From Alphaproteobacteria bacterium (GTDB lineage: Bacteria; Pseudomonadota; Alphaproteobacteria; Rhodospirillales; UBA2165): a stretch of 40,790 bases of DNA. Made by a program: the position numbers and the translations under genes. This document shows positions 1 through 40,790 of this stretch, piece after piece. Positions within the stretch are counted from its first letter, which is position 1, and each line of letters begins with the position of its first letter. The stretch spans positions 1-40,790 of the forward strand of contig CAUZTZ010000002.1 of assembly GCA_963582805.1 (NCBI GenBank), read 5' to 3'. The notes beneath the pieces were generated by a model. The model was not told where the DNA came from and made no database searches. It saw nothing but the letters and a program-made list of their open reading frames with translations.

Positions 1-202
1 GATTTGGTGAATATTTCTGTGGATAAATCCATATTTCTTAATAGCTGCGTCCAAAATGCAGAATCGCGAGAGGATGTCTTTGCAACCAAGCGGGTACATT
101 GGGTATGGTCCCAAGCAGCGTTCGTGCCGGTAATCTTCGCCCGATGCTGATCCATTGGATGGCGGGTGGATGGGGCGCGGGCGCGACGGGAGAAGCGGAA
201 AT

Positions 203-1066
203 ATGACCGGGGTTTTCCTGCCATTGGCCGGCTTGGCGGCCGGGCTGTCGATGCTATCGATTGGGTTGGTGCGCGCCGAAAGCGCTGCTTCGCCCGGATC
301 GGATGCGCAATCCCATATTTTTCTCGCCCAGCAATTCGCCCAAGCCAAAAAGAAAAAGCCCGCCCGCAAGGCCAAGCCGGTGGCCATCGTCCCGGAAAAG
401 GCGCCTTATGTGATCCTCCGCGATATCAATGTTCGCGGCGGCCCGAACACCAAGTCCAAGCGCATCGGGCGCTTCAAACGCGGCACGCTTATCCGATCAG
501 TGGGGCGCGCCAGGGGCACCGGCTGGATTCAGGTGCGCACCAATAAAAATCAATTGGGATTTGTCTATTCGAAAATGGCGGCGCCGCTGATCGATGGCGC
601 GCTGAAATCGAAAATCGAGGGCCGCGCCGCCGGCCCCGGAAAATTGGCCTGCCGCTACGTGATCGAGTTCGAAGGCAAAAGCCGGATCGAAAGGGAATTG
701 CAGCGCACCGCCGATTACGCGGTCCCGTTCGCATGCCGGGCGGGCGGTGCGCCGCTGAATTTCACCGCGACCATGTTCCTGACCGAATTGCCCTACAAAG
801 AGTCCGGGCCGGCGGTGTATCAGATCAACGTGGATTTGCGCAATATGCCCCTCGAAGGCGAAGACGTTTTGACCGTCATTTCCCTGTACAGCCCGAAGAA
901 AGCGCAAACGAAATTCGATACCGTCAACGACAAGACGTTTGCCAGCGGCGCCAAAATCGCACCCAAAAGCACGGCCAGCCTGGATGCCGCGCTTTTGGCC
1001 GCCGTCGAGATTGCGCACGCCGCCTGGGGCAAGGCCGCCTGGGATCAGCTTAGGGCGAAAAACTGA
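203..1066 (+). CDS. Exported protein with bacterial SH3 (SH3b)-like domain, function unknown
   Basis: ORF 155..1066. An internal ATG at 203 is preceded by GGGAGAAG. The N-terminus has a signal-like hydrophobic segment (LPLAGLAAGLSMLSIGLVRAES), a Lys-rich linker, then an SH3b-like stretch (VRGGPNTKSKRIGRFKRGTLI...GWIQV...GFVYSKM). Confidence 0.6.
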   Translation: MTGVFLPLAGLAAGLSMLSIGLVRAESAASPGSDAQSHIFLAQQFAQAKKKKPARKAKPVAIVPEKAPYVILRDINVRGGPNTKSKRIGRFKRGTLIRSVGRARGTGWIQVRTNKNQLGFVYSKMAAPLIDGALKSKIEGRAAGPGKLACRYVIEFEGKSRIERELQRTADYAVPFACRAGGAPLNFTATMFLTELPYKESGPAVYQINVDLRNMPLEGEDVLTVISLYSPKKAQTKFDTVNDKTFASGAKIAPKSTASLDAALLAAVEIAHAAWGKAAWDQLRAKN

Positions 1067-1068
1067 TA

Positions 1069-1093
1069 GCGCCGCAAAAATTCGTTGCGGCGC
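1069..1093 (+). terminator. GC-rich hairpin 3 nt after the stop of the SH3b gene (possible intrinsic terminator, no U-tract)
   Basis: GCGCCGCAA (1069-1077) and TTGCGGCGC (1085-1093) form a perfect 9-bp stem with a 7-nt loop. It is followed by atcaccatt, so it lacks a canonical T-run. Confidence 0.35.
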
Positions 1094-1187
1094 ATCACCA
1101 TTGACGGCGAACAGGTAATCCATCAAGGGCTGGCTTTCCTTCAGGGTCATGTCCTTGAAGCGGGGCGCGGATTTGTTAGGGTGAGGC

Positions 1188-2189
1188 ATGACGCAAGCCA
1201 TTCAAATCCACGCAAACGGCGGGCCGGAGGTATTGCAGTGGGGTGATACCGAACTGGCGCCGCCGGGCCCCGGTGAGGTGCGCCTCCGCCATGGCGCCAT
1301 CGCCGTCAATTATTCCGATGTGAATGTCCGCAGCGGCGGCTTTTATATCGCCAAGCCACTGCAATTCCCGGTGATCATCGGCAACGAGGCCGCCGGCGTC
1401 ATCGAAGAAGTGGGCGCCGGCGCCGAAGGCGTTCAGGTGGGGGAGCGCGCCGCCTATGTGGGCGTCGGCGGGCCGTTCTATGAAAACACCGGCGCCTATG
1501 CGGAGGCGCGCAACGTGCCGGCGTCGTGCCTGTTCAAATTGCCCGACAAAATTAGCGACGATCAGGCGGCGGCGATGATGCTCAAGGGCCTGACCGCGTC
1601 CATGGTCATCCACCGCTACTGCAAGCCTGGGCCTGGCGATGCGGTGCTCATCCACGCCGCAGCCTCGGGCGTCGGCTTATTGCTGGTGCAATGGTGCAAG
1701 CATTTGGGCGCCACCGTAATCGGCACCGTGGGATCAGAAGTTAAGGCCGCATTGGCCCGCGCCTTGGGCTGCGATCATACCATCCTTTACCGGGACGTGG
1801 ACTTCGTAGCCGCCGTCAAAGACATCGTGCCGGACGGCGTCGCCGCGGTGCTCGATGGGGTCGGCAAGGACACCTTCGCCCAATCGATCCTCTGCACCAG
1901 GCGCTACGGCACGCTGGTCAATTACGGCAATGCGTCCGGCCATCCCGATCCTCTCGATCTGTTGTTGCTGGCCAAGCACGGATCGCTCACCGTCACCCGC
2001 CCGGCGTTCTCCGACCATATCCGCGAGGCGCGCGACCGCGCCTATTATTCGGATGAGCTGTATGATCTGGTGGCCAGTGGTGTCCTCAAAGTCGAGATCG
2101 GCAAGAGCTACCCGCTTGCCCAAGCCGCCGACGCGCATCGGGATTTGGAGGGCCGGAAATATGCCGGCTCGTTGTTGCTGAAACCTTAG
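1188..2189 (+). CDS. qor: NADPH:quinone oxidoreductase (zeta-crystallin-like medium-chain dehydrogenase/reductase)
   Basis: 333-aa ORF with MDR-family layout. It has a GroES-like N-terminal region ([22 protein letters not shown]) and a nucleotide-binding [11 protein letters not shown] motif. Its stop overlaps the purD stop on the opposite strand. Confidence 0.8.
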
Positions 2190-3460
2190 GTCCGCCCGAT
2201 GGCCCGCCAGCCGATATCCCGGCGGCAGAAGCCGCCCGGCCAGTCGATCAAATCCACCGCCTGGTAAGCGGCGGCTTGCGCCGACTTGATGTCCGCCGCC
2301 AATGCCGTAACTCCCAGCACGCGGCCGCCATTGGCGAGCACGGCGGCGCCCTCGGCGCGCGTGCCGGCGTGAAAAACGGTGACCCCATCGACGCCGCCCG
2401 CCGCGCCTAAGCCATTGATAGGCGTGCCTTTTTCATAAGAGCCCGGATAACCATCGGCGGCCATCACCACCAGCAGCGCCGAGCCTTCGTGCCAGGCGGC
2501 TTCGATGTTGCCCAGCCGCCCCTCTGCGGTGGCCAGCAACAAAGGCAACAGATCAGACTTCAGCCGCGTCATTTGCACCTGGCATTCTGGGTCGCCGAAA
2601 CGGGCATTAAACTCGATGACCTTTGGGCCGTCTTCGGTAATCATCAGCCCGGCGAACAGCACGCCCGAATAGGGTCTGCCCTCGGCGGCCATGCCATCAA
2701 TGGTCGGACGGATGATGCGCGCCATGATCTCGGCGTCCAATTCCGGGGTTAGCACCGGCGCCGGCGAATAGGCGCCCATGCCGCCGGTGTTGGGGCCGAC
2801 GTCGCCGTCATGGACGGCTTTGTGATCCTGGGCGGAGACCAAAGGCAGTGCGGTCTGGCCATCGACCAGGGCGAAGTAGCTCAGCTCTTCGCCTTCCAAA
2901 AATTCCTCGATTACCACCTCGTCGCCGGCAGCGCCGAAGGCGCGGTCCCGCATGATGACGCCGAGGGCATCGATGGCTTCATCGACGGTGCCGCAAAGGA
3001 TGACGCCCTTGCCGGCGGCGAGACCGCTGGCCTTGACGACGATCGGCGCCCCTTGGGCGCGCACATAAGCGGCGGCTTCATCTTGGTCGGTAAAGCGCCC
3101 GTAAGCGGCGGTGGGAATATCATATTTGGCGAACAGGTCTTTCATAAAGGCTTTCGAGCCTTCCAGGATGGCCGCCGCCTTGTTCGGCCCGAAGGCCAGG
3201 ATGCCGGCATCCTGCAAGGCATCGACCAGGCCGATCACCAGCGGCCCCTCCGGCCCGACGACCACCAGATCGATGGATGTACGCTGCCCGAACGCCACCA
3301 GCGCGCCTATGTCTTCGGCGCCGATGGCGACGCATTCGGCGACATCGGCGATGCCGGCATTGCCCGGCGCGCAATAAAGGGCGCCGCAATCGGGCGACTT
3401 GGCCAGCGCCCAGCAAAGGGCGTGTTCCCTGCCGCCGCCGCCGACAACCAGAATATTCAT
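2186..3460 (-). CDS. purD: Phosphoribosylamine--glycine ligase (GAR synthetase)
   Basis: 424-aa ORF with the N-terminus [18 protein letters not shown]-grasp core motifs and typical length. Confidence 0.95.
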
Positions 3461-3473
3461 TTATCCCCCCCGA

Positions 3474-3510
3474 AGATTAGCCCAAGATTAGTCTGAGATT
3501 AGCCCAAGAT
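3474..3510. repeat. Tandem 11-nt direct repeat (3.4 copies) in the divergent purD/xseA intergenic region
   Basis: agattagccca (3474-3484), agattagtctg (3485-3495), agattagccca (3496-3506), agat (3507-3510). It lies 14 nt upstream of the purD start codon on the minus strand. Confidence 0.85.
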
Positions 3511-3562
3511 CGTCAATCGCCTGTGTACGGGCGACGATTTGTACCATAAATTATGACCTAGA

Positions 3563-5017
3563 ATGAGCGAATTACCAGACCCAGAAACAGAAGGCGGCAA
3601 CGCGCCGATTTATTCGGTCTCTGAGATTTCCCAATCTCTGAAGCGGTCAGTCGAAGAGCGCTTCGCCCATGTCCGGGTGCGCGGCGAAATATCGGGGCTG
3701 TCGAAGCCCGCCTCCGGTCATATGTACCTTGCTTTGAAAGACGAAAAGGCGGTGCTCGACGGGGTTTGCTGGCGGGGCACCGTGGGCCGCTTGGGCCTCG
3801 CGCCCGAAGACGGGTTGGAGGTGATCGTCACCGGGCGCTTGTCCACCTATCCCGGCCGCTCACGCTATCAGATCATCATCGAAAGCATGGAGGTGGCCGG
3901 CGAAGGCGCGCTCCTGAAACTGCTCGAAGACCGGCGCAAGAAACTGTTGGCGGAAGGTTTGTTCGATGAGGGCTTGAAACAAGAACTGCCGTTCCTCCCC
4001 GAAGTGATCGGCGTCGTCACCTCGCCCACCGGCGCCGTTATCCGCGATATCCTGCACCGCCTGCGTGATCGCTTCCCGCGCCACGTTCTGGTCTGGCCGG
4101 TGATTGTCCAGGGCGATGGCGCCGCCGCGCAGGTAGCCGCCGCCATTGATGGCTTCAATGCCTTGGCGCCCGGCGGCGATGTGCCGCGCCCGGATTTGCT
4201 GATCGTTGCCAGGGGCGGCGGCAGCCTGGAAGATTTGTGGGCCTTCAACGAAGAGGTGGTGGTGCGCGCCGCCGCCGCGTCCGAAATCCCGCTTATCTCG
4301 GCGGTCGGCCACGAGACCGATACGACGCTGATCGATCATGCGTCTGATAAGCGCGCGCCGACGCCGACGGCGGCCGCCGAAATGGCGGTGCCGGTGCGCG
4401 CCGAACTGATGGCTCAGTTAAGCGATGACGGCGCCCGCCTGTTGCGGGCCTCGGCGCGCATTATCGACAGTGCCGCCAAGGATGTGGCCGGTCTGGCCCA
4501 CCGCCTGCCGCGCCCGGCGCAACTGGTGGAAGAGGCCGAGCAACGGCTTGATGAGCGCACGCAACGCTTGCTCCGCGCCAAGGACGTCTTGTTGCAAAGC
4601 CGGGGCGCGGAGGTAAACCGTCTCGGCGCCGGCCTGATCAGCCCGGCCCGCCAGATCGCCGCCAAGCGTGATCAATTCGGCGCCCAGGTGCAGGCGTTCG
4701 GGCGCGCCTTCAACCGGGTCCTGGAAATCAAGGACGCGGATTTGCAGCGCCAATCGCGGCTATTGGACAGCGTCTCCTACCAGCGCGTGCTGGACCGGGG
4801 TTTTGCGCTGGTCACCGGCGATGATGGCGAGCCGGTTCTGGCGGCTGGCGGCGCGGCGCCCGGCGATGCCTGGCAGGTACATTTCCGCGACGGCGCCGTC
4901 GCCGCCACGGTCACCGGCGATGGCCCGCCCAAGCCGAAGAAGACGCCGAAGAAAAAACAGGCCAAACCGGCCAAAGCCAAGGACGCGCCCGGCGATCGCC
5001 AAGGAACGCTACTCTGA
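3563..5017 (+). CDS. xseA: Exodeoxyribonuclease VII large subunit
   Basis: 484-aa ORF with an OB-fold N-terminus (VRVRGEISGLSKPASGHMYLALKDEKA) and catalytic region (ARGGGSLEDLWAFNEE, SAVGHETD). It has an unusual Lys/Pro-rich C-terminal tail. Confidence 0.92.
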   Translation: MSELPDPETEGGNAPIYSVSEISQSLKRSVEERFAHVRVRGEISGLSKPASGHMYLALKDEKAVLDGVCWRGTVGRLGLAPEDGLEVIVTGRLSTYPGRSRYQIIIESMEVAGEGALLKLLEDRRKKLLAEGLFDEGLKQELPFLPEVIGVVTSPTGAVIRDILHRLRDRFPRHVLVWPVIVQGDGAAAQVAAAIDGFNALAPGGDVPRPDLLIVARGGGSLEDLWAFNEEVVVRAAAASEIPLISAVGHETDTTLIDHASDKRAPTPTAAAEMAVPVRAELMAQLSDDGARLLRASARIIDSAAKDVAGLAHRLPRPAQLVEEAEQRLDERTQRLLRAKDVLLQSRGAEVNRLGAGLISPARQIAAKRDQFGAQVQAFGRAFNRVLEIKDADLQRQSRLLDSVSYQRVLDRGFALVTGDDGEPVLAAGGAAPGDAWQVHFRDGAVAATVTGDGPPKPKKTPKKKQAKPAKAKDAPGDRQGTLL

Positions 5018-5829
5018 TGATCCACCGATTTTGGGCGCCGGCGATTTTGCTGCTCTGGGGCGCCGCCGCCATGGCCGGCGAAATTTCCCTCAAAGGCGAA
5101 TATTCCCAGGGCGGGCTGGTGATCGGCAACGCGCCGCCGGGATCATCTGTCACCCTGGACGGAAAATCTCAACCGGTCGCCCCGGACGGCGCCTTTCTGC
5201 TCGGCTTTGGCCGGGATTCTGCGCTCCGAAGGGTGCTGGAAGTGCGGCTGGGCGGCACCCGCCTATTTGGCCGCGAGCTTGCGATCAAAAAACGCACCTA
5301 CGACGTCCAGCGCATCGATGGCCTGGCGCGCCGCAAGGTGACGCCGTCGCCGGCGGATTTGAAACGCATCAAGGCGGAAGCGGCGGCGCTCCGGGCGGCC
5401 CGCGCACTTCTAAGCAATGCCTCGTTCTTTCGCTCCGGCTTCGTCTGGCCGGTTTTGGGGCGCATTTCGGGCGTCTATGGTTCGCTGCGCATCTTGAACG
5501 GCAAGCCGCGCCGGCCCCATTACGGCGTCGATGTGGCGGCGCCGGAGGGCACCCCGGTGCGCGCCGCCGCCGCCGGGCGCATCGCCTTTGCCCATGCCGG
5601 CATGTTCTTCAACGGCAAAACGGTGATCATCGATCACGGGCTCGGGCTGAGCACGGCCTATCTTCATTTGAGCGCCATCACGGTGACATCCGGCGCCGCC
5701 GTCAAAAAAGGCGCGATGATCGGGCGTATCGGCAAAACCGGGCGCGCCACCGGGGCGCATCTGCATTGGGGCATGCGCCTCCGTGCAACGCCGGTGGACC
5801 CGCAATTGCTGGTTCCGGCGATGAAATAA
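5017..5829 (+). CDS. M23 family metallopeptidase (murein endopeptidase-like), exported
   Basis: 270-aa ORF. Its ATG overlaps the xseA TGA (ATGA-type coupling). It has a signal-like N-terminus and the M23 motifs HYGVDVAAPEGTPV and GRATGAHLHWG. Confidence 0.85.
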   Translation: MIHRFWAPAILLLWGAAAMAGEISLKGEYSQGGLVIGNAPPGSSVTLDGKSQPVAPDGAFLLGFGRDSALRRVLEVRLGGTRLFGRELAIKKRTYDVQRIDGLARRKVTPSPADLKRIKAEAAALRAARALLSNASFFRSGFVWPVLGRISGVYGSLRILNGKPRRPHYGVDVAAPEGTPVRAAAAGRIAFAHAGMFFNGKTVIIDHGLGLSTAYLHLSAITVTSGAAVKKGAMIGRIGKTGRATGAHLHWGMRLRATPVDPQLLVPAMK

Positions 5830-5831
5830 TT

Positions 5832-6716
5832 CTATTCCGCCGGCCAGCGGTTATGGACCCAGAGCCATTGCTCGGGGCGATCGCGGACCCATTCGCCAAG
5901 GGTGGCGTTGACCATGCTCATCAGGGCCAGAATATCCGCCTGGCGGTCGCCGCTGTCAGGTTTTTCGAGGGGCGGAAAAACGCTGACCCGGAAATGGGCG
6001 CCGCCCAGCCGCTCGACCCGCGCCGGAACCAGTGGGCAATCATAGCGTAAAGCAAGCTCGGCCGCCGCCGGCGCGGTCATCGCATCGATCCCCAAAAATG
6101 GAACGGCAATGCCGTCGTTCATTTTCTGGTCGACCAGCATGGCCATGTGATCGCCCCGTCTAAGCGCCCGCAAGATGCTTTTGGCGCCGGCCGAGCCCTT
6201 CGGAAACAAATCGCCGCCAAGCACGGTGCGGCCCTTTTGCACGATTTTATCGAAAAACGGATTGTTGGCGCGCCGGTAAACCCCATGCATCACCAGGCCG
6301 CGCTTGGTGCCGGCCAGCAGCAACATTTCCCAGTTGGCCAGATGGCCGGAAAACACGATGCCGGCGGCGCCATCGTCGCGAAGGGCGTCCGCATGCTCGA
6401 TGCCGACAACCTCGACGCGGCTATTTTTTCGGTACGGATCGAACTTGCCGAGATGGGGATGCTCGCCCGCGGTGCGGCCCAGATTATCCCACATGGCGGT
6501 GACGATGCGCGCCACCTCGGCGTCTTCGATGTCTGGAAATACCCGCTTCAGGTTGCGCCGGGCGTTGCGGCTGACCCCTAGTTTCGGCCCCACCAGACGG
6601 CCCAGCGCGCCGCCCAGCCAGGACGCGGCGTCGACCGGCAAACAGGCAAACAGGCCATAGAGCAGCCAAGCCGCCGCCGCCTCGCCGCGCTGCCACAAGT
6701 TACCTCCGAGCGCCAA
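5832..6716 (-). CDS. Lipid A biosynthesis (Kdo2-lipid IVA) acyltransferase, LpxL/HtrB family
   Basis: 294-aa ORF with an N-terminal membrane anchor and the NLKRVFP motif typical of late acyltransferases. It lies directly downstream of lpxK (1-nt gap). The start is an apparent TTG. Confidence 0.75.
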   Translation of the reverse strand: MALGGNLWQRGEAAAAWLLYGLFACLPVDAASWLGGALGRLVGPKLGVSRNARRNLKRVFPDIEDAEVARIVTAMWDNLGRTAGEHPHLGKFDPYRKNSRVEVVGIEHADALRDDGAAGIVFSGHLANWEMLLLAGTKRGLVMHGVYRRANNPFFDKIVQKGRTVLGGDLFPKGSAGAKSILRALRRGDHMAMLVDQKMNDGIAVPFLGIDAMTAPAAAELALRYDCPLVPARVERLGGAHFRVSVFPPLEKPDSGDRQADILALMSMVNATLGEWVRDRPEQWLWVHNRWPAE

Positions 6717-6717
6717 A

Positions 6718-7722
6718 TTATTCGCCGCCCGCCGCGGCTTCTATGCGCCCGTCCAGCCATCCGGTGAACCCCGACCCATCATCCCAGACAATGTCCACAT
6801 GAATGGTCTCGATGGCGCGGCCCTGATCGGGGCCTAAGCGCACATGGTCTTTTTCGGTGGTGACGGCAACGGCGTCCAAGGCTTTGGCCCTTTCCAGGAT
6901 ATCCGAAATCTCCGGGCCGGTATAAGGGTGATGGTCATCGAATACCAGACTATCGGCGATGTCGGCGCCGATGGCGTTCAAGGTATCGAAAAATTTTTGC
7001 GGCCTTGCGATGCCGGCGAAAGCCAGAACGCGCCTGCCGGCCAGGCGCTGGGCATCGGCGGCGGCGGCGTCCAGACGGGCAGCGAACACCGGCAATCCCA
7101 CCGGGCCCTCGGCGGCAATGGCGACATCGGCGTCGGCGCTGTCTTCGCCCAGAATGACGGCGGCGTGGGCGCGCGCCAGACCGGCCGCCGGCAATTCCCG
7201 CAAGGGTCCCGCCGGTATCAGGCGGCCATTGCCGAACCCGGCGCCGCCATCGACGACGACGATCGAGATGTCTTTAACCAACGCCGGGTTCTGATAGCCG
7301 TCATCGAGGATCACCAGATCGGCGCCACCGGCGGCAGCCTCAAGCGCCAGCGCATGACGGTCGCTCCCGGCCCAGGCCGGCGCGGCGCGGGCCAGCAGCA
7401 ACGCCTCGTCGCCGACGTCGGCGGCGCCATGGATGGCCGGATCGACGCGCACGCCGTCTTTGCTGCCACCATAGCCGCGAGAAATAAAATGGACGCTGCG
7501 CCCCGCCGATTGCAGATGCAAGGCAAGAGCCAGCGCCACCGGCGTCTTGCCGGCGCCGCCGGCCACCAGATTGCCGACGCAGATCACCGGCAGCGGGGCG
7601 CGCCGGGGCGTGGTGAGGCGATTGTCGAGACGGCTGGCGGCGCCATAGAGGGCGGCGAGCGGGCTCAGCAGCCCCGGCCAGGGACTGCCCGCCCCGTCAT
7701 ACCAGAATTCAGGCGGCCGCAT
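6718..7722 (-). CDS. lpxK: Tetraacyldisaccharide 4'-kinase
   Basis: 334-aa ORF with the P-loop VICVGNLVAGGAGKTP and LpxK length. It lies in the lipid A gene block and overlaps the waaA stop. Confidence 0.9.
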   Translation of the reverse strand: MRPPEFWYDGAGSPWPGLLSPLAALYGAASRLDNRLTTPRRAPLPVICVGNLVAGGAGKTPVALALALHLQSAGRSVHFISRGYGGSKDGVRVDPAIHGAADVGDEALLLARAAPAWAGSDRHALALEAAAGGADLVILDDGYQNPALVKDISIVVVDGGAGFGNGRLIPAGPLRELPAAGLARAHAAVILGEDSADADVAIAAEGPVGLPVFAARLDAAAADAQRLAGRRVLAFAGIARPQKFFDTLNAIGADIADSLVFDDHHPYTGPEISDILERAKALDAVAVTTEKDHVRLGPDQGRAIETIHVDIVWDDGSGFTGWLDGRIEAAAGGE

Positions 7723-9007
7723 CGGCCTCGCCCGCCGCCGGCGCCTGCAAATAGGAGAGCACCCGCGCCGCCACCCGTTCGGTCACGTCGGCGCTGGATG
7801 TTGCGTAAGTGCGCCCTTTTTCGGCCATCGCGGCGGCGCGCGCCGGATCATCCAGTAATGCAGCCAGATTGCCGAATAAGGCGGCGGCGTCGGCAACTTC
7901 GATAGCACAGCCGGCGGCGGTCATTTCATGGCCGATCTCGGTGAAGTTCATCATGTGCGGGCCGTGCAGGACGGCGCAATCGAGGTGCAAAGCCTCGAGC
8001 GGATTTTGCCCGCCCAGCGGTACCAGGGATTTGCCCATGAACACCACCGGGGCAAGGCGGAAAAACAACCCCAGCTCGCCCATGGTGTCGGCCAGATAGA
8101 TTTGCGTATCAGCCTCGATCGGCTGGCCGGCGGAGCGCTGGGCCACGAATAACCCCATGGCGCGCAGCATGGCGGCAACCTCGCCGCCGCGCTGGGCATG
8201 GCGGGGAACAATGACGCTCAGCAATCCCCGATGGGCATCTTCCAACGCCAGATGGGTTTCGCCGGCGATACGTTCCTCGCCCGCATGGGTCGAGGCGGCC
8301 AGCCATGTGGGGCGGCCATCAAATTCGGCTTCCAGGCGGGCCAGCTCATCGGCGTCGGCGGGCAGCGGCGGCACGGCGAATTTCAGATTACCCAGGCAAT
8401 CCACATTGGCCGCGCCCAATTGGCGGAGGCGTTGGGCGTCCTCCGAAGATTGCCCGAGGCAGAGGTCAAAGCGGCCGAGCAGGGTCGTAATGATGGAGCG
8501 CGCCCGTTGCCAGCCGGAAAAGCTTTTCGGCGAGATGCGCCCGTTGACCAGGATCATCGGCGTGCCCCGGCCGGTGGTCTCCAATATCAGGTTGGGCCAG
8601 AACTCGCTTTCCGCCCAGAGCACCAGATCGGGCCGCCAGTGATCCAGGAAACGGCGTACATACCGGGGCCGGTCGAGGGGTGCATATTGATGGATGGCGC
8701 GGGGCGGCAGGCGTTCCGCCATAAGCCGGGCCGAAGAAACCGTGCCGGTGGTCAGCAACAAAGCAAGCCCCGCATCCGCCGCCAGCAGATGATCGATCAA
8801 AGGCAGCATGGAAAGGGATTCGCCGACGCTGGCGGCGTGCACCCAGATCAGGCGCGCGCCGTTCGGGTGTGGCTGGCTGGCCGCTCCCTGGCGCTCAGTG
8901 AAGCGCATCGGATCTTCCTTGCCCGCCGCCAGCCGGCGCCGCATGAAGGCCGCGATAAACGGTCCGCCCAAGGGCCCGGACACCAGCCTGTAGAGGGACA
9001 GCATCAT
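7709..9007 (-). CDS. waaA: 3-deoxy-D-manno-octulosonic acid (Kdo) transferase
   Basis: ORF 7709..9058 with a WVHAASVGE motif and a GT30-like layout. I place the start at the ATGATG at 9007, which overlaps the TGA of the upstream DUF374 gene (translational coupling), rather than at 9058. Confidence 0.88.
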   Translation of the reverse strand: MMLSLYRLVSGPLGGPFIAAFMRRRLAAGKEDPMRFTERQGAASQPHPNGARLIWVHAASVGESLSMLPLIDHLLAADAGLALLLTTGTVSSARLMAERLPPRAIHQYAPLDRPRYVRRFLDHWRPDLVLWAESEFWPNLILETTGRGTPMILVNGRISPKSFSGWQRARSIITTLLGRFDLCLGQSSEDAQRLRQLGAANVDCLGNLKFAVPPLPADADELARLEAEFDGRPTWLAASTHAGEERIAGETHLALEDAHRGLLSVIVPRHAQRGGEVAAMLRAMGLFVAQRSAGQPIEADTQIYLADTMGELGLFFRLAPVVFMGKSLVPLGGQNPLEALHLDCAVLHGPHMMNFTEIGHEMTAAGCAIEVADAAALFGNLAALLDDPARAAAMAEKGRTYATSSADVTERVAARVLSYLQAPAAGEADAAA

Positions 9008-9729
9008 GGCGCCGCCCCCGCATCTGATGGCGCCGGATCGATGGGTTGGTGGCCGCAATGGCGGTCGGCTTCCCCGGTCAGGCTGTTCATGCGCTCTTCC
9101 AAATCACCCCGCAAAGCATCCAGCCCCGCAGCGTCCGCATCGCCGGGAACTTCGATTGGCTCGCCCCACATAAATACACCGCTGGAAAAGGGCCACGCCA
9201 GAACAAACCGGTCCCAGCTATTCCAGATACGCCGCCGCCGGCAGGAAAAGGCCAGCGGCACCAGCGGCGCCCCGGAAAGCCGCGCCAGGGCAACGGCGCC
9301 AGTGGTGGCGCGCATGCGCGGCCCCCGTGGCCCGTCCGGGGTGATGCCGACGCTGTCGCCGCCTTTGAGAATACGCACAAGCCCGCGCAAGGCGCCGGCA
9401 CCGCCTTGGCTGGAGGAGCCGGGCACCGTATGGATGCCGAAGCGCGCCACCGTATCGGCGATCAAGCGGCCATCGGGATGGTTCGATATGAGCATGTTGA
9501 TGCTTTGCGGCCGGGTCCAGGCGAACGGCATCATCATCAGCCGTCCGTGCCAGAAGCAGACGATAAAGGGCTTGTCGGAATTCCAAATTCTCTCCAGCCC
9601 GGGCGCCTTTATCACCCGCCAGCGGCTGGTGGCCCAGACCAAGCGGATCAGAGCCGCGGCGGCCAGACAGGAAATGCCCCGCGCCAGCCCGTTTCTGGAT
9701 AAATTTTTTATGAATTGAGGCGTCGCCAT
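9004..9729 (-). CDS. DUF374-family protein (lysophospholipid acyltransferase-like, uncharacterised)
   Basis: 241-aa ORF with the motifs FWHGR, NHPDGRLIA and ITPDGPRGP, characteristic of DUF374. It sits between msbA and waaA. Confidence 0.75.
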   Translation of the reverse strand: MATPQFIKNLSRNGLARGISCLAAAALIRLVWATSRWRVIKAPGLERIWNSDKPFIVCFWHGRLMMMPFAWTRPQSINMLISNHPDGRLIADTVARFGIHTVPGSSSQGGAGALRGLVRILKGGDSVGITPDGPRGPRMRATTGAVALARLSGAPLVPLAFSCRRRRIWNSWDRFVLAWPFSSGVFMWGEPIEVPGDADAAGLDALRGDLEERMNSLTGEADRHCGHQPIDPAPSDAGAAP

Positions 9730-9738
9730 CCGGCTCGA

Positions 9739-11505
9739 TCATTCTCCGGCGATGGCGGCGGCATCGAGCGCGCTCTGGCCCGGAAACCCTTCATCGGCGA
9801 ATTGCAGCGCATAGAGCCGGGCATAGGTGCCGCCTTGGGCCAACAGCTCGTCATGGGTGCCCGATTGTTCCAGCCGGCCATTATTGATGACATGGATCAA
9901 GTCCGCATCGATCACCGTCGACAGGCGGTGCGCGATCACCAGCGTCGTCCGGTCCCGGGTCAGACGCCGGAGCGCCGCCTGAATTTGGCGTTCCGATTCC
10001 GTATCCAGGGACGATGTCGCTTCGTCGAGAAGAAGGATCGGCGCGTCTTTCAGCATGGCCCTTGCGATGGCCAGCCTTTGCCGCTGGCCGCCCGACAATT
10101 TGACGCCGCGCTCGCCCACATATGTATCGTAGCCCGCCGGCAATTCCGTGATGAAGTCGTGCGCGGCGGCGCCCTTGGCGGCGGCGATGATGGAATCTTC
10201 TTCGGCGCCCATGCGGCCATAGGCGATATTGGCGCGGATGGTGTCGTCGAACAGCACAATCTCCTGGCTGACCAGGGCCAGGCTCTTGCGCAGGCTGGCG
10301 ATAGTGCAGGCCCTGATATCGGTGCCATCGACGGAAATGGTGCCTTCATCCACATCGTAAAAGCGCGGGATCAGATTGAGGATGGTGGATTTGCCGGCCC
10401 CCGACGGGCCCACCAGCGCCGTCATCTTGCCCGCCGGCGCGGTCAGGCTGACGCCGTCGAGGGCGGGCTGGCCGGTGACATAGGCAAAGCGGACGCCGTC
10501 CAGGCTCACCTGGCCCTTGGCGGCGTTCAGCGGGCTTGCATCAGCGGCATCGTTGATTACCGGGGCGCGGTCGAGCAGTTCGAACAGGCGTTGAGCGCCG
10601 GCCAGCCCTTCCTGCAGCGCCGCGTTCAGATTGGCCAGCCGCTTCATCGGCTCGTAAGCAAGCAAAAGCGCGGTGATGAAGGAAAAGAAAGAGCCCGGGT
10701 CCATGGACTGATCGATGACCCGGAAGCCGCCATAGAGGACCACCAGAGCAACGGCGAAACCGCCCAAGGTCTCCATGATCGGACTGGCCAGGGAGCGGAT
10801 GCGCGCCGCCTTGAAGACCAGGGCGAAGATACGCTCGGCGATGGCCCGGACGCGGCCCTTCTCGTATTCCTCCATGCCATAGGCCTTGACCACGCGGGCG
10901 CCCTGGAAGGTCTGTTCCAAGAGCGTCGTGAACTGGCCCATTTCTTCCTGGGTGTTGATGGTCACTTTGCGGATACGCTTGCCCAGCCGGACGATGGGCA
11001 GAATGGCGACGGGGAAAATAAAGAACGAGATTGCCGCCAGCAGCCAGTCTTGAAAGAACATGACGCCGACCAAAAAGATCAAGGTCAGAAAATCCTTGCC
11101 GACGCCGGTAAGCACGTTGGAGACGGCGGCGCGCATCATGTTGATATCGACGGTGAAGCGCGAGATCAGGTTGCCTGTGGGACTGTCGTGGAAAAAGCCC
11201 AGCTCCATGCCGGTCAGGTGCGCATAAAGCCGGTGCTGGGTATCGGTGACGATGCGCTGGCCAACGAAGCTCATCAGCACCGACTGGCCGTAATTGGCGA
11301 GCCCCTTGATCAGGAAGGTCACCAGGATGGCGCCGCCGATGGGCCACAGAAGCGCCTTGTTCTTTTCCACGAACACCTTGTTGATGATCGGCTCCATCAG
11401 CCAGGCGCTGGCGCCAGTGGCGGCGGCGACCAGCGCCATGCACAGAACGGCAGCCACGATCCAGCCCACATAGGGGCGGATGCTTTCCCGCGCCAGACGG
11501 CCCAT
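9739..11505 (-). CDS. msbA: Lipid A export ABC transporter, fused permease/ATPase
   Basis: ORF 9739..11685. The likely start is the ATG at 11505 (MGRLARESIRPYVGW...), because the upstream extension runs into the neighbouring gene. It has six N-terminal TM segments, Walker A GPSGAGKST, signature LSGGQRQR and Walker B ILLLDEATS. Confidence 0.85.
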   Translation of the reverse strand: MGRLARESIRPYVGWIVAAVLCMALVAAATGASAWLMEPIINKVFVEKNKALLWPIGGAILVTFLIKGLANYGQSVLMSFVGQRIVTDTQHRLYAHLTGMELGFFHDSPTGNLISRFTVDINMMRAAVSNVLTGVGKDFLTLIFLVGVMFFQDWLLAAISFFIFPVAILPIVRLGKRIRKVTINTQEEMGQFTTLLEQTFQGARVVKAYGMEEYEKGRVRAIAERIFALVFKAARIRSLASPIMETLGGFAVALVVLYGGFRVIDQSMDPGSFFSFITALLLAYEPMKRLANLNAALQEGLAGAQRLFELLDRAPVINDAADASPLNAAKGQVSLDGVRFAYVTGQPALDGVSLTAPAGKMTALVGPSGAGKSTILNLIPRFYDVDEGTISVDGTDIRACTIASLRKSLALVSQEIVLFDDTIRANIAYGRMGAEEDSIIAAAKGAAAHDFITELPAGYDTYVGERGVKLSGGQRQRLAIARAMLKDAPILLLDEATSSLDTESERQIQAALRRLTRDRTTLVIAHRLSTVIDADLIHVINNGRLEQSGTHDELLAQGGTYARLYALQFADEGFPGQSALDAAAIAGE

Positions 11506-11528
11506 AAGGGCGGCGGTGGAGTTATTTT

Positions 11529-11583
11529 GGCTTAACGTAGGGGCCACGGGCCGCTTCAAACCTTTGATATTGCTCGTTAAGCC
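11529..11583. repeat. 9-bp perfect inverted repeat with 37-nt spacer in the msbA leader region
   Basis: GGCTTAACG (11529-11537) and CGTTAAGCC (11575-11583). It lies 24-78 nt upstream of the proposed msbA start on the minus strand. Confidence 0.6.
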
Positions 11584-11626
11584 GGGGACAGTACCACAGC
11601 TCCGGGGCGGGGGCCAATGGCCCGAT

Positions 11627-12577
11627 CTAATATTCGTTGCCGGCCTGCAGCCAGTCCACATAATCGGCGATACCGGCACGCGCATCGTAAGCGGCCTTGA
11701 AGCCGGTTTCCGCCACCAGCCGGGTGATATCCATCACTGCATCCACGCGGCCCCTCGGCCCCCGGCCCGGTTTCAGTTCCGCCTTCGCGTCCGGCAAGCG
11801 GACCTTCAGCGCACCTAAGAAATCGCCGCTGACGGCGGTCAGACCGGCGGACACATTATAGATCCGGTGGTTCAACGACGGCGCCGATTGCAGCATTTGA
11901 ATGGCGGCGGCGCAATCTTTCACATAACAGGCGTCGGTGGGATCATCCACATGGGGGTCCGGGCGGCGCTTGGGCGGCAGCGGGCCAGGGACGCCCGCAA
12001 TGGCCGCGTGCACCAGCCGCGCCGGAAGATTGGACAGGCTGTGATAGAGCGGCCCGTAAACGCCGCCGATGCGCAGAAAGATGATTTCCATGCCGGCCCG
12101 GTCGGCGTAATGGCTGGCCAGAATCTCAAAACTTTTCTTATAGGCTTCGGTCGGATTGCCGGACGCTACCGGCAGCAGCATGTCTTCGGTAAACGGCCCC
12201 TCTTTGAGGCCCGCATAGACCGCCACCGAAGACGCGATGGCGACGCGCTTGACGCCGCCAATGCGCGCCGCTTCCAGTATATTCTTCAAGCCGGTCATGT
12301 TGACGTCGAACTCTTCCGCCGCCGAGAGGGCGGCCAGCGCCGGCACTACCAGATGAATGATGCCGGTGACCTCGTGCTTTTCCACCAGACCGATAGCTGC
12401 CCGTTCATGGCTAAGGTCCAAGGGCTCGGCGAACAGGCGCCGGTCCCATTCGCCGTGCAGAAATGACGGCTGGCGAGTTGTCCGGTAGCGGCTGACCACG
12501 ACGCTTTCGCCGGCATCCAGAAAGGCGCGCGCCGTGTGCAGGCCGATAAAGCCCATGCCGCCGGTGATCAGTTGCAT
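11627..12577 (-). CDS. NAD-dependent epimerase/dehydratase family protein (SDR)
   Basis: 316-aa ORF with the N-terminal Rossmann motif ITGGMGFIGLH and extended-SDR length. Confidence 0.8.
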   Translation of the reverse strand: MQLITGGMGFIGLHTARAFLDAGESVVVSRYRTTRQPSFLHGEWDRRLFAEPLDLSHERAAIGLVEKHEVTGIIHLVVPALAALSAAEEFDVNMTGLKNILEAARIGGVKRVAIASSVAVYAGLKEGPFTEDMLLPVASGNPTEAYKKSFEILASHYADRAGMEIIFLRIGGVYGPLYHSLSNLPARLVHAAIAGVPGPLPPKRRPDPHVDDPTDACYVKDCAAAIQMLQSAPSLNHRIYNVSAGLTAVSGDFLGALKVRLPDAKAELKPGRGPRGRVDAVMDITRLVAETGFKAAYDARAGIADYVDWLQAGNEY

Positions 12578-12589
12578 GGCGGTCCGGTC

Positions 12590-13474
12590 CTAATGTTTAT
12601 CGGTGCAATCGCCGCATTCGATCTGGATGGTCGAATGGGTAATGCCGTAATCATCGGCCAATAGGCGCTTGATGCCGACCAGGGTTTCGCCCGAGCCGCC
12701 ATCCCCGTCGACGCTGGCATGGAGGGTGATCATCGGCCGCTCAGATGTCAGCGACCAGGCATGCACATGGTGGATATCCTGAACCTCGGGCAACGCCGCC
12801 ACCAGCCGGTGTTTCAATTCCTCCACATCCAGCCAGTCGGGCGTCCCTTCCAGCAGGATATGCATGGATTTTCGGATGATCGACCACGAACTTTTGAGGA
12901 TCAGCAACGCCACCAGCAGGGACAAGACCGGATCGGCGATGGTCCATCCAAACAGCAATATGACCAAGGCCGCCGCGATGGTGGCCGCCGAGCCGAGAAT
13001 ATCGCCCATCACATGGGCCGCCGCCGAGGCCAGGTTGAGGTTGTCTTTATCGCCCCCATGGATGATCCAGAATGCCGCCACATTGACGATTAGACCGGCG
13101 GCGGCGACCGCTAACATAGTATCGCCCATGATGGCCACCGGCTCGGCCATGCGGCGCACCGCTTCGAAAACGATCCAGCCGACCACCACCACCAGGGTCA
13201 GCCCGTTGACGAAGGCGGCGACGATTTGCAGCCGGTGATAGCCGTAGGAGCGTTTGTCGTCCGCCGGGCTCCTGGCCATGCGAAAGGCAATCCAGGAAAA
13301 CAACAAGGCAATGGCGTCGGTGAGCATGTGCCCGGCGTCGGCAAGCAGGGCCAGCGAGCCCGAGATCAGCCCGCCCGCCACTTCCACCAGCATGAACGCG
13401 GCGGTGATGATCAGCGCCCAGAACACGCGCCGCTCGTTGCTGATATGATGCCGGTGCCCGTGATCATGCGCCAT
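12590..13474 (-). CDS. Cation diffusion facilitator family divalent-metal efflux transporter (CzcD/ZitB-like)
   Basis: 294-aa ORF with a His-rich N-terminus (MAHDHGHRHH), six TM segments, the TM2 motif LLADAGHMLTDA and a C-terminal cytoplasmic domain. Confidence 0.88.
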   Translation of the reverse strand: MAHDHGHRHHISNERRVFWALIITAAFMLVEVAGGLISGSLALLADAGHMLTDAIALLFSWIAFRMARSPADDKRSYGYHRLQIVAAFVNGLTLVVVVGWIVFEAVRRMAEPVAIMGDTMLAVAAAGLIVNVAAFWIIHGGDKDNLNLASAAAHVMGDILGSAATIAAALVILLFGWTIADPVLSLLVALLILKSSWSIIRKSMHILLEGTPDWLDVEELKHRLVAALPEVQDIHHVHAWSLTSERPMITLHASVDGDGGSGETLVGIKRLLADDYGITHSTIQIECGDCTDKH

Positions 13475-13605
13475 GAAGCAAACCTAGCAAGGTTCGCCAA
13501 CCGATCACAGATAATTTGCAGCAGCGGCGGATGGTGCGGTAATGGGGATGGACAGCAACCCAGCGGACGATAAACTCAAGCGCTGGATATTCGAAAGGAC
13601 GATCC

Positions 13606-14583
13606 ATGATACACACTTCGATCTGCGATTTGCTTGGTATTGCGCATCCGATTGTTCTCGGCGGCATGGGCGGCGGCTATACACAAAGCAATATGGTGGC
13701 CGCCGTCTCCAACGCCGGCGGGCTCGGCACCCTCGGTTGCCATGGCCGGGACGGCGAGCAGATCACCAAGGACGCCGCCGCCATCCGCAGCGCCACCAAC
13801 CAGCCCTTCGCGCTGAATTTCCTGTTGTTTGCCACCGAAGAAGACGCCTTCGCCGCCGCCATTGAGGCCCGCCCGGCGGTGCTCTCTTATGCCTGGCCGA
13901 AGGGTGATCAGGACATTCAGCCCTATATCCGGCGCGCCCACGATGCCGATGCGCGCGTAACCTATATGGCCGGCAGCGTCGCCGAAGCCCGGCGCGGCGC
14001 CGACGCCGGCGCTGATATCATCGTCGCCCAAGGCTCGGAAGGCGGCGGCCATGTGAGCTGGATGGCGAGCCTGGTGCTTATCCCCTTGATCGTCGATGCG
14101 GTGGCGCCCATTCCGGTACTGGCGGCGGGCGGCATCGCCGACGGGCGCGGGCTGGCGGCGGCCCTGGCCCTCGGCGCCGATGGCGTGCTTTTGGGCACCC
14201 GCTTTCTGGCATCGGACGAGGCGCCGCTGCACGACAATTTCAAACAAGCCATCCTCGCCAGCGACGGCCACGATACGGCCCTCAGCGAAATTCCCGACCT
14301 CGCCGCCGGCACCGTCTGGCCGGGCGCCATGTCCAGAAGCGGGCGCAACCGCTTCATCGAACGCTGGTCCGGGCGGGAATGGGAATTGCGCCAAAATCAG
14401 GCCGAAGTTCTGGCCGGCGTTCTGGCGGCGCGCAAGGCTGGCGACATCGACGAGGCACCGCTGTCTTATGGCCAGGATGCCGGCCTGATCGATGCCATAT
14501 TGCCGGCCGGCGATATCGTCCGCCAGATAGCCCGGGAGGCCGAAAAGATATTATCGGAGCGCCTGGCCGGGCTTGTTCAATAA
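13606..14583 (+). CDS. Nitronate monooxygenase (2-nitropropane dioxygenase-like FMN enzyme)
   Basis: 325-aa ORF with AAGGA 8 nt upstream. It carries the motifs PIVLGGMGG and IVAQGSEGGGH. Confidence 0.85.
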   Translation: MIHTSICDLLGIAHPIVLGGMGGGYTQSNMVAAVSNAGGLGTLGCHGRDGEQITKDAAAIRSATNQPFALNFLLFATEEDAFAAAIEARPAVLSYAWPKGDQDIQPYIRRAHDADARVTYMAGSVAEARRGADAGADIIVAQGSEGGGHVSWMASLVLIPLIVDAVAPIPVLAAGGIADGRGLAAALALGADGVLLGTRFLASDEAPLHDNFKQAILASDGHDTALSEIPDLAAGTVWPGAMSRSGRNRFIERWSGREWELRQNQAEVLAGVLAARKAGDIDEAPLSYGQDAGLIDAILPAGDIVRQIAREAEKILSERLAGLVQ

Positions 14584-14595
14584 AGGCGAATACGA

Positions 14596-15369
14596 TTACG
14601 CCAGCAGCGATTGCGCCGCCGCATAAACCAGACGCACCGCCAGTAATGTCAGGATAATCTGCAGCCCGATGCGAAAAGACCGCTCGGGCAGCCGGTTGAG
14701 CACCTGCCGCCCGGCCCAGGTGCCGGCAAAACCAAGCGCCAGGGCGCCCACCAGAAATGGAATATAGGGCCCGAAGGCAAAGCCGATAATGCCGAACGCG
14801 GTCAGCTTGACGATATGCTGCATCGACATCAGCGCCGCATGGGTAGCGACCACTTTTTGTTTGTCGGCGCCAACCGCATTGGCGAACGGCGCGATCAGCG
14901 GCCCCGAGCCGCCGACAAACATGGTAACGAAGCCGCTGACCAGGCCGAGGATGCCGAATTTCACCGGCCCCGGTTTGGAGACCTTGAAGCGCTGCGCCCA
15001 GGTGGCGTAGAGCACAAAGACCGCCAGCGCCATTTGCAGCACGCCCACCGGCAGCGCTACGAACATGTTGGCGCCGATCGCCGAGCCGGCCACCGTGCCG
15101 ACGGCGAAATGGGGCAGCACGCGCAATATCACATGGCGCGTCATCAATGCCGTCCGGCCAACGTTGGAGCCAAGCTGAACAACGCCGTGCAGCGGGATCA
15201 GCGCCAATGGCGGCAGGAACACCGCCATCGTCGCCAGCACCAGAACGCCGCCGCCAAGGCCGAGCGCGGCGGTCACAAAACTACCCAGGAACGCGACCCC
15301 GGTGAGGGTCAGAAAGCCGATCAAGGAAAGATCGGTTCCTTGGATAAAAAATTCGATTACGGCGTCCAA
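14596..15369 (-). CDS. TauE/SafE (TSUP, DUF81) family anion exporter/permease
   Basis: 257-aa, highly hydrophobic ORF with about 8 TM segments and Gly-rich helices typical of the family. Confidence 0.8.
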   Translation of the reverse strand: MDAVIEFFIQGTDLSLIGFLTLTGVAFLGSFVTAALGLGGGVLVLATMAVFLPPLALIPLHGVVQLGSNVGRTALMTRHVILRVLPHFAVGTVAGSAIGANMFVALPVGVLQMALAVFVLYATWAQRFKVSKPGPVKFGILGLVSGFVTMFVGGSGPLIAPFANAVGADKQKVVATHAALMSMQHIVKLTAFGIIGFAFGPYIPFLVGALALGFAGTWAGRQVLNRLPERSFRIGLQIILTLLAVRLVYAAAQSLLA

Positions 15370-15394
15370 TTTTCACCCCTTGCTTAGGCCAGCC

Positions 15395-15427
15395 CATTCG
15401 CGGCATGATCTTCTATCGCCGCGAATG
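15395..15427. promoter_or_regulatory. 10-bp perfect inverted repeat in the divergent tauE-like / dsbA-like intergenic region (operator or leader hairpin candidate)
   Basis: CATTCGCGGC (15395-15404) and GCCGCGAATG (15418-15427) with a 13-nt spacer. It lies 26 nt from the minus-strand start at 15369 and 29 nt from the plus-strand ATG at 15456. Confidence 0.5.
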
Positions 15428-15455
15428 CGGGCACGCAATGCAACAAGGAGAAACA

Positions 15456-16082
15456 ATGATGGCCGAACAGGTCACTTTGGAAGTTTTCAGCGACTACGTT
15501 TGACCGTGGTGTTATCTCAGTACCGGGCGTATTGAAAAGCTGAAACAGAACTACGATGTCGAGATCAAGCTGGTGCATTTTCCGCTGCACCCGGAAACGC
15601 CCGCCGACGGCGTAACCCTGGAAGAACTTTTTGCCGGGCGCGACGTGGACATGGACGGCATGCACAACCGCATGAAGGGCCTGATGGACCAAGAAGGCCT
15701 GCCCTACAACAGGCGCAGCCACACCTATAACAGCCGCCTGGCGCAGGAGCTGGGCATCTGGGCGGACGGCCAGGACGGCGGCGGCGATATTCACGATGCG
15801 CTGTTCAAGGCCTATTTCGTGGATGGCATAAATATTGGCGACGTGGAGGCTCTGGTGGAAATCGCGGCGGCCAATGGCTTGGATGCCGGGGCCGCCCGGG
15901 AGGTTCTTGAAAACCGCACCTTCAAGGAACAAGTGGACGAAAACTGGAACCGCTCGCGCCAATATGGGGTGACCGGCGTGCCCACCTATGTGGCCGGCGG
16001 CCAGAGCGTCGTCGGCGCCCAGCCCTACGAAGTGCTGATCCAGTTGATCGACGCCGCCGAAGCCAAAGCCCAGGCTGAGTAG
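15456..16082 (+). CDS. DsbA/FrnE-like thiol:disulfide oxidoreductase with in-frame TGA (15501-15503) at the first Cys of the CxxC motif: candidate selenoprotein (U-P-W-C), or alternatively a point-mutated pseudogene
   Basis: ATGATG at 15456 has AGGAG at 15445-15449. This frame is continuous with the called ORF 15573..16082 apart from one TGA. Translation is MMAEQVTLEVFSDYV-TGA-PWCYLSTGRIEKLKQNYDVEIKLVHFPLHPE, matching the conserved FxDxxCPWCY N-terminus of FrnE/DsbA-family proteins. Confidence 0.65.
15517..15535 (+). promoter_or_regulatory. Candidate bacterial SECIS hairpin downstream of the in-frame UGA
   Basis: UCAGUAC (15517-15523) pairs with GUAUUGA (15529-15535) as 7 bp including one G-U. 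The apical loop is CGGGC. The stem starts 14 nt after the UGA. Confidence 0.4.
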
Positions 16083-16223
16083 CCGGTCAGCTTTTATATT
16101 TCGCGTCTTCCTCGGTGATGTGGCGCAACCACCAAGTATTCAGGAACGACACCAGCGCGCCCACCGCTGCCGCGCCGCCGGGCCGGGTGCTAGATTGCGC
16201 AAAATTCAGCTATGGAGGCGGCC

Positions 16224-17201
16224 ATGAGCGACACACAGTTAACCATCGCGCTCGAACGATACGACCGGCATGTGCCCATATTCATGGGCTCCGTGGCGCC
16301 GCCGGCCGGCGTGCAATTGCGCCCCCTGGAGGTCGGCATGCAGACGGCGCACCGGGATGGCCGCGACCGGCACCGGCGATTTTTGCAAGGGCGCGAATTT
16401 GATATCGCCGAAACCTCGCTCTCGTCGCACATTATATCGGTCAGCCGGGGCGAGCCGTTTGTCGGCATCCCGGTGTTCCCGCGCCGCCTGTTCAGCCAGA
16501 ACCATATCCTGGTCACCGCTGCGTCGGGCATCGAAAACCCGAAGGACCTGGAAGGCAAGCGCGTCGTCATCAACGCCTTTCAGGTGACCATGACGGTGCT
16601 GGCCTTGGGCGATCTGAAATTCGAATATGAGGTTGATTTGACCAAAGTGCATTGGATCAGCACTTATGACGAGGTGCTTGAAATTGGCGCCCGCGAGGGT
16701 TTTTCGGTGGCCAAGGTGCCGGACGGCACCGATCCCGGCCAATTGTTGCTGTCCGGGGACGCCGACGCCATCATCTTTCCGCATCCGCCGGCCTCGGTGC
16801 TCGGCACCGATCAAATCCGCCCCCTGTTCGCCGACCGGAAAGCCGAAGCGCTGCGCTATTTCGGCAAATTGGGCTATTACCCGATCATGCATTTGATCGC
16901 TTTTCAGGCGCCGGTGATCGAAGCCAATCCAGGCCTGGCCCAGGGCATCGCCCAAATGTGGGACGCCGCCAAAGCCGAGGCCGATCACTTCTACGAAGAC
17001 CCCGGCTACGCCAATCTGGCCTTCGCGCGCAACGAGTTTGAATACCAGCAGGACCGCATGGGCGCGGGCGCGTGGCCGTCCGGCCTTGCCGCCAACCGCG
17101 CCAATCTGGAACGCTTTATTACTTATATGGCGGATCAGGGATTGATCGCGGCAGCCATGCCGGTGGAGGATCTATTCCATCCATCGACGCTGGACAGCTA
17201 G
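16224..17201 (+). CDS. 4,5-dihydroxyphthalate decarboxylase-like / NMT1-THI5-like periplasmic-binding-fold protein
   Basis: ORF 16212..17201. The ATG at 16224 is preceded by GGAGG (16214-16218, 5-nt spacer). It has family-typical motifs (YDRHVPIFMG, LEVGMQ, EFDIAETSLSSHI, PFVGIPVFPRRLF). The family assignment is from memory of annotated homologues. Confidence 0.6.
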   Translation: MSDTQLTIALERYDRHVPIFMGSVAPPAGVQLRPLEVGMQTAHRDGRDRHRRFLQGREFDIAETSLSSHIISVSRGEPFVGIPVFPRRLFSQNHILVTAASGIENPKDLEGKRVVINAFQVTMTVLALGDLKFEYEVDLTKVHWISTYDEVLEIGAREGFSVAKVPDGTDPGQLLLSGDADAIIFPHPPASVLGTDQIRPLFADRKAEALRYFGKLGYYPIMHLIAFQAPVIEANPGLAQGIAQMWDAAKAEADHFYEDPGYANLAFARNEFEYQQDRMGAGAWPSGLAANRANLERFITYMADQGLIAAAMPVEDLFHPSTLDS

Positions 17202-17221
17202 AGCGGAACCGCTCTAATACG

Positions 17222-17437
17222 CTAATATTCTTTGATTTCGGTGATCGCTTCGATCACGTAGCCGCGCCGGTCCGGATAGCGGCGCTGGGCCTTGTCCCGG
17301 GCCTGTTCTACGCTATCGGCTTCGATCTCGATATAGTGGATATCGGCCCATTCGTCGTTCAAATCCCGGTGCCGCCGCTGATCAGCGACGCAGGCGCGCA
17401 CTTCGGCATTGTAGACAGCCACTTCAAACCCCGCCAT
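17222..17437 (-). CDS. Small hypothetical protein (71 aa)
   Basis: ORF 17222..17497. The internal ATG at 17437 is preceded by GGGAGA. Charged, non-repetitive sequence MAGFEVAVYNAEVR...IEAITEIKEY. No motif recognised. Confidence 0.4.
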   Translation of the reverse strand: MAGFEVAVYNAEVRACVADQRRHRDLNDEWADIHYIEIEADSVEQARDKAQRRYPDRRGYVIEAITEIKEY

Positions 17438-17509
17438 GGCCCGCAATCTCCCAGACAATTTCACCGCGATCACTGCCACTCTTTCTAGCCGATACAAAGT
17501 TTACATTAT

Positions 17510-17523
17510 GTGACCAAGGTCAC
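17510..17523. promoter_or_regulatory. Perfect palindrome GTGACC-AA-GGTCAC between the small ORF and ruvX
   Basis: 14-bp dyad at 17510-17523 in a divergent intergenic region. No regulator is assigned. Confidence 0.35.
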
Positions 17524-17582
17524 GCTGCCCAATTCGGGCTTAATGCCCTCGACAACGGCCACGGCCTCGGTTATGGCACGCC

Positions 17583-18047
17583 ATGATCCACGACAGCGTC
17601 CAGGAGCTTAAATCCCAATTGCAGCCGGGCCTCCGCCTGTTGGGGCTGGATGTGGGCTCAAAAACCATTGGCATGGCCATATCCGACGGCGCCCTTGTGG
17701 TCGCCGCCGCCATCGACACCATCCGGCGCACCAAGTTCACAAAAGACGCAGCGGCCCTTGGCGAGATTATGGCTGAGCGCAATGTGGGCGGCGTCGTCAT
17801 CGGCCTGCCGGTTTCTATGGACGGCACCGAGGGCCCCGCCTGCCAGAGCGTCCGCCAGTTCGGCGCCAATTTGGACGAGAAGCTTGATCTCAATATCGCC
17901 TTCTGGGACGAGCGCCTGTCCACCTCGGCGGTGGAGCGCTTGCTGATCGACGAGGCCGACATGTCGCGCAAACGGCGCTCAGAGGTGGTCGATAAAATGG
18001 CGGCAACATATATTTTGCAGGGCGCGCTCGATGTTTTGGGGGGTTAG
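17583..18047 (+). CDS. ruvX: Holliday junction resolvase-like / pre-16S rRNA nuclease (YqgF family)
   Basis: 154-aa ORF with the RNase H-fold N-terminus LLGLDVGSKTIGMAISD and typical size. Confidence 0.88.
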   Translation: MIHDSVQELKSQLQPGLRLLGLDVGSKTIGMAISDGALVVAAAIDTIRRTKFTKDAAALGEIMAERNVGGVVIGLPVSMDGTEGPACQSVRQFGANLDEKLDLNIAFWDERLSTSAVERLLIDEADMSRKRRSEVVDKMAATYILQGALDVLGG

Positions 18048-18109
18048 GTCATTAACTCGCGGGCGGGAAAAGCTGGACTTAGCGCGTAACATTCCTATAG
18101 TGCCGCTTT

Positions 18110-19078
18110 ATGGCCGCGCCGACCGAACCTTCCGCATATTCCCATCGCCACTTGCTTGGCATCGAAGGTCTTTCTCCCGGCGAAATTACCGCCCTTCTCG
18201 ATAAATCCAACATCTTCGTCGAACAGAACCGCGCCGCCGACAAGAAGCTCGACAGCCTCTTGGGGCGCACCGTTATCAATCTGTTCTTCGAAGGCTCGAC
18301 CCGGACCCGTACTTCGTTCGAGCTGGCCGGCAAGCGGCTCAGCGCCGATGTCATTAATATGTCGGTCTCCACCTCGTCGGTGGGCAAGGGCGAAACCCTG
18401 ATCGATACCGCCATGACCCTCAACGCCATGCATCCCGACGTGCTGGTGGTGCGCCACGGCCAATCGGGGGCGGCGCAGTTGTTGTCGGAAAAAATGAACT
18501 GCGCTGTCATCAATGCCGGCGACGGCAGCCACGAACATCCCACCCAGGCCTTGCTGGACGCGCTGACCATCCGCCGCCGGCGCGGCGATCTGGCTGGCCT
18601 TCGCATCGCCATCTGCGGCGATATCGCCCATTCCAGGGTGGCCCGCTCCAACATATTGCTGCTGGTCACCATGGGCGCCGAAGTGCGCGTCGTGGCGCCG
18701 CTGACACTTTTGCCCGCCGGTATCGAAAATCTCGGCGTCGAGGTGTTCCACGAAATGAAGGCCGGGCTCAGCGATTGTGACATCGTCATGATGCTGCGCC
18801 TGCAGAACGAGCGCATGGACGGCAATTATATCCCTTCGATCCGCGAATATTTCCATTTCTTCGGCCTCGATTACGACAAATTATCGGCCGCCAAGCCGGA
18901 CGCGCTGATCATGCATCCCGGCCCCGCCAACCGGGGCGTCGAGATCGATTCGGTGGTCGCCGATGATTTCAGCCGCTCCGTCATCCGCGAACAGGTAGAG
19001 ATGGGCGTCGCCGTCCGCATGGCGTGCCTGGATATATTGTCGGCAAACCTGGCTGCCGAAACCAAGAGGAACCTCTGA
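18110..19078 (+). CDS. pyrB: Aspartate carbamoyltransferase catalytic chain
   Basis: 322-aa ORF with the motifs [17 protein letters not shown] and HPGP. Confidence 0.95.
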
Positions 19079-20412
19079 TGGCCGCCGGCACCTGGACAGC
19101 GGCCATGCCCGACGATCCGCTGACGCGCACCGCCTATGTGAACGCCCGATTGCTGGACCCGGGAGCTGGGCTGGATGCGCCCGGCGGCGTCGTCACCGAC
19201 GGCGAAAGCATCATCGATGCCGGGCCCAGAATCGATGCGGCCGGATTGCCCAAGGGGACCGAAATCATCGATTGCGGCGGGTTATGCCTGGCCCCCGGTC
19301 TGGTCGATATAAGGGTGCAGATACGCGAGCCCGGCGAGGAGCATAAGGGCACCATCGAAAGCGCCGGCAAGTCGGCCACCGCCGGCGGCGTCACCACCAT
19401 GATCTGCCTGCCCAACACCATGCCGGTTATCCAAGATATGTCCGGGGTCGAATTTGTCGCCCGCCGGGCGCGCAAGATCGGGCTCTCCAAAATCTACCCC
19501 TACGCCGCCGCCACCAAAGACCTGGAAGGCAATGATCTGACCGAAATGGGCCTCCTGGCCGAGGCCGGCGCGGTGGCTTTCACCGACGGCGACAAGGTGA
19601 TCAAGGATGCCCAGGTCATGCGCCGGGCGCTCACCTACGCCAAGACATTCGGGCTGATCGTCATCCAGCGCCCGGAAGAGCCTTCGCTTGCCCGCGGCGG
19701 CGTGATGAATTCCGGCGAGATGGCGACCCGCCTGGGACTGACAGGTATTCCGGCGGCGGCCGAGATCATCATGGTCGAGCGCGATTTGAGGCTGGTGGAA
19801 TTGACCAGCGGGCGCCTGCATTTTTCCAACATCTCCACCGGCGAGGCAGTCCGCGCCATCGCCGCCGCCAAGGCGCGCGGCTTCGATGTGACTTGTGATA
19901 CGGCGCCGCCCTATTTCGCCCTCAACGAAACCTCGGTCGGCGAGTACCGCACCTTCGCCAAGCTGTCGCCGCCGCTTAGAAGCGAAGCCGACCGCCTCGC
20001 CGTCGCCGGCGGACTGGCCGACGGCACCATCGATTGCATTGCGTCCGACCACGCCCCCCACGACCAGGATTCCAAGCGCCTGCCCTTTGGCGAGGCGGCG
20101 TTTGGCGGCGTTGGGCTGGAAACCCTGCTGCCCATATCGTTGGAGCTTTACCACAACGGCCAGATGAAGCTGCTGGATGTGATTGCCAAGCTGACTTCGG
20201 CGCCCGCCGATGTGATGCGGCTCGGCGCCGGGCGATTGGCAAAAGGCGCGCCCGCCGATCTCTCCTTGTTCGATCCCGATCAGGGCTGGCAGGTGGACGC
20301 CGACCAGCTGGCCAGCAAGGCCAAAAATTCCCCCTTCGACGGCCGCCCGGTGCAGGGCGTTGTCCGGCGCACCGTGATCGATGGGCGCACCGTGTTCGTC
20401 CGCGAAGCCTGA
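19078..20412 (+). CDS. Dihydroorotase-like protein lacking the HxH metal-binding dyad (probable non-catalytic PyrC-prime type ATCase partner)
   Basis: ORF 19024..20412. The ATG at 19078 overlaps the pyrB TGA by 1 nt. The amidohydrolase fold is recognisable (SDHAPH retained), but the canonical D-x-H-x-H-x-R-E-P-G reads D-I-R-V-Q-I-R-E-P-G (19306-19335). Confidence 0.8.
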   Translation: MAAGTWTAAMPDDPLTRTAYVNARLLDPGAGLDAPGGVVTDGESIIDAGPRIDAAGLPKGTEIIDCGGLCLAPGLVDIRVQIREPGEEHKGTIESAGKSATAGGVTTMICLPNTMPVIQDMSGVEFVARRARKIGLSKIYPYAAATKDLEGNDLTEMGLLAEAGAVAFTDGDKVIKDAQVMRRALTYAKTFGLIVIQRPEEPSLARGGVMNSGEMATRLGLTGIPAAAEIIMVERDLRLVELTSGRLHFSNISTGEAVRAIAAAKARGFDVTCDTAPPYFALNETSVGEYRTFAKLSPPLRSEADRLAVAGGLADGTIDCIASDHAPHDQDSKRLPFGEAAFGGVGLETLLPISLELYHNGQMKLLDVIAKLTSAPADVMRLGAGRLAKGAPADLSLFDPDQGWQVDADQLASKAKNSPFDGRPVQGVVRRTVIDGRTVFVREA

Positions 20413-20428
20413 GCTTAAGGAGACGAAC

Positions 20429-21031
20429 GTGGAAACGCCGGGCACATCCATTGCCATTGTCGCCATCCTTTCCTATTTGTTGGGCTCGATCCCGTTTGGA
20501 TGGCTGCTGACCCGCTTCGCCGGGCTTGGCGATATCCGCAATGTGGGGTCCGGCAATGTGGGCGCCACCAACGTCTTGCGCACCGGGCACAAAGGCATCG
20601 CGGCGGCGACATTGATCCTGGATGTGGCCAAGGGCGCGGCCCCGGTTGTGGCGCTCATCGTCTGGCCAATTGGCCACGCCGATCTGGGATTGATGGCCGG
20701 GCTGGCCGCCATCCTCGGCCATAACTTTCCGGTCTGGCTCAAATTCCGGGGCGGCAAGGGTTTCGCCACCTCCATCGGCGCGCTGCTGGTCATCGCCTGG
20801 CCGGTTGGGCTCGCCTACTGCATCATCTGGCTGGTGATGCTGGCCTTGTTCCGCTATTCGTCCCTGGCCACCATCATCGCCTTCGCCATCGCGCCGGTCT
20901 TCGCCTTTGCTCTAACCGACAAGAAGGTGACGGCGCTCGCCATCATCCTGGCGGTGCTCGGCGTCGCCCGCCACCACGCCAACATCCGCCGCCTGACCCG
21001 CGGCGAAGAAAGCAAAGTCGGCGGCGCCTAA
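20429..21031 (+). CDS. plsY: Glycerol-3-phosphate acyltransferase (acyl-phosphate dependent)
   Basis: ORF 20381..21031. The GTG at 20429 is preceded by AAGGAG (20417-20422). It has the motifs LLGSIPFG and GSGNVGATNVLR and is a multi-TM protein. Confidence 0.88.
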   Translation: METPGTSIAIVAILSYLLGSIPFGWLLTRFAGLGDIRNVGSGNVGATNVLRTGHKGIAAATLILDVAKGAAPVVALIVWPIGHADLGLMAGLAAILGHNFPVWLKFRGGKGFATSIGALLVIAWPVGLAYCIIWLVMLALFRYSSLATIIAFAIAPVFAFALTDKKVTALAIILAVLGVARHHANIRRLTRGEESKVGGA

Positions 21032-21124
21032 TTGCAACTCAGGGTGCTTCGCGCACAATATGTGTTTGCATTTTCTTTTTCTCTTTTATGATGAGCGGCC
21101 ACGCGGCACCCGTGTAACAGTAAT

Positions 21125-22267
21125 TTGGGGCTCCCGGTTTTGAATGGCACGCGCAAATCTTTGACCGATGGCGAACGGCTCGACTGGCTGCGCCTGATCC
21201 GCAGTGAGAATGTCGGCCCGATTACCTTCCACCGGTTGCTGGAACGTTATGGCAGCGCCGGGCGGGCGCTGGAGGCGTTGCCGGAACTGGCGGCCAAGGG
21301 CGGCGCCCGGCGTATCCGTATTGCCTCGAAAACAGATACGGCGGCGGAATTGGAGCAAGTAGCCGGGTCCGGCGCCCAATTGATCGCGCTGTCCGAAGAA
21401 CATTACCCGCCGCTCCTGCGCCAGACCGAAGGTGCGCCGCCGCTGATCGCCGTCATCGGGCATCCGCATCTTTTGATCAAAAAGGCGCTGGCCGTGGTCG
21501 GCGGGCGCAACGCGTCAGCCAACGGCCTTGGCCTGGCCGAGCGGCTGGCTCGCGATGTCGGCGCCGAGGGTTATCTGATTGTATCGGGCATGGCGCGGGG
21601 CATCGACCGGGCCGCCCACGAGGGCGCAATCGATAGCGGCACGGCGGCGGTTCTGGCCGGCGGCACGGATGTCATCTACCCGAAGGAAAATTCCGACATC
21701 TATCAGCGCATCGTTGATGGCGGCGCGGCCTTGTCGGAAATGCCCTTGGGCACCAAGCCCCAGGCGCGACATTTCCCGCGCCGCAACCGCATCATATCGG
21801 GCATGGCGCGCGGCGTTCTGGTGGTCGAGGCGACGCAAAAATCGGGCTCGCTGATCACCGCGCGTTTCGCCGCCGAACAGAACCGCGAGGTTTTTGCAGT
21901 GCCGGGATCGCCGCTCGACCCGCGCACCCAGGGCGCTAACCAGTTGATCAAGGATGGCGCCCATCTTGTGCAATCGGCCGCCGATATCATGGAAATTTTA
22001 TCGGGGCTGTTTCAGTCCAATCTCGAGGAACCACAAACTATTGAAAACATTGATGAAAACGTAACCCCAACATCCCCCGGCGATGTCGATGCGGGACGGG
22101 GCGCGATAAAAAAACTGCTCGGCCCAACGCCCATAGCGGTTGACGAACTGATACGCCGGTGCCAAATGTCCTTAGCCGTCGTGTCGACGGTGTTGTTGGA
22201 ACTTGAATTGGCGGGACGGCTGGAACGGCATCCCGGCAACCAGGTTTCGACGATTGGCGAACTTTAA
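21125..22267 (+). CDS. dprA: DNA-processing protein A (Smf)
   Basis: 380-aa ORF with the Rossmann-like core VSGMARGIDRAAHEGA and a C-terminal winged-helix-like region. The start codon is uncertain (TTG at 21125 or 21140). Confidence 0.85.
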   Translation: MGLPVLNGTRKSLTDGERLDWLRLIRSENVGPITFHRLLERYGSAGRALEALPELAAKGGARRIRIASKTDTAAELEQVAGSGAQLIALSEEHYPPLLRQTEGAPPLIAVIGHPHLLIKKALAVVGGRNASANGLGLAERLARDVGAEGYLIVSGMARGIDRAAHEGAIDSGTAAVLAGGTDVIYPKENSDIYQRIVDGGAALSEMPLGTKPQARHFPRRNRIISGMARGVLVVEATQKSGSLITARFAAEQNREVFAVPGSPLDPRTQGANQLIKDGAHLVQSAADIMEILSGLFQSNLEEPQTIENIDENVTPTSPGDVDAGRGAIKKLLGPTPIAVDELIRRCQMSLAVVSTVLLELELAGRLERHPGNQVSTIGEL

Positions 22268-22288
22268 ATTTTATATAAGTAAAAAATT

Positions 22289-24910
22289 ATGACCGATCTC
22301 GTCGTGGTCGAATCACCGGCCAAGGCCAAAACAATCAACCGCTATCTTGGCGACGGATACAAGGTGCTGGCCAGCTACGGCCACATTCGTGATCTGCCGT
22401 CGAAGAACGGTTCCGTGCGCCCGGACGACGACTTCGCCATGGAATGGGAAATCGATGCCAAGGCGAAAAAGCATGTGAACGAGATCGCCAGCGCCGTCAA
22501 GGGCGCCGATTATCTGTATCTGGCGACCGATCCGGACCGCGAAGGCGAAGCCATTTCCTGGCACGTACAGGAAGTCCTCGAAAAGCAAAAGCTTCTGGAG
22601 GGCGTCAAGGTCAAGCGCGTCGTCTTCAACGAGATCACCAAGACCGCCATTCTGGAAGCCTTTGCCAATCCGAGGGAGCTGGACAAGGAGCTGGTCGATG
22701 CGTACCTGGCGCGCCGGGCGCTGGACTATCTGGTCGGCTTTACCCTGTCGCCGGTATTGTGGCGCAAATTGCCGGGCAGCCGCTCGGCGGGGCGCGTACA
22801 ATCGGTGGCCTTGCGCCTCATTTGCGAGCGCGAAACCGAGATCGAAAAATTCAACCCGGTGGAATATTGGTCCTTGCGCGCCAAATTCTCCACCGGCGCC
22901 GGCGAATTCTGGGGCGCCCTGACGCATCTGGACGGCAAAAAGCTTACCCGTACGTCGATCGGCGACGAAGCCACCGCCAAGGCCGCCGAGGCGCGTATCC
23001 AGAGCACTTCGTTTGCCGTTTCCAAGGTCGAGCGCAAGCAGACCCGGCGCCATCCGTCGCCGCCTTTCACCACCTCGACCATGCAGCAGGAAGCCGCGCG
23101 CAAATTGTATTTCGCCACCAAGCGCACCATGCAGGTCGCCCAGAGGCTGTACGAAGGCATCAACATCAATGGCGAGACGGTCGGGCTTATCACCTATATG
23201 CGGACCGACGGCGTCTCCATTTCGGGCGAGGCTATCGGCCAGGCGCGGGGTTTCATCGGCGAAGCCTACGGTGCCAATTATGTGCCCAAGGACGCCCGCG
23301 TCTATAAAACCAAGGCCAAGAACGCCCAGGAAGCGCACGAGGCGATCCGCCCCACCGATATGCGCCGCCGGCCCGAAGATCTGCACGCGCTCGATAGCGA
23401 TCAGCGCAAGCTTTATGAGCTGATCTGGAAGCGGGCCATCGCCAGCCAGATGGAATCGGCGGTCCTCGATCAAGTGGCCGCCGATCTGCGCGGCGCCGGC
23501 GCGGGGCAAGCTGACGATACATTGACATTACGGGCGACCGGCTCGGTAATCGCCTTCGATGGTTTTTTGAAGCTGTATCTGGAAGGCACCGACGACGAGG
23601 AGGTGGACGAAGGCAACCGCCGCCTGCCGAACGTGACCGAAGGCTTAGGCCTGGAGCGCACCGGCATTGAGACCGAGCAGCATTTCACCCAGCCGCCGCC
23701 GCGCTTTTCCGAAGCCAGTCTGGTCAAGCGGCTGGAAGAGCTGGGCATCGGGCGGCCTTCCACCTACGCCTCGATCATATCGGTGCTGCAGGACCGCGAT
23801 TACGTCATCTTGGACAAGCGCCGCTTCCAGCCCGAAGACCGGGGCCGTCTGGTCACCGCGTTTCTGTCGAGCTTCTTCGAGAGGTACGTGGAATATGATT
23901 TCACCGCCGATCTGGAAGAAAAGCTGGACGATATCTCCGGCGGGCGCATCGAATGGAAGACCGTGCTGCGCGACTTCTGGACAGCCTTTAATGCGGCGGT
24001 CGAGCAAACCAGCGGCCTCCGCGTGCGCGAGGTTCTCGACAATTTAAACGAGCTTTTGGGTCCGCACTTCTTTCCCGATACCGGCGACGGCGATCCCCGC
24101 GTCTGCCCGACCTGCTCCGAAGGCCAGCTTAGTTTAAAATTGGGACGCCACGGCGCCTTTATTGGCTGCTCGCGCTATCCCGATTGCCGCTTTACGCGCC
24201 CGCTGGTGGTGCCGGATGGTGAGGGAAAGACCATCGCCGCCGATTCCGGGCCGGTCGAGCTGGGCCTCGAGCCCGGATCGGGCCTGTCGATCACGCTCCG
24301 GCGAGGGCCGTACGGATATTACGTGCAGTTGGGCGAGCCGGAAGGCAAGACCAAGCCCAAGCGCGCCTCGGTCACCAAGGATATGGACCCGGCGACCGTT
24401 GATCTCAAAATCGCCCTCGGGCTGTTGTCCTTGCCCCGCGATATTGGCCTGCATCCGGAAACCAGGGAAATGATCCAGGCCGGCATCGGCCGCTTTGGCC
24501 CCTATATCAAACTTGAAGGCACCTATGTGTCATTAAAAGAAGACTCGGTGCTGGAGATTGGCCTCAACCGGGCCGTCACCCTGCTGGCCGATGCGCCGCG
24601 CAAACCGGCGCCCAAGGAGATTGGCGCACACCCCAAGGACGGCAAGCCGATCACCATCCGCGCCGGCCGCTGGGGGCCGTTCGTGCAGCATGGCCGCACC
24701 CGCGCCGCCATCCCCAAAGGCACCGATGCCGACACGCTGACCATCGAAGCGGCGGCCGAGCTGATCGCCGCCAAGGGCGGCGCCAAAGCCAAGGCGCCCG
24801 CCAAAAAGAAAAAAGCCAAAGCCAAAGCGGCGAAGAAATCCAAGGCAAAGCCCGAGCCGGAGACCGCAGAGCCGGAGACCGCGGCACTTGAGAAAGCGGC
24901 TGACGATTAA
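22289..24910 (+). CDS. topA: DNA topoisomerase I
   Basis: 873-aa ORF with the TOPRIM N-terminus LVVVESPAKAKTINRYLG, an active-site region, a C-terminal Zn-ribbon-like CPTC...C..C and a Lys-rich tail. Confidence 0.97.
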   Translation: MTDLVVVESPAKAKTINRYLGDGYKVLASYGHIRDLPSKNGSVRPDDDFAMEWEIDAKAKKHVNEIASAVKGADYLYLATDPDREGEAISWHVQEVLEKQKLLEGVKVKRVVFNEITKTAILEAFANPRELDKELVDAYLARRALDYLVGFTLSPVLWRKLPGSRSAGRVQSVALRLICERETEIEKFNPVEYWSLRAKFSTGAGEFWGALTHLDGKKLTRTSIGDEATAKAAEARIQSTSFAVSKVERKQTRRHPSPPFTTSTMQQEAARKLYFATKRTMQVAQRLYEGININGETVGLITYMRTDGVSISGEAIGQARGFIGEAYGANYVPKDARVYKTKAKNAQEAHEAIRPTDMRRRPEDLHALDSDQRKLYELIWKRAIASQMESAVLDQVAADLRGAGAGQADDTLTLRATGSVIAFDGFLKLYLEGTDDEEVDEGNRRLPNVTEGLGLERTGIETEQHFTQPPPRFSEASLVKRLEELGIGRPSTYASIISVLQDRDYVILDKRRFQPEDRGRLVTAFLSSFFERYVEYDFTADLEEKLDDISGGRIEWKTVLRDFWTAFNAAVEQTSGLRVREVLDNLNELLGPHFFPDTGDGDPRVCPTCSEGQLSLKLGRHGAFIGCSRYPDCRFTRPLVVPDGEGKTIAADSGPVELGLEPGSGLSITLRRGPYGYYVQLGEPEGKTKPKRASVTKDMDPATVDLKIALGLLSLPRDIGLHPETREMIQAGIGRFGPYIKLEGTYVSLKEDSVLEIGLNRAVTLLADAPRKPAPKEIGAHPKDGKPITIRAGRWGPFVQHGRTRAAIPKGTDADTLTIEAAAELIAAKGGAKAKAPAKKKKAKAKAAKKSKAKPEPETAEPETAALEKAADD

Positions 24911-24921
24911 GGAATTTCCAA

Positions 24922-26955
24922 GTGGCGCGCGCCTCTAAGCGAGCAAACTCCAAAAAATCCAGCGGCCATCACGCCGACGCGCGGCGCTTGCCGCCGGTTT
25001 GCGTCGTCGAAGTGACCGGCGTCAGCGATGATGGCGAGCTTCTGGCGCGCCAGGTGGGCGGCGCCGTTGATGGCAAGCCGCCGCGCATCGTGATCTCCCA
25101 GAAGAAACGCCCGGGACGGCCGGGGCGGTCCGGGCGCAAGCAACGACGCGGCGGTGCGCCGGCGCAAGGCCCGGCGCTGGGTACCGGCGACCGGGCCCTG
25201 GTCCGGCTAACGCCCATGGCGGGCGGCTACCGGGCCGAGATCATGCGCCGGCTGGATGCCGGGCCGGGAACAATGCTCGGCATTTATGACGGCAAGGGGC
25301 GCATCCGGCCCACCGGCAAAAGCGACCGCCATGAATTGCTGGTGGACGCCGCGGACGCCGGCGGCGCGGCGGCGGGGGAATTGGTGGTCGCCGAGATTGC
25401 CGCCCGCCGCCGGGCCGGCCCGCTGGAAGCGCGCATTGTCGAGACCTTGGGGATCGAACCTGGCAGCCGCGCCTACAGCCAGATCGCTATCCACAGCCAC
25501 GGCCTGCCGTCGGTCTTTTCAGACGCGGCCCTGGCGGAAGCGGATGCCGCTTCTGCCATCCCCGGTGATGGGCGCGCCGATCTTCGGGCCATCCCCCTGG
25601 TCACCATCGATGGCGCCGATGCCCGCGATTTCGACGATGCAGTCTGGGCGCAACCGGTTCAGGACGATGCCGGGCACGGCTGGAACCTGATCATCGCCAT
25701 TGCCGATGTGGCCGCCTATGTCAAACCCGGCTCGGCCCTCGATGGCGACGCCCGCCAAAGGGGCAATTCGGTTTATTTCACCGACCGGGTGGTGCCGATG
25801 CTGCCCGAAGCCCTGTCCAACGGCTGGTGTTCGCTGAAACCCGATGCGGAGCGCGCCTGTCTGGCGGTCCATATCCGCATCGATGCGGCTGGCAATATGT
25901 TGCGCCACCGCATCGAGCGCGGCGTCATGCGCTCGGCTGCGCGGCTGACTTATGCCGAGGTGCAGGAATGGCGGGACGGCGAGGCAACATTGCCGAAAGC
26001 CATCGAAGCCGCGGTCCACAATCTATACGGCGCCTTCGAAGCCTTGAAAATGGCCGCCGATGGGCGCCAGACCTTGGACCTTGATATGCCCGAACAAAAG
26101 ATCGAGCTGGATGCAGACGGCGAGGTGACGTCCATCGGCGCTGCGCCAAAATATGACAGCCACCAATTGATCGAGACTTTCATGATCGCCGCCAACGTGG
26201 CCGCCGCGGAAACCTTGGAAAAAGCCCGCCAGCCATTTTTGTACCGGGTGCACGACGAGCCGCCCGCCGACAAGCTGGATGCGTTTCGCGATTTTATCGG
26301 CAGTCTCGGTCTCAAGCTGGCCAAGGGACAGGTGCTGCGCGCCGCCGAATTTAACCGCCTGATCGCCGAGGCCAAGACCTTGGAAGACGGCCACATGGTG
26401 GCGGTCGCGGTTTTGCGCTCCCAGGCCCAGGCCGTCTACACGCCCACCAATATCGGCCATTTCGGTCTCGGCCTCCGGCGCTATTGCCACTTCACCTCGC
26501 CGATCAGGCGCTACGCCGATCTTCTCGTGCACCGGGCGCTGATCGCCGGGCTTGGCCTCGGCGGCGATGGCGGCGATCGCGCTGGCGAAAATATCGATTG
26601 GCACGAGACGGGCGCTGATTTAAGCGATTCGGAACGCCGCGCCGCCGCCGCCGAGCGCGACGTGAAAGACCGCTTCGCCGCCGCCTGGCACGCCAAGCAT
26701 CTGGATGGGCGCTTAAGAGGGCGCATTTCGGGCGTCACCCGCCATGGCCTGTTCGTGACCCTGGACGGCACCCTGGCCGATGGTTTTGTTCCCATGCGTT
26801 ATCTGCCCGACGATCATTACCGGCTGGATGAGCCGGCCCGCCGTCTGGTTGGCCGGCGCCGCAAATTGGTGTTTCGCATTGGCGATAACGTGGCTTTGGA
26901 AATTCGCGATTGCGAGCCGCTCCGGGGATCGCTGGTGTTGGAGATTGTCCGCTAA
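24922..26955 (+). CDS. rnr: Ribonuclease R (RNB family 3'-5' exoribonuclease)
   Basis: 677-aa ORF starting at GTG, with AAGGAA 7 nt upstream. It has the RNB motif TIDGADARDFDDAV and a C-terminal S1-like domain (GRISGVTRHGLFVTL). Confidence 0.88.
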   Translation: MARASKRANSKKSSGHHADARRLPPVCVVEVTGVSDDGELLARQVGGAVDGKPPRIVISQKKRPGRPGRSGRKQRRGGAPAQGPALGTGDRALVRLTPMAGGYRAEIMRRLDAGPGTMLGIYDGKGRIRPTGKSDRHELLVDAADAGGAAAGELVVAEIAARRRAGPLEARIVETLGIEPGSRAYSQIAIHSHGLPSVFSDAALAEADAASAIPGDGRADLRAIPLVTIDGADARDFDDAVWAQPVQDDAGHGWNLIIAIADVAAYVKPGSALDGDARQRGNSVYFTDRVVPMLPEALSNGWCSLKPDAERACLAVHIRIDAAGNMLRHRIERGVMRSAARLTYAEVQEWRDGEATLPKAIEAAVHNLYGAFEALKMAADGRQTLDLDMPEQKIELDADGEVTSIGAAPKYDSHQLIETFMIAANVAAAETLEKARQPFLYRVHDEPPADKLDAFRDFIGSLGLKLAKGQVLRAAEFNRLIAEAKTLEDGHMVAVAVLRSQAQAVYTPTNIGHFGLGLRRYCHFTSPIRRYADLLVHRALIAGLGLGGDGGDRAGENIDWHETGADLSDSERRAAAAERDVKDRFAAAWHAKHLDGRLRGRISGVTRHGLFVTLDGTLADGFVPMRYLPDDHYRLDEPARRLVGRRRKLVFRIGDNVALEIRDCEPLRGSLVLEIVR

Positions 26956-27057
26956 TCCCCGCCCCGGCCTTGCAAATTGGCGGATCGATCCGACATATTG
27001 TATAACGAGACGCGAAGCATTGGACGCCAGCGGATTGGCCGATTTAATCGGAGCGAT

Positions 27058-28641
27058 ATGAAACAGGCGGGGAACCAGACCAAGCGCAGAATAGCGCGGC
27101 CGCAAACTTTGGCGGCGGCGGCGGTCTTGTTGTTGTCGGGCTGCGCCGCCCCGAAGGCGGTGACCGAGCCCGCCGATACGTTTCCCAGCGCCGAGGCGCG
27201 GCAAACCTTCTCGGTCGGGTTTCGCCAGATATCCGACCGCTTTATCGAGAAAATTTCGGTGCGCAAACTGGCCATCGAAGGCTTGAAGGGCCTCGGCACA
27301 ATCGACGGCGCCATCCATATCAACAACAAAGATGGGATCATCCAGGTGCGCGCCGAAGAGACCGTTATCCGCCGGCTAGCGGCGCCCGATGCCAATGACG
27401 CGGACGCCTGGTCGCGCCTCACGGTCGATGCCATCGGCGCCGCCAGGCAGGCCTCAAGCCCCTTGGGCGAGGCCAATGTGGAGCGCCTTTATGAGGCCGT
27501 GTTTAACGCCTCGATCTCGCTCCTTGATCCCTTTTCCCGTTATTCCAGCGCCGAAAAAGCCAGCCGCAACCGGGAGCGGCGCTCCGGTTTCGGCGGCATC
27601 GGCGTACGCTTTACCACCACACAAGAAGGCGCGCGCATCACCGAAGTGTTCGACGGCGCGCCATCAGCCCGCGCCGGGTTAAAGCCTGATGATTTGATCA
27701 CCCATGTGAATAGCCGCCCGCTAGCCGATGTATCGCGGCGCAATATTTCCAAAATGATCAAGGGTGCGGTCGGCTCGACCGTGGAGCTGCGCCTTAACCG
27801 CGGCAGCGCACCGGCACCCATTGAAATATCGATCCGCCGCGCCCGCATTATTTCGCCGACGGTCTATTTGCAGGAGCGTAAAAACATCCTGTTCCTGCAA
27901 ATCAAAGGCTTCAACAAGCGCACCGCGCGCCAGCTTTCCCAATTGATCTCATCGGCGAAGCGGCGCCGGGCGCGCCCGATCAGCGGCTTGGTGCTGGATC
28001 TTCGCAGCAATCCCGGCGGATTGCTGTCACAGGCGGTCCGGGTCGCCGATTTGTTCCTTTCCGAGGGGCGCATTGTATCGACCCTCGGCCGCCATCCCGC
28101 CAGCCTCCACGATTACAACGCCCACCGCGCCGAATTGGGGCGTGATTTGCCCATGGTGGTCCTGGTGAACGGCCGCTCCGCCTCGGCGTCGGAGATCGTC
28201 GCCGCCGCCTTGCAGGATCAGGACCGGGCGCTGGTGATCGGCTCGGCATCGTTCGGCAAGGGCACCGTGCAGACCGTTATCCCGCTGCCCAACAAGGGCG
28301 AATTGATCCTGACCTGGTCGCGCTTCATCACGCCGTCGGGGTATTTTCTGAACGGCCTTGGGGTGCCGCCCTTTATCTGCACCAGTTTGTTGAGCGGCAG
28401 CGTATCGGAAATGGTCGATGCCACGGTCAGCAACGCGCCCAATCTGGCGCGCATGATCGAGCAGTGGCGGATGCCCGCACCGCGCGCCGACGACGAGAAA
28501 AAGCGGCTGAAATCGATCTGCCCGGCGACCGATTTGCGCCCCGACAGGGACGCCAAGCTGGCCGAATATTTGATCGGCAACCGCCACGCCTACCAGCGCA
28601 TCATGTCCCTGTCTCCGGCCATCGCATCGGCCATAAATTAG
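27058..28641 (+). CDS. S41 family C-terminal processing peptidase, probable lipoprotein
   Basis: ORF 26977..28641 with an ATG at 27058. It has the lipobox LLLSGC, a PDZ-like segment (GIGVRF...GAPSARAGLKPDD) and the catalytic region NGRSASASEIVAAALQD. Confidence 0.82.
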   Translation: MKQAGNQTKRRIARPQTLAAAAVLLLSGCAAPKAVTEPADTFPSAEARQTFSVGFRQISDRFIEKISVRKLAIEGLKGLGTIDGAIHINNKDGIIQVRAEETVIRRLAAPDANDADAWSRLTVDAIGAARQASSPLGEANVERLYEAVFNASISLLDPFSRYSSAEKASRNRERRSGFGGIGVRFTTTQEGARITEVFDGAPSARAGLKPDDLITHVNSRPLADVSRRNISKMIKGAVGSTVELRLNRGSAPAPIEISIRRARIISPTVYLQERKNILFLQIKGFNKRTARQLSQLISSAKRRRARPISGLVLDLRSNPGGLLSQAVRVADLFLSEGRIVSTLGRHPASLHDYNAHRAELGRDLPMVVLVNGRSASASEIVAAALQDQDRALVIGSASFGKGTVQTVIPLPNKGELILTWSRFITPSGYFLNGLGVPPFICTSLLSGSVSEMVDATVSNAPNLARMIEQWRMPAPRADDEKKRLKSICPATDLRPDRDAKLAEYLIGNRHAYQRIMSLSPAIASAIN

Positions 28642-28685
28642 GCGGCCAAGGCGCTCTAGTTGCGCCGCAAGGCCCCGGAAATCAC

Positions 28686-28713
28686 TTGACAGCAATGCCC
28701 GGCGCGCTATGGT
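28686..28713 (+). promoter_or_regulatory. Candidate sigma-70-type promoter for rpmG
   Basis: TTGACA (28686-28691), a 16-nt spacer, then TATGGT (28708-28713), about 70 nt upstream of the rpmG ATG. Confidence 0.35.
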
Positions 28714-28783
28714 GCGCCGGCTTGAAAACCGGATCACCCGGCGCGCAAAGCTGCGGCGATTGCATGAATACGGAATTTAGAAA

Positions 28784-28951
28784 ATGGCAAAATCATCCAC
28801 CTTGCTGATCAAACTGGTCAGCACCGCCGATACCGGGTTTTACTACGTGACCAAGAAAAACCCGCGCACCCAGACCGAAAAGCTGGAATTCCGCAAATAT
28901 GATCCGGTGGCGCGCAAACACGTGCTGTTCAGAGAAGGCAAAATCAAATAA
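28784..28951 (+). CDS. rpmG: 50S ribosomal protein L33
   Basis: 55-aa ORF absent from the track because it is under 60 aa. Sequence [55 protein letters not shown] closely matches bacterial L33. Confidence 0.93.
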
Positions 28952-29079
28952 ACCGCGCCTGACCGGCGGCTGTCCAGGCCGCTGCAATTTCCAAAATATC
29001 TATATCACCCGGTCAAGCTGTACCGCGCCCTGCCGGCGAGCCTCGGCGGCCCCATCGGGCTGGCCTATTACCACAGGTT

Positions 29080-29100
29080 TAGCGCGGACTGGGCCCGCTA
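29080..29100. terminator. Weak hairpin between convergent rpmG and divK (possible bidirectional terminator)
   Basis: tagcgcgg-actggg-cccgcta forms a 7-bp stem with one bulge. There is no clear U-tract on either strand. Confidence 0.25.
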
Positions 29101-29134
29101 ATGACGCGTTTGAAATTTTAGAAGTTGATGCCGG

Positions 29135-29500
29135 CTAGTTCAAAAAACCGGCGACCGTTTCGAGGAATGTGGGCACCGAGATGGGCTTGGATATGTAGCC
29201 GTCGCATCCGCCTTCCATGATTTTTTCCTCATCGCCCTTCATGGCGAAGGCGGTGACCGCGATAACCGGTATCGATTTAAGCTCGTCCTTCTGCTTGATC
29301 ATGCGGGTAATCTCGAGCCCGGAGATTTTCGGCAGCTGGATATCCATCAAAATCAGGTCCGGGTGATGCTCTTCGGTCATATCCATGGCCTCGGCGCCAT
29401 CCTTGGTCTGCAATGTATCATAGCCATGAGCCTGGAGCAGATCGTTGAACAGCTTCATATTCAGCTCGTTGTCTTCGACAATTAAAATCGTTTTCGGCAT
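29135..29500 (-). CDS. divK: Single-domain CheY-like response regulator, DivK-type
   Basis: ORF 29135..29545. The ATG at 29500 has GGAG 8 nt upstream. The sequence is near-collinear with Caulobacter DivK as I recall it ([44 protein letters not shown]). Confidence 0.82.
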
Positions 29501-29571
29501 TACAAACTCCAGTAATTCGGGTCGCTTCCGTGAACCCGTTATCATTAATTACGGTGCATTCCCCACTCTAC

Positions 29572-29598
29572 TCTAAAAGATTGGGCCTAGGAGCCCAA
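29572..29598 (-). terminator. Intrinsic terminator candidate after the Crp/Fnr-family gene
   Basis: On the minus strand, TTGGGC-TCCTAG-GCCCAA (29598-29581) is followed by TCTTTTAGAG. It lies 28 nt after the stop at 29626. Confidence 0.45.
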
Positions 29599-29625
29599 TT
29601 TCAAGCCTTTTGTTTGGTTGCAGGC

Positions 29626-30330
29626 CTAAAATCCGCGCACCTCCTCGACCATTTGCTCCAATCGGTCAAAATCGCACACCAATAGCGCATTTTTCTCCCG
29701 TTTCAGGATGCCCATTTTGGTCAATTCGCTGACCACGCGGGCCACCGTTTCCCGGGTGGTGCTGGCCCGGCTGGCCATTTCACCATGCACCGGTATGGGC
29801 TGGATGGTGGCGATATTGTCTTGGCGCTTGGCGTTCCTGGCCTGGCGCAACAATTCGCCGTGAACCCGGTTGTTGGCGCCCAAGCTCGACAGATCGACAA
29901 TGCGTTCCGTCGAGGCGCGGATAATGGCGGCCATATTGCGCAGCACCCGGAGCGACAATTGCGGATAATTATGGATCAGCTTCAAGAAGCGTTCCGGCGA
30001 CATTTTGGCGATGTAGGAAGCTTCGATGGCAATCACGCTCGACGACCGGGGGCGGCCGTCAAAGGCGGCCAATTCGCCAAAATAGTCGCCTTCACGCAAA
30101 TCGTCGAGGGCGACCTCCTTGCCCTGCACGGTAAAATTGACGATGCGCACGCGCCCCTGGGTGATGAAATAGACATCCCGGCTTTCGTCCAATTGATCGA
30201 GAATCTGCTCGCCCGCCGCAAACCGGCGCCAGCGGCACGACATTTCGAAATCCCGGCGCTCGTCGCCGGTCAAGTCGGCGAGCGCGTGGATGTTCGACAG
30301 ATCATGCTGCTTCGGTATCGCCAAAACCAA
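29626..30330 (-). CDS. Crp/Fnr family transcriptional regulator (cNMP-binding domain plus C-terminal HTH)
   Basis: 234-aa ORF with a cNMP-binding beta-roll (GDYFGELAAFDG.PRSSSV) and an HTH (TRETVARVVSELTKMGIL). No N-terminal Cys cluster is present, so it is not a classical O2-sensing FNR. The start is an apparent TTG and is uncertain. Confidence 0.82.
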   Translation of the reverse strand: MVLAIPKQHDLSNIHALADLTGDERRDFEMSCRWRRFAAGEQILDQLDESRDVYFITQGRVRIVNFTVQGKEVALDDLREGDYFGELAAFDGRPRSSSVIAIEASYIAKMSPERFLKLIHNYPQLSLRVLRNMAAIIRASTERIVDLSSLGANNRVHGELLRQARNAKRQDNIATIQPIPVHGEMASRASTTRETVARVVSELTKMGILKREKNALLVCDFDRLEQMVEEVRGF

Positions 30331-30510
30331 CCCCTTTTAAGCGGACCCAGGCCCCATGTTATCGCCCCATGGTTAAAAAATCGAGCCTTTGATCCAAGCG
30401 GACCCGGCAACCAAATGGTTGTTTTCATGCGCTTTTTCCATAGCCCTACTTGCCCGTCCCCGCCCGGCAAACTATGGTCGCGCCAGCCGAGGCGCAATGG
30501 TGCAACGAAT

Positions 30511-31488
30511 ATGAGCGAACACCAACCGGATATTGAGGCTGGCGTGATTGCTGCCGTGGTGCCGTGCTACCGGGAGCGCGCGTCGATCCTCGGCGTCCTT
30601 AAAAAAATCGGTCCCGAAGTCAGCCATATCATCGTTGTCGATGACGCCTGCCCCGACGGCACCGGCGAGCGGGTCCGATCCGAATGCGCTGATCCCCGCG
30701 TATTGGTGCTAACCCACGAGGCCAATCAGGGCGTCGGCGGCGCCACCTTGTCGGGCTACGCCAAAGCCATCGAGCTGGGCGCCGATATTATCGTCAAGCT
30801 GGACGGCGACGGCCAGATGAACCCGGAAATGATAGCGCGGCTGGTGCGCCCGATCCTGGAGGGGCGCGCCGATTACGCCAAGGGCAACCGGTTTTTCCGG
30901 CTGCAAGGCATTTCCGGCATGCCCAAGATGCGCCTTGTGGGCAATGTGATCCTGTCATTTGCGTCCAAGGTTTCCAGCGGCTATTGGAAGATATTCGATC
31001 CCACCAATGGATTTACCGCGATCCATGTGAAGCTCGCCAAAATCCTGCCGCTGGATCAAATCGACAAGAGCTTTTTCTTCGAATCCGACATGCTGTACCA
31101 CCTCAACGTCAACCGCGCCGTGGTCGCCGATGTCCCCATCGATGCCATCTATGGCAACGAAACCAGCCACCTGAAAATCTCCCGGATATTGCTCCCGTTT
31201 GCCTGGAAGCATATGAATAATCTGCTCAAGCGATTGATAATAAACTATCTTTTTCGGGATTTCAGCTTCGCCTCGGTGCAGTTGCTGGTCGGCATGGTGC
31301 TCATCGCCTTCGGCACCATCTTTGGCGGCATCAATTGGTATGAAAGCGTCAGCACCGGCATCGTCGCGGTTACCGGCGTCATTGTACTGGCCGCGCTGAC
31401 CTTTTCCTTCGGCGCCATCCTGTTGCTTGGATTTTTGAACCACGACATCCAGAACCAGCCGCAACGCCCGCTCTATCCGGACCTCTGA
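30511..31488 (+). CDS. Family 2 glycosyltransferase, GtrB/ArnC-like polyprenyl-phosphate sugar transferase with two C-terminal TM helices
   Basis: The real gene is the 3' part of ORF 29785..31488, starting at the ATG at 30511; the upstream part is antisense to the Crp/Fnr gene. It has the motifs AVVPCYRE, VVDDACPDGT and KLDGDGQ, plus a hydrophobic C-terminus. Confidence 0.82.
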   Translation: MSEHQPDIEAGVIAAVVPCYRERASILGVLKKIGPEVSHIIVVDDACPDGTGERVRSECADPRVLVLTHEANQGVGGATLSGYAKAIELGADIIVKLDGDGQMNPEMIARLVRPILEGRADYAKGNRFFRLQGISGMPKMRLVGNVILSFASKVSSGYWKIFDPTNGFTAIHVKLAKILPLDQIDKSFFFESDMLYHLNVNRAVVADVPIDAIYGNETSHLKISRILLPFAWKHMNNLLKRLIINYLFRDFSFASVQLLVGMVLIAFGTIFGGINWYESVSTGIVAVTGVIVLAALTFSFGAILLLGFLNHDIQNQPQRPLYPDL

Positions 31489-31605
31489 GGCGGCGCCCGG
31501 CATTGCCGCCCATGTCTCGCGCTTAATGTCTCGCGCTTATTGACTTCGCGGCCAATGCTCACCATCATTAAGCCGAGCGTACCCTCAATGCGGAGCAACC
31601 AGAAT

Positions 31606-32211
31606 ATGCGGTCCGGCCCGATAGTATCGTTAGGCTTTTTGCTGGCCGTCTTAGGGATCGGCCTGGCATTGCCGGTCGCGCCGGCCACGGCGGCGGAAGG
31701 CACCGTGAATGCGGTGTCCTACAAACAGATTCCAAGCGGCCAGCCGATGGCCGTGCAGGCGTGGGATAATTCGGACGAAAACCTGGAATTGGCGAAGGAA
31801 TTTACCGCCATCCTCATCGCCCAAGGCTTTCGCGTCGCCGATGATGCGCCGCTGGTCATTTCCTTCACCACCCGCGATGTTTTGGGATATTGGTCTGCCG
31901 GCAAGCGCCGCCATTTGTTGGAGGTGGAAGGCCACGGCGGGCGCACCGGCGGCGAAAATGCCCGGGTCATGCTGAACCTTTATTCCAGCCAGGGCGGCGT
32001 GCTCAACAAGGGCAAGGAGCCGGGCAATGTGGTGCCGTCGAAATATATGCTCGAAGTGACCCTCGACCAGCGCAAGGGAGAGCGGTTGTGGCAGGGCGAG
32101 GCAACCGCCGCGCTTCTGCGCACCGATGGGTTTTCCCTGTTGCGGGCGATGCTGCCGGCGCTGCTCAATCACATGGGCCAGACGGTACGCCGCAAAACGG
32201 TAAAATTCTGA
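31606..32211 (+). CDS. Hypothetical exported protein
   Basis: ORF 31540..32211. The ATG at 31606 has GGAG about 10 nt upstream; 31588 is an alternative start. It has the signal peptide MRSGPIVSLGFLLAVLGIGLALPVAPATAAEG. No motif recognised. Confidence 0.5.
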   Translation: MRSGPIVSLGFLLAVLGIGLALPVAPATAAEGTVNAVSYKQIPSGQPMAVQAWDNSDENLELAKEFTAILIAQGFRVADDAPLVISFTTRDVLGYWSAGKRRHLLEVEGHGGRTGGENARVMLNLYSSQGGVLNKGKEPGNVVPSKYMLEVTLDQRKGERLWQGEATAALLRTDGFSLLRAMLPALLNHMGQTVRRKTVKF

Positions 32212-32336
32212 CCGCACCACGAAATCGGGCAAGTTCAGACTTGGAGCCGGGGCCAATTCGCGCTAAAACGGCGTTCTGTTCCGCAAACTTTGCATGCCGC
32301 CCAGGCGGTACGATCCAACGGATATAGGCGCCTCTG

Positions 32337-33506
32337 ATGAACGGCAAGATTCACCCCGCATTGCTTCCGGCTGGATTGCAGGACACGCTGCCTCCCGACG
32401 CCGAGTTTGAAAGCGCCGTCACCGAAGGGCTGATCGCGGCATTCGCTGCGCACGGCTACGAGCGGGTCAAACCGCCGCTGATCGAGTTTGAGGAAAATCT
32501 CATCAGCGGCAGCGGGGCGGCGACCGCGGCGCAGACCTTCCGCCTGATGGACCCGGTCTCGCAGCGCATGCTTGGGCTGCGCGCCGACATGACCTTGCAG
32601 ATCGCGCGCATCGCCACCACCCGGCTGGCCGATCTGCCGCGCCCGTTGCGCCTCTCCTATGCGGGACAGGTGCTGCGCGTGGTTGGATCAGCGCTGCGCC
32701 CGGAGCGGCAATTCGGCCAGGTGGGCGCCGAATTGATCGGTTCCGCGTCCTGCCGCGCCGATGCCGAGGTGATATTAATGGCGGCTAATGCCTTGAAATC
32801 ATTGGGCGTATCTGGCCTATCCATCGATCTGGGCCTGCCCTTGCTGGTGTCCGAGGCCATCAACGCCGCCGGGCTTGATCACGAAGACGGCCGCGCCGCC
32901 CTCGACGCCGCGCTTCGCCAAAAAGATGCCGCCGCCATCGCCGCTATCGACGGCGTCGACGCCGATTTGTTCGCCGCTATTTTGGATGCCACCGGCCCCG
33001 CCGAAGCGTCGCTTGAACGGCTGCGCGCCCTTGCCCTGCCGGCTGGGGCCAAAGTTCAAATCGAAAGCCAGATCGAGGGATTGGCCGAGGTGATGGCGGC
33101 GATCAAATCGGACGCGCCGGATTTGAAACTGACCATCGATCCGGTGGAAATGCGCGGCTACGAATATCACGAGGGGGTCACCTTTTCCATTTTCGCCGTC
33201 AATCTGCGCGGCGAGCTGGGCCGCGGCGGGCGCTACCGGTCCGGCGGCAGCGGCGACGGCGGCGACGGCGAGCCGTCGACCGGATTTACCTTGTTCGTCG
33301 ATACCCTGTTGCGGGCCTTACCGAAACCGTCCCACCGGGACAAGATTTATTTGCCGGCCGCCGCCACATTGGACGATGCGATAAAATTGCGCGCCGATGG
33401 CTGGGCCACCATCCAGGCCATGGATGCCGACGACGGCCGCGCCGAGGCCTTGCGCCTTGGCTGTACACATATTTACGAGGGCGGCACCGCTCATGCCCTC
33501 AAATAG
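32337..33506 (+). CDS. hisZ: ATP phosphoribosyltransferase regulatory subunit (HisRS paralogue)
   Basis: 389-aa ORF with a class II aaRS-like core (PPLIEFEE, FRLMDP, LRADMT, GRYD-like GGRYR). It sits immediately upstream of purA, as is common in alphaproteobacteria. Confidence 0.85.
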   Translation: MNGKIHPALLPAGLQDTLPPDAEFESAVTEGLIAAFAAHGYERVKPPLIEFEENLISGSGAATAAQTFRLMDPVSQRMLGLRADMTLQIARIATTRLADLPRPLRLSYAGQVLRVVGSALRPERQFGQVGAELIGSASCRADAEVILMAANALKSLGVSGLSIDLGLPLLVSEAINAAGLDHEDGRAALDAALRQKDAAAIAAIDGVDADLFAAILDATGPAEASLERLRALALPAGAKVQIESQIEGLAEVMAAIKSDAPDLKLTIDPVEMRGYEYHEGVTFSIFAVNLRGELGRGGRYRSGGSGDGGDGEPSTGFTLFVDTLLRALPKPSHRDKIYLPAAATLDDAIKLRADGWATIQAMDADDGRAEALRLGCTHIYEGGTAHALK

Positions 33507-33512
33507 GACTGA

Positions 33513-34820
<1,308 letters not shown>

Positions 34821-34926
34821 TTTTTTATCAAAAAACGGCTTTATCCTGTTATTAATGTTGTTGCCTTTAAAAGTACGGCACAATTCCCGAAGAGGGCATG
34901 CCGCCGTCTTTCGAAGATGAGGTTCC

Positions 34927-37143
34927 ATGGCCGAAGCACCGCCAGAACTGGACACCATGGCCACTGATACGGATGCCGCGCCGGAGCCGCCGGCCGAGGC
35001 TGCGCCGGAGCCATCGGCCGAGGCTGCGCCGGAGCCATCGGACGATGTTGCGCCCGATGCGGGCGAAGATGCCGCACCGGACGTGGACATCGCCGGCGAC
35101 GGGCTGGCCACGCCCATAATATCCACGGATGATTTTACTCCGGAAATCTCATTTCCCGGCGAGCCGGTGGTCATCAACGAACGTTTTGAGGTTTTCCCCG
35201 CCAAGCCTCTACCGGAAATGGATTCCCCCTCGGCCCGCGCCTTCGAGGCCGAAGACCGCCTGCAGACGGAAAACCCGGTATTCGCGCTGGTCTGCATGCC
35301 CGAAATTCCAGCCCGCCAGAACGTCATCAATTCGATCGCCGGCGACGATTTGCAGGGCATCATCAAATTGCACGATGCCGGCACCGTCGAATGGACATCG
35401 CTGAACCGCTGGTGTCAGGTTTTGATCCTCGAGCGGCCGCTCGGCGGACGGGTGACGGACGCCTTGGCTTCGGATATGGAAGAATTTCAGAAGGCCGATA
35501 TTGTCCGCGAGGTTCTGCAACAGGGCATGGAAGCCCTGCAATATCTGCAAATCCGCGGCCATGTTCATCGCGCCCTGCGCCCCGACAATTTGTTTTTCCG
35601 CGACGCCGAAAAAGAAAACATCATTCTCGGCGAATTCATGAGCGCCCCGCCCGGCTTTGATCAGCCGCTGGCGTTCGAGACGCCGGAACGCGCCATGGCA
35701 TCGCCGGGCGGACGCGGGCGCGGCGCCTTTTCGGATGACAATTATGCCCTCGGCGCCACCGTCGCCTTTCTTCTTCAGCCCAGCAATCCGGTGGCCGGAC
35801 TAACCGCCGAACAGATCATCCATTCCAAAATCACCCGGTCTTCCTATCAGACCTTGGTCGGCGCCGATCTCCTTACGGCGACCTTGGTCCAGCCGTTGCG
35901 CGGCTTGCTGGAAGACAATGCCCATCAACGCTGGGACTTTGACAGTTTCGAAATGTGGGTCAGCGGGCGCCGCGTTCCAGCCGCGCAGAGCCCGGCGCGG
36001 CAGCGCTCTCCCAGGGCCCTGAAGTTCGGCCCGTTCGAGCATACCGAGCCCCGAAGCCTCGCCTATGCAATGTCGCTGCGTGCCGACACGTCGATCAAGC
36101 TGGTCCGCGACGGGACCTTGGAAACCTGGCTGGCGCGCGGTATCGAAGACCAGGAACTGGCCGAAATGGTTACCGGCGCGATTGCCGAATCGGGCGTAAA
36201 ACACGCGGAAAACCGCGATGCCGATGCGATCCTGATGGCGCATATTCTGCTGATTATGGACCCGACCAGCCCGGTGCAATATAAGGGCGCCCATTTTATG
36301 GCCGATGGATTTGGCAGCGCCCTCGCCACGGAAACCATCCGCGGCGGCAATGTGAAGGATCTGGCCGAGGCGGTGGTTCATCAATTGCCGACCAAATCTT
36401 TCGAATTGCAGGTAGGCGGGCTGGCCGCGTCGATAACCGAAGACCAGTTGTTTCAGGAATTGCGCCTGCATCTTCAAAGAGCCGAGCCCGGCTACGGCGT
36501 GGAGCGGTGCCTGTATCTCTCCAATCCGAGCCTGCCCTGCCGGAGCCCGCTTCTCGGCGGGCGCTATATCGACCATATCGAGGATATTCTGCCCGCCTTG
36601 AACGAGGCCGAGGCGGACGCCGAAGCCAAGCAGCGCCCCTATGACCGCCATCTGGCAGCCTTCCTGGCCAGCCATTTCAGTGGAGACCTCGACGGCTTTC
36701 TGGATGAAGCGGACGATCCCGACGACGCGGCAGCAGTCCTGGCCATCTTGAAAATGTACGCCCGGGTTCAAGCCGTGTTGCAGCTTCCCGAAATGGTTGG
36801 CCTCGCCAAATGGCTTGGCGGGCTTGTGGGCCCGGTGATCCGCCAATATAAAAGCCGGGCGACGCGGCGATTGTTGGAAGCGGAAGTGCCGAAATTGGTC
36901 CACATCGGCTGGCTCGCCGATCTGCTTGCATTGATGAACAATACCGATGCGCGGCTGCGCGATGCCAGCGACTATGCCGACGCCCAGGATGCCTTTCGCG
37001 AAGCCGACGCCGAGATCGAACGTATTGAAGTGAATTCCGATCCCGATTCGGACGCGGTTCAGCGCGGCTCCAAGCAAACCGCGGCGGTACTATCGATTAT
37101 CATCATGTGTATCCTGGTTACCATGATGATCCTGACCAACTGA
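34927..37143 (+). CDS. Hanks-type protein-kinase-like protein with degenerate catalytic motifs (pseudokinase), acidic repeat N-terminus, large C-terminal domain and a terminal hydrophobic anchor
   Basis: 738-aa ORF whose kinase-fold landmarks are in canonical order. The Gly-loop position reads LPEMDSPSARAF. VAIK reads FALVC. HRDLKPEN reads HRALRPDN (35566-35589). DFG reads GEF. APE reads TPE. SDxYSLG reads SDDNYALG. A terminal RW is present. The last ~20 residues, AAVLSIIIMCILVTMMILTN, are hydrophobic. Confidence 0.7.
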   Translation: MAEAPPELDTMATDTDAAPEPPAEAAPEPSAEAAPEPSDDVAPDAGEDAAPDVDIAGDGLATPIISTDDFTPEISFPGEPVVINERFEVFPAKPLPEMDSPSARAFEAEDRLQTENPVFALVCMPEIPARQNVINSIAGDDLQGIIKLHDAGTVEWTSLNRWCQVLILERPLGGRVTDALASDMEEFQKADIVREVLQQGMEALQYLQIRGHVHRALRPDNLFFRDAEKENIILGEFMSAPPGFDQPLAFETPERAMASPGGRGRGAFSDDNYALGATVAFLLQPSNPVAGLTAEQIIHSKITRSSYQTLVGADLLTATLVQPLRGLLEDNAHQRWDFDSFEMWVSGRRVPAAQSPARQRSPRALKFGPFEHTEPRSLAYAMSLRADTSIKLVRDGTLETWLARGIEDQELAEMVTGAIAESGVKHAENRDADAILMAHILLIMDPTSPVQYKGAHFMADGFGSALATETIRGGNVKDLAEAVVHQLPTKSFELQVGGLAASITEDQLFQELRLHLQRAEPGYGVERCLYLSNPSLPCRSPLLGGRYIDHIEDILPALNEAEADAEAKQRPYDRHLAAFLASHFSGDLDGFLDEADDPDDAAAVLAILKMYARVQAVLQLPEMVGLAKWLGGLVGPVIRQYKSRATRRLLEAEVPKLVHIGWLADLLALMNNTDARLRDASDYADAQDAFREADAEIERIEVNSDPDSDAVQRGSKQTAAVLSIIIMCILVTMMILTN
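34975..35094 (+). repeat. In-frame 24-nt tandem repeat (about 5 units) encoding acidic Ala/Pro/Glu octapeptides
   Basis: AAPEPPAE / AAPEPSAE / AAPEPSDD / VAPDAGED / AAPDVDIA. Units 2 and 3 are nearly identical at the nucleotide level (gctgcgccggagccatcgg). Confidence 0.85.
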
Positions 37144-37144
37144 C

Positions 37145-37209
37145 AATGGCGAACTCAAAATGGCGATCTAACGATGGCGAACGGCATATAGCGGGCAGAT
37201 CATGGCAGA
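37145..37209 (+). repeat. ATGGCGA-type heptamer repeated in 14-nt phase in the gap before the 166-aa membrane protein gene
   Basis: aATGGCGAac at 37145, aATGGCGAtc at 37159 and gATGGCGAac at 37173. The start-codon context cATGGCAGat at 37200 lies 28 nt further on. Confidence 0.6.
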
Positions 37210-37702
37210 TGAACCGGTAGCGATTAAAAAAAGGGCTTCGTTTAAGCCGATCCTGTGGGGCTTCATGTTCACGGTCGCCATGGTGTCGTTCCCGGGTCTG
37301 GTCATCTTGGTGATCGTCGGCATGGTGCCCACCATCGTCGCCTTCATGATCGACCGCGCGCCAAAGAAATATGCGGCGTTTTGTGTTGCCGGCATGAATT
37401 TATCCGGCGTGTTTCCGGCGGTGATCGATCTGTGGCAGGGCGCCAACGATATCAAGGCGGCCATGGGCATCATCACCAACGTTTTCGAATTGACCGTGAT
37501 GTATGCCGCCGCCGCCTTTGGCTGGTTGATTTTTATGGCCATACCGCCGGTTGTCGCGGCGCTGATGGCGGTCGCCGCCCAGCAGCGCGTCATGCAGCTG
37601 CGGGCCGGCCAGCGCGAATTGATCAACGAATGGGGCCAGGAGATCGCCCAGGGGCAAGGCGGCGCCATCAATGAAACCGGCGGAAAACCGGCGCCAAGCT
37701 GA
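37202..37702 (+). CDS. Small polytopic inner-membrane protein, function unknown
   Basis: 166-aa ORF 58 nt after the pseudokinase gene on the same strand. It has about 4-5 hydrophobic helices, then a polar Gln/Gly-rich C-terminus. No motif recognised. Confidence 0.6.
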   Translation: MADEPVAIKKRASFKPILWGFMFTVAMVSFPGLVILVIVGMVPTIVAFMIDRAPKKYAAFCVAGMNLSGVFPAVIDLWQGANDIKAAMGIITNVFELTVMYAAAAFGWLIFMAIPPVVAALMAVAAQQRVMQLRAGQRELINEWGQEIAQGQGGAINETGGKPAPS

Positions 37703-37754
37703 CAGCCAACGCGGGGTCCGCCATTTCAAGGGCGGTCACTATGGCGTGTTTGTT

Positions 37755-38639
37755 TCAGGCGGCGATGGCCTGATCGAGGGCCGCGTTGCGAACCGCTTTT
37801 TGAACCTTCTCGAAAGCGCGCACTTCGATCTGGCGCACCCGCTCGCGGGAAATGCCATAGCGCCGGCTCAAATTATCGAGGGTCGAGGGGTCGTCTTTCA
37901 GGCGCCGCTCGAAGAAAATCTCCCGCTCGCGCTCTTTCAGGCCGCCGAGGGCGCTGCCCAGAAGATGGCGGCGGTTCCTCAGTTCCTCGTTTTCGGCAAG
38001 GCTTTCTTCCTGATCGGTATTGTCGTCGACCAGCCAGTCCTGCCATTCGCCGTCGCCTTCTTCGCGCAAGGGCGCGTTGAGGGAATTGTCCGGCCCGGCG
38101 ATGCGCCGGTTCATGGAAACCACCTCGGCTTCGGAAACGTTGAGATGCTCGGAAATGGCGCTCACATGCTCCGGCGTCAGATCGCCTTCTTCGATGGCGC
38201 TCAGTTTGTTCTTGAGCTTGCGGAGATTGAAAAACAGTTTTTTCTGGGCGGCGGTGGTGCCCATCTTGACCAGCGACCAGGAATGCAGAATATATTCCTG
38301 GATGGCGGCGCGGATCCACCACATGGCATAGGTCGCCAGGCGGAAGCCGCGTTCGGGATCAAAGCGTTTGACCGCCTGCATGATGCCCACATTGCCTTCC
38401 GAAATCAGATCGGCCACCGGGAGGCCGTAGCCGCGGTAGCCCATGGCGATCTTGGCCACCAGGCGAAGATGGCTGTTCACCATCTGATGCGCCGCTTGGT
38501 GATCGTTTTTCTTCTGCCAGCGCGTCGCCAGGCTTTGCTCGTCCTCCAACGTCAACATCGGGAAGCGACGAATTTCCTGAAGATAGCGGGAGAGATTTGC
38601 TTCGGGAGTAACCGAGAGAGTTAATGTTCTTACAGCCAT
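37755..38639 (-). CDS. rpoH: RNA polymerase sigma-32 (heat-shock sigma factor)
   Basis: 294-aa ORF with sigma-70 regions 2-4 and the RpoH box (QKKLFFNLRKLK). Confidence 0.93.
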   Translation of the reverse strand: MAVRTLTLSVTPEANLSRYLQEIRRFPMLTLEDEQSLATRWQKKNDHQAAHQMVNSHLRLVAKIAMGYRGYGLPVADLISEGNVGIMQAVKRFDPERGFRLATYAMWWIRAAIQEYILHSWSLVKMGTTAAQKKLFFNLRKLKNKLSAIEEGDLTPEHVSAISEHLNVSEAEVVSMNRRIAGPDNSLNAPLREEGDGEWQDWLVDDNTDQEESLAENEELRNRRHLLGSALGGLKEREREIFFERRLKDDPSTLDNLSRRYGISRERVRQIEVRAFEKVQKAVRNAALDQAIAA

Positions 38640-38776
38640 GATCCTATGCCCTTATTTTCCGTTTTCACTGTCGTTCGCGCCTTGCGGAACGTGGGGACAT
38701 CATTGCCGGGAGTTGCCGCTCCAATCAACGAACAGCGTGTATTAAAGGGTAAGCGCGGGTCTCATTTGTAAATTTC

Positions 38777-38824
38777 GTATTACAAAAGCGCCTTGAGATC
38801 GTCTTACAAAAGCGCCTTGAGATC
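38777..38824. repeat. 24-nt tandem duplication spanning the rluD stop codon
   Basis: gtattacaaaagcgccttgagatc (38777-38800) and gtcttacaaaagcgccttgagatc (38801-38824) differ at 1 position. On the minus strand this reads ...ADLKALL-TAA-DDLKALL-TAA. Confidence 0.9.
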
Positions 38825-39814
38825 GGCCGGCAGTTCGCTGTCGAAACGCAACTGGGCGCCGCTGGCGGGATGCACAAAGCCAAGCCGGCAGGCGTGCAGG
38901 GCCTGGCGGCCAAGCGCCGCCACCAACTCAGCGAAGCGTTCGTCGCCGCTATGCCCTTGGCGCCCCCGGCGCCCGCCATAGACCGGATCGCCGGCAATCG
39001 GGTGGCCTATATGGGCCATGTGCACCCGGATCTGATGGGTGCGCCCGGTCTTCAGCCGGCATTCGATGAGCGCCGCGAAGGCCAGCCGCTCAGCCACGCG
39101 CCCGAGCGGGCGGATGAGCCGGTAATGGGTTTCCGCCGGCTTGCCGCCGCGCGCCAGCACCGCCATTTTTTTGCGATTCTTGGGGTTGCGCCCGATATTG
39201 CCCCGGATCACGCCGGTGGATTTTTCGGGCACCCCCCAGACCACCGCCTGATAGGCCCTATCGATGCTGTGGGCGGCGAACTGCTCGGCAAGATGCCGGT
39301 GCGCGGCATCGTTTTTGGCGGCGATGATCAGCCCCGACGTATCTTTATCCAGCCGGTGCACAATGCCCGGCCTGATCTCGCCGCCGATCCCCGACAGGCT
39401 GTCGCCGCAATGGGCGATAAGCGCGTTGACCAGGGTGCGGTCCGGATTGCCCGCCGCCGGATGCACCACCAGGCCAGCGGGCTTGTTGATGACGATCAGA
39501 TCCGCATCCTCGTGGCAAATCTCGAGGGCGATGGCTTGGCCCTGGGGGCGCGCCGGGCGGGCAACCGGCACCAGAACTTCGTAAACCTGGCCCGGTTTGA
39601 CCCGTCTCGACGGGTCGTTTACTGTTTTTTCGGTCGACGTTACGCAGCCATCTTCCATCAATGATTTGATGCGCGTGCGCGACAGGCTTTCGATATGATC
39701 GCCGAGAAATTTATCGAGGCGGTCGCCGGCGCGCGCCTCGGAAACGGCGACAACGTGGCGCTCACCAATGGGAAGTCCAGTCATGGAATGTTCAGTCATG
39801 GATTGTCTAGTCAT
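38804..39814 (-). CDS. rluD: 23S rRNA pseudouridine synthase, RluA/RluD family
   Basis: 336-aa ORF with an S4-like N-terminal domain and the catalytic motif HRLDKDTSGL. Three in-frame ATGs (39814, 39799, 39784) make the start ambiguous. Confidence 0.88.
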   Translation of the reverse strand: MTRQSMTEHSMTGLPIGERHVVAVSEARAGDRLDKFLGDHIESLSRTRIKSLMEDGCVTSTEKTVNDPSRRVKPGQVYEVLVPVARPARPQGQAIALEICHEDADLIVINKPAGLVVHPAAGNPDRTLVNALIAHCGDSLSGIGGEIRPGIVHRLDKDTSGLIIAAKNDAAHRHLAEQFAAHSIDRAYQAVVWGVPEKSTGVIRGNIGRNPKNRKKMAVLARGGKPAETHYRLIRPLGRVAERLAFAALIECRLKTGRTHQIRVHMAHIGHPIAGDPVYGGRRGRQGHSGDERFAELVAALGRQALHACRLGFVHPASGAQLRFDSELPADLKALL

Positions 39815-39823
39815 GGGACCGAG
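39779..39823. repeat. 15-nt tandem triplication covering the rluD start region
   Basis: agtcatggaatgttc (39779-39793), agtcatggattgtct (39794-39808) and agtcatgggaccgag (39809-39823). On the minus strand this encodes MTRQS-MTEHS-MTGLP. Confidence 0.8.
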
Positions 39824-39837
39824 ATTGACCTGAAATC

Positions 39838-40152
39838 ATGCAATCGAACAAGGGCTTAATTTTTCTGGTGGCCGGTCTCGGCGCGCTGATCGTTTTGGGA
39901 CTGGTGGCGGTGGTTGCCGGCATCGTGATCAAATCGTCGGGCCCCGGCAACCGCCTGTTCGGGCCCGCTCCCGCCAGCGCTGAGACAAGCGTGGCCCTGC
40001 CCGCCGGCGCCCGGGTGATCGGCGTAACCGCCGATGACGGCGTCCTCCACGTCCATATGGAAACGCTTGGCGGCGCCAGCGTCTGGCGCATCGATGCCGC
40101 CTCGGGCCGGGTGCTCGGCAAGTTACGGCTCGCGCCCAAAGCCGCCCCTTGA
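39838..40152 (+). CDS. Small N-terminally membrane-anchored hypothetical protein
   Basis: 104-aa ORF with one TM segment (LIFLVAGLGALIVLGLVAVVAGIVI) followed by a beta-rich soluble part. Its stop overlaps the start of the next gene. Confidence 0.5.
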   Translation: MQSNKGLIFLVAGLGALIVLGLVAVVAGIVIKSSGPGNRLFGPAPASAETSVALPAGARVIGVTADDGVLHVHMETLGGASVWRIDAASGRVLGKLRLAPKAAP

Positions 40153-40589
40153 TGAAATTATCCGCCCGTCATCGCCAAATGATCTTGGACCAAGCGGCGG
40201 CGGCCTACCCGGCCGAATGCTGTGGGCTTTTGGTGGGCAACCGTAACGCGGCCGATGATTGGACCGTCACCCGCGTGGTGCCCGCCGCCAACGTGGCGGC
40301 GCCGGAGCCCGGCCATACGATCCGCGACCGTTTCGAGGTCGATCCGCAAACCCGCTTCGATCTGGAGCGGGAATTGCGCGGCCAACGGGATGCAGTCATC
40401 GGCCACTATCATTCCCACCCGGACCATCCGGCGGAGCCCTCGGCGACCGATCTTGCCAAGGCGTTCGAGCCGTCGCTGATTTGGATCATCGCCGGCGTTT
40501 CGGCGGGCGAGGCAACCGGGCTGGCGGCATTTCGTCTGGCCGGCGATGCGTTCGAGCCGTTGGCCCTGGAAATCCAGGATGAGGAATGA
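40152..40589 (+). CDS. Mov34/MPN/PAD-1 family JAMM metalloprotease (MPN+)
   Basis: The ATG at 40152 overlaps the upstream TGA. It has a complete JAMM signature: an upstream Glu (AECCGLLVG) and H-S-H-x7-S-x2-D (HSHPDHPAEPSATD). Confidence 0.8.
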   Translation: MKLSARHRQMILDQAAAAYPAECCGLLVGNRNAADDWTVTRVVPAANVAAPEPGHTIRDRFEVDPQTRFDLERELRGQRDAVIGHYHSHPDHPAEPSATDLAKAFEPSLIWIIAGVSAGEATGLAAFRLAGDAFEPLALEIQDEE

Positions 40590-40632
40590 TTGAAAAGGCT
40601 CCAAAATATTGCGACAGTCCCCGGACCCTAGG

Positions 40633-40708
40633 GTCCCCATCGTCTAGTGGCCTAGGACATCGGCCTCTCACGCCGAAAACGGGGGTTCGACTCCCCCTGG
40701 GGATACCA
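40633..40708 (+). tRNA. tRNA-Glu (anticodon CUC)
   Basis: 76 nt folds as a cloverleaf. Elements are the acceptor GTCCCCA/TGGGGAT (G1-U72 wobble), D arm GTCT/GGAC, anticodon stem TCGGC/GCCGA with loop CTCTCAC, T arm GGGGG-TTCGACT-CCCCC and an encoded CCA. It is very similar to E. coli tRNA-Glu. Confidence 0.9.
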
Positions 40709-40790
40709 AGGGTTTCCGCTTAAAGATGCAAATCAGCCGCGACGCCGAAGTGATCGCTTAGGCGCTTGCCGTCCGCCCCGATATTGCTGA

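Follow-up and report, generated by a model that had tools for sequence, protein, structure and literature searches.

The plus-strand region 15456/15459-16082 of the window (the whole 40,790-nucleotide stretch of DNA that was analysed) is very probably one intact gene, coding for a cytoplasmic FrnE/DsbA-like thiol-disulfide oxidoreductase with a predicted selenocysteine (Sec) as the attacking residue of a U-P-W-C motif. Comparison with homologous sequences places its in-frame UGA at the catalytic column, reveals selection at the protein level on both sides of this codon, and identifies a conserved hairpin that is specific to the UGA-containing forms. In the mechanism that we propose, the hairpin would act as a bacterial SECIS, binding SelB-GTP carrying Sec-tRNA(Sec) during translation, and the SelB complex would deliver Sec when the ribosome reaches the UGA, in place of termination. 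In the full-length enzyme a selenenylsulfide/selenol-thiol couple would then replace the disulfide/dithiol couple in thiol-disulfide exchange. The gene implies predicted Sec decoding in this marine Rhodospirillales lineage and is a further, well-supported example of interchange between Sec and Cys, here in a cytoplasmic oxidoreductase of the FrnE type. It opens no new question, as the family, the UxxC motif and the SECIS were all reported in 2005.

The interrupted reading frame

As originally predicted, the ATGATG at 15456 is in frame with the TGA, and reading of the sequence confirms that this is the single stop before the terminal TAG; between TGA 15501-15503 and TAG 16080-16082 there are no further in-frame stops (Table 1). 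The codons directly after the TGA are CCG TGG TGT (P-W-C), and the column of the resolving Cys (15510-15512) is always Cys, in the Sec group and the Cys group alike. The original prediction also described a Shine-Dalgarno sequence at 15445-15449 with a 6-nt spacer; the AGGAG is present, and is kept in orthologues L001, L004 and L007, but its actual coordinates are 15446-15450 and its spacer is 5 nt. Translation of the window gene more likely starts at the second ATG, 15459, than at 15456, because the L007 orthologue (77% amino acid identity) has the second ATG alone, and because in at least 120 metagenome relatives, among the matches listed, the UGA most often follows the earliest possible start codon by 14 codons, corresponding to the second ATG.

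Table 1. Coordinates of the predicted selenoprotein gene and its elements within the window
Feature	Position	Strand	Remarks
Shine-Dalgarno-like AGGAG	15446..15450	+	5 nt before ATG 15456, 8 nt before ATG 15459
Tandem start codons ATG ATG	15456..15461	+	Read from sequence
Full coding sequence of predicted DsbA/FrnE-like selenoprotein	15456..16082	+	207/208 aa, with one UGA as Sec; stop TAG 16080-16082
UGA, predicted Sec codon, nucleophilic first position of U-P-W-C motif	15501..15503	+	Homologue codon column; FrnE alignment
Resolving Cys TGT of UxxC motif (C19)	15510..15512	+	Sole Cys codon of the gene
SECIS-like hairpin	15517..15535	+	5' arm 15517-15523 UCAGUAC, loop 15524-15528 CGGGC, 3' arm 15529-15535 GUAUUGA
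GTG, internal Val codon, false start of ORF/gene callers	15573..15575	+	ORF list, 169 aa
Predicted N-terminal tryptic peptide			(M)MAEQVTLEVFSDYV-U-PWCYLSTGR

For protein profile and structure matching of the 208-aa product the UGA was entered as Cys. Residues 7-197 of the readthrough product align with Pfam PF01323 (DSBA), covering positions 1-189 of the 191 in the profile (E = 1.8e-41), and a full-length DSBA domain is seen only when the UGA is read through. Among solved structures its best match is Deinococcus radiodurans FrnE (PDB 5cnw and related entries), at E = 5e-26 over query residues 3-198, and the FrnE segment ...wsdiaCPWCYi... matches ...fsdyvUPWCYl... of the window protein residue for residue. 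The claim that the TGA falls on the first Cys of a CPWC motif is borne out both by this structure and by 57 Cys-form homologues, and the FrnE/DsbA-type N-terminus proposed upstream of the TGA agrees with an alignment to FrnE that begins at query residue 3. The window protein has no signal peptide; its N-terminus, MMAEQVTLEVF, leads directly into strand 1, which begins 6 residues past the initiator Met.

A genome scan taking one genome per species yielded 78 informative loci in named genomes, and the codon in the 15501-15503 column is TGA at 21 of these, TGC at 38 and TGT at 19. The TGA forms occur in Alphaproteobacteria, Burkholderiales, Rokubacteria, Acidobacteriota/Terriglobia and Entotheonella. 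Inspection of orthologous loci for TGA versus TGC or TGT had been suggested as a check, and orthologues L001-L009 (approximately 91, 89 and 77% amino acid identity) keep the TGA together with an intact upstream frame; neither they nor the 21 named genomes with TGA show added disruptions. Metagenomes were scanned with a DNA pattern ending before the hairpin, and the TGA form was recovered in at least 120 contigs; among the matches listed, 92 of the 96 contigs long enough to check (about 96%) have an open frame of at least 170 codons after the UGA. Upstream of the UGA amino acids are conserved while third positions vary, the codon of the invariant Val at -1 having a third-position entropy of 1.32 bit, and the upstream codons are therefore translated. 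The 45 nt preceding the TGA, which had been expected to align to homologous N-termini, are accordingly conserved as protein with synonymous variation.

These data bear directly on whether a nonsense mutation changed TGC or TGT to TGA and inactivated a Cys-type FrnE-like gene, leaving a decaying locus. The TGA is one base from either Cys codon, most of the wider family is of the Cys form, and the window has no sel genes, all of which would suit a pseudogene. However, the TGA is kept in orthologues of 77-91% identity and in the 21 genomes of several phyla, frames are intact on both sides in about 96% of the checkable metagenome copies among the matches listed, and the 14-15 upstream codons show synonymous variation with conserved amino acids. 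Moreover, the TGA forms alone maintain a hairpin through compensatory changes (see below). All of these features are unexpected in a decaying gene, and the range of phyla and environments excludes one clonal contaminant as the source. We consider inactivation very improbable. A sequencing or assembly error at 15501-15503, with TGC or TGT as the true codon, seems to us exceedingly so: four different JGI samples yielded contigs (L090-L093) with 100% identity to the window from 14573 to 17082, an identical truncated gene call is found in thirteen contigs, and relatives assembled by other groups carry the TGA too. Both alternatives had been raised with the original prediction, and both are disfavoured by independent assemblies that share the TGA and by orthologues that are undisrupted.

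The original prediction also held that TGA is a genuine stop elsewhere, citing xseA and pyrB, and TGA does terminate eight of the 25 Pfam-confirmed genes in the window, these two included. As it is a normal terminator here, the codon is not reassigned.

The ORF list begins this gene at GTG 15573 and gives 169 aa, as had been described, and a two-product arrangement that matches the ORF callers and the public annotation would consist of a 15-aa leader ending at the UGA and a 169-aa redox-inactive DsbA-fold protein initiated at that GTG. However, the 23 codons from the UGA to the GTG, PWCYLSTGRIEKLKQNYDVEIKL, are conserved as protein and lie within the DSBA domain. Gene callers place the start of the orthologues variously at a GTG, at an ATG or further upstream, with called lengths of 167-185 aa, and there is therefore no conserved internal start. 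The 169-aa form is also without strand 1, the CxxC motif and helix 1, and since the UPWC motif sits upstream of GTG 15573, the earlier statement that this call lacks the redox centre is correct. Two separate products are thus highly unlikely; the 169-aa product is an annotation artefact without a redox centre, and a single readthrough protein is the reading that we prefer.

The hairpin downstream of the TGA

A 7-bp hairpin beginning about 14 nt past the UGA had been predicted at 15517-15535, and it is present as described, with a 5-nt loop and a first base at the 14th nucleotide after the UGA (13 nt between). Covariation was assessed in an alignment (A2) of 97 distinct sequences with 500 shuffles. 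Pairing is preserved in 94.1% of cells, six of the seven pairs show compensatory changes (68 cells), and none of the 500 shuffles is as good; controls in which the helix is slid along the alignment fall to 26-45% pairing. Fully compensated variants include UCAGCAC/GUGUUGA, UCGGUAC/GUACCGA, UUAGUGC/GCAUUAA and UCGACUC/GAGUCGA. The fourth pair is mostly G.U and often U.U, forming a conserved weak spot. The G at loop position 2 (column 25) is at least 90% conserved in the 97 sequences, and the base that follows it is mostly G or U.

The same region stands out in its synonymous sites. Over codons +5 to +10, which encode the hairpin, the TGA forms have a third-position entropy of 0-0.48 bit and the Cys forms one of 1.25-1.57 bit, and in the flanking codons the two groups are similar. 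Because the synonymous sites at +5 to +10 are frozen in the UGA forms alone, the constraint at the nucleotide level is restricted to those forms.

RNA folding had been proposed as a further check, and here the outcome is divided: the hairpin is supported by covariation, but the window hairpin alone is no more stable than its shuffled versions (z = -0.18). It is thus the comparative data, and not single-sequence folding, that place the hairpin beyond chance. The predicted free energy is -4.9 to -5.9 kcal/mol for the hairpin alone and -11.7 kcal/mol for a 60-nt context that includes a non-conserved lower helix; of 135 relatives, 131 have 60-mers at or below -7.5 kcal/mol.

Two other helices were considered and rejected. 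The lower helix of the window 60-nt fold (15502-15510 with 15550-15560) is paired in 27-97% of relatives, depending on the pair, and is outside the conserved element. A helix given by RNAalifold from 23 sequences, joining columns 3-13 with 19-30 and including the A of the UGA, shows no covariation, 473 of 500 shuffles being its equal in the 97 sequences.

The published bSECIS model (PMC13188914) specifies a loop of 3-9 nt, an upper stem of 4-16 bp, a UGA-to-loop distance of 16-37 nt, a minimum free energy at or below -7.5 kcal/mol, and a G in the second loop position. The window element resembles it in its 5-nt loop, its 7-bp stem, the second-position loop G with G or U next to it, and the 20 nt from UGA to loop (15504-15523). 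It is also like the E. coli fdhF-type SECIS in being a stem-loop within the coding region just past the UGA, but there is no sequence resemblance between the two and no Rfam model matches the window element, either when the whole window was searched at gathering thresholds or when 15440-15620 was searched at E <= 10. Unlike the fdhF element and the bSECIS model, the window core is short and weak (approximately -5 to -6 kcal/mol), has the G.U/U.U weak spot at the fourth pair and not a bulged U, and is unusually invariant in sequence across phyla. The segment 15517-15535 is a conserved SECIS-like element and a predicted SelB site.

In a number of members the usual hairpin is replaced by another, approximately 15-40 nt after the TGA in L099, L113 and L117, and also in L102, L111, L118 and others. 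One replacement is the shifted CUCCA-GUU-UGGAG (peptide LVASSLEK), and the second is the fully compensated UCGACUC-GGUCC-GAGUCGA (peptide IDSVRVE). These two types indicate that there is more than one SECIS design within one protein family.

Sec machinery and the interchange of Sec and Cys

The 40.8-kb window contains neither sel genes nor a tRNA-Sec, as judged by ARAGORN and by Pfam annotation of approximately 40 ORFs. Other frames interrupted solely by TGA, outside the confirmed window genes, proved to be Arg/Pro-rich noise only, and the window therefore offers no second selenoprotein as support. Sec genes do accompany the TGA-form gene at other loci: selA, selB and a tRNA-SeC lie 6 kb from it in L026, selB and a tRNA-SeC lie 3.4 kb from it in L018, and selA-selB adjoin it in L065, with the tRNA-SeC of L018 and L026 typed by ARAGORN. 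In the flanks of the 57 Cys-form loci there are no sel genes. Clusters of selABC are documented in some Rhodospirillales.

In L018 the tRNA-SeC (1057-1152) and the 3' end of the selB ORF (43-1104) have about 48 nt in common, and in L026 (1024-2967) the tRNA-SeC follows selB after 70 nt. These two arrangements recall the selC genes nested within selB that have been reported, as can be the case in Alphaproteobacteria.

A UGA accompanied by a hairpin signals recoding but cannot reveal which residue is inserted, and SelB-compatible Cys-inserting tRNAs occur in some bacteria. The product could on these grounds be a CxxC or WxxC protein, made by SelB/SECIS-dependent insertion of Cys through a tRNA(Sec)-like Cys tRNA or by near-cognate Trp or Cys readthrough. 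However, selA, the gene for Sec synthase, sits with selB in L026 and L065, and the tRNAs of L018 and L026 are typed as tRNA-SeC. The repeated Sec-to-Cys replacements in the gene tree suggest furthermore that UGA and TGY are not equivalent, and the family is accepted as a selenoprotein family. Recoding to a residue other than Sec is accordingly unlikely, and insertion of Sec remains the reading that we favour.

A neighbour-joining tree was restricted to the C-terminal ~190 residues, without the segment that the hairpin encodes. All of the Sec forms fall in one subfamily that mixes phyla, and Cys forms are nested within this subfamily at least three times, with a Fitch minimum of four changes; a large 'PWCYLGDNRVK' clade of Rhodospirillales is entirely Cys. 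The mixed-phylum tree fits the known interchange of Sec and Cys and suggests that the Sec form has spread horizontally.

Two full-length members have Arg at the Sec position, encoded by AGA in L217:64-687 and by CGA in L218:456-1091. Both codons are one base from TGA, and the hairpin sequence is intact in both. These Arg forms may reflect sequencing errors, the contigs being 1 kb long and of low coverage, or else population variants or inactive alleles.

The hairpin is constant, nearly base for base, across Alphaproteobacteria, Acidobacteriota, Rokubacteria, Burkholderiales and Entotheonella. Because the tree mixes phyla, Cys forms are nested at least three times, the hairpin is invariant and the Arg variants keep it, the data allow a broader but doubtful reading, which we put forward tentatively. 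The near-invariant UCAGUAC-CGKGC-GUAUUGA might represent a distinct bSECIS class absent from Rfam, and gene and SECIS might have spread horizontally as a portable module among aerobic soil and marine bacteria, having been turned repeatedly to Cys and giving rise to occasional AGA or CGA Arg alleles.

Known relatives, gene calls and genomic surroundings

The window protein and D. radiodurans FrnE share a cytoplasmic DsbA fold with the CPWC motif in a matching place, and neither has a signal peptide, but FrnE has Cys where the window protein has Sec by prediction. The FrnE chain is also longer (260 aa), with a C-terminal extension past the alignment, which ends at FrnE residue 215, whereas the window protein stops at 208 aa. 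This extension of FrnE carries a second Cys pair, CxxxxC, which is missing from the window protein, where C19 is the only Cys. Periplasmic DsbA of the E. coli type is similar in its thioredoxin fold with a helical insertion, its CxxC-type active site and its membership of PF01323. However, the window protein is without a signal peptide, has UPWC in place of the CPHC of DsbA, and has its closest kin in the cytoplasmic FrnE group.

A 'DsbA-like protein' (COG2761, UxxC, nine sequences, with a SECIS figure) was described as a new selenoprotein family from the Sargasso Sea by Zhang, Fomenko and Gladyshev in 2005 (PMC1088965), so that the replacement of Cys by Sec in thioredoxin-fold CxxC proteins is, as originally stated, an established class. 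The family was later found in four bacterial genomes, and a 2026 review (PMC13188914) has the entry 'DsbA-like protein form 1, PF01323, UxxC'. The window gene is like form 1 in belonging to PF01323, in having UxxC with Sec predicted at the first Cys, in its SECIS-like hairpin right after the UGA with a G in a small apical loop, and in its marine/metagenomic origin with widespread Cys homologues; there are no essential differences. It belongs to DsbA-like form 1 as assigned by COG/Pfam and motif, and not by pairwise alignment with AACY01178397 or NIP15863.1; the loci retrieved for comparison include no Sargasso Sea (AACY) contigs. A full-text literature search found no paper joining 'FrnE-like' and 'selenoprotein', the name used in the literature being 'DsbA-like', and the publications consulted report no experimental Sec insertion for any member of the family.

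Since the apparent stop is very probably a Sec codon, gene callers truncate the gene, and the expectation that standard pipelines would mis-annotate this locus has proved accurate. As called, all of the closest proteins in the databases are stubs of 167-185 aa; the public calls P0001 and P0003-P0008 each have 169 aa and begin V/MHFPLHPE. Truncation recurs because no NCBIfam model reaches its cut-off on the window gene. The error is systematic, in that all of the public calls examined for Sec forms are stubs without the active site, and selenium use is in consequence under-counted in these abundant marine and soil lineages. The covariation-backed hairpin, together with a simple DNA pattern, could seed a model to rescue such genes.

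A Rhodospirillaceae metagenome-assembled genome (L011; SI036_bin45, JABHAA01) is syntenic with the window, at 88-90% identity. The genes of the window are largely of a housekeeping kind and include purD, xseA, lpxK, kdtA, an msbA-like gene, a CDF transporter, NMO, TauE, ruvX and pyrB, as well as a dihydroorotase-like gene, plsY, dprA, topA, rnr, purA, a sigma-70 factor and others. Divergent from the predicted selenoprotein gene, and 86 nt upstream of it, is a gene for a TauE/SafE-family membrane protein (14596-15369, minus strand). The two genes are also neighbours in Rhodospirillales relatives L004, L007 and L090, but the Burkholderiales loci lack this arrangement. Just past the DsbA-like gene the window differs from its close relatives by an indel of about 450 bp: they carry a minus-strand gene for a 140-aa hemerythrin there (L001:2839-3261, L004:3531-3953, L011 approximately 10743-11191), and the window (approximately 16083-16211) does not. 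The 329-aa ORF that follows at 16212-17201 on the plus strand has no Pfam or NCBIfam match; its counterpart in L001 and L002 is a 325-aa call at the matching position.

Elsewhere in the window, a 738-aa plus-strand ORF (34927-37143) has no Pfam match at E <= 1e-5; its weak NCBIfam matches, far under the cut-offs, are to the kinase region of the class IV lanthionine synthetase LanL and to the MAD6 defence kinase. As listed, the ORFs for a Crp/Fnr-type regulator (29626-30330, minus strand) and a GT2 glycosyltransferase (29785-31488, plus strand) share about 550 nt. Since the GT2 domain does not begin until residue 258, the true start of the glycosyltransferase gene is probably well downstream of 29785.
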